From Deltaproteobacteria bacterium (GTDB lineage Bacteria > Myxococcota > Kuafuiibacteriia > Kuafuiibacteriales > Kuafuiibacteriaceae): DNA of 64,000 nucleotides. A program made the position numbers and the translations under genes. This document shows, piece by piece, positions 1 through 64,000 of the stretch. Numbering within the stretch: position 1 is the stretch's first letter; every line of letters begins with the position of its first letter. The stretch covers positions 192,001-256,000 of the forward strand of contig JAVJQW010000018.1 in assembly GCA_040218735.1 (NCBI GenBank). Direction: 5' to 3'. A model generated the notes under the pieces. That model was given only the letters and a program-made list of their open reading frames with translations, searched no databases and was not told where the DNA came from.

Positions 1-1086
1 GCCGGGCGGCGCGTGTACGTCGACCGGCCCGTGTGCGCTCATCGCGATGATCTCGTCGAGGCTCCACGCCTCGAGCTTCTCCAACGGAACGGCGGGGTCG
101 ACACCGAGGCGCTCGAACGCTCGCCGCGCGCTCGGGTTGGCGTGGATGACCTCGCGTTCGGGACCGAGGAGCGCCACCCCGATCGGGAGCGCCTCGAGCG
201 TGGAGGCGAGGCGTTGGCGTTCTGCGTCCTGTACGCGAGAGACCTCCTCGCGCACGGTCATGGCTTCGACGCAGAGGGCGGCGTGGTTCGCGATCGTCGT
301 GAACAGGGCGAGGTCCGTCTCCGTGAAGACGTTCGTCGCCACGCGCGAGTCGACGTGGAAGACACCTCGGACGTGGTCCTCGTAGATCAGCGGCACGTAC
401 ATCGCGGAGTGTACGCCGGTCGCGCTGATCGACTGGGAGCGTGAGAACCGCAGGTCGGTCGCCGCGTCCGCCACGATGAGCCCGCGGCGGGTTCGGGCGA
501 CCTCCTCGAAGATGGTCTGGGAGATTGGATCCGTGGCGTCGCCCTTGCGGGAGCGCGCGGCGCGACGGGCGACCTGCGTCGTGCCCTTCTCGAAGAGCGC
601 GATCGAGCCGCGCTCCGCGGAGAGGAGATCGAAGGCGGTGTCGAGGATGCGTTCGAGCATGCGGTCCAGGTCGTGTTCGACGCCGATGGCTCGCGTGAGC
701 TCGTAGGTCGCGCGGAGCATCTCGTAGTTTCGCCGAAGCGAGACGACGTCGTTGATGTCGTCCTCGCGTGGGAAGTCGGCCGTCGACGCTGCGATGGAGG
801 TCGCACCTTCGAAGGTTAGCGTCGTCTCGCCGAGCCGGATCTTCGTGCCGGCTGCGAGCGGGACTTCACGTCTGCGCTCGCCGGCTACGTGGACGCCGTA
901 GCTGCTGTTGTTGTCCTCGAGGATCAGCTGTCCGTCGGCACCCCGCGCGATGCGGGCGTGGAGGCGGGAGATCGATCGGTCGGCGATGACGATCGAGCAG
1001 CCGTCGTCGCGGCCGATCGTCATGCCGACGTCGACGTCGGCGTGGTGGGGCGTTCCGTCCGGGCTCTGCCATACGAAGCGACTCAT
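1..1086 (-). CDS. FHA-GAF-PAS domain signalling protein (runs off the left edge; output domain not visible)
   Basis: Not in the ORF track because there is no stop in the window. Manual translation from ATG 1086: [48 protein letters not shown] (FHA), then LERILDTAFDLLSAERGSIAL..SAMYVPLIYEDHVRGVFHVDS..FTETDLALFTTIANHAA (GAF), then LEALPIGVALL..VIHANPSA (PAS-like). ATGA overlap with the kinase stop. Confidence 0.85.
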   Translation of the reverse strand, partial: MSRFVWQSPDGTPHHADVDVGMTIGRDDGCSIVIADRSISRLHARIARGADGQLILEDNNSSYGVHVAGERRREVPLAAGTKIRLGETTLTFEGATSIAASTADFPREDDINDVVSLRRNYEMLRATYELTRAIGVEHDLDRMLERILDTAFDLLSAERGSIALFEKGTTQVARRAARSRKGDATDPISQTIFEEVARTRRGLIVADAATDLRFSRSQSISATGVHSAMYVPLIYEDHVRGVFHVDSRVATNVFTETDLALFTTIANHAALCVEAMTVREEVSRVQDAERQRLASTLEALPIGVALLGPEREVIHANPSARRAFERLGVDPAVPLEKLEAWSLDEIIAMSAHGPVDVHAPPG

Positions 1087-4000
1087 GGCGAAGTGGTCTC
1101 CTTTGCGAGGTCCATGCAGACACGAAGCCCGACCGACCCGACGCGCAGCGAGGACACGGCGACTGCGCGGTTGGTGAGGCGGTTGGTCTTGGCGTCGTAG
1201 AAGAAGCTGCCGCCTCGGAGCACGAACGTGCTCGTCGAGGTGGCCGCGGTGGTCCATTCGAAGGCGTTGCCCGCCATGTCGGCGAGGTCGAAGGGGCTGT
1301 CGGAGTCGGGGTGCGCGCCGACCTCGTCCGGGCCCATCCCGCCGGGCGCCTTGGCGTACGTCTGGTCGAAGTTGATCGCGTCGGGGTCGAGGACGTTGGC
1401 GTGCGGGTACTCGCGACGGTCGGCGCCGCGCGCGGCTCGCTCCCACTCGCGCTCGGTGCACAGGCGCGCGCCGGGGACGCGCTTCGTATCGTTCAGCCAC
1501 GCGAGGTACGGCTGTGCGTCGTCCGCGGAGACGCCCGTCACCGGCATCCGCAACCAATCTTGCGCTCGGCGGCGATCGCGATCCGGGTAGCGGATCGGCT
1601 CGCCCGAGCGCGCGCGATACGTGACCTTCGCGGGTCGCATCGTGACCGACCACCCTCGCGCGTCGCGGGTGAGTGCCTGGCCGCCCGACGTGAGGCCGGC
1701 GTCGTTCATCTCGGACCCGAGGAGGGCGGCGCGGGACTTCTTGGGGAGGTCGTCGAGGAACGCGAGCCACTGTTCGTAGGTCACTTCGTGTCGCGCGATC
1801 GCAAACGCGGGGAGCGTCGCGGTGTGGGCGGGGACCGCGTCGAAGAAGCCGATTCGGGACTCGTCGTCCGCGGTGCTCCCGTAGACGAAACGCCCCGCGG
1901 GCACATAAACGAACCCGTCCGGGAGCGGTGGTGGTGCCGCGCGTACGTCCAGGCGCAACCGTTCGCCGCGGGTGACCACGAACGGGTACCGCACCGTCGT
2001 TCCCTCGTGCGGGACCGAGAGCCGATACGAGCCCGGGGGCAACGTCACCGCTTCGGTCACGGCTTGGTCGACGGCGACCGGCACGAAGCGGTGGTCTTCG
2101 GAGCCGTAGCGTTCGAGCGTCGCCGAGGTTTGCGCCGGGAGGCCGACGAGCTCGACGGTCGCCGGCGCATTCCAGCGTTCGCGCAGTGTGCCTCCGTCGT
2201 CGTAGAGGGCGAGGCGATCCAGGAGCTCCGACGCGAGCGCGGGTTCTTCGCGGAGCTCTGCGAGCGTCGCGCGCGCGTAGAGGAGCTCGGCGAAGCGCTC
2301 GCGGAGGTCGTCCCGGTCGGGGCGGTGGCCGATCGCCCGCTCCACGTGCTGGAGCGCCTCGCGGTACTTGTCCTCCGCGCGCTCCGCGGCGAGCTTCGCG
2401 GCCGACCACTTCTCCTCCGCGTCTTCGTCGGCGCGATCGAACGCGGCGAAGGCGTCGTGGCGATGCACGTCGTGCTCGCCGCGCGCGGCCTCGGCTTCGG
2501 TGCTCGCTGCGAGGCCCTGCGCGAGCGCCTCCTGTGCGCGGCGTTCGGCGACGCTGTGTTGGTACGCGTAGAAGCCGACCAAAGAGAGCACGACGAAGAG
2601 CGGCGGCGACACGAAGCGCGCGATGCGGCGGGTGCGTTGCCGACGTACGCGGCCGTGGGACGCGGCGAGGAACGCAGCACCATCGGGGCTCGGATCGATG
2701 CGATCGACGAGCGGCGCGATCTCCTCGAGCTGCGTCGTCGACCACAGCGCTTCTGTTGCACGGTCGAGGCGCAGCCACTCCTTCACACCCGCGTTGAGCC
2801 GGTCCTGCGCCGCGCGGACGTCCTCGTCCTCGTGACGCCAGCGTACGAACGTCGGCCACCCGGTGATCAGGACCTCGTGGGCGAGCTCGAAGACCGTCGT
2901 GTCGCCGAGCTCCGCGGCGACGACGAGTCGGCCGGCCACGAGCGCGTCGAGGGTCGCGCGGCGGGCGTGGTCGTCGCCCAGGAGGAGCTCCTCTGCGCTG
3001 CGCGCGACCTTCACCCCTTCGTCGGACGTGAGCATGACGAGGAGCGATCGCGCGTGGCGTCGGTGCCCGGCGGGGAGCGCGGCGACGACTTCGTCGGCGT
3101 GTCGCGCGAGCGCGCCGGCGACGCCGCCGAGGCTGTCGAGCGCGGCTTGGGTGATCGTCCCGGCGTCGATGTCTCGGAGGTGCCACAGCTTCTCGAGCGC
3201 GAACTGGAGGAGAGGGAGCGCGCCGCGGCGGTTCTGGGTCGTGGCGTCGACGAGGGCGTCGACGAGCGCTTCACTCTCGAAGCGGATCTGGGTGGCACGC
3301 GCCGGGCCGATGATGACGTCGCGGACGCCGTCCTCGTCGAGCGGGCTCATCACGTGGATGGAGCGGCAGAGCTGCTCGCCGAGGCGGGGCAGGGCGGCGA
3401 GACGCGTCAGGTAGTCGGCGCGCAGCGTGGCGAGGATGCGCACGCCGGGGACGTCGTCGCAGAGGCGCGCGAGGAGCTCGGCGACGCGGTCGCGCTCGGC
3501 TTCGACGCTCTGCGTGCAGAACTCTTCGAGTTGGTCGACGACGAGGACGATGCCGCGTTCGCTTCCGAGCTTCTTACGGAGCTGTGCGGCGAGGTCGTGG
3601 GGGCGCCGCTCGACGAGCTCGAGGAGCGCGTCGGCGCCGATCGCGACGAGCGCGTCGAGGGCGTCGATCAGGGCGGAGAGCGGGTGGCGACCCGGCGTCA
3701 TGCGCGCCGAGGACCAGGTGCGACCGTCGATGCCCTCCGCGAGGCGCGGGACCACGCCGGCGCGGACGAGTGAAGACTTGCCGAGCCCGGAGTCACCGGT
3801 GACGACGACGAGCGAGGCGGTTCGCAGCTTGTCGAGGACACGTTCGACGTCGCGCTCGCGGCCGAAGAACAAGGCGCGGTGGCGCGCGTCGAACGCGGCG
3901 AGGCCGCGGTACGGGTTGCCTTCGGGGACGGGGCCGACGCGCTGATCGCGCCGGAGGTGCTCCAGCGCATCGGCGAGGGCCTCGGCGCTCTCGAACCGCG

Positions 4001-4958
4001 CGTCGGCTTCGCGCGCGAGGCAGCGGTCGACGAGCGCGGTGAAGCGGCGGTCGAGGCCGACCGTCTCGGTGGCGAGGCCGGGGGCATCCTCGCGGAGGAC
4101 CGTGTCCCGGAGGGCCTCGACGGGAGTCGATGCAAACGGCGTGTGTCCGGTGCACAGCTCGAACAGGAGCGCGCCGAGCGCGTAGAGATCGGTCGCCGCG
4201 GTCGCGGGCTCGGCGCGCCAGCTCTCGGGCGCCATGTAGTCGGGCGTCCCGAGGATCGCTCCTTCGTTCGTGATGCGCCGGGCCGTTGGCACGCCGGGGT
4301 GGGGGGCGATGGTGGCGTCGCGGAGGTCGGGGGCGATGGTGGCGTCGCGGGCCACCGGCGCGATCGTTGCGTCGCGGAGGTCGGGGGCGATCGTCCCGTC
4401 GCGGTGCACCGGCGCGATCGTGGCGTCGCGGAGACTCGCCGCCGCCGCGGTATCCCCGGTCGGCTCGCGAGCATCGGGCCCCTGCTCGAGGAGCTTCGCG
4501 AGCCCGAAGTCGACGAGCTTGGGCTGATCACCTTCGCCGAGGATCACGTTCCCGGGTTTGAGGTCGCGGTGCAGCACGCCGCGTTCGTGCGCGGCGGCGA
4601 GGCCGCGGGCGAGGCCCACGGCGATGTCGAGCACGCGGTCGTAGGCGAGCGGGAGCTCGAGGTCGTCGAGCGCGCGACCGGCGACGAACTCGGAGACCAG
4701 GAACGGGCTCCCGTCGATCTCGCCCGCGCGGTACACCGCCGCGACGTTGGCGTGTTGGATGCGCGCGGCGGCGCGCGCTTCGACGAGGAACCGCTCCTTC
4801 GCGGCGGCCGACACGGCGCGCGATGCGATGCGTTTGACCGCGACGCGGCGGTCGAGGACCGGATCCCGCGCGAGATAGACCTCGCCCATGGCGCCTGCGC
4901 CGAGCTCGCGTTCGACGACATACTCGCCGAACGTCAGGGCGCGCGCCGCTGCGGTCAC
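1083..4958 (-). CDS. Ser/Thr protein kinase fused to STAND-type NTPase, TM helix and C-terminal FGE-sulfatase (SUMF1) domain
   Basis: Kinase motifs [34 protein letters not shown]; NPYRGL..FFGRE, Walker [10 protein letters not shown], Walker B VVDQLEE; [14 protein letters not shown]; [32 protein letters not shown]. True start is probably GTG 4958, overlapping the upstream stop; the track extension to 5825 is an off-frame shadow. Confidence 0.9.
4302..4436 (-). repeat. 5 x 27-bp coding tandem repeat (xxRD[A/G]TIAP) in the kinase activation segment
   Basis: [45 protein letters not shown] between DFG and GTPDYMAPE. Confidence 0.9.
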
Positions 4959-6004
4959 ACGTGTTTCCGGTCGGGGGAGAACGTCATGCGGTCGAGCTCG
5001 TACTGCTTGAGCTTCGTCGTGAACGTGCGCAGCGGCATCGAGATTAGGGCGGCGGCCTCGTTGCGTCGTCCGTCGGTGGCGATCAGCGCGCGGCGCATTC
5101 GGTCGCGCTCGAGGTCGGCGAGCTCGTCGGCGATCGGTTTGAAGCTGACGATGTCGGCGGTCTGGTGCCCGCCCGCGCCGGTCATCAGGGAGTCGAACAT
5201 CAGGTCCACGGTCGCGTCGCACCAGCTCCGGAAGTGCTCCGCGGTCAGCTCGGGGTCGTCGATGACGACGCCGAGGTAGTTCATCGCGGTCTCCAGCTCC
5301 CGGACGTTCCCCGGCCAAGCGTGTTCGTGAAGCTCCGCGATGAATCCGCGGGTGGGTTTCTTCATCGGCGTACCGGCGCGTGTGCAGGCGTCGAAGAGGA
5401 ACTTCTCCGCGAGCGCGTCGATGTCCGAGGGGCGCTCGCGGAGCGGCGGGATCTTGATCGTGGCGCCGCGGAGTCGGAAGAAGAGGTCCTTGCGGAAGCG
5501 ACCCTGTTTCACCTCCGCGCGCAGGGAGCGGTTGGTCGCGGCGACGACGCGCACGTCGACGGGGATCTCGGAGTGCTCGCCGACCGGGCGCACGCGCTTC
5601 GTCTCCAGGAAGCGGAGCAACTTGGCTTGCGCCTGTTCGCTCATCTCGCCGACCTCGTCGAGGAACAGCGTGCCTCCGCTCGCGGCGCGCACGAGCCCCT
5701 GCTGGTCGATGTCGGCGCCGGTGAACGCGCCGCGGCAGTGTCCGAAGAGCGCGCTCTCGATGAGGTTGTCGGGGAGCGCCGCGCAGTTGACGGCGACGAA
5801 CGGGCCCGTGTGCCGACGGGACCACTCGTGGACGGCCGCGGCGACGATCTCCTTGCCCGAGCCTGTCTCACCTTGGATCAGCACCGGGAGCGTCGCGTTG
5901 GCGAGGCGGGATCGGATCAGCTTGAAGATCTTCTGGACACCCCCGTCGGCGACGACGACGTCCTTGGATCCCACGACGTACATCTGGACCATCGATCGGG
6001 ACAT
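4955..6004 (-). CDS. sigma54-dependent transcriptional activator (AAA+ and Fis-type HTH) without an N-terminal sensory domain
   Basis: [45 protein letters not shown]; C-terminal [20 protein letters not shown]. Confidence 0.92.
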
Positions 6005-6040
6005 CGGTGGTCGGAGGGCGGGTATGAGTCTAGAGCGCGC

Positions 6041-6811
6041 TCAGCGGGCTCCGCCGTCGACGCCGATGTGCTGTCCCGTGACATAACCGCCGTTTTCGCT
6101 GGCGAGGTGCACGACGAGTGACGCGACTTCCTCGGCGCGGCCGGCGCGCCGCGACGGGACCATCGCGAGTGCGCGCTTCTGGATCTCCTCCGGGAGCCGC
6201 AGGAACGCGCCGGCCTCGATGAAACCGGGGCTCACCACGTTCGCGGTGATCCCGTAGCGCGCGTATTCCTGCGCGAGTGTCTTGGCGAACCCGGTGAGCG
6301 CGGACTTCACTGTGGCGTACGCGACGCGTCCGGCTTCGCCGCGCTGCGCGAGGGAGCCGATGAAGATGACGCGCCCGAAGCCTTCGTCGATCATGTGCGG
6401 CAGGCACGCGCGCGTGACGACGAACTGTCCGGTCAGGTTCGTGGCGACGTCTTCGCGCCACGCGGCGACCTCGAGCTCGTGGGTCTTCTTCGGGGGGCGC
6501 CCGGATCGGAACGCGTTGTTCACGAGGACGCCGATCGGTCCGAGTGTCTCGCCGACCTCGCGGACGATGGCGTCGAGCCGCGCGTCGTCGTCGACGTCGC
6601 CGGCGTACGCCGCGGCCTGGGGCGCGACGGCGCGCAGTCGTTCCAGCGCTGCGTCGGCGCTCGCGGTGTCGTTGCGGTAGAGCACGACCGGAACGTGCCC
6701 CGCGGCCCCGAGGGCTTCGGCGATCGCGAGCCCCAGCCCGCGTGTTCCCCCCGTGATCAACGCGACGCGTCCCACGGCTCTCACACGCACGCGCATCGAA
6801 GGATGAGTCAA
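6041..6811 (-). CDS. SDR family oxidoreductase (FabG-like)
   Basis: TGGTRGLG, LVNNA, YATVK catalytic motif, PGFI, YVTGQHIGVDGG; real start may be GTG near 6775. Confidence 0.88.
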   Translation of the reverse strand: MTHPSMRVRVRAVGRVALITGGTRGLGLAIAEALGAAGHVPVVLYRNDTASADAALERLRAVAPQAAAYAGDVDDDARLDAIVREVGETLGPIGVLVNNAFRSGRPPKKTHELEVAAWREDVATNLTGQFVVTRACLPHMIDEGFGRVIFIGSLAQRGEAGRVAYATVKSALTGFAKTLAQEYARYGITANVVSPGFIEAGAFLRLPEEIQKRALAMVPSRRAGRAEEVASLVVHLASENGGYVTGQHIGVDGGAR

Positions 6812-6861
6812 CCCCGCCTGCGCAAATGGCTCGGGGAGAGGGTGCGTGTTATGCGTCGGCC

Positions 6862-8220
6862 ATGCGGCGAGCCGCGGTCTTGTTGTGGGTCCTGTTGGGC
6901 GGGTGCGGGGGCTGCGCGCTGATCGATCAGCTCGGCCCCGACGCTTCGGGGACGGCGTCGAAGGAGGCGGAGTGCCAACCCCAGGCGCTCACGACGCGTC
7001 CTTCATTGGTCGGCGCCGAGGAGGCGGTGCGCGCCGCGATCGAAGCGGGCGCGAAGCAGCACATCGTCGTCGTGCGCTACGTGCAAGACGGGTGCGGCGT
7101 GAACCTCGAGGTCCTCGAGGACTGTCGAGCGCCGGGGCGTTACGCGTACCAGGCGGAGGCGGCGCAGAATTCGGTCGTCGTCGAGGCCGCGACCCGCGCC
7201 GAGCACCTCCCGCTCGCGGAGTCCAAGTGGACACGAGGAGCGGTGCGCATCGACGTCAGGAAGGTCGCGCGCCTCAACGCACCGGACGCCACACGTTTGG
7301 ATCGGGGTGGCCTGATCGGGAGCTGCGACGACGCGACGCACGTCGCGATGCAGATCGACGTCGGTGGGTACGGGCTGCGCGCGGGTGCCGCTGCGGCCCT
7401 TCAATCCGGAGACAGCGCCTTCACGCCCGACGCCCCGGATCGCGTCGGAGACCCGAACGACTGCGGCGTCGCGGATCGCCGCAAACGTGTCACCGACGGA
7501 TGCAACCGCGCGCTCGCCCTGGATCTCGTGCCCGTCACGAACGAAGAGGTCGAGCTTGGGCCGGTGGAGATCGCGGCCGGCAAGTATCGGCTCGGCAAGT
7601 CCTCGATCGACCTCGCGGCCTACGCGATCGATCGCCGCGAGGTCACCGCGGCCGCGTATGCAGGTTGTGTTGCGGCCGGAGCGTGCACCGCCGCCGAGAC
7701 GGAGGAGCGCTGCACGTCGGGCGTCGTTGGTAAGGAGCGGCACCCGATCAACTGCGTGACGGCGAAGCAAGCCGAGGCGTACTGCGCGTACAAGAAGCAG
7801 CGCCTCCCCACGGAGGCCGAGTGGGAGCGCGCCGCGCGCGGTCCGGACGACGGCGCCTACGCCTGGGGCAGCGCGTGGCCGCCGCCCGAGGGCGCCGCCA
7901 ACCTCGCCGACGCCACGACCAAAGCGCGCGCGTCACACTGGGAGCGCATCGACGGCTACGTCGACGGCTTCCCGGAGACGGCGCCCGTGAGCGCGCTCGT
8001 TCAGTACCCCTCCGCCTCCGGCGTCACCGGCGCCGCGGGCAACGTCATGGAGTGGACCGCGGACTGGGCGGACCGCAGAAAAACCGCGCGCGTCGTGAAG
8101 GGCGCTTCGTTCGGCCACGCAGATCGCGAAGCAGCCCGCGTGACGACGAGCCGCGCCTACGATCCGGAGCGCGCGAGCGCGCACATCGGCTTCAGGTGCG
8201 CGCGCGAAACGCAGCCCTAG
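6862..8220 (+). CDS. Lipoprotein with C-terminal FGE-sulfatase (SUMF1) domain
   Basis: Lipobox-like LLGGC; [40 protein letters not shown]. Confidence 0.82.
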   Translation: MRRAAVLLWVLLGGCGGCALIDQLGPDASGTASKEAECQPQALTTRPSLVGAEEAVRAAIEAGAKQHIVVVRYVQDGCGVNLEVLEDCRAPGRYAYQAEAAQNSVVVEAATRAEHLPLAESKWTRGAVRIDVRKVARLNAPDATRLDRGGLIGSCDDATHVAMQIDVGGYGLRAGAAAALQSGDSAFTPDAPDRVGDPNDCGVADRRKRVTDGCNRALALDLVPVTNEEVELGPVEIAAGKYRLGKSSIDLAAYAIDRREVTAAAYAGCVAAGACTAAETEERCTSGVVGKERHPINCVTAKQAEAYCAYKKQRLPTEAEWERAARGPDDGAYAWGSAWPPPEGAANLADATTKARASHWERIDGYVDGFPETAPVSALVQYPSASGVTGAAGNVMEWTADWADRRKTARVVKGASFGHADREAARVTTSRAYDPERASAHIGFRCARETQP

Positions 8221-9758
8221 AACGTCGTCTGGTTCGGGCCCGCGTACGCGAAGTCGATCGTGTAGTCGCCGTCGTTCGCGTAGCCGGTGATGCGGAGCTT
8301 CGCCGCGCTGCCGTCTGCGGTGCGCACCACGAAGCTCGTGTCGCGCGGCACGGTGCTCGACGAGGTGCCGTCGAACTCCCACCAGCCGGACAGGACGTCG
8401 TTGCCGGAGAACATGCCGCCGTCCGGGTCCGCGATGTCCGCGTCGGCCGCGTAGCCGTCCGCCGGGACGTCGGCGATCACGTCGAGCGCCATGGCGGACT
8501 CGACCGCGCCGCCTTCGCCCGCGCCGCTGGTGCCGGAGTTGGTGCGGATCTTCGTCTTCGAGAACGCGAGGTCCCAGTGGCTCTCCATCGCGGGGTCCGT
8601 GACCTCGACCGCCGCGCCGAGGCGGAGGCTCCAGTAGACCCAGTCCGACGTGGCGTCGACCTCGATCGTGTACGTCTCGACGCGCCGGTCCACCGGATCG
8701 AGCTTGAGCTGGTATGTCTTGTTCGGCTCGTCGTACGCGAAGATGCGCAGCTTGCCGTAGTCACCGTTGGCGCCGCGCACGAGGAACACGACGTCCTTCG
8801 GTTCGGCGGTGTGGCCGGCCATGTCGTAATCGAACCAGTCCGTCAGCACCGGGTTGCCGTCGAAGTCGAACATCGCGCCGGGCGGCCCGGGGTAGGGGAA
8901 CGTTTCGTCCTGCGCGAAGCCGACGGTCGGCGCGGTGGTGATCGCCTCGTAGTTGTCCGTGTCCGCGAGCATCGCGCCGCCGCTGCCGGGGCGGTCGAAG
9001 TTTCCGTTCGTCGTCCAACCGACGAGGCGCGCGGAGAGGTCCCAGTCCGTCGACATCGTCTCGTCGTCCACGGCGACCACGCCGTTCGCGATGGACAGGT
9101 ACACACGCTCGCGATCCCACGACGCGAGGAACACGCCCTCGGGGAGCTGCCCGCCGAGCTGCTTGAACCGCATCTGCACTTTCCCGGACTCGCCGTTTTC
9201 GTCGTAGTACTCGAGGAACGACAGGAGGAAGAAGTTGTCGTCGCCCGACTTCACGACGAACAGCTCGCCGCTGTTCGAGAGGGTGTGCTCCTCCGGGTTG
9301 TATGCCCACGGCCCGGTCTCGGAGGACGGGCCCACGTGGATCGCGTCGTCGTCGATCTCTCCGTCGTCGTCGCCGTCCGCGAGATCTTCCAGGTAGCCGT
9401 CGCGCGGCGCGTCGGTGACTGCGTCGAATGCGACTTCTCCGAGGCGCGCGACCTCGACGCCTGCGCTCCCGTTGATCCCGCCGTTGGTGATCGCGCGGAA
9501 GCGACGGAACGCGAGGTCCCACTCGGGGGCCGTCGACTCGACCTCCTTCGCGGTCTCGAGGTCCATGTAGACCCACTCCATCTCGTCGGAGGCGTCGATC
9601 GTCGCGGTCGACGTGTCGTCACCGTTGTCGACCACCGCGATCAGGCTGTCGACCGGCGGCGTGATGACGTCGTCGTCGTCGTCCGACTGCATGAGGTCCC
9701 CGGAGCACGCGAGCAGCGCGAAGGGGAGGGTGGCGCCGAGTAGGGTGTGCAGCTTCAT
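8217..9758 (-). CDS. HmuY-family heme-binding lipoprotein with three tandem HmuY-like domains
   Basis: Lipobox LLAC; three copies of VY..L / WDL(A/S)..TN(G/S)G-like motif / aromatic W-x-Y/F / F.V[KR]..G..K; lies downstream of TBDR and TonB-ExbBD. Confidence 0.8.
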   Translation of the reverse strand: MKLHTLLGATLPFALLACSGDLMQSDDDDDVITPPVDSLIAVVDNGDDTSTATIDASDEMEWVYMDLETAKEVESTAPEWDLAFRRFRAITNGGINGSAGVEVARLGEVAFDAVTDAPRDGYLEDLADGDDDGEIDDDAIHVGPSSETGPWAYNPEEHTLSNSGELFVVKSGDDNFFLLSFLEYYDENGESGKVQMRFKQLGGQLPEGVFLASWDRERVYLSIANGVVAVDDETMSTDWDLSARLVGWTTNGNFDRPGSGGAMLADTDNYEAITTAPTVGFAQDETFPYPGPPGAMFDFDGNPVLTDWFDYDMAGHTAEPKDVVFLVRGANGDYGKLRIFAYDEPNKTYQLKLDPVDRRVETYTIEVDATSDWVYWSLRLGAAVEVTDPAMESHWDLAFSKTKIRTNSGTSGAGEGGAVESAMALDVIADVPADGYAADADIADPDGGMFSGNDVLSGWWEFDGTSSSTVPRDTSFVVRTADGSAAKLRITGYANDGDYTIDFAYAGPNQTTF

Positions 9759-9785
9759 GGTGAGTCTCCTTTCATACTACGGCAT

Positions 9786-11882
9786 TCACCGCGTGGGTTT
9801 GTCGTCCTTGGACACGTCGAACCGGCCCGCGATCCCCGCGTAGAAGGTCCGAGGTTGCAGCGGGTTGATGTTGTGCTCTCCCGCGTCGAGGAGGTTCTCG
9901 ACACCGATGAAAGCCTCCGCGTGGCCGAAGAGGTCCTGCGACAGGCGGAGATCGACGAGCGCGAAGGTGCCCCGGACGTCGTCCTCGCCGTCGAAGTCGA
10001 AGTCCACGAACAGCTCCGCGGGCCCCTCGACCGCGGTGCGGACGACCAGGCGGGTGCCCCAGTCCGGCACCTGCCCGGTCACCCGGAGCGTCGCGCGGAC
10101 GTTGGGGCGCGCCGGGAGCTCCTGCCGAACACGCATGTCCATCTGGTCGCCCTCGGGTTCGTCGCCGAAGAGACCGCTGGTCTGGAGGAGGTCGAGCGAT
10201 AGGTTCGCTTGAATATATTCTTCCAGCCTCCAGCCCACGCCGAGGGAGGCGCCCATCGTGCGGGCGTCTGCGACGTTCTCGTAGCAGAACAACGTGAGCG
10301 GGAGCGCCGGACCGGTGCGGCACGGCGCCATGTCGCGCGGCGAGTAACCGACGGTCGCGATCAGGTCGTCCACGAGGTTGAAGAACCCCGCCGCGGTGAA
10401 CACGAAGTCGTCGTAGGTATAGCTGACGTCCGCGTTGACGCCTTGGGAGACCTCTGGCCTCAGCTCCTCGTTGCCGTACACCACGTAGCCGCTCCCGGGG
10501 TTGGTGAAACGAAGGTAGAGGTTCTCGAACGTCGGCGCCCTGAAGCCCCAACCGTAGCTCGCGCGTAGCACCAGCTCCCGGAACGGATCGAAGCGCACCG
10601 CGAACCGCGGGCTGGGCCGGCCGCCGAACTGAGAGTCGTGGTCGTAGCGAAGGCTCGGGATGACGACGAGCCGCATCGTGTCTTCGAGGATCGTCCACTC
10701 GTCCTGCGCGAAGATCGAGCCGCGTCGCCGTGCGCGGCGGCTTTCGAGGAACGCGACGTCCTGGTCTTCGTGCAGCCCCTCCACCCCGACGGAGACGAAG
10801 TGTTCCGCCCCGAAGAGCCGGTCGTACTGCACGGTCGCCTGGTTGGAGGACTGGCGGTTGTCCTCGAAGCTGTCGAGCTCGTCGCTGCCGATGTGGTCGA
10901 AGTCGATCTGCTGCCGGTAGCGCGAGTGGACCACCGAGACGCGCAGCTTCGACGCGTCCTCGAGCTCGATCACCGGGCCGCCCGAGATCGTCATGCGCTC
11001 GATGCGTTCGTTGCGATCCAGGATCGCGCGGCCGCCGTTCGCGGCGTTCACGCCGGTGAGGTCGGTGGTGCGGTAGCGAAAGCGGAGGCCCGCGCGGGTG
11101 TCTTCGTCCGCCTCGTAGTCGGCGCGCGCGGCGACGTTCCAGCTGGCGAACGCGTCGCCGGTCGTCGGGTCGCCGTTTCGTGTGCCGTCGCCCGGGGAGA
11201 GGTCGAACGCGTCGCCGCGGTGAAAGCCGCCGCTCACGTTGAGCGCGAGCTTGCCGGTGCGGACGCCGGTGTTGCCGATCAGATCGAGGGTGTTGCGCGC
11301 TCCGTAGGTCGCGCGCGCGCTGGCGGACAGCGGCTGCTTCGGCAGACGTGTGATGATGTTGACGACGCCGCCCATCGCGTCCGAGCCGTATAGCGCCGAC
11401 GCCGCGCCCCGGATGATCTCGACGCGCTCGACGTTCTCGAGGTCGAACTGACCCGCGTCGAACTGATCACGCGTTCGCCCCGCGACGCGCTCGCTGTCGA
11501 CGAGCATCAACGTGTGCTCCGGGTTGAGCCCCTGCAGCTGGATGCCGGTGTTGTTGGCGCGGCGCTCGAGCTGCACCCCGGGCATCGTCTCCAACACCCC
11601 CTTCAGGTCCGGCGCGCCCGTTTGCATGACCGTCGCCTGGTCGATGACGTCCGTCGCCACCGGCGCGTCCTTCAACAGCTTCTCGGTGCGCGAGCCCGTC
11701 ACGACGATCTGCTCGATGACGTCGTCGACCTCCGCCTCCACCGACTTCGCCGGCGGGTCCTCGAAGTCGTCGACGAGGCTCAGGTCCACCGCCGTCGACG
11801 TAGACGACGTACCCACCTCGGCCCACGCCGTCGCGGATACGGTCAGGGTCGCGAACACGATGAAATTGCGAATCAATCTCAA
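9786..11882 (-). CDS. TonB-dependent outer-membrane receptor (probable heme/iron uptake)
   Basis: TonB box EQIVVTGSR, plug VERVEIIRGAASALYGSDAMGGVVNIIT, FRAPTF, VENLLD..PRTFYAG; likely start TTG 11882 gives signal peptide MRLIRNFIVFATLTVSATAWA. Confidence 0.9.
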   Translation of the reverse strand: MRLIRNFIVFATLTVSATAWAEVGTSSTSTAVDLSLVDDFEDPPAKSVEAEVDDVIEQIVVTGSRTEKLLKDAPVATDVIDQATVMQTGAPDLKGVLETMPGVQLERRANNTGIQLQGLNPEHTLMLVDSERVAGRTRDQFDAGQFDLENVERVEIIRGAASALYGSDAMGGVVNIITRLPKQPLSASARATYGARNTLDLIGNTGVRTGKLALNVSGGFHRGDAFDLSPGDGTRNGDPTTGDAFASWNVAARADYEADEDTRAGLRFRYRTTDLTGVNAANGGRAILDRNERIERMTISGGPVIELEDASKLRVSVVHSRYRQQIDFDHIGSDELDSFEDNRQSSNQATVQYDRLFGAEHFVSVGVEGLHEDQDVAFLESRRARRRGSIFAQDEWTILEDTMRLVVIPSLRYDHDSQFGGRPSPRFAVRFDPFRELVLRASYGWGFRAPTFENLYLRFTNPGSGYVVYGNEELRPEVSQGVNADVSYTYDDFVFTAAGFFNLVDDLIATVGYSPRDMAPCRTGPALPLTLFCYENVADARTMGASLGVGWRLEEYIQANLSLDLLQTSGLFGDEPEGDQMDMRVRQELPARPNVRATLRVTGQVPDWGTRLVVRTAVEGPAELFVDFDFDGEDDVRGTFALVDLRLSQDLFGHAEAFIGVENLLDAGEHNINPLQPRTFYAGIAGRFDVSKDDKPTR
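11861..11882. promoter_or_regulatory. Fur-box-like AT-rich imperfect palindrome overlapping the probable TBDR start
   Basis: GAAATTGCGAATCAATCTC (11862-11880) matches GATAATGATAATCATTATC at 13/19; 7-1-7 form TGCGAAT-C-AATCTCA; stands out in GC-rich DNA and sits at an iron-uptake gene. Confidence 0.6.
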
Positions 11883-11933
11883 CGCCCCTGGAAGATCGCC
11901 GTCCGGATCGAGCCGAGTCAAGCCGCGCCGAGT

Positions 11934-12647
11934 CTAATCCAGCCTGTACTTCACGGGGATGGCGATCTGCCGGGTCTGGCCGCGATAACCGCCCGGGAGG
12001 GGCGGGAAGGGGGCCGCGGCGCGGACGGCCCGCAGCGCGTCCTCGTCCAGGATCGTGTGCCCCGACGAGGTGTGGACCCGCGGCGGCTCGGCGAGGGCAC
12101 CGTGTTTGTCGATCGTGACCACCACGATGACCCGCCCCTCGAGGCCCAGCTTCCGCGCGGCGCGCGGATAGCGCTTCTGCTGCGTGATCGCCGCGAAGAT
12201 CCCCTGGTTGTACGCCCCGAAGTCCACCGGGGGCGGAGGCGGCGGCGGAGGAGGCGGAGGCGGGGGTGGTGGCGGCGGCGCGGGCCGCGGCTGGGCGATC
12301 GGCGCAGGCGGCGGTGGCGCCTCGTGCGGCGGCGGCGGCGCCGGGTTGTCCGTCTTCTCGGGCTTCGGTCGCTCGCGTTTGGGTTTGGGCTTCGGCTTGG
12401 GCCGCACGACGGGGGGCGGCGGCGGCTCGGGCGGCGGACGCGGCGTCTCCTCGGGGGGCTCTCGCGTCTCGACCGGCGCAAACGCGACCTTCACGACCTG
12501 CGTGCGGAGCGGCCGCTCGCGTTCGGGGCGCGACATCTCGAACGGCGACGCGATCAGCGCGAGGTGCAGCACGACGGCGAACACCACCGGTCCTCCCCAG
12601 CTGATCGGTGCCTGCGACGCCGCGAGATCGTCGGCGGTCGGGATCAC
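11934..12647 (-). CDS. tonB: Energy transducer TonB
   Basis: TM with VVLHLALI, Pro/Lys-rich linker, YPRAARKLGLEGRV..SSGHTILDEDALRAVRAAAPFPP. Confidence 0.92.
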   Translation of the reverse strand: MIPTADDLAASQAPISWGGPVVFAVVLHLALIASPFEMSRPERERPLRTQVVKVAFAPVETREPPEETPRPPPEPPPPPVVRPKPKPKPKRERPKPEKTDNPAPPPPHEAPPPPAPIAQPRPAPPPPPPPPPPPPPPPPPVDFGAYNQGIFAAITQQKRYPRAARKLGLEGRVIVVVTIDKHGALAEPPRVHTSSGHTILDEDALRAVRAAAPFPPLPGGYRGQTRQIAIPVKYRLD

Positions 12648-13039
12648 TTCGAGGCCTCGGTCGCGATCGACACACCTTCGAAGCCGGCGCGGCGCGCGGC
12701 CGAGAGCGTCTGAACCGCGACCTCGAAGTCCACGGTCGCCGCGGCGCGGATGACGATCGCTTCCTTCTCGGCGCGCTGCTCTTGCAACTTGGCTTGCAAG
12801 TCGTCCATCGCGACGATCTGCGCGCCGACGCGCACTGTCCCCTCGGCGTCGATAGTCACCGTCACCGGTTCGGCCGGCGTCTCGTCGGTCGGCGCCGCGT
12901 TGGGGAGGTCGACCTCGATGCCCTGGATCCGCTGAAAGTTGGCGGCGAGCACGATGAAGATGACGAGGATGAAGACGATGTCGATCAGCGCCGACAGGTT
13001 GATCTGCGGTCGCTCGCGTCGCGCGGTCTCGAACTTCAT
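12644..13039 (-). CDS. exbD: Biopolymer transport protein ExbD/TolR
   Basis: MKFETARRERPQINLSALIDIVFILVIFIVL..IEVDLP; translationally coupled to exbB and tonB. Confidence 0.9.
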   Translation of the reverse strand: MKFETARRERPQINLSALIDIVFILVIFIVLAANFQRIQGIEVDLPNAAPTDETPAEPVTVTIDAEGTVRVGAQIVAMDDLQAKLQEQRAEKEAIVIRAAATVDFEVAVQTLSAARRAGFEGVSIATEASK

Positions 13040-13659
13040 CACGCGTCCTCGACCGGGGCCTCCGTGAGCACCCGCTGGATCGCGTTCGCGAGCTGCAGCC
13101 GCAGGTGATCCGTGCGGCTCGTCAGATAGCTGTACCCCGCGAGTGTGGGCACCGCGACGAGGAGCCCGGCGGCGGTCGTGAGGAGCGCCTTCCAGATGCC
13201 GGACGACAGCGTCGACACGTCGACGTTCGCCATCCCCGTCCCCTGCAGACCGAGGAACAGATCCACCATGCCCAGCACGGTGCCGAGGAGGCCGAGCAGC
13301 GGCGCGGCCTGCGCGATGAACGACAGGAGCGCGAGGTTCTTCTCGAGCTGCTGCAGCTCCAGGCTCCCGACGCGACGCCCCTCCGCCTCCGCGCGGTCCG
13401 GGCGGCGGGACAGCGTCGCGAGCATCGCCGCGACGACGCGTGTCCCGGGGTGCGGCGAGCTCTTCAACGCCGTGGCGAGCTGCTCCGACTGGTTGCGTCC
13501 GAGCGCGCCGACGACGGCCTCCAGCCAACCCATGTCCCACAGACGTGCGGCGCGGATCTCCAGCAGCTTCTTAACGAACACCGCGAGCGCTACGACCGAG
13601 CACAGGTAGATCGGGTACATCGACCACCCGCCCTGGGAGAGCAGCTCGAAGAGCGACAT
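13039..13659 (-). CDS. exbB: MotA/TolQ/ExbB proton channel protein
   Basis: GGWSMYPI, APLLGLLGTVLGM, GIWKALLTTAAGLLVAVP. Confidence 0.92.
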   Translation of the reverse strand: MSLFELLSQGGWSMYPIYLCSVVALAVFVKKLLEIRAARLWDMGWLEAVVGALGRNQSEQLATALKSSPHPGTRVVAAMLATLSRRPDRAEAEGRRVGSLELQQLEKNLALLSFIAQAAPLLGLLGTVLGMVDLFLGLQGTGMANVDVSTLSSGIWKALLTTAAGLLVAVPTLAGYSYLTSRTDHLRLQLANAIQRVLTEAPVEDA

Positions 13660-13669
13660 GGCGCGGAGC

Positions 13670-14443
13670 CTAGCGATCGATGTCGTCGTAGTCCATGACG
13701 AGCGGCGCGTGATCCGAGAAGCGTCGGCGCGTGTAGATCGATGCGGTCCGCGCGCGCGACGCGAGATCCGGCGTGGTGATCTGATAGTCGAGTCGCCACC
13801 CGACGTTCTTCGCCCACGCCTGACCGCGGTTCGACCACCACGTGTAACGCTCGGGGTTGTCGTCGACGACGCGGAACGTGTCGACGAACCCAGCGCGCGA
13901 GAACAGCCTGTCGAGCCAAGCACGTTCCTCAGGGAGGAAGCCGGAGTGTTTCTGGTTGCTGCGCCAATTCGTCAGATCGATCGGCTTGTGTGCGAGGTTC
14001 CAGTCTCCGCACACCACGTAGCTGCGACCGTCGCGCCCAAGTTGTCTCAGATGTGTCATGAGCCGCTTCATGAAGCGGAACTTGCGCGGCTGACGCCCAG
14101 GCGTAGAGCCCGACGGCATGTAGAAGGACACTACGGACAAGTCACCGACGTCGATCTGCAGCCATCGTCCCTCGGCGTCGCAGGGCCGGTACCCGATGCC
14201 GCGCACGACGCGGTCCGCGGGGACGCGACTGTAGATCCCCACGCCGCTGTAACCCTTGCGCTCCGCGGGCATGAAGTAGGCGTGGTAGCCGCGCGGTCTG
14301 CGCGCGCGCAGGGGCATCTGTTCGGGGAAGGCGCGGATCTCCTGGAGGCATACGAAGTCCGGGCGCTGCCGGCGCATCCACTCCAGGAAACCTTTGCTCG
14401 CCGCGGAGCGGATCCCGTTCACGTTGAGGGTGAGGACGCGCAA
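13670..14443 (-). CDS. xth: Exodeoxyribonuclease III
   Basis: NVNGIRSA, CLQE, KGYSGV, EGR, CGDWNLAH, YTWWS, GWRLDY, SDHAP; likely TTG start at 14443. Confidence 0.93.
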   Translation of the reverse strand: MRVLTLNVNGIRSAASKGFLEWMRRQRPDFVCLQEIRAFPEQMPLRARRPRGYHAYFMPAERKGYSGVGIYSRVPADRVVRGIGYRPCDAEGRWLQIDVGDLSVVSFYMPSGSTPGRQPRKFRFMKRLMTHLRQLGRDGRSYVVCGDWNLAHKPIDLTNWRSNQKHSGFLPEERAWLDRLFSRAGFVDTFRVVDDNPERYTWWSNRGQAWAKNVGWRLDYQITTPDLASRARTASIYTRRRFSDHAPLVMDYDDIDR

Positions 14444-14444
14444 T

Positions 14445-15038
14445 TCAGGCGTTCGCGGCGCGGCGCTTCCGGTACACGACGACACCGCGGTACGCGGCCC
14501 AGTACGCCGGCGCGCCCAACACGACGCCGACCAACAGGCTCCCGACCCACAGCTCGGCGCCCATCGCGACGAAGGTGTCGAACGCCGCGCCCCACAGCTC
14601 TGGGCTGGTCAGGCGCTCCCACAACGAGGCGTCGGAGGTGGCGCCGTTCATCATGCGTTCGATCGCCGCCTTGGTTTCGGGGGACCCGGAGAGTGACCCG
14701 GTCATCAGGAACTGACCGATCTTCCAGTTCGAGTAGTAGAGCGGCACCGCCGTCAGCGGGTTCGAAAGCCACACCGGGAGGATGCCGCTGATCTTGTTCG
14801 CGCCGACCATCGCCGCGATGGCGACGTAGATGATCATCTGGAACCCGATCGTCGGTGTCGCGCCCACGAGGAAGCCGAGGAAGACACCGAGCGCGATGCG
14901 GTGCGGGGTGTCGTCCAGCTGCAGGATGCGGTGGACGACGAGGTGCTTCACCTTGGGCCACAGGCCCGGGGGGAGGTCGTCCTCCGGATCGACGACGTTG
15001 GCGCGCGGCTCGGAGTCGTTGACGTGCACGCTGACCAA
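14445..15038 (-). CDS. DUF2062-family membrane protein
   Basis: [31 protein letters not shown] pattern with a C-terminal TM. Confidence 0.8.
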
Positions 15039-15113
15039 TCAGGCTCCTCGGATCGGATTATCGGCAGGTCCAACGCGCGAGGCGAGCCCTAATCTTCCGA
15101 CGTCGACGGTTCT

Positions 15114-18626
<3,513 letters not shown>

Positions 18627-18693
18627 CTCCCCCGGTTCGCGTCAACGTGAGCCGTTGCCAAGGACCGTGCGCGTGCAGGACGTTCGGTGCGCC

Positions 18694-19935
18694 TTGTCGA
18701 TCGCCGCCGATCCGCCCCTGGACCTCACCTACGCCGACGTTCCGCCCTTCGCGTGGGTCCCCGCGGCGCCGGATCCGGATGGTCCCGGCTGCCCGGAGGC
18801 GCTCCGGTCGCGCATCCTGATCGACGTCGTGCACGACGGCGCGTACATCCCGCCGTCGTTCGTCGCGGGACTGGATCGCAAACGCATCGGGGCGGCGTTC
18901 GTGCGCGAGCGCGACTGGGGCGCGAGCGCGATCGCCCACGACCTCGCCGCGGCGCTGCACGTGGACGGCTTCGCGCGCGTCGACATCGCTCGGGTCCTGC
19001 TCGACTTCAACCGCTTCCCCGGCATCACGACACCGTTCGCGGATCACATGAACCGGTTTGCGATCAACCAGCCCTTCGCGTCGCGCCTCACGCACCAGGA
19101 TAAACGCCGGATCCTCGCCGACTACTACGACCCGACCTCCCACGCGTACGAAGCGGCGCTCGACGGCAAGCTCATCAAGGTCGCGATTCACACCTACGAC
19201 GAGCACAACCGCACGCAGACGCGACGCCCCGCGGTCAGCATCCTCACGCGCTCGCACGGACACTCGCGTGACCACGCGATCCCCGTTGGGCTCTTCGACC
19301 CGCTCTTCCCGTCGGAGCTGGTCGAGTTGACCTGCGATCCGATCTTGCGCTCACGCGTCGCGCTCACGCTGGAGGAGGCGGCGGTGCACGTCGCCGACAA
19401 CTATCCGTACTCGCTCCCCGAGGGGAGCGTCGAGGTGCGCTCGCAGGTCTGGTACTTCTTCTCGCACGTGCGTCGCCACTACGACGCCGAGCACCCGCGT
19501 ACTCCGGAGGAGGAGGCGGACCCGACGAGCCCGCGCAACCTCGTGTGGAGCATGTTGCTCGATACGAACCTGCGCTCCGCGGAGAGTGATCTGCTCCGCA
19601 GCTACCTGCACATGTTCCGGCGCCCACCCGAGCGCTGGCGCGATCGCTTCGAGGCGGCGCGTACGGAGTACGAACACGTGGCGAGCTTCATCGACGCGAA
19701 TCGGGAGCGGCTCGTCGAGCAGTACAAGGACGGTCTCGATCGCCCGTCGTCGATTGTCATCGAGGTGCGCAAGGACCTCGTCTACGACTTCGCGGAAGGG
19801 CGTCCGATCGGACCGCGGCGCGACGATATTCGCCGGCTCGGCCGGCTGCTCGCGAAGGCCGTGCACACGTACCTGGTTACGGACCGCGCGCTGAAGGAAG
19901 AGGGCCTCGCGAACCGCGACCCGCGTTTCTCGTGA
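18694..19935 (+). CDS. N-formylglutamate amidohydrolase-like Zn hydrolase (long variant)
   Basis: VHDG, RDWGA, RVLLDFNR, YYDP.SHAY, IHTY, NYPY, IEVRKDL; start uncertain (18667-18694). Confidence 0.65.
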   Translation: MSIAADPPLDLTYADVPPFAWVPAAPDPDGPGCPEALRSRILIDVVHDGAYIPPSFVAGLDRKRIGAAFVRERDWGASAIAHDLAAALHVDGFARVDIARVLLDFNRFPGITTPFADHMNRFAINQPFASRLTHQDKRRILADYYDPTSHAYEAALDGKLIKVAIHTYDEHNRTQTRRPAVSILTRSHGHSRDHAIPVGLFDPLFPSELVELTCDPILRSRVALTLEEAAVHVADNYPYSLPEGSVEVRSQVWYFFSHVRRHYDAEHPRTPEEEADPTSPRNLVWSMLLDTNLRSAESDLLRSYLHMFRRPPERWRDRFEAARTEYEHVASFIDANRERLVEQYKDGLDRPSSIVIEVRKDLVYDFAEGRPIGPRRDDIRRLGRLLAKAVHTYLVTDRALKEEGLANRDPRFS

Positions 19936-19985
19936 GCCTCGGTCGCGGGCCGAGATGAACGACGCCGGTCGAACGGCGCGAACGT

Positions 19986-21155
19986 CTACTCCGGCGGCGG
20001 AGCTCCGGGCTCGAACACGGGGCGCTTCTTCTTGGGCGGCTTCTTCTTCGCGCGCGGCGAGCGCTGGACCACGCCGCCGGCGGTGACCTGTTCGAATCGA
20101 CCGCGTCCGCGTCCGACGGCGTTGAATCGGGTGGCGCGGACATCGATGACCGAGGGCGGTCCCTCGCAGGGCGCGTCGATCCAGTCGACGGGCTCCGCGG
20201 GGGGATCGTCGAGCACGTACGCCGACGCGGGTGGGAGCGTGCAGGCGGCTGTCGCGGTCACCGTTCCGCCGGCCCAGCGCATCGCAGTCACCGGGTCGCG
20301 GCCGGTGAGCTCGACGACGCGGTGCGCGCCGACCGGTTCGCCGAGGAGGATGACGCGGAGGCGATGTTGCTTCGCGAAGGCGTTGGCGTCTTCGGTGCGA
20401 CGGAACAACCCGAGGACGACCGCGACGCCGGTCGAAGTCGTGGTCCCGAGCTCGTCGGTGTGGGCGAGGAACGGGTAGCCCGCGCCGAACGTGTCCGGGA
20501 ACGCGGCGCGCGCGACGGCCGCCTCGTCGGCGGACGCGTAGACACCGCCGAGCGCTGCGGCGAAGGGGAGGTCACAGTCTTCACACACGGGCCGAAGCTC
20601 GGCGCGGCCGTAGAGGCCCGCGGGGAGGCGGCCGGTCGCGCGGATTCGGTCGGGTTCGCGCAAGGAGGCCTCGGGAGCGGCGCGCGGCTCGGGCGCGGTG
20701 GGGCCGAGGACCGTGGCGTTGCTCGCGCGGAGCGCGTTCGACGACTGGGCGTAGACGATACCGCCCCACAGCGCGATCGCGGTCCCGACGACGAGCGGGA
20801 TGAAGAGCCCCACGCAGAACGCGGTCGCTTCGTCGGTCGTGCGTCCGAAACCCGCCTTGCAACCGTCGAGGCCCGTCCCGACGTTCACGAGGCCGTAGCC
20901 GGCGATGAGCCCGCCGATGAGTCCGTGCACGTTGCCGGGGTGGTCGATGTCCACGATGTCGAGGCGGCGTACTCTTTCGTCTCCGTTCCCCGTGCGGACC
21001 AGGACGTACTCCCGGTCGCTCTTCTCGATCGTGCCCTCGTAGAGGCGGGTCGACGTCTGGACGGTCGCCGTCGTTCCGCACGCGACGAGCGCGTGGGCCA
21101 CGAGGAAGGCGACGGCGCTTCGCACCGCGCAGCGAACCGGTTGAGCGCGTGCCAT
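19986..21155 (-). CDS. Hypothetical lipoprotein / membrane protein
   Basis: Lipobox-like LVAC, two hydrophobic segments, Lys/Pro-rich tail; coherent GC-biased codon use. Confidence 0.6.
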   Translation of the reverse strand: MARAQPVRCAVRSAVAFLVAHALVACGTTATVQTSTRLYEGTIEKSDREYVLVRTGNGDERVRRLDIVDIDHPGNVHGLIGGLIAGYGLVNVGTGLDGCKAGFGRTTDEATAFCVGLFIPLVVGTAIALWGGIVYAQSSNALRASNATVLGPTAPEPRAAPEASLREPDRIRATGRLPAGLYGRAELRPVCEDCDLPFAAALGGVYASADEAAVARAAFPDTFGAGYPFLAHTDELGTTTSTGVAVVLGLFRRTEDANAFAKQHRLRVILLGEPVGAHRVVELTGRDPVTAMRWAGGTVTATAACTLPPASAYVLDDPPAEPVDWIDAPCEGPPSVIDVRATRFNAVGRGRGRFEQVTAGGVVQRSPRAKKKPPKKKRPVFEPGAPPPE

Positions 21156-21251
21156 GCGCGGGGGTGTAGCGTCGCCCGGGTCCGGCCGCAATGCTGTCCG
21201 GAAGGACACCGCTTTGACCAGTTCTGTCAGAGAGATCCGGACAATGAGAAG

Positions 21252-21659
21252 ATGTCGAAAAGTCTTGTCATTGCTCCTCTGCTCCTCGTGCTCGGCGGTT
21301 GCGCCGCCTTCAACGCGTCCTACGGTTTCCGCGTGAAGGGCGGCCTCGAGCCGCTCGTCTCGCTCCGTCGTGTCACGGTTCATCGCGGGCCGACCGCGTA
21401 CGTTGGCAAGTTGTCTTGCGACTTCCCGATCGCGATTCGTGTGCTCGAGGTCTCCGGCGTCGAGAAGCTCGCGTTCCTTCGCAACGATCGGCCGCTGCGC
21501 GGCTGCGGCCTCGAGTGGGCGAGTGTGATGATCCCGTCCGGTCAGGTGCTCGGCTCGTCCGAGCTCGGCATGGTCGTGTCGCGCTCAGGCTACGTCGTCG
21601 CGTGTGTCGAGGGGGACTCGCGCCCCAGTGAGATCGTCGTGGAGACGATCTGTCCCTGA
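21252..21659 (+). CDS. Small hypothetical lipoprotein
   Basis: MSKSLVIAPLLLVLGGC lipoprotein signal; followed by a 9-bp stem-loop. Confidence 0.6.
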   Translation: MSKSLVIAPLLLVLGGCAAFNASYGFRVKGGLEPLVSLRRVTVHRGPTAYVGKLSCDFPIAIRVLEVSGVEKLAFLRNDRPLRGCGLEWASVMIPSGQVLGSSELGMVVSRSGYVVACVEGDSRPSEIVVETICP

Positions 21660-21673
21660 GTCGTGAGGGTGCA

Positions 21674-21696
21674 CGCGGGGCGCTCGTCGCCCCGCG
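21674..21696 (+). terminator. GC stem-loop after the lipoprotein gene
   Basis: CGCGGGGCG-CTCGT-CGCCCCGCG; no U-tract. Confidence 0.35.
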
Positions 21697-21783
21697 CCGG
21701 GTGCATGCGGCGCCCGAGTGCACACGGTCGCGGACGGGCGTCGGGCGTCGGGCCTTGGCCCGAACGGTGCAGTTCACGGCGGG

Positions 21784-22956
21784 ATGCAGAACGTTCGCGA
21801 GATTCCGATCATGGCCCTCGTCGTCAATGACCACGGCACCGTCGACACCCAAGACGACACCTACTCGCAGGAGATCGTCGGCTACCGGCTGGAGATCTAC
21901 GACGACGGCGTGGACTTCGACGATCCGAGCGCCCAGCCGATCCGCGTCGTGCAGTCGGACGATGCGCTCGTCGACGACGACGATCTCGACGTTGCGATCC
22001 AACGGATGGAAGAGGCCCCGCCGATCACGCTCGACCCGGTCATCGAGCAGCGCATTCGTGACGGCCAGATCGACGGGCCGCTCATCGAGGCCCTCGCGCA
22101 GGTCCCGGAGGCGGTCCTGACGGAGCTGTTCACGACGCTCCTCGAGGGGTCGTTCCCGGGTAACGCATCCATCGAGGCCGCAATCGCGGACGGTGACATC
22201 GCGGCGGGCACCCTCGAGGGGATGCCGGCGAGCGTGGCCGCCGGACTCGTTGCGATGATCGACAACTCGGTACACGGAGAAGCGACGCTCGGGCTCGTGC
22301 TGTCGCTCCTGGGGCCGGCTTCGGCGCGCGACCCGAGCGTCGTCGTTCCGACCACGGACGCCACCCAAAACGAAGCGGCGCGCGCATCCGCGGCGCTGTT
22401 CGCGCTCGCGTTCACGCACCTCGATTCGCTGAGCATGAACCAGCCCGAGCCGACACCTTGGACGAACGCCACCGGCTTCGCGTACATGGGCGAGGAGGGT
22501 GGCAACTGCGCGACCTTCGTCGGCGTCGCGCTGCTCTACGCGGGGTTCGTGGAACGGAGTGACGAGCTCAACGAGTTCTTCGGGGTGGTCCCCGACAGCA
22601 CGCCGCCCGTGATCGGCATCCGTGGAGCGATAGCTTTGAGGAACTACCTCGTGCGCCAGAACGGCAACGGAATCGATCGGGAGGACCTACGATTCGGCGA
22701 CGTGATCGCGACGCCGGGCGATGCGTACGCACACATCTCGATCGTCGTGGGCTTCGGCGATCCCGACGCCGACCCGCCGACGTTCTACCTCTCGCGCGAA
22801 GCGGCGCTCGCCGACGGTGTCACGAACGTCGAGCCGTTCGTCGTCGACCACGACTCGAGCAACGACGGGACCGACGCGTGGCCGGGACGCGGAATTCAAC
22901 CCGCCGTCGACGTCGAGTCGGGCGGTGCCCCTATCTACGCCTGGGTCACGTCCTAG
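21784..22956 (+). CDS. Acidic protein with C-terminal papain-like (Amidase_6 / NlpC-P60-type) domain
   Basis: GGNCATFVGVALLYAG..LRNYL..GDVI..HISIV..DH resembles a Cys-His amidase; start uncertain (21718, 21784 or 21811). Confidence 0.55.
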   Translation: MQNVREIPIMALVVNDHGTVDTQDDTYSQEIVGYRLEIYDDGVDFDDPSAQPIRVVQSDDALVDDDDLDVAIQRMEEAPPITLDPVIEQRIRDGQIDGPLIEALAQVPEAVLTELFTTLLEGSFPGNASIEAAIADGDIAAGTLEGMPASVAAGLVAMIDNSVHGEATLGLVLSLLGPASARDPSVVVPTTDATQNEAARASAALFALAFTHLDSLSMNQPEPTPWTNATGFAYMGEEGGNCATFVGVALLYAGFVERSDELNEFFGVVPDSTPPVIGIRGAIALRNYLVRQNGNGIDREDLRFGDVIATPGDAYAHISIVVGFGDPDADPPTFYLSREAALADGVTNVEPFVVDHDSSNDGTDAWPGRGIQPAVDVESGGAPIYAWVTS

Positions 22957-22963
22957 GCCGGTC

Positions 22964-23830
22964 CTAGGCCGCGAGGCCGTCGAGTGACTCGACGAGGTCG
23001 GCGGGGACGATGCGGTTGCGCTCGTCGCGCTCCAGCGAGGCGAGGGCGTGGTGGGTGTCGTGGGTGAAGAACAGGCGCCCGCCGCGTTCGAGCATCTCTT
23101 CCAGGAGCGTGGTCTTCTCGTCGATGAGCAGCTCCGGGTAGCGGTCGTAGCCCATCGTGATCGCGCGGCGGACCCACGGGACGCCGGGGATGAGGTCGCC
23201 GCAGAACACGACCGGCCCCTGCTCGCCTTCGACGCGGCCGAGGATCATGCCCGGCGTATGACCGTTCGAGATCACGAAGCTGTAGCCGTCGCCGAGGGTC
23301 TCGCTGGTCGTGCCCTCGACGATCTCCAGGCGGCCGGAGTCTTCGAGGAGCTGCGGGAGGTCGTCGATGAAGCTCGCGCGGTCGCGGGCGTGGGGCTTCT
23401 TGGCGCGTGCGTAGGCCTCCGCGCCGACGACGAACTGGGCGTTGGGGAAGAGGAGCCGGTGCGGCGCGCCTTCCTCGTACGCGGCGAGGAGACCGCCGGC
23501 GTGATCGAAGTGCAGGTGGGAGAGCACGACGACGTCGATGTCCTCGTGCGACAGCCCCGCCGCCTCGAGTGAATTCAGTAGAACGTGTTCGTCCTCGACG
23601 ACCCCGAAGCGCTCTTTCAGCTTGGGCTCGAAGAACGCGCCGATGCCCGTCTCGAAGAGGATGTTCCGCGACGGCTCACGCACGAGGAGCGCTCGCGTGA
23701 AGAGGTCGATGCGGTTGAGCTCGTCCGGGGGCGCCCAGTTGGCCCACATCGCGCGCGGCGCGTTGCCGAACATCGCGCCGCCGTCGAGCTTCTGGGAGTT
23801 GCCGAGGACCGAGTACAGACGCCGTTCCAT
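22964..23830 (-). CDS. MBL-fold metallo-hydrolase (YtnP-like)
   Basis: [36 protein letters not shown]. Confidence 0.9.
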
Positions 23831-23844
23831 CGGGCCGGACTCTA

Positions 23845-25020
23845 TCAGGTGGCGTCGCCGTGCGAAGCGCCGAACGCCTGCAGCGCGCCGCGCGCCGCGG
23901 CGAGGGTCTCCATGCGCTTGCAGAACGCGAACCGCACCAGGCGGCGACCCTCGTCGGGGTTCGCGGGGTAGAACCCGCTGGGCGGGATCGCGGCGACGCC
24001 GTATTCGGTGACGAGGTGCTTCGCGAACGCGATGTCGTCGCCCTCGAACACCGACGAGAAGTCCGCGAGGACGAAGTACGAGCCGCGCGGGTGCGTCGGC
24101 GTCAGACCCATTCCGCGGATCGTGTCGAGCATGTGGTCGCGTCGCTCGGTGTACTCCGCGCGCAGCGTCTCGAAGAACGCGGCGCCGTGGTGCTCGAGCG
24201 CGTAGGCGACCGCGTGTTGAAGCGGCGCGGCGGTCGAGAACGTCACGAACTGGTGCGCGGCTTGCGCGGCCTTCACGAGGTGCGCGGGGCCGGTGCCCCA
24301 GCCGATTTTCCAGCCCGTGAACGAGTAGGTCTTGCCGGTGCTCGACAGCGACAGCGTCCGCTCTTTCATGTCGCCGATGCTCGCCATCGGCACGTGCTCC
24401 GCGTCGTCGTAGGTGAGGTGCTCGTAGACTTCGTCCGTGAGGACGACGACGTCGTGTCGCGCGCAGAGCTCGGCGATCGCTTCCAGCTCGGCGCGGGTGA
24501 ACACCTTGCCGGTCGGGTTGTGCGGGGTGTTGAGGACGAGCAGCTTCGTGCGTTCGTTGAAGGCCGCGGCGAGCGCCTCGAGGTCGAGGGCGAAGTCCGG
24601 GAAGCGGAGCGTCACGTAGCGCGGGACGGCGCCGGCCATCGCGATGCACGCGGGGTAGCTGTCGTAGACGGGCTCGAACAGCACGACTTCGTCGCCGGGG
24701 TTCAGCAGGCCGAGCATCGAGGACATCAGGCCCTCGGTGGCGCCGGAGAAGACGACGACCTCGGTCATCGGGTCGTACGCGAGGCCGTAGAGCGCTTCGC
24801 GTTGGGCGGCGATCGCCTGGACCAACGGCACGACGCCCATCGAGCGTGCGTACTGGTTGTGGCCGGACCGCAGGGCTTCGACGGCCGCGTCGACGATCGA
24901 CGCCGGGCCTTCGAAGTCCGGGAACCCTTGTGACAGGTTGATCGCGTCGTGCTCGATCGCCAGCCGCGTCATCTCGGAGAAGATCGTCGTCCCGAACGGG
25001 CGGAGCTTGTCTGCGACCAT
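23845..25020 (-). CDS. Class I/II PLP aminotransferase (YbdL / methionine aminotransferase-like)
   Basis: [56 protein letters not shown]. Confidence 0.92.
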
Positions 25021-25107
25021 CGGCAGGCGACCATAGCCAAACCGTCGGGCGACCACAAAGGTGACGGATTTGCCGGGGAGGCGCCGACTTTGGCATCCTT
25101 GCGGACG

Positions 25108-26373
25108 ATGAAGCGGGTCGCGGTGGTGCTCGGTACGTTCCTCGTGTCTTGCACGTCGGGCACCGCGGAGCCGGACAACTGTGTCTGGATCGGGACGCTC
25201 AACCCGCTGACCGGAGATCTCGGCACGGTCGGCTTCGCGCTCGAGAACGCCGCGCGCCTCGCGGTGCGCGACGTGAACGAAGCGGGGACGATCGGCGGGC
25301 GACAGCTCTGCGTCGCGACGGGGGACACGCGCACCAACCCCGCGCGCGCCGCGGCGGTCGTCGACGCGCTCGTCGAGACGAACGACATCGTCGCGCTCAA
25401 CGGCGCCGCCGCGAGCGCCTCTTCGCTGGAGGCCGCGGTCGCGGCGAAGGATCACGAGATGGGGCAGGTCTCGTGCTGCTCGACTTCGCCCGCGCTCACC
25501 GACGACCCGCTGATCTACCGCACCGTCCCGTCCGACGCGCTCCAGGGCGTCGTGCTCGCGGAGGTCGCCGCGACCCGCGGCGCAAGCACGGTCTCCGTCA
25601 TCTACATCGACGACGCGTACGGCGACCTGCTCCGTCAGCAGTTCCGCCTCGCGTACGACGCGCTCGCGCAGGGCAGCACGATCGTCGCCGAGGTCCCGTA
25701 CCAGAGCGCGCAGACGTCGTACGCCGACGTCATCCAAGAGGCGTTCGCGACCGTCCCCGACCTCGTCGTGTTGATCGCGTTCCCGATCGGTGGCGCGGAG
25801 ATCGTGAAGGCTTGGGACCAGAGCCTGCAGGGTCGTGACACGCAGTGGATCGGCACCGACGGGCTCAAGGACAGCCGCTTCGCACTCCTCGCGGGCAGCG
25901 CGCTCCCGCCGTTCGAGGGCACGGCACCTCGCCAGGACGGTCCCTACGTCGATGGCTTCCGCACGCGTTACCGCGCGGCGTTCGGCGGGGAGGAGCCCGG
26001 CATCTTCACGTCGAACCAGTACGACGCCGTCATGCTCATCGCGCTCGCGATGGCCGCCGCCGGCTCGATGGAACGCGCGGACATCCGCGCGCAGATCCCG
26101 CTGGTGTCGAGGGGCGGCACCCCGGTCAACGCCGATCAGCTCGCGAACGCCCTCGACCGCGCGGCGAACGGCGAAGACATCGACTACGTCGGCGTCAGCG
26201 GCAACGTCGACCTCGACGACAACGGCGACGTCGACGCGGGGTATCAGCTTTGGTCGATCCCCGGCTCCGGCACCGAGGTGACCGAGGTGGATCTGTGCTT
26301 CGAGTGCACCGCGTCGTCGACCGTGGCTGCGGGCGCGACGTGCCGCCGCAACCCCTGCGCGCCCGCGCAGTGA
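25108..26373 (+). CDS. LivJ-like periplasmic-binding-fold lipoprotein with no adjacent permease
   Basis: Lipobox LVSC; [51 protein letters not shown]. Confidence 0.85.
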
Positions 26374-28929
26374 CTAACGACAGCGGTGCTGCGTGGGCGG
26401 GGGGGCTCCGCCTTCGGCCCAGATCTTCTCCATCAGGGCGCAGTAGTCCACGCGCATGACCTCGGACGGGTCTTGTTTCGTGGCTTCGGCCCAGGCGCGT
26501 CGGAACGCTTCGTCGTCCTCCATCTCGAGCGCGCCGCGGAGCACGGTTCGGGCGTCGGCGTTCGGGGCGCGCGCACGGGCGAGGGTGGTCGCGACCCACG
26601 CCGCTCGGTAACGCGCGCTGCTCGCGCCGCGCCGCCACGCGAACACGGCAGCGGTCACGAGGAGGAGCGCCGCGATCACCATGACGAACGTCGACCACCG
26701 AGGACCGGTCCGCCGAGCGCTCATCGGCGCGGACTTCCACGCCGACGCGCGGGACCATCGATCCATCAACGCGTCACTCGACAGCTGGAGCGCACCGTCG
26801 CGGGTGGTCGCGAGCAGGTGCGTCGCGACGAGGCGATCGATCATCGAAGCCGCGCCGTCGACGGCTTCGGCGAGCTGCGCCCGGGTGCCCGCGCGGCGAG
26901 TGCCGTCCGCGCCGACGAGCTCGGCGAAGATCCTGCGCGCGACCTCCTGCTCCGCGACGGGCATCGACTGAAACTCCGACTCGGCGTGGCGAACGAGCGC
27001 ACCGCTCGCGCCCTCGAAGCTCACGTAGGCGTCCCGCGACAGCCGGCGCTCCTTGGCGTCGCGACGTGACCACAGCTGCTTCCCGGTCAGCTGCAACAAC
27101 GGCAATGCGATGGGCGACGCCGCGAGCTCCGCGGCGATCGTCTTCGGGAGCTGCGGATCGTCGACCGTGTGATCCGTCGCGTGCAGCGAGCCCTCGACGA
27201 TGCGCAGCAGAGCGTCCTCGTCGGGCTGCGGCAGCATGAAGACACGCCCGCTCGTGTCGGCGAGGCGCGCGAGGTGTTCTTCACGCAGCGTCGAGATGAC
27301 TCGCACCGGACCGAAGCGATCGTCGGTCGCGTCGTGCAGCGCGGCGAGGAAACGGTGTTGCACATCTTCGTCCACGCGCGTGAACAGATCGTCGAGCGGG
27401 TCGACCACCAGCAGCACCCGCGAGCGTCGCTCGTGCGCGAGGCGCGCGAGGTCGACCGCGAGCGGTGCGCGCCCCGGACCGTCGACGAGGAGCCGCGTGG
27501 TGGCTTCGTCGCCGTCGTCGTCCTTGGCCCGCGCGCGATCGATCGCGGCGCTCAGCGCTCGGAACGGGTGCGGCCCGGGTTGCACTTCGATCACCGTCCA
27601 CGCGCCGTTGTCCTCGAGGCGCGGCACGACGCCCGCCCGGACGAACGACGACTTGCCGCAGCCCGGGGGCCCCGCGACGATGATGTGGGTCTCGACGCGG
27701 AGGCGCTCGACCACGCCGTCGACGCTCGTTTCACGTCCGAAGTACAGCGGCGCGTCCGCGCGGTCGAAGGCGCGGGTCCCGATGAACGGGGAGGCCGACG
27801 CGTCGACCTTGTCGAGCCGGAGCCGCAGCAGCGCTTCGAGATCGTCCGCGACGTCCTGCGCCGAGGGCCGACGCGCGGGGTCCTTGGCGAGGCAGCGGTA
27901 GATCAGCGTCGGGAGCCGCGCGGGGAGGGTGCGCGCGTCGTCGATCGTCGGAACGGGCGAGGTGGCGAGCACGTCGCGTCGGAGGCGATCGATGCGGCTG
28001 TCGTCGTCGCCGTACGGGCGGTGCCCCGTGACCATCTCGTAGAGCAACACACCGAGCGACCACACGTCCGCGGAGGCGGTCGTCTCTGCGCCGCGCCACT
28101 GCTCCGGCGCCATGTACGCGGGGGTGCCGCTCATCTGGTTGAGGTTGTCGAGCGGCGCGATGTTCGTCGGTCGTCGTGTCATCAGCCCGGCGCCGTGCTC
28201 GCGCTTCGACACACTTCGGTCGCGGGACACGGCCTGCGCCAGACCGAAGTCGACGACCCGGAGTCGGCCGTCCTCCGCGAGGATCACGTTCTCGGGTTTG
28301 AGGTCGCGGTGGAGGATGCCGTTGTCGTGCGCGACGCTCAGCGCGTTGGCGATCGCGACGCCCGTGCGCAGTGTCGTCCATACACTCGGTCGCTCGACGT
28401 CGAGGCGGTCGCGCAGCGACTCCCCCTCCAGGTACTCGAGCGCGACGTACGGTCGCCCCTGCACCTCACCGACGCCGTACAGCGCGACGATGTGCGGGTG
28501 CGCGAGGTTGGCGGTCGCGCGTGCTTCGAACAGGAAGCGCTCCCGCGCGGAGGGGGACGCGATGTGGCGCGCGAGGATGACCTTGAGCGCGACCTTGCGT
28601 CCGAGCTTCGTGTCGCGCGCGAGGAAGACCTCCCCCATCCCGCCGCGCCCGATCGTTCGGATGATGCGGTACTGATCGACGAGCTCACCCGGCGCGAAGA
28701 TCGCGCCGTCCACGCGCGGGCGGCTCGCGTCCTGGGTGTCGTCGTCGAAGGCGAGCACGGGTTCCTCGTCGTCGATGACGCTGCTCTTCGCGACCTCGGC
28801 GAGGAGCTGTCGACAGGGGCTGCACGCGTCGAGGTGACGGTCCCACTTCTTGAGCGCGTCGTCGGCGAGGCGCCCCCGGACGTAGGCGAGGATCGTCTCT
28901 TCGTCGAGGTGGTCGTCAGCCGGGCTCAT
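26374..28929 (-). CDS. Ser/Thr kinase with N-terminal zf-HC2 (anti-sigma-type) finger, STAND-like NTPase and TM helix
   Basis: HLDACSPC; IGRGGMGEV, HRDLKPEN, DFG, GTPAYMAPE; SPFIG..YFGRE, GPPGCGKSS; TM FVMVIAALLLVTAAVFAW; start overlaps the sigma gene end. Confidence 0.9.
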   Translation of the reverse strand: MSPADDHLDEETILAYVRGRLADDALKKWDRHLDACSPCRQLLAEVAKSSVIDDEEPVLAFDDDTQDASRPRVDGAIFAPGELVDQYRIIRTIGRGGMGEVFLARDTKLGRKVALKVILARHIASPSARERFLFEARATANLAHPHIVALYGVGEVQGRPYVALEYLEGESLRDRLDVERPSVWTTLRTGVAIANALSVAHDNGILHRDLKPENVILAEDGRLRVVDFGLAQAVSRDRSVSKREHGAGLMTRRPTNIAPLDNLNQMSGTPAYMAPEQWRGAETTASADVWSLGVLLYEMVTGHRPYGDDDSRIDRLRRDVLATSPVPTIDDARTLPARLPTLIYRCLAKDPARRPSAQDVADDLEALLRLRLDKVDASASPFIGTRAFDRADAPLYFGRETSVDGVVERLRVETHIIVAGPPGCGKSSFVRAGVVPRLEDNGAWTVIEVQPGPHPFRALSAAIDRARAKDDDGDEATTRLLVDGPGRAPLAVDLARLAHERRSRVLLVVDPLDDLFTRVDEDVQHRFLAALHDATDDRFGPVRVISTLREEHLARLADTSGRVFMLPQPDEDALLRIVEGSLHATDHTVDDPQLPKTIAAELAASPIALPLLQLTGKQLWSRRDAKERRLSRDAYVSFEGASGALVRHAESEFQSMPVAEQEVARRIFAELVGADGTRRAGTRAQLAEAVDGAASMIDRLVATHLLATTRDGALQLSSDALMDRWSRASAWKSAPMSARRTGPRWSTFVMVIAALLLVTAAVFAWRRGASSARYRAAWVATTLARARAPNADARTVLRGALEMEDDEAFRRAWAEATKQDPSEVMRVDYCALMEKIWAEGGAPPPTQHRCR

Positions 28930-29815
28930 CCTCGCCTCCCAGCAGGCCGCCGAGGCTGACGTGGAGCTGGCTGCCGATCAGGCGCATCACGCTGTCGAGC
29001 TCGTTGGCTTCGACCTCGAGGCGTTCGCGGAGATCGTAGCGCGTCTCTTCGAGGAGCGTCTCCCGGATGCGACCGAGCCATCGTGTGATGGTGACGCGGT
29101 GGACGCGGTGCAGGCGCGCGAGCGCGTCGCTGCCGACCTGGTCCACGTAGTAGTGCCTCAGGAGCACGCGGTCGCGGCTCGACAGCCGACCGAGCGCGCT
29201 CTTGAACGCCGCCTGGAACGCTTCGCGGTACTCGGCCTTGAGCTCGTTGAGCAACGGATCGTCCTCGAAGGTCCCGCGGCGGAGGAGGGCGTCCTCGTCC
29301 ACCGGAACCTCGCGGGTGTCGCGCAGCGTCGTCAGCAGGTCGCGCACGGCGGACACCGAGAGCCAGCTCTTGAGCGCGCCGCGGCCGGAGTACTTCGTGA
29401 GCTTCGGAGGGCGGCGTTCGTCACCGAACAGGACGAGGTGACGGAGGCGATCGATCGCCTCCTCCTTCACCACCTTCGGCGCGTCGATCTTCGACAGCGC
29501 GGGGACGACCGAGGGGAGGACGCGCCCGTCCACCGCTTCGAGCGCGGCCGGGTCGCCCTGCATCGCCGCGCACGCGAGGTAGAGGTCCTCGGCGTGGAGT
29601 CCGAGGAGGGCGCGGCGCAGATCGTCTTCCGCGGGGAGGCGCGCGGCGACGTGTGCGACGAACACGTCGTCGTCGAGTGAGAAGTCGGGCCAAGCCTGCT
29701 TGGCGTTGGCGAGGAGCGTCTCGAGCACGACCTCGAGGTCCGCGATCTGGGCCAAGGCGTCTCGTTGGCCGGGCGGGGCGAGCTCGACGAATCGATCGCG
29801 AAGAGGGGCCGACAT
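28916..29815 (-). CDS. Myxococcales-type (gmx1-like) ECF sigma-70 factor
   Basis: AWP..FVAHVA, LHAEDLYLACA..GDPAAL, YSGRGALKSWL, LSSRDRVLLR, VHRVTITRWL, LIGSQLHVSL. Confidence 0.85.
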   Translation of the reverse strand: MSAPLRDRFVELAPPGQRDALAQIADLEVVLETLLANAKQAWPDFSLDDDVFVAHVAARLPAEDDLRRALLGLHAEDLYLACAAMQGDPAALEAVDGRVLPSVVPALSKIDAPKVVKEEAIDRLRHLVLFGDERRPPKLTKYSGRGALKSWLSVSAVRDLLTTLRDTREVPVDEDALLRRGTFEDDPLLNELKAEYREAFQAAFKSALGRLSSRDRVLLRHYYVDQVGSDALARLHRVHRVTITRWLGRIRETLLEETRYDLRERLEVEANELDSVMRLIGSQLHVSLGGLLGGEDEPG

Positions 29816-30060
29816 CGCGCGCGCCGACGGTAACACGGCGGCCGAATGTGCGCGCCGCCACTGCTCGGTCGGCTTCACACTTTTTGTGCATCGACCGACG
29901 CAGCTCGCGTCATCCGGGTGCCGATGCCACGTCGGTCGTCGACGGGGCGTCGCGGTGCAAACCGCGGTCGGCATCGTAAGCCGGGGCACGGGAGCTCGTG
30001 TGCCGGGTGGCGCATGGTGTGCCGCCAGAGCTCCCCGCCCCGGCGTCCGTTCGTGCTGCG

Positions 30061-32817
30061 TCAGTACTCCTGGATGAGCCGGAAGAAGACCCGGCGCCCG
30101 ACGGTCGGGATGTCCCAACCGCGGTAGCCGCCCTCCGCGTGGCGCGCGCCGACGACATCCGTGACGCGCACCGAGAGGACGGTTTCGCCGCTCTCGAACA
30201 CGTAGAGGTCGCGCGTCGAGAGGTTGGCGTCGAGCTCGAAGTACCCCGGGAGGTTTTCGCCGTCGTAGTTCGACAAGCCGAGCGAGAGGACGAGGTTCGA
30301 TCCCGTCGCGCGGCGCGGTCCGACGTAGCGGCCTTCGACATAGAGCCCGAGCTTGAGCGGGAGGTACGCGAAGTCGATCCCGCCGCCCGCCGTGAGCGCG
30401 GGGAACAGCGACTCGTCGCGGAACTCGGCGCGGATGCTCTCCGGCGGATCGAAGAGGGAGTCTTCGACCTCCGTCGCCGTGTCCTGGAAGAGAAAGTACG
30501 CGTGACCGGAGACGTCGAGGTCCCCGACGACCTTCTCGAGCTTGGCCGACGCCTCCAACTCCACGCCGCGCGAGACATAGGTGCCGCCGTTCGCGGTCAC
30601 GGATTGGTTCGCGTAGATCGGGAACGAGAAGATGTAGTCGTCGACGAAGGACAGGTACGCCGTCGCCTGCGCGCGCAAGCCGTCTTTCGCGTAACCCGCG
30701 ACGAGCTCCCCGGTGTGCGCCGTCTGCGGGCGGATGCCGGCGGCGGCGCACGGGTCGTAGTCGAAGCAACCGCGCGCGTCACCGATGTACGCGGAGCCAC
30801 GGTAGAGCTGGTCCGGTGCGGGCGCGCGGTACGAGCTCCCGTACAGCGCCTTGAAGTAGAGGTTGTCGGTCGCGCGCAACACGGCGCCGAGTCGGCCGTT
30901 CAGTGCGGAGGCGTAGATGCTGTGGAAGTCGTAGCGGAGGCCGCCGATCACGTCGAGCCGCTCAAGCGGCTTCGCGAGGAGCTGGAGGTAGAGGCCGACG
31001 TTCGTGAACGTACGTTGCTCGACCGCGGACGTGGAGAGCGGGATCGTCGAGCCGGCTTGGTTCTGCTCGCCGACGTCTTCGTCGAAGACTTGGTGCGTGG
31101 TGGTGAGCTCCTCGATGTCGACGTCGAGGTCCGTCCCCGCGCGCACGCCCATCGAGAGCGTGGGCAGCTCCCACCGCACCTCGAGGCCGGAGAGCACCGC
31201 CTGGCTCTCGAACGATTCGACGAAGTGCCGCGCTTCGTCGGGCCGGAACGCAAACGCGGAGAGGGGTCGGATCTGGTGACCTTCGATCGGGCGCCCCTGC
31301 GAGTACGAGGTGAACGCGCGCAGACCCGTCTGCGCGCTGAGCTGCACGTCGTAACCGAGCCGAGCCCAGACGTTGGAGAGGCGCACCCGCGAGAAGTGCG
31401 TCAGCGCTCCGTAGTCGAGCCACTCCGCGGCGGCGTCGACGCGCTGCCAGCCGCCCATCAACGTGAACGTCCCGCGTCGGCCGAGGTCGTAGCCGACCGT
31501 CGTGAAGAGCGACAGCGGCCGCGACGTGTCGTTCTCGCTGAGCCCACCGTTGAGCGCGGTGAGCTCGTCGCGGAACGGAGAGGTGTCCGGGATGCGCAAC
31601 CCCGAGCGGTCCAGCGCGGACAGCTGCGCCGCGGCGAGGATCGAGAGCCGGCCCTGCTGCGTACCGACGACGAGGTCGAGGCTACCGGAGGTCTTCGGCG
31701 CGGAGCTCCCGTCGAGCGCCTCGGACGAAGTCGAGAACCCGAGGCGCCCCGTGACGGCGCCGCCACCCACGTCGGCGCCCCGGCGCGTGATGATCTGGAG
31801 GACGCCGAGGAACGCGTTTGCGCCGTACAGCGCGGAGCCGGGGCCGCGGATGAGTTCGATGCGATCGATCGCGCGGATGGGGATGAGCTCGAGACCGAGG
31901 AGCGTTCCGTTCGTCGGGCGGAACGTCACGGGGTGTCCGTCGATCAGTACTTTGATCAACCGCGACATCCCGCGCAGGCCGCCGTGGATGCCGCGCACGC
32001 CGACGTCGACGAAGACGTGGTCGTCGATCACGTGCAGACCGGCGATCGCGCGGAGCGCCTCCGGCACGGACTCGTAGCCGCGCGTACGGATCTCCTGCTG
32101 CGTGATCACCCAGACCACCGCCGGGGCGTCCTGCGGCTCGGCGGCCGCGCGCGTCGCCGCGGTGACGACCTCGCGCTCCTGGTACTCCTCGACGGGACGC
32201 AGCTCGTCCGCCGGCTCGATCTTGACGGACGGCGGCGGCAGCGCCGGCGGGGGAGGGGGCGGCGGCGGATCCGGGCGCCGCGGAGCCCCGCGCAAGGCAC
32301 CTTGCAAGCGTTGGCTGATGCCTCGGATCTCGTCGGCGCGTTCCTCGGAGAGCGGCTCCATCGCGTCGGCGAGGGATTCGAGGCGCTCGATGTCCTGTGT
32401 CGCATCGACGTCGAGCGGACGGAGCTCACCCGGCGGCGGCACGTCGATCGGGGGCGGTGGCTCGACGGGTGTCAGGCGGGCTTCGAGCTGAGCGATCTGC
32501 GCTTCGACCTGCTCCGCGTCGGGTGGAGGATCCGACTGGTCGAGGTAACGCTTGAACCACTTCACCGCGCCGGCCGGCCGGTCCGCGCTCAGGTACGCCT
32601 GCGCGAGGTTGTACTGGACGTTGGGGTGCGGGAGCGTCCGATTCGCCTCTTCGAGGAGTCGGATGCCTTCGTCGAAGTCCTTCGCGCGGATGCGGCGCAT
32701 GCCTTCGCGAAAAGCGCGCCGGGCTTTGGTGCGTGCGTCGGCCCAGGCGAGGTCGGGCGCGGTGAGTGACACCGCGGTCACCAAAGCGGCGACGATCGAG
32801 AGCGAGCGCAAACGCAT
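30061..32817 (-). CDS. TonB-dependent receptor with N-terminal TPR domain
   Basis: Signal peptide; ARRAFREG..EEANRTLPHPNVQYNLAQAY..FKRYL (TPR); Pro linkers; VVTAATR, IDRIELIRGPGSALYGANAFLGVLQIIT, YRAP; terminal aromatic residue (QEY). Confidence 0.9.
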   Translation of the reverse strand: MRLRSLSIVAALVTAVSLTAPDLAWADARTKARRAFREGMRRIRAKDFDEGIRLLEEANRTLPHPNVQYNLAQAYLSADRPAGAVKWFKRYLDQSDPPPDAEQVEAQIAQLEARLTPVEPPPPIDVPPPGELRPLDVDATQDIERLESLADAMEPLSEERADEIRGISQRLQGALRGAPRRPDPPPPPPPPALPPPSVKIEPADELRPVEEYQEREVVTAATRAAAEPQDAPAVVWVITQQEIRTRGYESVPEALRAIAGLHVIDDHVFVDVGVRGIHGGLRGMSRLIKVLIDGHPVTFRPTNGTLLGLELIPIRAIDRIELIRGPGSALYGANAFLGVLQIITRRGADVGGGAVTGRLGFSTSSEALDGSSAPKTSGSLDLVVGTQQGRLSILAAAQLSALDRSGLRIPDTSPFRDELTALNGGLSENDTSRPLSLFTTVGYDLGRRGTFTLMGGWQRVDAAAEWLDYGALTHFSRVRLSNVWARLGYDVQLSAQTGLRAFTSYSQGRPIEGHQIRPLSAFAFRPDEARHFVESFESQAVLSGLEVRWELPTLSMGVRAGTDLDVDIEELTTTHQVFDEDVGEQNQAGSTIPLSTSAVEQRTFTNVGLYLQLLAKPLERLDVIGGLRYDFHSIYASALNGRLGAVLRATDNLYFKALYGSSYRAPAPDQLYRGSAYIGDARGCFDYDPCAAAGIRPQTAHTGELVAGYAKDGLRAQATAYLSFVDDYIFSFPIYANQSVTANGGTYVSRGVELEASAKLEKVVGDLDVSGHAYFLFQDTATEVEDSLFDPPESIRAEFRDESLFPALTAGGGIDFAYLPLKLGLYVEGRYVGPRRATGSNLVLSLGLSNYDGENLPGYFELDANLSTRDLYVFESGETVLSVRVTDVVGARHAEGGYRGWDIPTVGRRVFFRLIQEY

Positions 32818-32907
32818 TCGGGCCGGCGGGATTGTCGCATCCTCGCGGCGCGGATCCACTTCTCGGCGCCTTTCGCTCGTGGCTTGAAATCCGACCAACG
32901 CGTCGCG

Positions 32908-34572
32908 TTAGTACGGGTTGTCGCGGAACGTCGGTCCGGCGTCCGGCGTCGCGGCCTCGGCCTTGGTGGTCGTCTTCCGCGGGACGCGGCGGCGCGCCTT
33001 CTTCTTCTTCGCGGCGTGACGTTCCTCGTCGGGCTCCGGCTCCGGCCTGACCTCTGGCTCGGGCACGGGCTCGGGCTGGACGACCTTCACCGGGGGCTCC
33101 GGCTCGGCCTCGGGCGCCGCTTCGACCGGCGGCGGCATGACCAACTTGGGGGCCTTCGTCGGCGGCTCGGGCGCGGCCGCTTCGGGGCTTGGCGCCCGCC
33201 GCGCGGCGCGCTCGGCCGGGAGGGTGGTGACGACGTAGACGAGCGTGGACAGCGCGACCAAGAAGCCGAGCCCCGCGAGCACGACCGGCCACCGCGCCGG
33301 GCTCGAGGTCGGCGTTTGCACGCTTCCGGCGGAGCGCAGGCCGGTGGGCGTCGGCTCCTCCGGGACGTCGTTCGTCGAGAAGCTCGCCTCCTTCAGCGAG
33401 GTGGGCCGTGAGCTGGACACCAGACCGCTGACGCTCCCGCTCGGGCTCCCGAACGCGGCGAGCGATTCCTTCAGGTACGCGAGCAGCTCGTCCATCGACC
33501 CGTAGCGGTCGCCGCGCGACTTCTCCAGGCAGCGGCGCACGACCTCTTCGAGCTCGGGCGGGACCTCGACGTCCGGGTTCATCGAGGACATCGACGGCAC
33601 CGGGTGGTTGACGTGTTTGTAGATGACGTCGACGCCGGTCGCGCCGGTGAACGGCGCCTTGCCCGTGAGCATCTGGAACATGATGACGCCGAGCGAGTAG
33701 ATGTCGGTGCGCGGGTCGAGCGTCTGCCCGTGGATCTGCTCGGGCGACATGTACTTCGGCGAGCCGAGCAACGTGCCGGTGCGCGTGAGCTCCCCTTCGA
33801 GCGGCCCGAGCGCGCTCTGTTCGTCGTCGTCGTCGTTCTTGGTCTCCGGCGCGAAGAGCTTCACGAGCCCGAAGTCGAGGACCTTCGCGTACGGGAGCTC
33901 GCCGTCGTCGAGGATGAAGATGTTCCCGGGCTTCAGGTCGCGGTGGATGATCCCGGCGTCGTGCGCTTCCCGGAGCGCGCGGCAGATCTGCATCGCGAGG
34001 CGCGCCGTCGTCGCGGCATCGTACGGACCGTCGCGTGCGATCACGCGTGACAGCGAGCGGCCCTTGAGCAGCTCCATCGCGATGTACAGCTCGCCTTGCT
34101 CGCCCTCGCCGTAGTCGAACACCGTGATGGTGTGCGGGTGGGAGAGCTTGGCGGCGATCGCGGCTTCGAGGAAGAAGCGCTTCACGAACTGCGGGTCCGA
34201 GCGCTGGTACTCCTCGTTCAGGATCTTGATCGCGACGGACCGCTCCAACGGGTACTGCGTCGCGCGGTACACGCGCCCCATCCCGCCCTTCGCGATGAGT
34301 TTGTCGATGCGGTACTTGCCGGTGAGCAGCTTGCCGACGTGTTCGTCCTGCGCCGGCCGTCGCTTCGACGATCCCCCCTCCGGGCGTTTGCGCTCCACGG
34401 CGGTTTTCGCGCGGCGCCGGCCGCCGCCGGAACGACTCGAGCTCGACGGGTTCGTCCCGGACGGATCGGTCGGAGCGCGGTCCGAGCCTTCGGCCGGCGC
34501 GGACGGGTCCGTCGGGCGGCGATCGTCCGTCGGCGTCTCGGCGTCAGCCGGTGTACGAGGTTCCGAAGCCAT
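32908..34572 (-). CDS. Membrane Ser/Thr protein kinase with Pro-rich extracytoplasmic tail
   Basis: [34 protein letters not shown]; TM WPVVLAGLGFLVALSTLVYVV; ends FRDNPY. Confidence 0.93.
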   Translation of the reverse strand: MASEPRTPADAETPTDDRRPTDPSAPAEGSDRAPTDPSGTNPSSSSRSGGGRRRAKTAVERKRPEGGSSKRRPAQDEHVGKLLTGKYRIDKLIAKGGMGRVYRATQYPLERSVAIKILNEEYQRSDPQFVKRFFLEAAIAAKLSHPHTITVFDYGEGEQGELYIAMELLKGRSLSRVIARDGPYDAATTARLAMQICRALREAHDAGIIHRDLKPGNIFILDDGELPYAKVLDFGLVKLFAPETKNDDDDEQSALGPLEGELTRTGTLLGSPKYMSPEQIHGQTLDPRTDIYSLGVIMFQMLTGKAPFTGATGVDVIYKHVNHPVPSMSSMNPDVEVPPELEEVVRRCLEKSRGDRYGSMDELLAYLKESLAAFGSPSGSVSGLVSSSRPTSLKEASFSTNDVPEEPTPTGLRSAGSVQTPTSSPARWPVVLAGLGFLVALSTLVYVVTTLPAERAARRAPSPEAAAPEPPTKAPKLVMPPPVEAAPEAEPEPPVKVVQPEPVPEPEVRPEPEPDEERHAAKKKKARRRVPRKTTTKAEAATPDAGPTFRDNPY

Positions 34573-34643
34573 GCGTGCGCGGCCGCGCGCACGAGGGCGC
34601 GGCGCCCGTCAGCCTGTCATGGTTTGCGCGGAGGCGGCAACGA

Positions 34644-36950
34644 TCACCGGCCGCGTCGCTTGGGTCCGCGCTTCTTGTTCGGCTTGCTCGGCTTCGCCTT
34701 CGTCTTGGTCTTCGACTTCGTGCGCGGGGTCTTGGGCTTGCGGTTCGACCGCGGCGGACGACGCCCGCGCTTGGGTTTCTCGGCGACGGTGGGCTTGGAG
34801 GCCTCTTCGTCCTCGTCGCCGACCTCCGCGAGCCGCAGCTCGACCTGTCGCCGAGCGATGTTGACGGATCTCACCTCGAACACGAGCCGGTCGCCCAGCA
34901 CGAAGCTCTGCCCTCGGTTCTTACCGAGGAGCATGGAGCCGAACTCGTCGAGCTCGTAGTAGTCGTCCGGGAGCGAACGCACCGGGACGAGGCCCTCGAT
35001 GAATGGCTGGTCGAGTGCGGCAAATAGCCCAAAGCCGGCGACGCCGGTGATCGTGCCCTCGATGGGCTCCCCGACGTGACGCTGCGCGATGAGCGCGCGG
35101 TCGAGGTCCATCGACTGACGCTCGGCCTGCATCGCCTGGCGCTCGGTATCCGAGGTGTGCGTCGCGATCTCCTCGAGCCGCGCGTAGGAATACGGGACCG
35201 GCTCGCCTTGGAGCACGCGCTTGAGGACGCGGTGCACGACGAGATCCGGGTAGCGACGAATCGGCGACGTGAAGTGCAGATAGTGCTTGGCCGCCAACCC
35301 GTAGTGGCCCTCGGACTCGGGCGCGTAGCGCGCCTGCGCGAGCGCGCGCAGGAGCAGCGAGTGCAGCGCGCGCCCGAACGGGTGATCGCCGAACGAGTCC
35401 AGCAGCCGGGCGATCTCGCCGGGCTTCGGGCTCTTCGACAGCTTGGCGGTGATGCCCAGGTTGTCGCAGAGCGCCACGAAGTTCGCGAGCTTCTCCGGGT
35501 CCGGCGACTCGTGGATCCGGAACATCGACGGCAGGTCCTTCTCGACGAAGTACTGCGCGACCGCTTCGTTCGCGGCGAGCATCAGGTCCTCGATCAGGCG
35601 GTGTGCGTCGTTGCGATCCCGGCGTCGTGCGTCGACCGGGTTCCCCTTCTCGTCGAAGACGACGTACGCCTCCGGGAGGTCGAGGTCGATCGCGCCACGT
35701 CGCAGGCGTCGCTCGAGGAGCTTCTGCGCGATGCGCGCGAGGAGGAGCAGCGTCGGCAGGAGCTTTTCACACTCTTCGTCCGGCGCACCTTCGAGCGCGG
35801 CCGCGACGCGGGTGTACGTCAGCCGAGCCTTCGACCGCATCACCGCGGGCCCGAACTTCTTGTTCGTGACGCGCCCGGAGCGATCCAACGTCAGCTCCGC
35901 GAGCATGCAGAGGCGGTCGACGTTCGGCTTGAGCGAACACAGGCCGTTCGACAGCGCCTCGGGGAGCATCGGGATGGCGCGGTCCGTAAGGTACGTGCTC
36001 GTGCCCCGGCGGAACGCTTCGTCGTCGAGCGCGGTGCCCGGCCGGACGTAGTGCGAGACGTCGGCGATCGCGACGAAGAGTTTGTAGCCGTTCTCGTGGC
36101 GGACGGCGCACACGGCGTCGTCGAAGTCCTTGGCGGTCTCGCCGTCGATGGTGACGAGCGGGAGGTCGCGGACGTCGCGCCGGCCCTCGATGTCCTTCTT
36201 GGACGGGGTCTCGCCGAACTTCGCGGCGTCCTGTTCGACGGCGTCCGGGAAGCCGCCGTCGAGGTTGTGCTCGATCAGGAGCTTCTGCATCTCCGTCTCG
36301 CGTTCGCCGGGGTGGCCGAGGACCATGCGGATACGCCCGATCGGCGCGGTCCACGCGGCGCGAGACTCGGGGGTGTCGAGGGTGACCTCGACGAGCTGGC
36401 CGTCCTTGGCGCCGTTGGTGTGGTCGCCGTCGATGATCACGTCGTGGACGACGCGTTTCTTCTGCACGAGGGCGGCGTGGCGCGGGGGGAGGTCGAGCTC
36501 CACGAAGCACGCCTGGCCGACGCGCCGGAAGATGCCGATGTGGCGCTCCTGCTCGCGGGCGAGGATCTCCTCGATCTTGCCGTAGTGTTTGCCGCGCCGG
36601 CCGCGCACGACGATGACGACGCGCGCCCGGTCGCCCGGCTCGACGCGCTCGGCGTCCTCCGGGAGGATCTCGATGGGCTGGATCTTGCCCTTCGTCTTGC
36701 CGTCCGGGACCAGGTAGACGACGCCGCGGTAGTCGATGGACACCAGGCCCTCGACCTCGGTGTCGGCCCGCGAGAGGCGGTACTTCTTGCCGGGCTCGCG
36801 CTCTACGTCGCCCTTGCGGACCAGGGCTTTGAGGACGCGCTTGGCGTCTTTGTGCTGTTTATCGGGGATCTTCGCGCGTTGTAGTATCTCGCGCAGGGTG
36901 AACGCGCGGGAGGGAGCCGCACGGAGCACGCCGATCAGGTTCTCGTCCAT
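34644..36950 (-). CDS. rnr: Ribonuclease R
   Basis: N-terminal HTH, TIDGETAKDFDDAV, AIADVSHYV, SNGLCSL, HFTSPIRRYPDLVVHR, S1 domain, basic tail. Confidence 0.95.
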   Translation of the reverse strand: MDENLIGVLRAAPSRAFTLREILQRAKIPDKQHKDAKRVLKALVRKGDVEREPGKKYRLSRADTEVEGLVSIDYRGVVYLVPDGKTKGKIQPIEILPEDAERVEPGDRARVVIVVRGRRGKHYGKIEEILAREQERHIGIFRRVGQACFVELDLPPRHAALVQKKRVVHDVIIDGDHTNGAKDGQLVEVTLDTPESRAAWTAPIGRIRMVLGHPGERETEMQKLLIEHNLDGGFPDAVEQDAAKFGETPSKKDIEGRRDVRDLPLVTIDGETAKDFDDAVCAVRHENGYKLFVAIADVSHYVRPGTALDDEAFRRGTSTYLTDRAIPMLPEALSNGLCSLKPNVDRLCMLAELTLDRSGRVTNKKFGPAVMRSKARLTYTRVAAALEGAPDEECEKLLPTLLLLARIAQKLLERRLRRGAIDLDLPEAYVVFDEKGNPVDARRRDRNDAHRLIEDLMLAANEAVAQYFVEKDLPSMFRIHESPDPEKLANFVALCDNLGITAKLSKSPKPGEIARLLDSFGDHPFGRALHSLLLRALAQARYAPESEGHYGLAAKHYLHFTSPIRRYPDLVVHRVLKRVLQGEPVPYSYARLEEIATHTSDTERQAMQAERQSMDLDRALIAQRHVGEPIEGTITGVAGFGLFAALDQPFIEGLVPVRSLPDDYYELDEFGSMLLGKNRGQSFVLGDRLVFEVRSVNIARRQVELRLAEVGDEDEEASKPTVAEKPKRGRRPPRSNRKPKTPRTKSKTKTKAKPSKPNKKRGPKRRGR

Positions 36951-37218
36951 TTTCGGCCCACGTAGCAGGGGTGGCCGGCGTTTGCAGCAACAACGGTGGT
37001 TGACGACCGTGACGCACCTCGTTATGGATCGTCTCGGCAATGCGGCCTTCCTTCCCCGGATGTTGTTGTCTGTGTCTCTGCGGCTGCTGGGCCTGAGACC
37101 ACCACACCAGTCTCACGAGCCGGGCAGCCGCGTTCTTCGACGCCACACCCTCTGACAACTCGAAGAAAAGGATCGCCGCGCACGATGGTTGTGCGCCGCG
37201 TCCGAAGGAAGACCGACC

Positions 37219-38199
37219 ATGGCTGCCAACTCCGCGACCCCCACGATTCACATCATCCACGAGAACGACGCGTGGACCGCACCGCTCGAAGCCGAGCTGG
37301 AGCGTCTGAACCTGCCGTTCACCGCGTGGTTCCTGGACCAGGGGCACTTCGACCTGTCGTCGCCTCCGCCGGAGGGGGTCTTCTACAACCGCATGAGCGC
37401 GTCGTCGCACACGCGCGATCACCGCTACGCGCACGAGTACACGTCAGCGGTCGTCGCGTGGTTGGAGCTGCACGGGCGCCGCGTCCTCAACGGCACGCGC
37501 GCGAATCAGCTCGAGGTCACGAAGGCCGGGCAGTACGCGGTGCTCGAGGCGCACGGCATCAAGACGCCGCGCACGATCCCGGCGCTCGGTCGTGACCACA
37601 TCCTGGAGGCGGCGCGTGCCTTCGAAGGCGCGCCGTTCATCACCAAACACAACCGCGCCGGGAAGGGCCTCGGCGTGCACCTGTTCCGCTCGGTCGAAGC
37701 GCTCGAGACGTACCTCGACGGCCCCGAGTTCGAGGCGCCGGTCGACGGAATCACGCTGATCCAGCAGTACATCGAAGCGCCCGAGCCGTTCATCACGCGC
37801 GTCGAGTTCGTGGGCCAGGAGTTCCTGTACGCGGTCCGCGTCGACACGTCGGACGGCTTCGAGCTGTGCCCGGCCGACGCGTGCTCGATCGAAGGCCTCA
37901 ACTGCCCGGCGACGCCGCAGGCGGAGGCGCCGCGCGCGAAGTTCGAGATCATCGAGGGCTTCGACAGCCCGCTGATCGAGAAGTACCGCGAGGTGATGCG
38001 CGCGAACGACTTCGCGATCGCGGCGTTCGAGCTCATCGTGGACCGCGACGGCGTCGCGTACACCTACGACATCAACCAGAACACCAACTACAACTCGGCG
38101 GCGGAGGCCGTCGCCGGCAAGTTCGGGATGCGCGCGATCGCCGAGTACCTCGGCGCCGAGCTGCGCAAGCGCTACGGCGCCGTGACCGCGGCGGCCTGA
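37219..38199 (+). CDS. RimK-like ATP-grasp ligase
   Basis: NRMSASSHTR, KHNRAGKGLGV, LIQQYI, YDINQNTNYN; GAAGGA RBS upstream. Confidence 0.82.
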   Translation: MAANSATPTIHIIHENDAWTAPLEAELERLNLPFTAWFLDQGHFDLSSPPPEGVFYNRMSASSHTRDHRYAHEYTSAVVAWLELHGRRVLNGTRANQLEVTKAGQYAVLEAHGIKTPRTIPALGRDHILEAARAFEGAPFITKHNRAGKGLGVHLFRSVEALETYLDGPEFEAPVDGITLIQQYIEAPEPFITRVEFVGQEFLYAVRVDTSDGFELCPADACSIEGLNCPATPQAEAPRAKFEIIEGFDSPLIEKYREVMRANDFAIAAFELIVDRDGVAYTYDINQNTNYNSAAEAVAGKFGMRAIAEYLGAELRKRYGAVTAAA

Positions 38200-38205
38200 G
38201 TCGCC

Positions 38206-41097
38206 TCAGACCGCGGGGATCAACACGCCGAGGAGCACGTCGCTCGCCTTGCGTACGTCGGGGACCTCGTCCTTGGCGATGCGTTCGGCGAGGGCACGAA
38301 GCTCCTCGGTGGACTGGTCGAACTCGGGGCTGTCGGCGGCGTCGCCCAGGAGGTTCGCGAGCGTGAAACACGCCGTCTCGCGGACGACCGGGTCGCGGGA
38401 CTCGAGGTGGCGCGCGACGCCGTTGCGCACCGCGAGCATCCGCCGTTCGCCGACGAGGTGCAGCGTGCACGTGACGACCCAGGGGTGCGTGTCCTTCAGC
38501 AGGCGCGCGAGCCACGTGTTGGCGTCGGCGCGCTCGAGGTCGAACAACTCGTGGCCGGCCTTGAGCTTCTCTTCGAAGGTGTGGTCCTCGAGGAGCGGGA
38601 GGAGCACGCGTTTCTCTTCCTTCGACAGGAGGTTGTCCACGACCTCGATCGCGTTCGCGCGCACCACTTTGTTCTCGGCGTCGAGGTTCGTGTAGACGAG
38701 CTGGATCGTGCGCGACGGATAGCGAATCTCGAGGAGCCGGAACGCGAGCCCGAGTTTGCTCTGGTGGCGCACGAACAGCGCCTCGACCAGGAGGTGGTCC
38801 TCGGGGAGGCCGAGGTCGGCGATGACCGCGAGGGCCTGGTAGGCGTCGCGGATCTCCGTCTCGATCGCCTTGTCGAGGACCTCGTCCAACACCCGGACGC
38901 CCGGCGACCGTTCGCGGATCCGCGCCGAGGCGCGCGCGATGTTGGCGCGCAGCTCGGCGTCGTCGGTGTCGAGGTTCTCGAGGAGCTTCGTCACCGCGTC
39001 CTGCTCGCCGATGCGCCCGAGGATCTTCGGGACGAGGCGCCGGATGAGGATGTCTTCCCGTTTGTTGCGGAGCACCTTGAACAGCGTCTTCTCGATCTCG
39101 CGGCCGTAGCCGATCAGCGCGCGCACCGCCGCGGTGTTGCAGGTGCGGTCGGAGAGTTTGTAGACGAGCGACGGCACCAGCTCACGGCTCTGCATCTCCC
39201 CCGCGGCCTCCACCGCCGCGAGGCGAACGACCGGGTCCTCGTCCTGTAGCAGCTCGAGCACCGGCTGGAAGAAGTTGCGGACCTTGATCGCCCCGAGCAC
39301 CCGCGCGCCCTGCAAGCGCTCTTGCGGGTCGTCGCTGGAGAGGAAGTGTTTGAGGGTCTCGGCTGCGGTGAGGATGCCGTCGAGGCCGCCGTGGAGGATC
39401 AGCGCCGCGACGGCCGCCGCGCGGACCTCGCCGCTCGGGTCGTTGAGGAACGGGCTCGCGGCGCGGATCGCACGCTCGCGACCGATCGCGCAGAACGCGC
39501 CGATCGCCGCCGCGCGGACCTTGGGGTGCTCGTCGGCGAGCAGCGGGTGAATCGCGCTCGCGCCCTCCACCCGGCCGGACGTACCGATCTCCTTGACCGC
39601 CGCGATGCGAACCTCCTGCGAGGGGTGCTCGAGCAGCTCGGCGAGCTCCTCGTAGAAGTCGGCTTCGAGTGACGGCAGCAGCTCCAGCGCGTGCAGGACG
39701 TGTTGCTCGTCGTCGGAGAGGAGGCGTGTCTTCAGCGTCTTGAGCGTGGCGTCGTCGACGACGGGCGACCAGGTGTCGCCGAGGTCGAGGCGCCGCGCGT
39801 GCAGCGTCTCGATCAACGACTTCACGTACTCGCCGCGGATGCCGACGACGAGGAAGATCCAACCGCCCAGCAGCGCGATGTCCGCGAAGGCGAGGTTTTC
39901 GACGAGCTGCTCGGACGTGAACGCGCGCCCCAGCAGATAGATCACCAGACCGGAGACGCCGATGCTCGCCGGCTTCAGGATGCCGTCGATGAACGCCTTC
40001 GCGCGCCCGCGGTTGTGCGAGGGCACCGGGACGTAGAGGAGCTGCATCGTGGCGTCGTTCACCGTGTAGCGGAAGATGTTCTCCGCGCCCTTCGCGACGG
40101 TGACCGCGACGAGCATCGAGATCATCGGCACGAACAACATCGCGCCCGCGCCCGAGAGGATCGCGACGGGCAGGACCAGCAGCGAGATGACGATGCCCGA
40201 GCGCTCGAGCAGCCGTCCGGTCACGAAGAACTGCATCAGACTCGAGATGATCCCGGTGAAGCCGTAGAAGTACCCGAAGAACGACGCGAGCTCACCCTCG
40301 CCGGACAGCTGCATCTTCGCGACGACCTTGAACTGGTAGTCGACGACCGTGACCGTGAGGAACGTCAGCACGACGATGCCGGCGATCAGCTTGAGGTGTT
40401 TGCTGTGGAGGACGGTGCCGGACTCGCGCTGAATCCGGAGCGAGCGCTTGCGCGGCTTGCGCACCGCCGCCTCGAGGTCGCGCACGGAGCGCTTGCCGAT
40501 CGCACGCACGGCGAGGGTGCACAGGAAGAAGATCGACCCGGTGATCAGGAGGAGGTTCGAGCTCCCGATCACCGGCGCGATCGCGCCGATGCCGAACCCG
40601 CAGATGATGTTCGACAGGACGCCGCCCGCGCCGATGAAGCCGAACAGGCGCTTGCCCTGGCGTCCGCTGAAGATGTCGCTCGCGAACGTCCAGAACTGGA
40701 TGATGGAGATCGCGCCGAGGATCTCCACGAGCACGTAGAGGACCGCGTACATCCACGTGCCCCCGGAGCTCAGCGTGATGATGCTCCAGAAGCCGAACGA
40801 CGTCGCCGAGAAGATCATCAGCGTCGAGACGATCAACTTGTCGCGCCGGTACTTGTCGGCGACCCGGCTGTACACGTACGCCGCCATCGCCACCGCGACG
40901 GCCGTCGCCATGTACATCAGCGGCAGCTTGCCGAGGTCCACGCGGTGCAGGAACAGCGTGTCGCGAACGGTGCGCCCGATGATGAACGTCGACACGACGC
41001 CCATCAGGTAGAAGAACATCAAGAAGACTTGGCGCGCCTCGCCGGGCCGGATCCGGAAGGCCGAGTCGAGCAGCCCATCAACGTTGACGCGCGCCAT
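38206..41097 (-). CDS. NTT/TLC-family nucleotide transporter homologue fused to HEAT repeats
   Basis: IRPGE, RDTLFL, QFWTFASDIF..KRLFGFIGAGG, VDYQFK, LYVPVP..RAKAFID, then repeated VRxAAV HEAT motifs. Confidence 0.87.
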   Translation of the reverse strand: MARVNVDGLLDSAFRIRPGEARQVFLMFFYLMGVVSTFIIGRTVRDTLFLHRVDLGKLPLMYMATAVAVAMAAYVYSRVADKYRRDKLIVSTLMIFSATSFGFWSIITLSSGGTWMYAVLYVLVEILGAISIIQFWTFASDIFSGRQGKRLFGFIGAGGVLSNIICGFGIGAIAPVIGSSNLLLITGSIFFLCTLAVRAIGKRSVRDLEAAVRKPRKRSLRIQRESGTVLHSKHLKLIAGIVVLTFLTVTVVDYQFKVVAKMQLSGEGELASFFGYFYGFTGIISSLMQFFVTGRLLERSGIVISLLVLPVAILSGAGAMLFVPMISMLVAVTVAKGAENIFRYTVNDATMQLLYVPVPSHNRGRAKAFIDGILKPASIGVSGLVIYLLGRAFTSEQLVENLAFADIALLGGWIFLVVGIRGEYVKSLIETLHARRLDLGDTWSPVVDDATLKTLKTRLLSDDEQHVLHALELLPSLEADFYEELAELLEHPSQEVRIAAVKEIGTSGRVEGASAIHPLLADEHPKVRAAAIGAFCAIGRERAIRAASPFLNDPSGEVRAAAVAALILHGGLDGILTAAETLKHFLSSDDPQERLQGARVLGAIKVRNFFQPVLELLQDEDPVVRLAAVEAAGEMQSRELVPSLVYKLSDRTCNTAAVRALIGYGREIEKTLFKVLRNKREDILIRRLVPKILGRIGEQDAVTKLLENLDTDDAELRANIARASARIRERSPGVRVLDEVLDKAIETEIRDAYQALAVIADLGLPEDHLLVEALFVRHQSKLGLAFRLLEIRYPSRTIQLVYTNLDAENKVVRANAIEVVDNLLSKEEKRVLLPLLEDHTFEEKLKAGHELFDLERADANTWLARLLKDTHPWVVTCTLHLVGERRMLAVRNGVARHLESRDPVVRETACFTLANLLGDAADSPEFDQSTEELRALAERIAKDEVPDVRKASDVLLGVLIPAV

Positions 41098-41135
41098 CGG
41101 GGGACGGGGAGCTTACCCCGGGGTGGGGCCGGGGG

Positions 41136-41164
41136 CGAGCGCCGCGATGTGACCGCGGCGCTCG
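41136..41164 (-). terminator. 11-bp perfect stem-loop just after the mdh stop
   Basis: CGAGCGCCGCG-ATGTGAC-CGCGGCGCTCG; no U-tract, so it may instead be a stabilising hairpin. Confidence 0.5.
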
Positions 41165-41172
41165 GGGGGAAG

Positions 41173-42186
<1,014 letters not shown>

Positions 42187-43512
42187 CTACCAGGAAGCCT
42201 GCGAAGCCGTGCGCTTCATCGCCTGGCGGACGCGCGACTTCCGGACCTCTTCGAAGTTCTCGACGATCGCTTCGCAGAACTGCGCGGTCGTGAGCGTCGC
42301 AACGTCGTCCTGGATGAAGCTCGCGAGGTCCGGCGTGACCTTCTTGTCGGAGATCGTCTTGATGAGCGCGTTGGTCACCAGCTCCGCCGAGTCCTTCCAC
42401 CCGAGGTGGTCGAACAGCATCACACCGCAGAGGAGCACCGACGTGGGGTTCTCTTCCTCGGCCTCGCCAATCTTGGGGAGGAGGTGGTGCGTCGACTCGA
42501 AGATCGCCGCCTTCGCGCCGACGTACGCCTGCGGTGCGAGCCCGATCTGACCGACCATCGCGAGGCCCATCTGCTCGATGTAGTGCCCGTTGAGGTTGGT
42601 GGTCGCGACGATGTCGAACTGGTCCGGCTTCAGCAGCATCTGCTGGAAGAACTTGTCCGTCGAACGGTCCCGGATCACGACGCGGCCGCGCGGCGGCTCG
42701 CCGTCGTGCTCCTCCATCACTTCCTTCTCGGTGACGGTGTACTCGCCGAACTCCTTGCGCGCGATCTCGTAGCCCCAGTCGCGGAAGAAACCTTCCGTGT
42801 GGCGCATGATCGAGCCCTTGTGCACGAACGTGACGGAGCGCTTCTTGTGTTTGATTGCGTACTCGATCGCGAGGCGGATGAGCCGCTTCGTCGCCGTCGC
42901 GCTGATCGGCTTGATGCCGATGCTCGAGTCCGGCCGGACCTTCTTGTCGATCTTCTTGCCGAGGTCGTCGTTCAGGATGCCGATGAGCTGCTTGGCCTCC
43001 GGCGACCCCTTCTTCCACTCCATCTCCGCGAAGACGTCCTCGGTGTGCTCGCGGAAGACGAGGATGTCGAGGCCGTGCGGATCCTCGAGGGGCGTCGGCG
43101 CACCGTCGAGGTGATGGATCGGCATGAGGTGCGCGAACAGGTCGAGACGATCGAAGAACGCTTCGTCGAGCGAAGCGCCACCGACGGGCGTCGTCAGCGG
43201 ACCCTTGATGCAGACCTTGTACTCCTGCACGGCGCGCACGGTGTCTTCGGGCAGCCGCTGGGCGGGGCCGTACACTTCGACCGCGCGCTCACCCGCGAAG
43301 ACCTCCAGCCACTCGAGGCGCTTCGCGTTTGCGTAGCAGCGCTCCACGGCGAGGTCGAACACCTCTTGGACGGGCCCCCAGATCTCCGTGCTGATCCCCT
43401 CCCCCTGAATGAACGGAACGATCGGGTCGTCGGGGACCTGAAGCTGACCATTCTTCGCGACCGTGATCTTCGAGCCGCGCTTGGGGGGTGTGATCTTGAG
43501 ATACTTGCCCAT
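42187..43512 (-). CDS. icd: Isocitrate dehydrogenase (E. coli Icd-type) homologue with a degenerate active site
   Basis: IKGPLTTPVGG, FRE, IGIKPIS, VHKG.IM, TEG.F.DWGY, NLNG, FE.TH, NP; full length with no frameshift, but catalytic residues are substituted (see findings). Confidence 0.85.
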   Translation of the reverse strand: MGKYLKITPPKRGSKITVAKNGQLQVPDDPIVPFIQGEGISTEIWGPVQEVFDLAVERCYANAKRLEWLEVFAGERAVEVYGPAQRLPEDTVRAVQEYKVCIKGPLTTPVGGASLDEAFFDRLDLFAHLMPIHHLDGAPTPLEDPHGLDILVFREHTEDVFAEMEWKKGSPEAKQLIGILNDDLGKKIDKKVRPDSSIGIKPISATATKRLIRLAIEYAIKHKKRSVTFVHKGSIMRHTEGFFRDWGYEIARKEFGEYTVTEKEVMEEHDGEPPRGRVVIRDRSTDKFFQQMLLKPDQFDIVATTNLNGHYIEQMGLAMVGQIGLAPQAYVGAKAAIFESTHHLLPKIGEAEEENPTSVLLCGVMLFDHLGWKDSAELVTNALIKTISDKKVTPDLASFIQDDVATLTTAQFCEAIVENFEEVRKSRVRQAMKRTASQASW

Positions 43513-43756
43513 CGGGCGTTGCGATCTACCAAGCCCACCAGAATCTGCAACCCAAAAGACGGCGCGATCGCGGCTGTATTTTTGTCTGGAATGTGATACG
43601 GCCTCGGCCTTTTTCCCGGCGCGGATCTCGTTCGCCCCGTCCGCACAACGTTTGGTGCGATCCGATCAGTATCCTGCGGTCTACGATCCACACCCGGAGG
43701 ACGGGCGTTTTCCCGATGGGGCAGGCGTCCGATCGCCGCAAGGCCCGAGTTGGACC

Positions 43757-44920
43757 TCAGAACAGGTGGTTCATGTGGGGCCCGCGCGGCACGAACAGCT
43801 GCTCCGCGCGGGTGATCGCGGCGTCGCTCCCCGACAGTCCTCCCATCGCGCGGAGCGTCGTCGCGGAGCGGTAACCACAGAACAACGTCGCGAACGTTCG
43901 CGCGTCCGTTCGCACCACGTGCTCGCCGCGGTAACGCGACACCGAAGCACGTCCGTCCTCCACGTGCAGCGTGTACACGCCGGCGTTGCCGCCCACGTGT
44001 TCGTCCTCCACTTCGAACGTCAGCGCACCGCGCACACCCTCCGGATAGCCGCGCGCCTCGAGCGCCTTCGCGACGTGCGTGAGGCGGAGCATCCACGTCA
44101 TGTCGAGCTTCACCTCGTAGTGGTGCTCCGGCCACAGACCGAGGAACGGATCACTCGGCGGCGCCGCCCAGGACAGCTGCTTCACGAAGCTGCGGTGCGT
44201 GAAGAAGAAGTCGAGCAGGCGTCGGTGCGCGTCGGGTGTCGTCGCGACGAGGTCCGTGAGCTCGAAGTCGTGCAGCACACCCGACGCGGTCTTCTTGAAG
44301 ACGGTGTAGCCGACGAGCGCGCCGTCCTCTTCCACGACGAAGCGCTCCGTCCGTTCGAAGCGCGGCGAGAAGATCCGCGACCACACGTAGGGCCCGCGCC
44401 TCAGGTTGCCGTCGTCGCGACGCACCCGCTCCTCGAGCGCCTTCATCGCCGGCACGTCCGCGTCCGTCGCTTCGCGCAAGCTCGCCTTCGATTCGAATCG
44501 CCGTAGACCGTCGGTCTTCGCGCGCACCGCGAACAGGTCGCCGGCGAGGCCGTAACCGACGCGCCGGTACAGGCCGACGGTCGCGGGGTACAGCGTCGAG
44601 ACCGGGACGCCCTCCTCGTGAAGCTCGCGGCACAGGCCGACCATCAGCTGCTTCGCGAGGCCTCGCCCGCGGTGCGCCGGCGCGACGCCCACCCCCGCGA
44701 CGCCGCAGTTGTCGAGCGCGCGCCCGCCGAACCAGATGCCCTGCGGGATGCGGAGCAGGCACGCCTCGACGTCGCTCCCGGTGGCGATGACGCGCAACGT
44801 CTCGCGCCCGGCGCGCTCCAGCCAGCCCTCCGCCATCTCGACGTCGACGTTGAACGTGTACGCCATGACCTCGAGGAGGCGTTCGATGTGGCGGTCTTCG
44901 AGGGGCTGGTAGGTCGACAC
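43757..44920 (-). CDS. Eis-like GNAT acetyltransferase with C-terminal SCP2-like domain
   Basis: GVGVAPAHRGRGLAKQLM, STLYPAT..LYRRVGY, WMLRL..V.KALEARGY, terminal F. Confidence 0.87.
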   Translation of the reverse strand: MSTYQPLEDRHIERLLEVMAYTFNVDVEMAEGWLERAGRETLRVIATGSDVEACLLRIPQGIWFGGRALDNCGVAGVGVAPAHRGRGLAKQLMVGLCRELHEEGVPVSTLYPATVGLYRRVGYGLAGDLFAVRAKTDGLRRFESKASLREATDADVPAMKALEERVRRDDGNLRRGPYVWSRIFSPRFERTERFVVEEDGALVGYTVFKKTASGVLHDFELTDLVATTPDAHRRLLDFFFTHRSFVKQLSWAAPPSDPFLGLWPEHHYEVKLDMTWMLRLTHVAKALEARGYPEGVRGALTFEVEDEHVGGNAGVYTLHVEDGRASVSRYRGEHVVRTDARTFATLFCGYRSATTLRAMGGLSGSDAAITRAEQLFVPRGPHMNHLF

Positions 44921-44999
44921 GGCGGCGCAGTAGGCAACGGGCCCACCGCGTTGGCAATGCCGTGTTCTGACTTCGCGGTCGCGAGACCACACAAACCTC

Positions 45000-45043
45000 G
45001 ATCTTTTTTGCGCGCGGTCGGCGCGGCGCGAAAGGGGAGTCGT
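45000..45043 (+). promoter_or_regulatory. Candidate ECF promoter, copy 1 (GATC-T6-GCGC-N16-GAAA-N7-CGT)
   Basis: Same blocks and spacing as the motif at 49644-49688; lies upstream of the ECF sigma gene. Confidence 0.5.
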
Positions 45044-45071
45044 GGTGAAAGGAACGAACGCCGGCTGAGCG

Positions 45072-45731
45072 ATGGTTGCTCTGGCCCATCGGTTGCTCGA
45101 CCGCCCGCCTCGACCTACCGTCGATGCCCCGGTGAACGATACGGGGGACGCGGCCACGATGCAGGCCAACGAGGGCCTCGCCGAAGGGCGCCCGGAGGCG
45201 TTCGAGCGGGTGTATCGCGCCGAGCTGCGCGCCGTGATGCTCACGCTCGTGGCCGGGTTCCACTACCGCTCCGCGGGGGCGTCGAAGTACCTGCGCGTCG
45301 ACAGCGCGAGTGACGCCGAGGAGATCTGCCAAGAGGCGTTCGCGCAGTTCTTCGCGCAGTGTCGCCGCGGCCGCTTCGACCCGTCGCGGCCGGTGCGTCC
45401 CTACCTACGGCGCATCACGATGAACATCGCGCTGAGGAAGATGGGGCGCCTGTCGCGCGAGGTGCCGACCGAGCTCGTCGACATCGGACCGGCGCCCGAG
45501 CAGGACACCGTCGAGCAACGCGAGCGGGCCGCGCTCCTCAGCGAGTTCAAGGGCCGGCTCGACGACGAAGAACGTGAAGTCATGTCGCTGTACTTCGAGG
45601 CCTCCGGGGCGACGCAGGCCGAGGTCGGCAAGAAGATCGGACGCTCGCGTGACCACGTGTACCGGGTCGCGATGCGGATCCGACAGCAGGCGAAGGAGTT
45701 CTTCGCCGCAAAGGGGTGGTTCGATGAATGA
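45072..45731 (+). CDS. ECF sigma-70 factor
   Basis: GRPEAFERVY, DAEEICQEAF, YLRRITMNIA (region 2); LDDEEREV..TQAEVGKKIGRSR (region 4); start uncertain. Confidence 0.87.
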   Translation: MVALAHRLLDRPPRPTVDAPVNDTGDAATMQANEGLAEGRPEAFERVYRAELRAVMLTLVAGFHYRSAGASKYLRVDSASDAEEICQEAFAQFFAQCRRGRFDPSRPVRPYLRRITMNIALRKMGRLSREVPTELVDIGPAPEQDTVEQRERAALLSEFKGRLDDEEREVMSLYFEASGATQAEVGKKIGRSRDHVYRVAMRIRQQAKEFFAAKGWFDE

Positions 45732-46503
45732 CCACGAAGCGCGCGCGCTCATCGATCGGCAGTTCGAGCAGGGCGTCCTCCCGCCGGACGACGCGCTACG
45801 GCTGCGCGAGCACCTCGCTTCCTCGCCGGACGCGCGCGCCTACTACGACGCGCACGTTCGTCTGGAGCGAACGCTGGAGGGCGACGACGTCCCGGACGCG
45901 CAGCTCGCCCGCCTGGAGGCGCTCGGGCCTCCGGCGCCCGCCGACGCCCTCGACGACTCGGCGCCGAAGCGGCGGGCGCCCTACGCGCTCGGGGGGATCG
46001 GCGCGGTGCTCGCGGTCGCGGCGAGCGTCGCCATCGTGGCGCTCATCGACGACGGCGAGGTGCGCACGCGGGGCGGTCCGGCGTCGGGCGCCAAGGCGTG
46101 GATCAACGTCTTCGCCGCGTCGGGCGACGCGGTTCGCCCGCTCACCGACGGCGCGACGGTCGCGAAGGACAGCGGCCTGTTGTTCTCCTACTCCGCGCTA
46201 CGCGACGCGCCGTTTCGCTACTTCGCGATCGCGGCGCGTGACGAGTCGGGGCGGGTGTACTGGTTCCATCCTGCGTTCGTGGAGGACGTGAGCCCCAAGA
46301 GCCTCGCGCTCGACGTCGGTGTCGCCGACCGCGAGCTGACCGAGCGGGTGTTCGTCGACTGGTCGCCGGGTCGCGCCCGGATCTGTGCCATCTTCACGCG
46401 GGAGGCGCTCATGATCGCAGAGGTGGACGCGAGGCTCGAACGGGACGGCCGTTGGCCGGACGGCGCGCAGCTCGACTGCCACGACGTGAAGGTGACACCT
46501 TGA
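45724..46503 (+). CDS. Putative single-pass anti-sigma factor with extracytoplasmic domain
   Basis: LREHLASSPDARAYYD (zf-HC2-like without Cys), TM VLAVAASVAIVAL, then VRTRGG; overlaps the sigma stop. Confidence 0.7.
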   Translation: MNDHEARALIDRQFEQGVLPPDDALRLREHLASSPDARAYYDAHVRLERTLEGDDVPDAQLARLEALGPPAPADALDDSAPKRRAPYALGGIGAVLAVAASVAIVALIDDGEVRTRGGPASGAKAWINVFAASGDAVRPLTDGATVAKDSGLLFSYSALRDAPFRYFAIAARDESGRVYWFHPAFVEDVSPKSLALDVGVADRELTERVFVDWSPGRARICAIFTREALMIAEVDARLERDGRWPDGAQLDCHDVKVTP

Positions 46504-47917
46504 CGCCCGGGGCGCTCGCCGTCGTCGCGCTGCTTGCCGCCGCGCCGAAGTACGTCGTCGTCATCGGCCACAACGCGAGTGATCGTCCCCAGCGCGGCGC
46601 GCTGCGGTACGCCGACGACGACGCCGCGCGGTTCTACGAGCTCCTCTCGATGGGCAGCACCGAGAGCTACTTGTTCACGAGCTTCGACACCGAATCGCAG
46701 GAGCTCTTCGACGGCCTCCGCCCCGTCGCGCGTGTCCCGCGCAAGGACGACGTGATGGCCGCCTTCGCGAACATCCGCGCGGGCATCGAAGCGAACCGCG
46801 ACGCGGAGGTGTACTTCTTCTACGCGGGGCACGGCGACATCGAAGACGGCGTCGGCTACCTCACGCTCGCGGACGGTCGCCTCACCCGCGACGACTTCAG
46901 CGACGCGCTCCTGAAGGCCGGCGCGGCGCGCACGCACGTGATCGTCGACGCGTGTAAATCGTACTTCTTCGTCGCGGGGCGCGGGCGCGGGGGGCGCCGC
47001 GTCCCGCAGACCACGCCGTTCGCGGGACCGGAGCGGCTCCCGGGCGTGGGGTACGTGCTTTCGACGAGCAGCGACGCCGACTCCCACGAGTGGTCGGCGT
47101 TCAACGGCGGCATCTTCTCGCACGAGGTGCGGAGTGGTCTGGTCGGCGGCGCGGACGCCAACCACGACGGTACCGTCGACTACCAAGAGCTCGGCGCCTT
47201 CGTCGCGCTCGCGAACGCCTCGGTGCCGTCGCCTGCGTTCCGCCCGGACGTCTACGTGCGCGCGCCGCCCGACGAGGACGACGCGACGATCTTCTCGCCC
47301 GCGGACCTGACGTCGACGCTGACCGTGGAGCTCGCGATGACCGACACCGGGCGCGTGATGGTGCACGACCAACGCGGCCTGCGATACGCCGACGCGAACA
47401 AGGCGGGGGAGGCGCCGCTGCGGATCACGTTGCTGCAGCCGTGGCGCTACGAGGTTCGGGTGGGCGGGCGTCACTACGACGTCGACCCCGGCCAAGGGGA
47501 GGTGCGGCTCGCCGAGCTGACACCGAGCACCGAGATGCTCGCGGCGCGGGGCGAAGCGCACCGAGCGTTCGAGCACCTCTTCGCGACCGCGTTCTCCGAG
47601 GACGTCGTGCTCGGCTACGGGCTGCGTCCGCCGGATCCGGGGGAGGTTCGGATCATCGAGAAGGAGAAGATCGTCGAGCGCATCACGGCGACGCCCCCGC
47701 CTCCGTCGAACCCGTGGCCGGCGGCGCTCACGGGGGGCGGCGCGGCGCTGCTCGCGTCCGGGGTGATCGTCGCGGGGCTCGCGGTCTCGGCGCGCTCCGA
47801 GCTCGCGGAGGCGTCGCAGCAGGACCTCGCTTCGATCGACGCGCGCGCCGACGCGCTGGAGGTCGGCGCGGGGGTGCTGTTCGGCGTGGGTGCGAGCGCG
47901 GCGATTACGGGGGTGGT

Positions 47918-47936
<19 letters not shown>
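46500..47936 (+). CDS. Caspase-family (peptidase C14) protein, probably exported and membrane anchored
   Basis: VVIGHN, LRYADDDA, FFYAGHG (His), IVDACKS (Cys), FSHEVRSGLVGGADANHDGTV; hydrophobic N-terminus; two C-terminal hydrophobic helices. Confidence 0.88.
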
Positions 47937-49636
<1,700 letters not shown>

Positions 49637-49643
49637 CTCCGTA

Positions 49644-49688
49644 GATCTTTTTTTGCGCACGCGGACCCCGCCCGGAAATGGGGTGCGT
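49644..49688 (+). promoter_or_regulatory. Candidate ECF promoter, copy 2 (GATC-T7-GCGC-N16-GAAA-N7-CGT)
   Basis: Matches 45000-45043; ends 4 nt before ATG 49693. Confidence 0.5.
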
Positions 49689-49692
49689 TCGC

Positions 49693-50313
49693 ATGGCGAC
49701 CCCCAAACATCTTCGACGTCTCATCGTCCTCGCCGCCGCCGCGCTCGGCGTCGCCGCGGGGACCTACCGGCCGAGTGAAGCGCCCGCCGAGGTGGCTCAG
49801 GTGGTCGAGCACGAACACGAGGCTCTCGTCCCGTCGCAGCCGGTTCGTCGCGCGGCGAAGGTCGAAGCCGTGACCGCGGCGCGCACGCATGTTCCGTGTC
49901 GTGCGGCGGACGAGTGGCAGGGCATGAAGCTCGACGACGCCGTCGCGTTGCAGTGCGGCTCGACGGAGCACTGCGGCCTCGCGCGCGCCTGCATCGACGG
50001 CCTGTGCGTCGGCTGCAGCGCGGACGCCGAGTGTCTGTCGAGCGAGGCCTGCGTCCTCGAACACTGCGTCCCGCAGGCAAACGTCGAGTGCACGAGCCGC
50101 CGCGAGTGCGGCGTCGACGAGCTGTGCATGCTCACCGGGTACTCGACCGGCCCCCGGAACAACGACGCGATGCGCGCGACCTGTCGCGCGACGTCCGGCG
50201 GCGTCGAAGACGAGGCCGCAGACGAAGCGCCGCGCGCGGCCGCGTACCACCCCGCTCCCATCGAAACCGCCTCGATCGTCGAGGCCCTTGAACCCAACGA
50301 GGAGAACCCATGA
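49693..50313 (+). CDS. Exported cysteine-rich repeat protein
   Basis: N-terminal hydrophobic segment; repeats of C-x4-C-x5-C-x4-C. Confidence 0.7.
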   Translation: MATPKHLRRLIVLAAAALGVAAGTYRPSEAPAEVAQVVEHEHEALVPSQPVRRAAKVEAVTAARTHVPCRAADEWQGMKLDDAVALQCGSTEHCGLARACIDGLCVGCSADAECLSSEACVLEHCVPQANVECTSRRECGVDELCMLTGYSTGPRNNDAMRATCRATSGGVEDEAADEAPRAAAYHPAPIETASIVEALEPNEENP

Positions 50314-50855
50314 GAACACTGGTCATCCAGGCGGGGCTCGCATTCAGCGTCGCCTTCGCCGTGCCTTCACTGTTCGGCGACACGACGTCGTCATCCCCCG
50401 TCACCGGGACTGTCGAGCCGAAGTCCCTCGACTGCGCCGGAGGCATTGCAGAAGAGATCGGCATCGACGTCGAGGTCCTGCGGGCCAACGGTTCGACGCT
50501 CGACGTCGCCATCGCGCTCCGCCCGAACGATCCGGGTGAGGAAGCGATGCGCGTCGCGTACGGCTACTGGTACGCGGACGATCGCGGTGAGCTCATCGGC
50601 GAGCCGTCCCGGATCTTCCGCGATTCGCTCGAAAAGAACGGCCTCGTGCACCCGCTCACGACGCCGAAGCTGGAGGACGGCTTCTATCTGTTGCAGGTCG
50701 TCGTCGCAGCGGAGGGCGAAGAACAGGTGGTCGAGCGACGCCGCCTCTACCTCGAGGTCGCGAAGGGCGAGGCGTCCGTACTGCACGTCGACGACTGGCA
50801 CGACCGCTCCGACGCGATGCTCGCGCACCACACGCCCGCGAAGGGGGACCTGTAA
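50310..50855 (+). CDS. Exported hypothetical protein (beta-rich)
   Basis: Signal-like N-terminus; GGAG RBS; ATGA overlap upstream and TAATG overlap downstream. Confidence 0.7.
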   Translation: MRTLVIQAGLAFSVAFAVPSLFGDTTSSSPVTGTVEPKSLDCAGGIAEEIGIDVEVLRANGSTLDVAIALRPNDPGEEAMRVAYGYWYADDRGELIGEPSRIFRDSLEKNGLVHPLTTPKLEDGFYLLQVVVAAEGEEQVVERRRLYLEVAKGEASVLHVDDWHDRSDAMLAHHTPAKGDL

Positions 50856-52108
50856 TGAAACGCATGATCTTCACGATGACCACACTCGTCGCGAGCCTCT
50901 CCACGGCGGCCGCGTTCGGCGCGACGACCGGGACCGTGTCCGGGAAGCTCCAGTTCTACCAAAACCAAGGCAACTACTGCCCGACGTCGCGCGACTGCAC
51001 GAACGCGCGTTACAAACAGGCCGACTTCGGGACCTTCCAGCCTATTGCAAACGCGTTGGTCTACCTCTTCGATGTGTCCAACGTGGCGATCGGCGCCGGG
51101 ACGACCGACGCGGATGGAGACTTCACGATCAGCTGGTACTCCGTGTCCAACGCGAACCAGGCCTCGGTGCGTTTCTTCTACGAACAGGACGGGCAGCGCT
51201 TCGCGATCCGGAGCAGCGACGGGTCGGTTCGTCAGGCGTACACGCCGGACTTCTCGATCACGAACGGCACGGCGCCGAACAACCCCCAGGCCGTGGGGAC
51301 GTTCTCGTGGGGCTCGTCGGCAAGCCCGAACGAGTACATGAACGTGTACGACGGCGCGGAGAAGATGTGGCGCAAGGCGCTGAAGAACTCCAACGCCATG
51401 CTGTCGTACTTCAACAGCCTCGACGTCTGGGTGAACAGCAACGACTGCAGTACGAGCTGCGCGGACGGCTCGGCCATGGTCGTCAAGCTCGACCCCAACG
51501 CCGAGTTCAAGCCGCAAGCGCGCATCCTGCACGAGATGGGGCACATCGCTTCGTACCTCGCGAGCAACGACCAGAACTATCGCTTCAGTGGAACGTACAA
51601 CTTCCCCGTCCCCAACCAGCAGGCGGGCAACTGGAGCCTGAACACCGCGGAGTGGGGGAGCGTGCAGTTCGAGGAGGGGGTCGCGACGTTCTTCGGGGAC
51701 GCGGCCTTCTACGGCCCGGGGAATCCGACGCCGTTCACCTGCAACAGCACTGGGGTGTGCAACAGCTTCGACACCGAGCTGTCGACGGGGGCAAACAACT
51801 GCGTGGTGAACGAGGATCGTCAGGTCATCTCCGTCGTGCGCTTTCTCAGAGACGCCTTCGACTCCACGAGCGACTGGGCCGGCGACGACGTCCAGCGGCC
51901 GCTGTACGACTTCATCGACACGATCACCGTCGCGGACAACGGTCGCGACGAGGGCGAAAAGAACGAGCCGTGGAGCGTCAGCAACGCAAACGTCCTCGAC
52001 GACGACGACGGGCGCTCCGCGGTCGACTTCCGGCGCCACTTCAAGACACGCACCGGCGTGAGCATCTGGAAGATGTGGAACCGCAACTGCCAGACGGTCG
52101 GTGACTGA
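50855..52108 (+). CDS. Secreted zinc metallopeptidase (HExxH, gluzincin-like)
   Basis: Signal peptide; TTDADGDF (transthyretin-like N-domain); ILHEMGH; downstream FEEGVA third-ligand motif. Confidence 0.75.
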   Translation: MKRMIFTMTTLVASLSTAAAFGATTGTVSGKLQFYQNQGNYCPTSRDCTNARYKQADFGTFQPIANALVYLFDVSNVAIGAGTTDADGDFTISWYSVSNANQASVRFFYEQDGQRFAIRSSDGSVRQAYTPDFSITNGTAPNNPQAVGTFSWGSSASPNEYMNVYDGAEKMWRKALKNSNAMLSYFNSLDVWVNSNDCSTSCADGSAMVVKLDPNAEFKPQARILHEMGHIASYLASNDQNYRFSGTYNFPVPNQQAGNWSLNTAEWGSVQFEEGVATFFGDAAFYGPGNPTPFTCNSTGVCNSFDTELSTGANNCVVNEDRQVISVVRFLRDAFDSTSDWAGDDVQRPLYDFIDTITVADNGRDEGEKNEPWSVSNANVLDDDDGRSAVDFRRHFKTRTGVSIWKMWNRNCQTVGD

Positions 52109-52159
52109 ACCCGCCAGGGACTTGGCCCCATCGGCGCGTCGCAGTAGCCTAGCGCGCCG

Positions 52160-52444
52160 ATGGCGAAGGCTACGTTCAACCAGGTCGTGGTCGCCGAGAG
52201 CGACGCTTGTGAGATGGTCGAGGGCAACCCGTACTTCCCGATCGATTCGGTGAAGCGGGAGCTCCTCGAGCCAGTCGACAAGACGACGTTCTGTCCCTGG
52301 AAGGGGACCGCGAACTACTACGACGTGGTCGTGAACGGTGAACGCGCCGCCGCGGGCGCCTGGTACTACGCGGACCCGAAGCCCGCCGCCGCCAACATCA
52401 AGGGCTACGTGGCGTTCTGGAACGGCGTCGTCGTCGAACCGTAG
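52160..52444 (+). CDS. DUF427 family protein
   Basis: VEGNPYFP, CPWKGTANYY, AWYY.DPK, IKGYVAFW. Confidence 0.9.
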   Translation: MAKATFNQVVVAESDACEMVEGNPYFPIDSVKRELLEPVDKTTFCPWKGTANYYDVVVNGERAAAGAWYYADPKPAAANIKGYVAFWNGVVVEP

Positions 52445-52478
52445 CCGCGCGCCGGTGCGCCGTGTTAGGCGCACCGCC

Positions 52479-53642
52479 GTGGGTCGCCGCCTCCTCGCCG
52501 TCGCCGTGCTCCTCAGCACGGGCTGTGTCGCGCACTACGAAGACGCGCTCGGTTACCGCGCGCGGCAGGCTACGTTGCGGCGCGACGTCCCGGCGTTCTC
52601 CGAGCTGATGGCGGAGGCCGCCGACACCCTCCCGAGCCACCCCTACGACAACCCGAAGAAGACGGTGCTCACGCACTTCCTCGACCTCGCGGGCGAGCCG
52701 GGGTTCTTCGAGATGATCGACGCGTGGCGAAAGCGTGAGTGGGTCTCCGAGTACATGACCTGCGCGATCCACCGCGCGCGTTACCGCGGGATGCGCGACA
52801 AGGACTTCGAGGAAGCCACGCGCGCGGCGAACGTCTGCATCGATCAGGCGCGCTCGGCGGCGTACGCGGGCGACCGGTCCTGGGAGCTCGAGGTGTGTCT
52901 GGAGGAGGCGCCGTTCCTCACCGAGACGAGCACCGCCACGCTGCGCCCGTACCTGCTCCTCGCGGCCGACGCGACGGAGCCGCGCACCTTCCGCAAGGGC
53001 GTCGTGTCCGGGATGACGCACCTGTACGTCATGGACGCGTACACCCGGCGCGCGAACGACCCGTCGCTCGACGCCGCGGGTGCGCTCGCGCAGACGGAGC
53101 GCGCAGTGGGGGAGGTCGGCGCGCGGCTCCGGTCGATCCTCGACGTGCTCCGGATCGCGATGGACACCACGCTCCTCGCGGCGGGGTCGGCGTTCGGGGC
53201 CTCGGAGTTGGAGCGTGTGAGCCTGTCGCTCGGGGAGAGCTTCATCGGCACCTTCGCCGACAGCGACCTCGCCGAGGCGCAGGATCTCGCGTGGGCGTGG
53301 GTGCGCTCGATGAAGGTGCGCGAGCGGGACCGCCGGTTGTCGCGGTTGTCGCTGTGGGATCGGCGGCGCGAGCCGAAGTCCGACGCCTACTGGTACCTGT
53401 GCAGCAAACAGCGCGTGGACGAGGTCTTCTCCGTCGCGGACGTGCGCGCGATCAGCGTCCGCGCGACGCAGCGGGTCGAAGATCCGCAGGCCTTCGCGCC
53501 CCTGTGTGTGGGGTACCCGAGCCTGGCGGGACCCTACCCCCTGGAGGCGACCGCGCGGGGGACGTTGACGGCTTCCGTGGCGCGGACTTCGAGCGTGGCG
53601 CGCGTGCGGTTGTCGATCGCGGCACGCAAGACACTGAAGTGA
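52479..53642 (+). CDS. Hypothetical lipoprotein
   Basis: VGRRLLAVAVLLSTGC lipobox; no recognised domain. Confidence 0.65.
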   Translation: MGRRLLAVAVLLSTGCVAHYEDALGYRARQATLRRDVPAFSELMAEAADTLPSHPYDNPKKTVLTHFLDLAGEPGFFEMIDAWRKREWVSEYMTCAIHRARYRGMRDKDFEEATRAANVCIDQARSAAYAGDRSWELEVCLEEAPFLTETSTATLRPYLLLAADATEPRTFRKGVVSGMTHLYVMDAYTRRANDPSLDAAGALAQTERAVGEVGARLRSILDVLRIAMDTTLLAAGSAFGASELERVSLSLGESFIGTFADSDLAEAQDLAWAWVRSMKVRERDRRLSRLSLWDRRREPKSDAYWYLCSKQRVDEVFSVADVRAISVRATQRVEDPQAFAPLCVGYPSLAGPYPLEATARGTLTASVARTSSVARVRLSIAARKTLK

Positions 53643-53664
53643 AAATCCGCTAGACCGCTCGGCG

Positions 53665-55203
53665 ATGACCACCACCGAGTCGGACCTGAGGCAGCACGTC
53701 GAGACCGTCGAGAAGGGCGGCGCCGAGAAGTACCACGAGAAGAACACGGCCGTCGGGAAGCTGTTCTGCCGCGAGCGCATCAAGCGGCTCCTGGATCCGG
53801 ATCAGCCGGACTGGGTCGAGGACGGGCTGCTCGTGAACGTGCTCGCGGGCGGGCTGCCCGCGGACGGTGTCGTGACCGGCGTGGGTCGGGTGCACGGTCG
53901 ACCGGTCGCGATCATGGCGAACGACTCGACGGTGAAGGCCGGCTCGTGGGGCAAGCGCACGGTGGAGAAGATCGTGCGCATCCAGGAGCAGGCGCTGCGC
54001 CACAAGATGCCGTTGATCTACCTCGTCGACTCGGCGGGGGCGCGCATCACGGATCAGGTCGAGATGTTCCCGGGGCGGCGCCACGCGGGGCGCATCTTCC
54101 ACAACCAGTGCAGGCTGTCGGGTTACGTGCCGCAGCTGTGCTTGCTGTTCGGTCCGTCGGCGGCGGGCGGCGCGTACATCCCGGCGTTCTGCGACCAGGT
54201 CTTCATGGTGAAGGGCAACGCGTCGATGTACCTCGGCTCGCCGCGCATGGCGAAGATGGTCATCAACGAGGACGTGACACTCGAGGAGATGGGCGGCGCG
54301 AAGATGCACTGCTCGACGTCCGGCTGCGGAGACCTGCTCGCGAAGGACGAGGACGAGGCGCTCACCGCGGCGCGCGATTATCTGTCGTACATGCCGTCGT
54401 ACTGGGAGGACCACCCGGTGGACCAACCGGCGCGCGCGCCGAAGACGGACCCGTCCGAGATCGCCGGGTTGATTCCGGAGTCCGAGAACAAGCCGTTCGA
54501 CATGTTCACGGTGATCGACGGGATCGTGGACGAGGGTTCCTTCTTCGAGCTCAAGAAGCGCTTCGCGAAGGAGCTGATCACGGGCTTCGCGCGCCTCGAC
54601 GGGCGGGTGATCGGCGTGGTCGCGAATCAGCCGAAGTACAAGGGCGGCGTGTTGTTCGTGGACAGCGCGGACAAGGCGGCGCGCTTCGTGTGGCTGTGCG
54701 ATGCGTTCAACATCCCGCTGCTGTTCCTCGCGGACGTGCCGGGGTTCATGATCGGATCGGCGGTCGAGAAGCAGGGCATCATTCGGCACGGCGCCAAGAT
54801 GATCAACGCGATCTCCGAGGCGACGGTCCCGAAGTTCTGCGTCGTCGTGCGCAAGGCCTACGGGGCGGGGCTGTACGCGATGTGCGGACCGGGCTTCGAG
54901 CCGGACGCGACGCTGGCGTTCCCGTCCGCGAGCATCGCGGTGATGGGGCCGCAGGCGGCGGTCAACGCGGTGTACGCGAACAAGATCGCGGAGCAGCCGG
55001 AGGACGAGCGCGAGGCGTTCGTCGAGCGGCTGCGCGCGGAGTACCGCGAGGACATCGACATCGTGAAGCTCGCGTCCGAGAACGTCATCGAGGGGATCGT
55101 GGAGCCGGCGCAGCTACGCGGTGAGCTGACCCGTCGCCTCGCGTACGCGGACAACAAGGAGCGCGACGTGATCGTGAAGCGCCGCAGCGTGGTCCCGGTG
55201 TGA
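53665..55203 (+). CDS. Acyl-CoA carboxylase carboxyltransferase (beta) subunit, MccB/YngE-like
   Basis: GKL..RERI, ADGVVTG, DSAGARI, SAAGGAY, EMGGA..H, DVPGFMIG, RKAYGAG. Confidence 0.92.
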   Translation: MTTTESDLRQHVETVEKGGAEKYHEKNTAVGKLFCRERIKRLLDPDQPDWVEDGLLVNVLAGGLPADGVVTGVGRVHGRPVAIMANDSTVKAGSWGKRTVEKIVRIQEQALRHKMPLIYLVDSAGARITDQVEMFPGRRHAGRIFHNQCRLSGYVPQLCLLFGPSAAGGAYIPAFCDQVFMVKGNASMYLGSPRMAKMVINEDVTLEEMGGAKMHCSTSGCGDLLAKDEDEALTAARDYLSYMPSYWEDHPVDQPARAPKTDPSEIAGLIPESENKPFDMFTVIDGIVDEGSFFELKKRFAKELITGFARLDGRVIGVVANQPKYKGGVLFVDSADKAARFVWLCDAFNIPLLFLADVPGFMIGSAVEKQGIIRHGAKMINAISEATVPKFCVVVRKAYGAGLYAMCGPGFEPDATLAFPSASIAVMGPQAAVNAVYANKIAEQPEDEREAFVERLRAEYREDIDIVKLASENVIEGIVEPAQLRGELTRRLAYADNKERDVIVKRRSVVPV

Positions 55204-56813
55204 AACGTCGCCGCGTCCTCGCCGCCATCGCGGTCGCGGTCGCGGTGGCGGCCTTCGTGTGGTCGAGGGACGAGGCGCCGGTGGGTGCGCCGGCGTCGCC
55301 ACCGTACGTCACGATCTTCATGGTCGACGGCCTGTCGCGCTCCGTCTTCGCGGAGGAGCTCGCGGCGGGGAACCTGCCGAACGTGCAGCGCCTGATCGAC
55401 GACGGCATCTATGTCGAACGGGGGGTCTCTTCGTTCCCGTCGATGACCGGCTACGGCTTTTGGCCCCTGCAGACCGGCGAGGACGCCGTGGTCAGCGGTG
55501 TGCTCGGCCTGCGGTGGCTGGACCGCGAGCGTGCGCAAGGCAACTTTCGAAGCTACGTGGGGAGCACGAACGTCGAGATGAACCTCGACCTCGTGCCGGA
55601 GCCGAAGACCGTCTTCGAACGGTTTGGCGACGCGCACAGCATGACGATCAACTCGTACAACAACCGCGGTGCGGTGCACTCCGTGAAGACCGGGTTCAAG
55701 TTCACCGCGGCGAAGTACGAAGGGCACTGGTGGGTCGCCGATCTCCTGGAGGCGATCCCCGTGTTCGAGGAGGAGCTGTCCCCGACCTGGGAGGAGGTCG
55801 AGCGGTACGCGGTTGATCTCCTCGTGGCTGATCTCGCGAATGGTCCGAAGGTGCAGTGGGTGACCTTCGTCTCGCCGGACACCTACGCGCACGTGAACGG
55901 TCTCGGGCCGGAGTACCCGGGGCTGGTGCGGATGGTCGATGGGATGGTGGGGCGGTACCGCGAAGCGGCCGCGGCGCGCGGCGTCGATGACGACCGGATC
56001 TACCTGTTCGTCTCGGACCACGGCGTCGAGAGCCTCGACCGAAACGTGCAGCTCGTGGACGAGCTCGGCGCGCGCGGCGTGCGCGCGTGGCGCGGGGAGG
56101 CGACGGTGCTGCTGTCGACGGGGGCGTTGGACACACTTCAGGCCTTCGCCGAGTACGACGTCGTCATGGCCATCAACGGGAACCTGATGAGCTACCTGTA
56201 CGTCCGGAGCCCTTCGGGGTGGGCGACGGCGCCGACGCTGCAGGACATGCGGTCCTACGCCGGCAAGGACCTCGTCGCGGAGCTGCTCGAGATCGAAGGC
56301 ATCGAACACGTCATCGCGCGTGACGGCGCGGACGTTCGGGTGTTTGCGTCCGACGGCGTCGCGACGATCGCGACGTCGAGCACCGGGTTCAGATACCGAT
56401 TCGAAGGCGAGGATCCTTTCGGGTACGCGGCGGATGAACGTGCGGCGCCGCTGGTCGGTGGTGGGTTTCACGACGCGCGCGCGTGGATCGAAGCCACCGC
56501 AGAGACTCCGTTCCCCTACGGGACGGTGCGCGTCGCGCGCCTGATGGCGCAGCCCGGCGCGGGGGATCTCGTCGTGACCAGCGCGCCTGGCTACGACCTC
56601 GCGAAGGACTACGAGATGTTCGTCGGCAACTATCGCGGCGGGCACGGCGGGCTACGTGCGGATCAGATCCTCGTGCCGTACGTGATCGCAGGGCCGGGTG
56701 TCCCGAAGGCGCGGCGTTTCGGAACCGCAGCCGTCGAAGACGTCGGTGCGACGCTCCTCGAGGCGCTCGGCGAGGCGCCCGCCGCCGTGGCCGGGCGCTC
56801 GCTGCTTCGGTAG
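55200..56813 (+). CDS. Alkaline phosphatase superfamily protein (nucleotide pyrophosphatase / phosphodiesterase)
   Basis: MVDG, FPSMT nucleophile motif, DTYAH, SDHG, GGHGG; N-terminal anchor. Confidence 0.85.
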   Translation: MKRRRVLAAIAVAVAVAAFVWSRDEAPVGAPASPPYVTIFMVDGLSRSVFAEELAAGNLPNVQRLIDDGIYVERGVSSFPSMTGYGFWPLQTGEDAVVSGVLGLRWLDRERAQGNFRSYVGSTNVEMNLDLVPEPKTVFERFGDAHSMTINSYNNRGAVHSVKTGFKFTAAKYEGHWWVADLLEAIPVFEEELSPTWEEVERYAVDLLVADLANGPKVQWVTFVSPDTYAHVNGLGPEYPGLVRMVDGMVGRYREAAAARGVDDDRIYLFVSDHGVESLDRNVQLVDELGARGVRAWRGEATVLLSTGALDTLQAFAEYDVVMAINGNLMSYLYVRSPSGWATAPTLQDMRSYAGKDLVAELLEIEGIEHVIARDGADVRVFASDGVATIATSSTGFRYRFEGEDPFGYAADERAAPLVGGGFHDARAWIEATAETPFPYGTVRVARLMAQPGAGDLVVTSAPGYDLAKDYEMFVGNYRGGHGGLRADQILVPYVIAGPGVPKARRFGTAAVEDVGATLLEALGEAPAAVAGRSLLR

Positions 56814-56884
56814 ACGTCGCGATCTTCGATCTCGATTGCGCGCGGCGACGGTGCGGTCTAGGGTGGCCGGGAGGGTTCGCCCCG

Positions 56885-57352
56885 ATGACGACCGACACCG
56901 AGAGCGACATCGACCCGAGGCAGGTCCTCAAGGAGTACGTGTCGAAGAACGGCCTGAAGCTCACGCGCCAGCGCGAGCTGATCGCCGAGGTCTTCTTCGC
57001 GGCCGGGGCGCACCTATCCGCCGAGGAGATGCTCGAGAAGGTGCGCGCCGAGGACGGCAACATCTCCCTCGCGACCGTCTACCGGACGCTGAAGCTCCTC
57101 ACGCAGTGTGGGCTCGCCGAGCCGCACAAGTTCTCGGACAACCACACGGTGTACGAGCCGGCGCGCGGCGACGAAGAGCACCACGATCACATCATCTGCA
57201 AGGACTGCGACCAGATCATCGAGTTCTTCGACGAGCGCATCGAGACGCTGCAGGAAGAGATCGCGCGCGGGTTGGGGTTCGAGGTCGTCGACCACCGCAT
57301 GGAGCTCTACGGGCGCTGCCAGAAGGAAGACTGCCCGAACAAGAAGGCCTGA
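56885..57352 (+). CDS. fur: Fur family transcriptional regulator
   Basis: GLKLTRQR, HLSAEE, LATVYRTL, HHDHIICKDC, IIEF, HRMELYGRC. Confidence 0.9.
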   Translation: MTTDTESDIDPRQVLKEYVSKNGLKLTRQRELIAEVFFAAGAHLSAEEMLEKVRAEDGNISLATVYRTLKLLTQCGLAEPHKFSDNHTVYEPARGDEEHHDHIICKDCDQIIEFFDERIETLQEEIARGLGFEVVDHRMELYGRCQKEDCPNKKA

Positions 57353-57366
57353 GCGGCCGGGCGGCG

Positions 57367-58440
57367 ATGGCCGTGGGCACCTCGGATCTGATCGCCCCGC
57401 GACGTGTGTGCCCGCGCTGCTTCGCGGTGTACCGCGCCGGGTTCACGCGGTGTCCGGTCGACGGCACCGAGCTCGAGACACTCGAACGTGACCACTTGCT
57501 GGGGGTGATGCTCTCCGGGACGTACGTCGTGGAGGCGTTGCTCGGGGAGGGGGCGATCGGGCGGGTGTATCGCGCGCGCCACGCGCTGTTGTCGCGGGAG
57601 TTCGCGGTGAAGGTGATGTTCGGCGACGTCGCGGCGAACGAGATCACGCGCCAGCGCTTCGTCCGCGAGGCGGAGGCCGCGAGCCGGCTGACCCACGACA
57701 ACATCGTGGGGCTCGTCGACTTCGGTCAGACGAAGGCGGGGCTGTTGTACATCGTCATGGACCTCATCGACGGCGAGACGCTCGAGGCGCTCGTCGAACG
57801 CGAGGGTCCGCTCCCGGAGGCGACGGCGGCGCGCTACGCCGCGCAGCTGCTGCGTGCGCTTCAGTACGCGCACGACAGCGGCGTGATCCACCGCGACCTG
57901 AAGCCGGCGAACATCGTCGTCGAGCGGCACGGCGCGGTGCGCGTCTTGGACTTCGGCGTCGCCTACGTGATCGATCCGGGCACCGAGGAGCGGGAGCGTC
58001 TGACCAAGTCGGGGTGTGTGGTCGGCACGCCGCTGTTCATGGCGCCAGAGCAGGCCTTCGGCCGCGACGTCACGGCGTCGTCGGATCTCTACAGCGTCGG
58101 CGTGGTGCTCTACTACCTCGTCGCGGGCGTCACGCCGTTCGACGCGAGCGCGATGACCCTCGCGCAGCTGATGCTGAAGGACCGCCTCCCCCCGATCGCG
58201 GAGCGCGCGCCGGACGTCGTGGTGAGCGACCACCTGCTCGGTGTGATCGACGCGCTGACCGCGCGCGACCCGAAGGACCGCCCGGCCTCCGCCGCCGAGG
58301 CGCTGGCGATGCTGCAGGGGACGCAGGATCTGATGGCGGAGGAAGTCGTCGTCGAGGCGCCGCGGCAGTGGCCGATCGTCCTGGGCGCGATCGCGTTTGT
58401 CCTCGCCGGTGCGATCTTGGTGTTCGCGCTGCTGTCGTAG
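57367..58440 (+). CDS. Ser/Thr kinase with N-terminal zinc ribbon and C-terminal TM anchor
   Basis: CPRC..CPVDG; LGEGAIGRVY, HRDLKPAN, DFG, GTPLFMAPE; terminal hydrophobic helix. Confidence 0.9.
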   Translation: MAVGTSDLIAPRRVCPRCFAVYRAGFTRCPVDGTELETLERDHLLGVMLSGTYVVEALLGEGAIGRVYRARHALLSREFAVKVMFGDVAANEITRQRFVREAEAASRLTHDNIVGLVDFGQTKAGLLYIVMDLIDGETLEALVEREGPLPEATAARYAAQLLRALQYAHDSGVIHRDLKPANIVVERHGAVRVLDFGVAYVIDPGTEERERLTKSGCVVGTPLFMAPEQAFGRDVTASSDLYSVGVVLYYLVAGVTPFDASAMTLAQLMLKDRLPPIAERAPDVVVSDHLLGVIDALTARDPKDRPASAAEALAMLQGTQDLMAEEVVVEAPRQWPIVLGAIAFVLAGAILVFALLS

Positions 58441-58447
58441 CTGCGCG

Positions 58448-59521
58448 TCAGACGAACCGCTGCGCCACGATCAGCACGACGGCCGCCAGGACGCCCGCGA
58501 CCACATCGTCGAGCATGATGCCGGCGGGGTTCTTCATCTTCGTATCGATCCAGCCCACGGGGCCGGGCTTCGCGATGTCGAAGAAGCGGAAGAGCACAAA
58601 CGCGGCGATGACCCACGGCCAGGACCAGGGGACGACGACCAGCGCGATGAGGACGCCGATGTACTCGTCGAAGACGACCTCGCTCGGGTCGAGGTCTTCG
58701 GTGTCGCCGGCGCAGTAGCGGTAGGCGACCAGGATCGACAGCGCCGTGAGCACGACGACGACCGCGCCGCGGACGACGGGCGAGTAGTCGGCGATGAACC
58801 ACGCGAGGGGGAGGGCGGTCACCGCGCCGACGGTGCCGGAGCCGCGCGGGGTGTAACCGGCGCCCGCGCAGGTGCAGACGTCGGCGGAGAGGCGGCCGGA
58901 GATGGCGCCGGCGAGTCCGACCTCCGCGATGCGTCGAGCGCGGATCTCGAGGATCGGGCGCACACACCACGCCGCCACCGGCGCCGTCGCCGCGAGCGCG
59001 AGGCCGAACGTCAGCGCCGGCGACGTCGGGCCGAGGAGCGCCGCGGCGATCGCAAACGCGCTCACGCCGAGGAGCGGGAACAGCGACCGCATGAAGAACG
59101 CGGCGATTGTTGCGGGCGCGGCGAGCCCGACGATGACGGCGAGGTCGGCCGCGTCGACCGAACGCGGCGCCAGCTCCAGGGCGCCGAAGAATATCAGCAC
59201 CGCGACGCACCACCCGATCGCCGGCGACCACGCGTCGACCGCCTCCGAGCGCTCCACCTCACGACGCGACAGCTCCGAGACGATCCCCAACACGATCGCG
59301 AGCAGCGCGCCGGACAGCCAGGCCATCGGCGTAAGCATCAGCCCGTACGCGACGCCGCCCACCACCGCGAGCGCGGCGGCGACGTACCGCGGGACGTCGC
59401 GCAGGACGAAGCCGCCGAGCGCGCCGACCTCCAGCGCGAGCCAGCCGTCGGCGCCGGTGAGCGTCGCCACGAAGAAGGCGAGCATCCCGCCGCCTGCGGC
59501 TGCGCCGAGCGTCGCGCCCAT
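58448..59521 (-). CDS. pgpA: Phosphatidylglycerophosphatase A with an extra N-terminal multi-TM domain
   Basis: GAGY.P.GSGTVG, DPSEVVFDEYIG, FVLFRFFDIAKP.P, GIMLDDVVAG; about 200 aa hydrophobic N-terminal extension. Confidence 0.82.
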   Translation of the reverse strand: MGATLGAAAGGGMLAFFVATLTGADGWLALEVGALGGFVLRDVPRYVAAALAVVGGVAYGLMLTPMAWLSGALLAIVLGIVSELSRREVERSEAVDAWSPAIGWCVAVLIFFGALELAPRSVDAADLAVIVGLAAPATIAAFFMRSLFPLLGVSAFAIAAALLGPTSPALTFGLALAATAPVAAWCVRPILEIRARRIAEVGLAGAISGRLSADVCTCAGAGYTPRGSGTVGAVTALPLAWFIADYSPVVRGAVVVVLTALSILVAYRYCAGDTEDLDPSEVVFDEYIGVLIALVVVPWSWPWVIAAFVLFRFFDIAKPGPVGWIDTKMKNPAGIMLDDVVAGVLAAVVLIVAQRFV

Positions 59522-61947
59522 CAGCTCGCCTTGGGTCGTTGGAGGAGACCGATCAGGGAGGTGAGCCAGAGGAGCGACGCCACCACGATCATGCCGAGGC
59601 CGAACAGCGCGACCGCGCCGAACGAGTTCAGGCCGGGGTGGTGCGCGAGGAGCAGCGCGCCGAAGCCTGCGGCGGTGGTGAGCGAGGCGCCCCACACCGC
59701 GCGCCCGGTTTCGCTGAGCGCGTCGACGATGTCGCCGCCCGCGAAGACCCCGCGCGTCACGAGGTGCACGCCGGCGTCGACCGCCATCCCGAACAACACC
59801 GGGAGGATCACGATGTTGAGGTAGTTGAGCTTCACGCCGCTCGCGGCGACCAACCCGAACGTGCCGATCACCGTGAGCAGCGCGGGGAGGATGCAGAAGA
59901 TTGCGAGCTTCAGTCGCCCGAGCAGCACCCACATCGCGAGGAACACCAACACCACCGTGAGGGACACGACGATCGGCGACTCACGCAGCACCATCCGCAA
60001 CACGTCCGCGAGCACCATGCCCTCGCCCGCGGCCGACACCGTCTTGCCGCTCGGGAGCGGGATGCCGCGCACCTCGTCGGAGAGGGCGAGGACTGCGCGG
60101 CCATCGCTGTTGCTCACGTTCGGGAACACGAGGATGACGCCACTCCCGGAGAACGAACGACGCACGTCGATCGGGAGGTCTTCGAACGCGAAGGGTTCGC
60201 CCTTCGACATCTTCACGAGCTCGTCGAAGCGTGTCTTGTCGTCCCCCTCCAACGCGTCGGCCGGGACCTTCGCGAGGATGTCGCCGAGCTCTTCGAGCGC
60301 CTCTTGTTTGGCGTCCTGGTCGGCCGGGACCACGTCGCCCGACGCGATGACGAAGTCGACGCCGGTCTTCTCGGCCTTCTCCATCCGCTCGCGCAGCGCG
60401 GCGACCGCGGCCTCCTCCTCTTCGCGCGAGTCGACGAAGACGATCGTCGGCGACTGCACGTGCCCGAGGAGCTCGTCGACGACCTTGTCGAGCGCGTAGG
60501 CCGGGATGTCGCCGCCCTCCAGCGTCTTGAAGTCGTAGTCGAACTGCACGCCGAGCCCGAAGATCGCGAGGCCGATCGTGAGGACCGTGGTCGCTCCGAA
60601 CACGAGCGGCGCCTTCTTCAGCACCCACCCCGTGAGCGGGAACGGGACGCCGCCGGAGGCTTCGCGCTTGAGGAAGCGGCCCAGGAGGCCGAGCAGCGCG
60701 GGGAGCGTCGTGAGGTACGAGATCACCACGAGCACGATCCCGAGCCCTGCGATCACGCCGAACTCGTGGAACGCGCGGAACTCCGAGATCGCCAGCCCCG
60801 AGAACCCGACCGCGGTCGTGATGCCCGCGAGCGCGACGCCGCGGCCCGTGCCGCGGAAGGTGATGCGAACCGCGTCCTCGCTCGAGAGGCCCCGCGCGCG
60901 CTCGTGTTGGTAGCGGCCGAGGAGGTGGATGCCGTTGTCGATGCCGAGCCCGAGCAGGATCGCGCCGACGAACGCCGTGAGGATGTTGAGCGTCGGGAAG
61001 AACAACGCGGTGATGCCGAGCAGCACCACGAGGCCGATGCCCAACGGTGTGAGTAGCAGGACCACGGCGGAGAGCCGGCGGAAGTGCACCACGATGTAGA
61101 GGACGAGCAGCAGCACCGCGACGAGTGAGGTGGTGCCGAGGTCGCCTTCGATCGTCGACAGCTGCTCGATGCGTTTCTTGTAGCGCCCGCCGAGCTCGAT
61201 CTTCGTGACGCCGTACTTGCTACCGTCGAACGCGTCGACGGTGGCTTCGACCTCCGCCATCACCTTCTTCGTGAACGCGAAGTCCGACGCACGTTTCATC
61301 GGGCGGACGAAGATCAGGAGCAGCTTGCCGTCGTCCGAGACGTAGTGGGTCTGGCTTCCCGACCGCGGGCCGCCGAGGCTTCGTTTCAATGGACTGCGCT
61401 TCTCTTCGAGGTGGGAGAAGTCGAGCGACGGTTTGCCTTCGTCGGCGATGTCGACGAGCAGCGGGTTGGCTTCCTTCTTGTGCCAGCGGATCGTCTCGTC
61501 GATTCGGTCTTGGATCTCTTCGATGTCCTCGACCTCGAGGAAGTACAGCGCGCGCTCCTTGAAGAAAGAGTCGGCGCGGCGGTGGTTGACGAAGTCGACG
61601 GTCTCGAGCTTCTCGAGCTCGACCGCGAGATCGTCCGCGTACTTTTCGAGCTGACGCGGGTCTTCGCCGTGCGCGACGACGACGACGTTACCGACGACGC
61701 CGAAGCGCTTGCGGAGCGCTTCGAGGCTCTTGACCGACGGGAAAGTCTCGGGGAGCAGCGCCACGAGATCGGTGTCGAGGCGCAAGCGCGTCGCGCTCAT
61801 GCCGCCGACGCCGACGAGCACCGCCGCGACGAGCAGCGTGATGAACGGGTGCCGATGACAGCGCGGCGCGATCCAGCTCGTGAGGGCCTCGAATCGGCGG
61901 GCGATCGGGCCGATGTCGTCGACCTCCGTCGTGGCTCGACCGCTCAT
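59521..61947 (-). CDS. MMPL/RND family transporter
   Basis: Two repeats with GLGIDNGIHL..RY and GMAVDAGVHL; TTAVGF / TTAAGF; large extracytoplasmic loops. Confidence 0.9.
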   Translation of the reverse strand: MSGRATTEVDDIGPIARRFEALTSWIAPRCHRHPFITLLVAAVLVGVGGMSATRLRLDTDLVALLPETFPSVKSLEALRKRFGVVGNVVVVAHGEDPRQLEKYADDLAVELEKLETVDFVNHRRADSFFKERALYFLEVEDIEEIQDRIDETIRWHKKEANPLLVDIADEGKPSLDFSHLEEKRSPLKRSLGGPRSGSQTHYVSDDGKLLLIFVRPMKRASDFAFTKKVMAEVEATVDAFDGSKYGVTKIELGGRYKKRIEQLSTIEGDLGTTSLVAVLLLVLYIVVHFRRLSAVVLLLTPLGIGLVVLLGITALFFPTLNILTAFVGAILLGLGIDNGIHLLGRYQHERARGLSSEDAVRITFRGTGRGVALAGITTAVGFSGLAISEFRAFHEFGVIAGLGIVLVVISYLTTLPALLGLLGRFLKREASGGVPFPLTGWVLKKAPLVFGATTVLTIGLAIFGLGVQFDYDFKTLEGGDIPAYALDKVVDELLGHVQSPTIVFVDSREEEEAAVAALRERMEKAEKTGVDFVIASGDVVPADQDAKQEALEELGDILAKVPADALEGDDKTRFDELVKMSKGEPFAFEDLPIDVRRSFSGSGVILVFPNVSNSDGRAVLALSDEVRGIPLPSGKTVSAAGEGMVLADVLRMVLRESPIVVSLTVVLVFLAMWVLLGRLKLAIFCILPALLTVIGTFGLVAASGVKLNYLNIVILPVLFGMAVDAGVHLVTRGVFAGGDIVDALSETGRAVWGASLTTAAGFGALLLAHHPGLNSFGAVALFGLGMIVVASLLWLTSLIGLLQRPKAS

Positions 61948-61997
61948 GGTGTGGCGAAGCCAACCACAGTGCGCAGGGCGTGTAAAAGCGACACGGC

Positions 61998-62948
61998 CTA
62001 CTCGTCAGTGAGGGTTATCTCGACGATCCCGGGGATGCGCTTCTTGGTGCCGCGCTCCTCGAGCACCCCGCGGAACGTGTACGTCACGGGGTTGCCGACG
62101 ATGCCCTTGATGACGCCGCCGAGGATGGCGCCGCGGTCCTCGATGGGCGCGAAGCGCTGCAGGAGCTTGGTCGTGGTCAGACGCCACTCCCCCTTGTCGC
62201 CCTTCACCATGGCCCGCCACCGGTCACCTTTGCGGTTCACCTGGGCGCGGCTGACGGTCGAGCGCCCGAAGCCGCCGGCCTCGTGCCAGCCGACCGGGGA
62301 TCCCGACTTCGGGAAGCGCACCACCATCACGCGCGGATCGTCGCCGCCGACGGCGCGGAAGCGCAGCCACTTCTTGGCGAGTGTGCTCGGGAGGATCTTG
62401 CTCCGCGAGTGGTCGGCGTAGCCGTGTCCCTTCAGCGTGCGCTTGGGGCCGGCGACGTCGAGCGTGACCTCGGCGTCGGACCAGAGGAGGAGGGTGTCGA
62501 GCTGATAGAAGTCGTCGCCGACGTTCGCCTCCATCGCGCGCTTCCGCTCCGGGTTCTTCTTCAGGCGGATCTCGACGTTCCCGTCCGGTGTCTTCGTGCT
62601 GAGCGTCAGGCCGCCCGCGCTCGTCGCGACGCAGTCGCCGATCTTCAGGGATTTCTTCGCGGCGTCGTACGCCCAAGCGTCCCGCTCGACGACGACCTCG
62701 CCCTTGTGCAGCTTGCCGGACCGATCGATGACCGCGAACCGGCAGGCGCCCTTGCCGTCGCCCGGCCCGACGTTCGACACGCCGAAGGTCGCGGTCGCGT
62801 AGGTGCCGTCGTCGAGGTCCACCATCACGCTGACCTGTTCGGTGTAGGTCTCGGCGCCAATCTGGGAGAAGGCGAGGGGTGCGTCGGCCGCGGCGGCGGT
62901 CGAGGCGGCCGCGAACGAAGCGGCCAGGGCAGTCAGAACGAGCCTCAT
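61998..62948 (-). CDS. Exported beta-rich protein, possibly of the CrtC/AttH/Svf1-like double-barrel fold
   Basis: Signal peptide; YTE near the N-terminus and LKGHGYADHS motif. Confidence 0.55.
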   Translation of the reverse strand: MRLVLTALAASFAAASTAAAADAPLAFSQIGAETYTEQVSVMVDLDDGTYATATFGVSNVGPGDGKGACRFAVIDRSGKLHKGEVVVERDAWAYDAAKKSLKIGDCVATSAGGLTLSTKTPDGNVEIRLKKNPERKRAMEANVGDDFYQLDTLLLWSDAEVTLDVAGPKRTLKGHGYADHSRSKILPSTLAKKWLRFRAVGGDDPRVMVVRFPKSGSPVGWHEAGGFGRSTVSRAQVNRKGDRWRAMVKGDKGEWRLTTTKLLQRFAPIEDRGAILGGVIKGIVGNPVTYTFRGVLEERGTKKRIPGIVEITLTDE

Positions 62949-63052
62949 ACGCGGAACCTAACACGACCCGCCACAGGGGGATTCCGGCTGTGATGGCGAC
63001 GACTTTCGTCGGCTGGCCAACGCGGTGCGGCGACACTAGACTCCCCGGCCTG

Positions 63053-63889
63053 GTGCGACGCCTCTTCGTTTTCGGTCTCGCGTTTGCGCTCGTCCATTGC
63101 TCCGGCGGGGACGAGGGCGATGACGACTCGACGTTCGTCCCGCTCGACGCGCGCCCCGCCTACGACGGCGGCCCCGGCGCACGCGACGCCGGAGAGCCAC
63201 CGGCCGATTCGGGCGTCGTCGACGGCGGCGAAGCCCGGGACGCCGGCGAAGGCGATCGCGACGGCGGCGTGGTCGACGGCGGCGCGCGCGACGGCGGTGT
63301 CGAGCGCGACGCAGGTTCGCACGACGCCGGTCCGCGTGACGCGGGCGCGCCGCGCGACGCCGGCCCACCGCGCGACGCCGGCCCGCCGCGCGACGCGGGT
63401 CCGCCCCGTGACGCCGGTCCACCGCGGGACGGCGGACCGCGCGACGGCGGCGCGCTGCCGCAGGTCGCCAACGAAACCGACGCGCCCGAGGAGTGCGACT
63501 ACTGCAACCTCCAGTTCCCGTCGACGCTCACCGTGAACGCGGGCGTCGCGTCCGACCCGATCTACGCGCAGATCTACGAGCTCGGGGAGACGGAGGCGGC
63601 GGGCCCCGGCGCCAACGTCATCGCGCAAATCGGCTATGGCCCCGCCGGCACCGACCCGCGCACGTCGACCGCTTGGGACTGGCAGGCGGCGAGCTTCAAC
63701 GTGAACGTCGGCAACAACGACGAGTACGACGGCTCGTTCACGGTCGCGACGCCGGGGAGTTATCTGTACACCGCGCGCTTCTCGCTCGATGGCGGGCTGT
63801 CGTTCACCTACGCCGACCTCGATGGCGCCGGCTCGAACGGTGGCCTGGACTTCTCGCTCGCGCAGCTCGGGCAGCTCACGGTGAACTGA
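63053..63889 (+). CDS. Lipoprotein with DAG/DGG repeat linker and C-terminal Ig-like module resembling amylopullulanase accessory domains
   Basis: Lipobox LVHC; NLQFP, IYAQIY, AQIGYGP, GNNDEY, Y.Y..RFS.DGG..YADLDG. Confidence 0.7.
   Translation: MRRLFVFGLAFALVHCSGGDEGDDDSTFVPLDARPAYDGGPGARDAGEPPADSGVVDGGEARDAGEGDRDGGVVDGGARDGGVERDAGSHDAGPRDAGAPRDAGPPRDAGPPRDAGPPRDAGPPRDGGPRDGGALPQVANETDAPEECDYCNLQFPSTLTVNAGVASDPIYAQIYELGETEAAGPGANVIAQIGYGPAGTDPRTSTAWDWQAASFNVNVGNNDEYDGSFTVATPGSYLYTARFSLDGGLSFTYADLDGAGSNGGLDFSLAQLGQLTVN
63163..63451 (+). repeat. Low-complexity coding repeat (RDAG/RDGG units, including 18-bp PRDAGP tandems)
   Basis: More than a dozen D[AGS]G tripeptides in the linker. Confidence 0.85.
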
Positions 63890-63891
63890 CC

Positions 63892-64000
63892 GTGGCGGAC
63901 GCGGCGCGGTACCCGATCCTCGCCGCACCGGTGCGCGAAGAGATCGAGATCGACCGCAGCCGCTTCATCGGGTCCCTCGCCAACGTCGAATCCGTCGAAG
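63892..64000 (+). CDS. YigZ/IMPACT family protein (5' part; runs off the right edge)
   Basis: GTG start; YPILAAPVREEIEIDRSRFIG matches the YigZ N-terminal E..I.KSRFI motif. Confidence 0.65.
   Translation, partial: MADAARYPILAAPVREEIEIDRSRFIGSLANVESVE

Follow-up and report, generated by a model that had tools for sequence, protein, structure and literature searches.

The pIcd locus

The gene analysed here, pIcd, is carried on the reverse strand of the window, by which we mean the whole stretch of 64,000 nucleotides under study, and its features and neighbours are collected in Table 1. The original prediction had placed it upstream of an intact mdh, which was confirmed by the spacing and the domain matches given there, and the two genes are probably co-transcribed. 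Promoter and terminator scans of positions 38000-45300 gave nothing exceeding the shuffled expectation.

Table 1 Features of pIcd and its downstream neighbours in the window
Feature	Position	Strand	Basis and remarks
pIcd, intact gene for an Icd-fold pseudoenzyme as predicted from its residues, 441 aa, ATG start	42187..43512	-	ORF and PF00180; stop codon 42187-42189
pIcd codons 1-30, nearly invariant N-terminal segment holding the KRGS motif	43423..43512	-	Ortholog conservation
pIcd residues 112-130, degenerate phosphorylation loop and isocitrate site	43123..43179	-	2-residue gap; D116 = N115D, F120 = R119F, M130 = R129M
pIcd codon 161, F replacing the catalytic Y160	43030..43032	-	Alignment
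pIcd residues 308-315, NGHYIEQM, metal ligands gone (D307H, D311Q)	42568..42591	-	Alignment
pIcd residues 342-348, HHLLPKI, degenerate NADP-binding loop	42469..42489	-	Alignment and clade counts
pIcd residues 420-441, clade-specific basic C-terminal extension (NFEEVRKSRVRQAMKR...) continuing the last helix	42190..42255	-	
mdh, intact malate dehydrogenase gene, 78 bp downstream of pIcd	41173..42108	-	PF00056 and PF02866
963-aa fusion of a TLC/MFS transporter with HEAT repeats, downstream of mdh	38206..41097	-	Pfam, synteny

Among the 18 orthologous loci, 15 have mdh as the next gene downstream of pIcd, and pIcd is retained in two genomes (G016 and G009) in which mdh is no longer adjacent. No conserved upstream partner was found at these loci, the upstream ORFs being common to groups of only two or three of them. 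On the downstream side, the TLC/HEAT transporter gene adjoins throughout the family, even in G009, where mdh does not stand between the two. This gene was found in 280 of the 401 phylum genomes tallied, the unpublished G195 included. It is therefore not peculiar to genomes with pIcd, and a functional link between the two was dropped.

An Icd fold with substituted catalytic sites

The pIcd protein matches PF00180 (Iso_dh) over residues 32-416 with 186.9 bits (cut-off 27), covering profile positions 2-348 of 348, and its best solved relative is the isocitrate dehydrogenase (IDH) of Archaeoglobus fulgidus (2iv0, E 1.9e-119). The AF2 model of pIcd (pLDDT 84.8, pTM 0.85) is aligned by Foldseek to 2iv0_A with TM scores of 0.82/0.88. 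A complex prediction for Mdh with pIcd returned no answer in either run (score 0.00) and is neutral as evidence. On TIGR00183, the equivalog model for prokaryotic NADP-dependent isocitrate dehydrogenase, pIcd scores 470.4 bits, below the cut-off of 567.3, and on NF005425 it scores 436.4 against a cut-off of 490, which is not reached. The canonical Icd paralogue of the same genome, used as positive control, scores 656.6 and 689.3, respectively.

We aligned pIcd with E. coli K-12 Icd (from NC_000913) and with the canonical Icd paralogue of the window genome, and residues are given in E. coli Icd numbering (K230 and D283 are K232 and D286 of the window pIcd). The alignment confirmed that the ORF is a full-length Icd homologue and bore out every substitution listed in the original prediction. 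SLNVALR is changed to SLDEAFF (N115D, V116E, R119F), with a two-residue gap preceding S113, and LRP to LMP (R129M). EDIY has become EDVF (Y160F), and NGDYISD has become NGHYIEQ, which replaces two metal ligands (D307H, D311Q). In the NADP pocket, HGTAPKY is changed to HHLLPKI and TYDFER to TPDLAS. The window pIcd keeps S113, R153, K230, D283, Q287, H339, K344 and N352, and has K in place of R292. All 48 canonical IDHs among the next-best database matches (47-51% identity) agree with E. coli at the changed positions, bar one T104S, and the residue losses of pIcd are, on this comparison, far beyond chance. What a competent Icd needs in isocitrate and catalytic residues, in metal ligands and in the NADP pocket is in each case wanting, and pIcd is predicted to be catalytically dead.

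The same sites were compared across the 68 clade members of the database set. N115 is kept in none of them and is D in all 68, R129 is kept in a single member and is Q in 52, and D311 is kept in none. Other positions are lost variably: Y160 is kept in 34 members (F in 24) and D307 in 17, while in the NADP pocket G340 remains in 13, A342 in 2, Y345 in 4 and Y391 in 6. R119 and R153 are kept in 58 and 67 members, respectively. The basal members (G008, G010 and the P0050/P0055 group) keep Y160, K230, D283 or E, and D307, a set of residues with which they might retain some activity.

Distribution and phylogeny of pIcd

Besides the window genome, the family is represented by 19 genomes, and 18 of these have a pIcd orthologue (58-78% identity). 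A further 381 genomes, drawn from 35 other families of the phylum, yielded none. Wherever pIcd was found (19 of 19 genomes), its reading frame is unbroken and of full length. Among 1.84 billion representatives, pIcd forms a single 50%-identity cluster (840.8 bits, the next match reaching 464.1), and the closest two database relatives of the window protein have 93% and 89% identity to it. The pIcd clade is monophyletic (SH-aLRT 100) with a long stem of 0.58, and is nested among canonical Icds, including those of other families whose icd genes adjoin mdh. Similar degenerate Icd homologues were also observed in other phyla, in a Bacteroidota MAG and in Leptospiraceae.

In G001, which belongs to the same genus as the window genome, pIcd can be recognised only by its last 13 codons, which adjoin mdh where a contig (C329) ends, and the 124 bases at that end have no match in the window genome (G000). 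The absence of pIcd from G001 may be an assembly artefact, in the form of a chimeric contig end, or a real loss.

Selection and expression

The dN/dS values of pIcd, calculated by the NG86 method, are 0.059 and 0.064 in the closest pairs of genomes (G005-G019 and G007-G015). In the same two pairs mdh gives 0.066, and canonical Icd 0.047 and 0.051. Over the 130 of 171 pairs with dS below 2, the median for pIcd is 0.238 and the maximum 0.415, with dS close to saturation in most pairs. Relative to mdh, the median omega of pIcd is raised 1.3-fold, and its nonsynonymous rate is higher than in both mdh and canonical Icd by a factor of about 1.6. pIcd is under strong purifying selection and is not decaying, and the original claim that selection maintains the gene against random decay was upheld by the closest pairs. 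With its essential catalytic residues lost, its orthologues intact and its sequence under purifying selection, pIcd is a pseudoenzyme, the inactivity itself being predicted from the residues.

In codon bias, pIcd (ENC 30.4, compared with 26.3 for mdh and 27.3 for canonical Icd) resembles housekeeping genes that are expressed. Only 0.13 and 0.10 of the sampled words are present in two metatranscriptome runs of a single study, and contigs from these runs, 88-99% alike, span portions of the two genes pIcd and mdh. They come from close relatives and may include DNA, so that they are a weak sign of pIcd expression; they cannot rank expression, and stretches left uncovered carry no meaning.

Isocitrate dehydrogenases of the family and the donor residues

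A second, catalytically complete icd, which the original prediction had expected elsewhere in the genome, was found on contig C42. In the family, canonical dimeric Icd is present in 16 of 20 genomes, a monomeric IDH in 3 and a gene for a 334-aa IDH-like protein in 16. Canonical dimeric Icd was not found in G003, G006, G009 and G017 (91-98% complete), all of which have pIcd, and three of these (G003, G009 and G017) carry the monomeric IDH (PF03971). Four genomes, G002, G009, G011 and G012, yielded no 334-aa IDH-like gene. None of the three tracks pIcd, and each was rejected as a universal co-occurring IDH partner. pIcd is thus independent of a dimeric catalytic Icd: it persists under purifying selection in the four genomes in which no canonical Icd was found, which contradicts an obligate catalytic dimeric partner.

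In the Icd dimer, K230′, D283′ and R292′ are supplied by the second subunit, and the regulatory subunits of eukaryotic NAD-IDH donate the equivalent Lys and Asp. On this basis the original prediction took the retained K230 and D283 of the window protein as the mark of a non-catalytic subunit. Of the 19 orthologues from genomes, 7 retain K230 and 4 retain D283, with both residues present together in 4, and the two have been lost largely at random. The database set gives the same picture, with K230 kept in 46 of 68 members, D283 in 34, both in 32 and R292 in 7, rates similar to those of the residues of the protein's own site (Y160, R119 and R153, above). The asymmetry between lost and retained residues is, as far as these alignments go, a trait of the window's own lineage and not of the clade. 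K230 and D283 are nevertheless kept more often than D307 and R292, which may reflect residual constraint in some lineages. What stands of the original interpretation is a selected pseudoenzyme with a catalytic paralogue in the same genome; its proposed role as a donor of K230 and D283 to a heteromeric IDH is not supported. Compared with the IDH3 beta/gamma type of subunit, pIcd shares the degenerate active site, and departs from it in the conservation of donor residues and in the obligate dimeric partner.

Conservation shifted away from the active site

We compared conservation in pIcd with that in canonical IDHs at similar diversity (mean identity 0.667 and 0.694, respectively). Conservation is lower in pIcd over the active-site segments Ec101-120, 141-160, 281-320 and 341-360, and higher at the N-terminus, in Ec56-64, 90-98, 166-180, 330-332 and 357-375, and in the C-terminal extension. 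Assigned with what we take to be the domain boundaries of E. coli Icd, the columns that gained conservation number 36 (large domain), 7 (small domain) and 6 (clasp). In total, pIcd has 164 columns that are at least 93% conserved and canonical IDHs have 178; pIcd and canonical Icd have 72 conserved columns in common, in addition to the clasp and helix h. The clasp has a conservation of 0.834 in pIcd and 0.773 in canonical IDHs, whereas helix i, which holds D283, Q287 and R292, is one of the segments of pIcd with the lowest conservation (0.59 versus 0.86). With its clasp and helix h conserved, pIcd probably still dimerises.

The N-terminus has a mean conservation of 0.94 in pIcd versus 0.49 in canonical IDHs, and 24 of its 30 residues are invariant across the 19 genomes. 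Synonymous variation lies beneath all 23 of the invariant N-terminal columns with degenerate codons, so the constraint on this segment acts on the protein. The AF2 model has a pLDDT of only 44-76 over the N-terminal 40 residues. The KRGS motif in this region could be a candidate Ser/Thr-kinase site. At the other end, the AF2 model places a helix at residues 409-439, and the C-terminal extension, which is not present in the canonical Icds compared, has conserved columns at V423, K425, R427, V428 and R434. Judged by these alignments, the constraint has shifted from the active site to the N-terminal 30 residues, the C-terminal helix, the clasp and patches of the large domain.

Discussion

Bacterial IDH is the textbook case of a simple homodimer, and to our knowledge eukaryotic NAD-IDH is the only known case in which non-catalytic relatives of IDH serve as regulatory subunits. 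A survey of titles and abstract openings, few of them from subscription journals, gave nothing on Icd from this phylum or on a bacterial Icd that has lost catalysis. pIcd has the fold and length of the homodimeric prokaryotic NADP-IDHs, with 43% identity to E. coli Icd, and its gene lies upstream of mdh like the canonical icd of other families of the phylum. It differs from these enzymes in that N115, R129 and D311 are missing in all or nearly all members, in that Y160, K230, D283, D307 and the NADP pocket are variably lost, and in having an invariant N-terminus and a basic C-terminal extension.

According to the available text of one study, eukaryotes have hetero-oligomeric NAD-IDHs with catalytic and regulatory subunits, and prokaryotes mostly homodimeric NADP-IDHs (PMC8333347). 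Like yeast IDH1 and animal IDH3 beta/gamma, pIcd is a member of the superfamily that appears to have lost catalysis and is under selection beside a catalytic relative. However, those proteins are of the short NAD-IDH type (about 340 aa, E 1e-16 to 1e-32 to pIcd), while pIcd derives from the 415-aa NADP-Icd type. The eukaryotic regulatory subunits always co-occur with their catalytic partner, in contrast to pIcd, which occurs in four genomes in which no dimeric Icd was found, and the donor Lys and Asp of such subunits are not conserved in pIcd.

Two explanations would pair pIcd with canonical Icd. If it were the non-catalytic partner in a heterodimeric IDH, it would donate K230′, D283′ and R292′ to canonical Icd, which suits the window genome, where canonical Icd is encoded on another contig, and where pIcd keeps K230 and D283, as do the two database proteins most closely related to it. 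Conservation of the clasp and helix h is also high, and both donor residues are kept only alongside canonical Icd (4 of 15 genomes versus 0 of 4), although these numbers are too few to weigh much. We nevertheless hold this role to be very unlikely, as 11 of the 15 genomes with both genes are without at least one of K230 and D283, R292 is rarely kept and its helix i is poorly conserved, the monomeric IDH of three genomes without canonical Icd found has no second subunit that could accept residues, and canonical Icd, whose site is complete, would pay for the heterodimer with a working partner site. pIcd could instead pair with canonical Icd through the clasp wherever a genome encodes the latter, without donating residues, tuning or dampening its activity, and have a second role in the other genomes. 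The clasp, more conserved than in canonical IDHs, the co-occurrence of both genes in 15-16 of 20 family genomes and bacterial precedents such as Thermus GdhA/GdhB, as far as outlined in the preprint (bioRxiv 10.1101/2025.10.31.685773), are compatible with such a facultative regulatory heterodimer. It is still unlikely: the two proteins share only 42-43% identity and belong to different Icd clades, pIcd is equally conserved in genomes without canonical Icd, the gained constraint is mostly in the large domain and the termini, far in sequence from the helices of the subunit interface, and the new invariant segments are left unexplained.

The remaining alternatives look to the protein itself. Re-use of the old isocitrate/NADP cleft, by a metabolite sensor or by an enzyme with new chemistry, could explain why a group of residues is fixed (K100 in 68 of 68 clade members and N352 in 65, besides D115, R153, R119 and Q129) and why N115D is invariant, as expected of a gain rather than of drift. 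Against it, S113, V116, Y160, K230, N232, D283, D307, D311 and positions 340-345, the last including indels, vary among orthologues that are otherwise 58-90% identical, and no metal site is conserved. The bulky A240F (88%) and A342L (56%) suggest that the cleft is filled, and D115, placed by R119, R153 and K100, could merely neutralise an empty arginine cluster, so that we regard re-use of the cleft as quite unlikely. It is hardly credible that pIcd is a slowly decaying pseudogene or an ORF kept only for the expression of mdh. The catalytic residues are indeed gone, the nonsynonymous rate is raised and the gene may be truncated in G001, but the frame is full length and intact wherever pIcd was found, dN/dS lies at 0.06-0.4, the number of highly conserved columns approaches that of canonical IDHs, and the new invariant segments show synonymous variation. 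Moreover, G016 and G009 keep pIcd without an adjacent mdh.

The reading that we consider probable is that pIcd is the ancestral icd of the icd-mdh pair turned into a conserved dead protein, which acts by binding a partner and not by donating K230′ and D283′. In the common ancestor of one Myxococcota-type family, the positional icd of the pair would have become catalytically dead while remaining strongly conserved, and isocitrate oxidation would have been taken over by canonical dimeric Icd in most genomes, by monomeric IDH in some and by the 334-aa IDH-like enzyme in many. pIcd would have kept the Icd fold and, through the conserved clasp and helix h, probably its dimeric state, while its substrate, metal and NADP sites would be drifting freely. 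Selection would now act on the new elements, namely the N-terminal 30 residues, the basic C-terminal helix and the patches of the large domain and clasp, and these surfaces may bind a partner, either a central metabolic protein, for example Mdh or an assembly of the TCA cycle, or a polyanion such as RNA, in the putative role of a regulator or scaffold. In a more specific form, which we put forward tentatively as possible though doubtful, the new invariant N-terminal segment and the basic C-terminal helix of a dead Icd dimer would form a docking surface for Mdh or an assembly of the TCA cycle, or for RNA, and pIcd would organise or regulate central carbon flux without catalysis.

The functional analogy that we favour is with Thermus thermophilus, where, in the portion of the preprint available, the GdhA/GdhB pair, APRTh and the alanine-dehydrogenase-like ADLP are presented as cases of inactive homologues regulating metabolic enzymes (bioRxiv 10.1101/2025.10.31.685773). 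As described there, these pseudoenzymes differ from pIcd in belonging to other folds and families and in having partners that are known and tested. A physical interaction of ICD and MDH is reported for B. subtilis and A. thaliana in the accessible sections of PMC11189929, according to which Icd and Mdh are encoded side by side in B. subtilis and Mdh-mediated clustering alters the output of Icd. The gene order is similar in most pIcd loci, where mdh follows directly. However, the B. subtilis Icd is catalytically active on that account, unlike what is predicted for pIcd, and the binding of pIcd to Mdh is putative.

The source databases annotate pIcd proteins as "isocitrate dehydrogenase" or "NADP-dependent isocitrate dehydrogenase", so metabolic reconstructions of the family would put IDH activity on the wrong gene. 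At the ancestral icd-mdh locus, a whole bacterial family retains what appears to be a dead Icd, and selection on this protein matches in strength that on neighbouring housekeeping genes. pIcd would thereby offer a clean natural case of the passage from enzyme to binding protein, with the N-terminal 30 residues and the C-terminal helix as handles. If the proposal of a docking surface is true, the degenerate Icds of the Bacteroidota MAG and of Leptospiraceae would indicate a recurrent and overlooked class, and pIcd would be a previously undescribed bacterial pseudoenzyme in a family that has handed isocitrate oxidation to other enzymes.

Fold and catalytic residues of the Icd homologue

The degenerate isocitrate dehydrogenase homologue of the window, here called pIcd, is encoded by an uninterrupted ORF of 441 codons with an ATG start. 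PF00180 (isocitrate/isopropylmalate dehydrogenase domain) spans the protein end to end (186.9 bits), and its closest solved relatives are prokaryotic homodimeric IDHs, from A. fulgidus (2iv0, E 1.9e-119) and E. coli (Icd entries, E about 1e-108). The AlphaFold2 model, for which 68 clade sequences were used, has high confidence (pLDDT 84.8, pTM 0.85) and superposes on 2iv0_A with TM scores of 0.82/0.88.

We aligned pIcd with E. coli K-12 Icd (from NC_000913), whose numbering is used throughout, and with the canonical Icd of its own genome. Relative to the E. coli enzyme, the active site carries N115D, V116E, R119F, R129M, Y160F, D307H and D311Q, followed further towards the C-terminus by G340H, T341L, A342L, Y345I, Y391P and R395S, and a two-residue gap precedes S113. 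S113, R153, K230, D283, Q287, H339, K344 and N352 are unchanged, and R292 is replaced by K. The alignment contains every loss and retention listed in the original prediction, which had also placed an intact mdh next to the gene and invoked a catalytic paralogue encoded elsewhere. Both were found: the genome has five PF00180 genes in total, and the one on contig C42 (the canonical Icd) has all catalytic residues and scores 656.6 bits against TIGR00183, compared with 470.4 for pIcd, which is under the cut-off of 567.3. We infer that pIcd is non-catalytic.

Positions of pIcd and neighbouring genes in the window
Feature	Position	Strand	Remarks
RimK-like ATP-grasp protein	37189-38199	+	
TLC/MFS transporter with long C-terminal HEAT-repeat domain, 963 aa	38206-41097	-	PF03219, PF07690; after mdh
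mdh, intact malate dehydrogenase	41173-42108	-	78 bp downstream of pIcd
pIcd	42187-43512	-	441 codons
Eis-like GNAT + GNAT + SCP2 acetyltransferase	43757-45244	-	GC3 unusually low, 0.70
ECF-type sigma factor	45072-45731	+	
ORF without Pfam match	45574-46503	+	possibly anti-sigma factor
Caspase-like Peptidase_C14 protein	46452-47936	+	

Distribution and selection

Of the other 19 family genomes, 18 have an orthologue (58-78% identity), in each case full length and stop-free. At E <= 1e-145, pIcd occurs in 19 of the 401 genomes of the phylum sample, the window genome included, and was not found in the 381 genomes from 35 other families (0/381). G001, the one family genome in which it is missing, has a completeness of 75% and is in 1480 contigs. 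This genome, of the same genus as that of the window, has an mdh 96% identical to the one described here, preceded by the last 13 pIcd codons only (L066, G001:C329, 5476-5678); about 100 unrelated bases, with no match in the window genome, lie between the remnant and the contig end, and the locus represents a chimeric contig end or else a gene that is really truncated. When 5.8 billion proteins were searched by word index, about 68 pIcd members with at least 55% identity were returned, and canonical IDHs followed after a gap, at 51% or below; a profile search of 1.84 billion representatives at 50% identity gave a single clade representative at 840.8 bits, followed by canonical IDHs at no more than 464 bits. 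Database labels on the members include "isocitrate dehydrogenase" and "NADP-dependent isocitrate dehydrogenase".

Since dS is near saturation in most pairs, dN/dS (NG86) can be trusted only for the closest pairs and in comparison with control genes. In the two closest genome pairs pIcd has values of 0.059 and 0.064, where mdh has 0.066 and canonical Icd 0.047 and 0.051. Among the 171 pairs, 130 have dS < 2, and in these pIcd has a median of 0.238 and a maximum of 0.415, and compared with mdh and canonical Icd its dN is about 1.6 times and its omega about 1.3 times as high. pIcd is a conserved clade under purifying selection and not a decaying gene, which bears out the earlier argument against random decay. 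Expression has two weak indications: a housekeeping-like codon bias (ENC 30.4; mdh 26.3, canonical Icd 27.3) and, in relatives, partial coverage of the gene by contigs that are 88-99% alike and come from two RNA libraries of a single study.

Origin and genomic context

Maximum-likelihood inference on 66 rows ('quick' method, with E. coli as an arbitrary outgroup) recovers pIcd as monophyletic (31 rows, SH-aLRT 100), and its stem, at 0.58, is the longest internal branch of the tree. The clade nests inside canonical Icds of about 415 aa, among them icd genes directly upstream of mdh in other families (L026-L029), and the canonical Icd paralogue of the family belongs to a separate, B. subtilis-like clade (16 rows, SH-aLRT 100). 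mdh directly follows pIcd in 15 of the 18 orthologue loci. The exceptions are G009 (L025, G009:C98), with the TLC/HEAT transporter gene directly downstream and no mdh, G016 (L067, G016:C42), where two unrelated ORFs separate pIcd from the transporter gene and mdh is elsewhere, and G007, where the contig edge ends the locus. The nesting among mdh-linked genes, together with the mostly kept linkage, indicates that pIcd descends, by position, from an ancestral icd that was paired with mdh. The basal members (G008, G010, G009 and the P0050/P0055 database group) retain more of the site, namely Y160, K230 or R, D283 or E, and D307, and also have N115D and the loss of R129 and D311, a residue pattern that fits inactivation on the clade stem followed by lineage-by-lineage erosion.

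One of the intervening ORFs of G016 carries an HExxH-like AHEQAH motif. Of the 401 phylum genomes, 280 contain TLC/HEAT relatives, many with two copies (a tally that includes the unpublished G195). None of the acetyltransferase, sigma factor, Pfam-less ORF, Peptidase_C14 and RimK-like genes is conserved beside pIcd in the loci compared from other genomes.

Relocation of constraint

Conservation was compared between 68 pIcd sequences (mean pairwise identity 0.667) and 48 neighbouring canonical IDHs (0.694), with 164 and 178 columns, respectively, at least 93% conserved and 72 in common. Conservation is lower in pIcd at E. coli positions 101-120 (0.71 vs 0.93), 141-160 (0.69 vs 0.87), 281-300 (0.59 vs 0.86), 301-320 (0.66 vs 0.97) and 341-360 (0.57 vs 0.89), which are the active-site segments. 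In the first 20-25 residues it is instead 0.94 in pIcd and 0.49 in the canonical IDHs, and constraint was also gained at 56-64, 90-98, 166-180 (clasp), 330-332 and 357-375, and in a C-terminal extension absent from canonical Icds. With domain limits taken from the E. coli Icd structure, the large domain has 36 of the gained columns, the small domain 7 and the clasp 6. The 19 genomes share 24 invariant residues among positions 1-30, and synonymous differences occur at 23/23 of the invariant columns with degenerate codons, so this constraint acts on the protein and not on DNA or RNA. In the old cleft, D115 (68/68) and Q129 (52/68) are new states, and K100 (68/68) and R153 (67/68) are also fixed or nearly so; because the positions around them vary, we infer that these residues neutralise and fill an empty site and would not form a new ligand pocket.

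Dependence on a catalytic partner

The original prediction favoured a pIcd that completes the active site of a partner Icd by donating K230 and D283, in which case both residues should be conserved. Of the 19 genome orthologues, however, 7 have K230, 4 have D283 and only 4 (G000, the window genome, G016, G008 and G010) have the two together; by comparison, the residues of its own site are kept in 11 (Y160), 4 (D307), 5 (S113), 18 (R119), 19 (R153) and none (N115, R129, D311). Of the 68 database members, whose mutual relatedness makes the counts descriptive only, 46 have K230, 34 have D283, 32 have both and 7 have R292, a retention no tighter than that of the own-site residues Y160 (34/68), R119 (58/68) and R153 (67/68). 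The helix with D283, Q287 and R292 ranks with the least conserved parts of the protein, at the 0.59 reported for positions 281-300.

The occurrence of the partner argues in the same direction. Canonical dimeric Icd is present in 16 of the 20 family genomes; in G014 it is cut by a contig end, and in G004 it is split by a frame change (L051, G004:C66:278731-280019, about 10 kb from pIcd) into two overlapping matches, one over residues 4-140, whose open frame contains a TGA, and one over 134-433, which suggests a frameshift or an assembly error. Three genomes (G003, G009, G017) encode a monomeric IDH (PF03971) in its place. A short-type IDH-like gene of 334 aa, in the window genome at 1486-2487 (-) of contig C55 (L001), has as best profile NF006529 'isocitrate dehydrogenase' (476.5 bits, cut-off 510); it occurs in 16/20 family genomes and is the sole candidate IDH found in G006. 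pIcd is present in G003, G006, G009 and G017 (91-98% complete), where canonical dimeric Icd was not found, and is still constrained in these four (e.g. omega 0.10 for G017-G019). The donor-subunit proposal fails its own test, and pIcd is independent of a dimeric catalytic Icd. Both donated residues are nevertheless kept only in genomes with canonical Icd (4/15 vs 0/4), the window lineage among them, and a lineage-restricted interaction may exist.

Comparison with known systems and possible function

pIcd belongs to the PF00180 superfamily and derives from prokaryotic NADP-Icd, but fails the equivalog cut-off and the catalytic definition of that family. Its likeness to the regulatory subunits of eukaryotic NAD-IDH is limited to being dead relatives, as pIcd shows neither of two traits that define such a subunit, conservation of the residues it donates and invariable occurrence together with a catalytic partner. 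The functionally closest cases may be bacterial pseudoenzyme regulators like the ones known from Thermus thermophilus (bioRxiv 10.1101/2025.10.31.685773).

pIcd has kept the fold and lost the catalytic kit, its constraint has shifted to new segments and its linkage to mdh is mostly conserved. The protein probably still dimerises, and would work as a binding protein, using its new N- and C-terminal elements. Given the physical ICD-MDH interaction reported for B. subtilis and A. thaliana (PMC11189929), a reasonable candidate for the partner would be Mdh or a TCA-cycle assembly; both new segments are basic, which also allows RNA or another polyanion.

A full-text literature search, judged by titles and abstract starts and with most subscription journals outside its scope, returned no description of a dead bacterial Icd. 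Among the top profile-search hits, 38 of 66 full-length representatives (at least 380 aa), besides the clade's own, are altered at one or more of nine core positions, some perhaps through gene-call or alignment errors. Several core catalytic residues are replaced in P0139, P0191, P0146, P0151, P0127 and others, from metagenomes, among them a Bacteroidota MAG protein named 'isocitrate/isopropylmalate family dehydrogenase' and an 8-member Leptospiraceae cluster named 'hypothetical protein'; these may represent independent dead-Icd lineages. Degenerate Icd homologues may be commoner than recognised.
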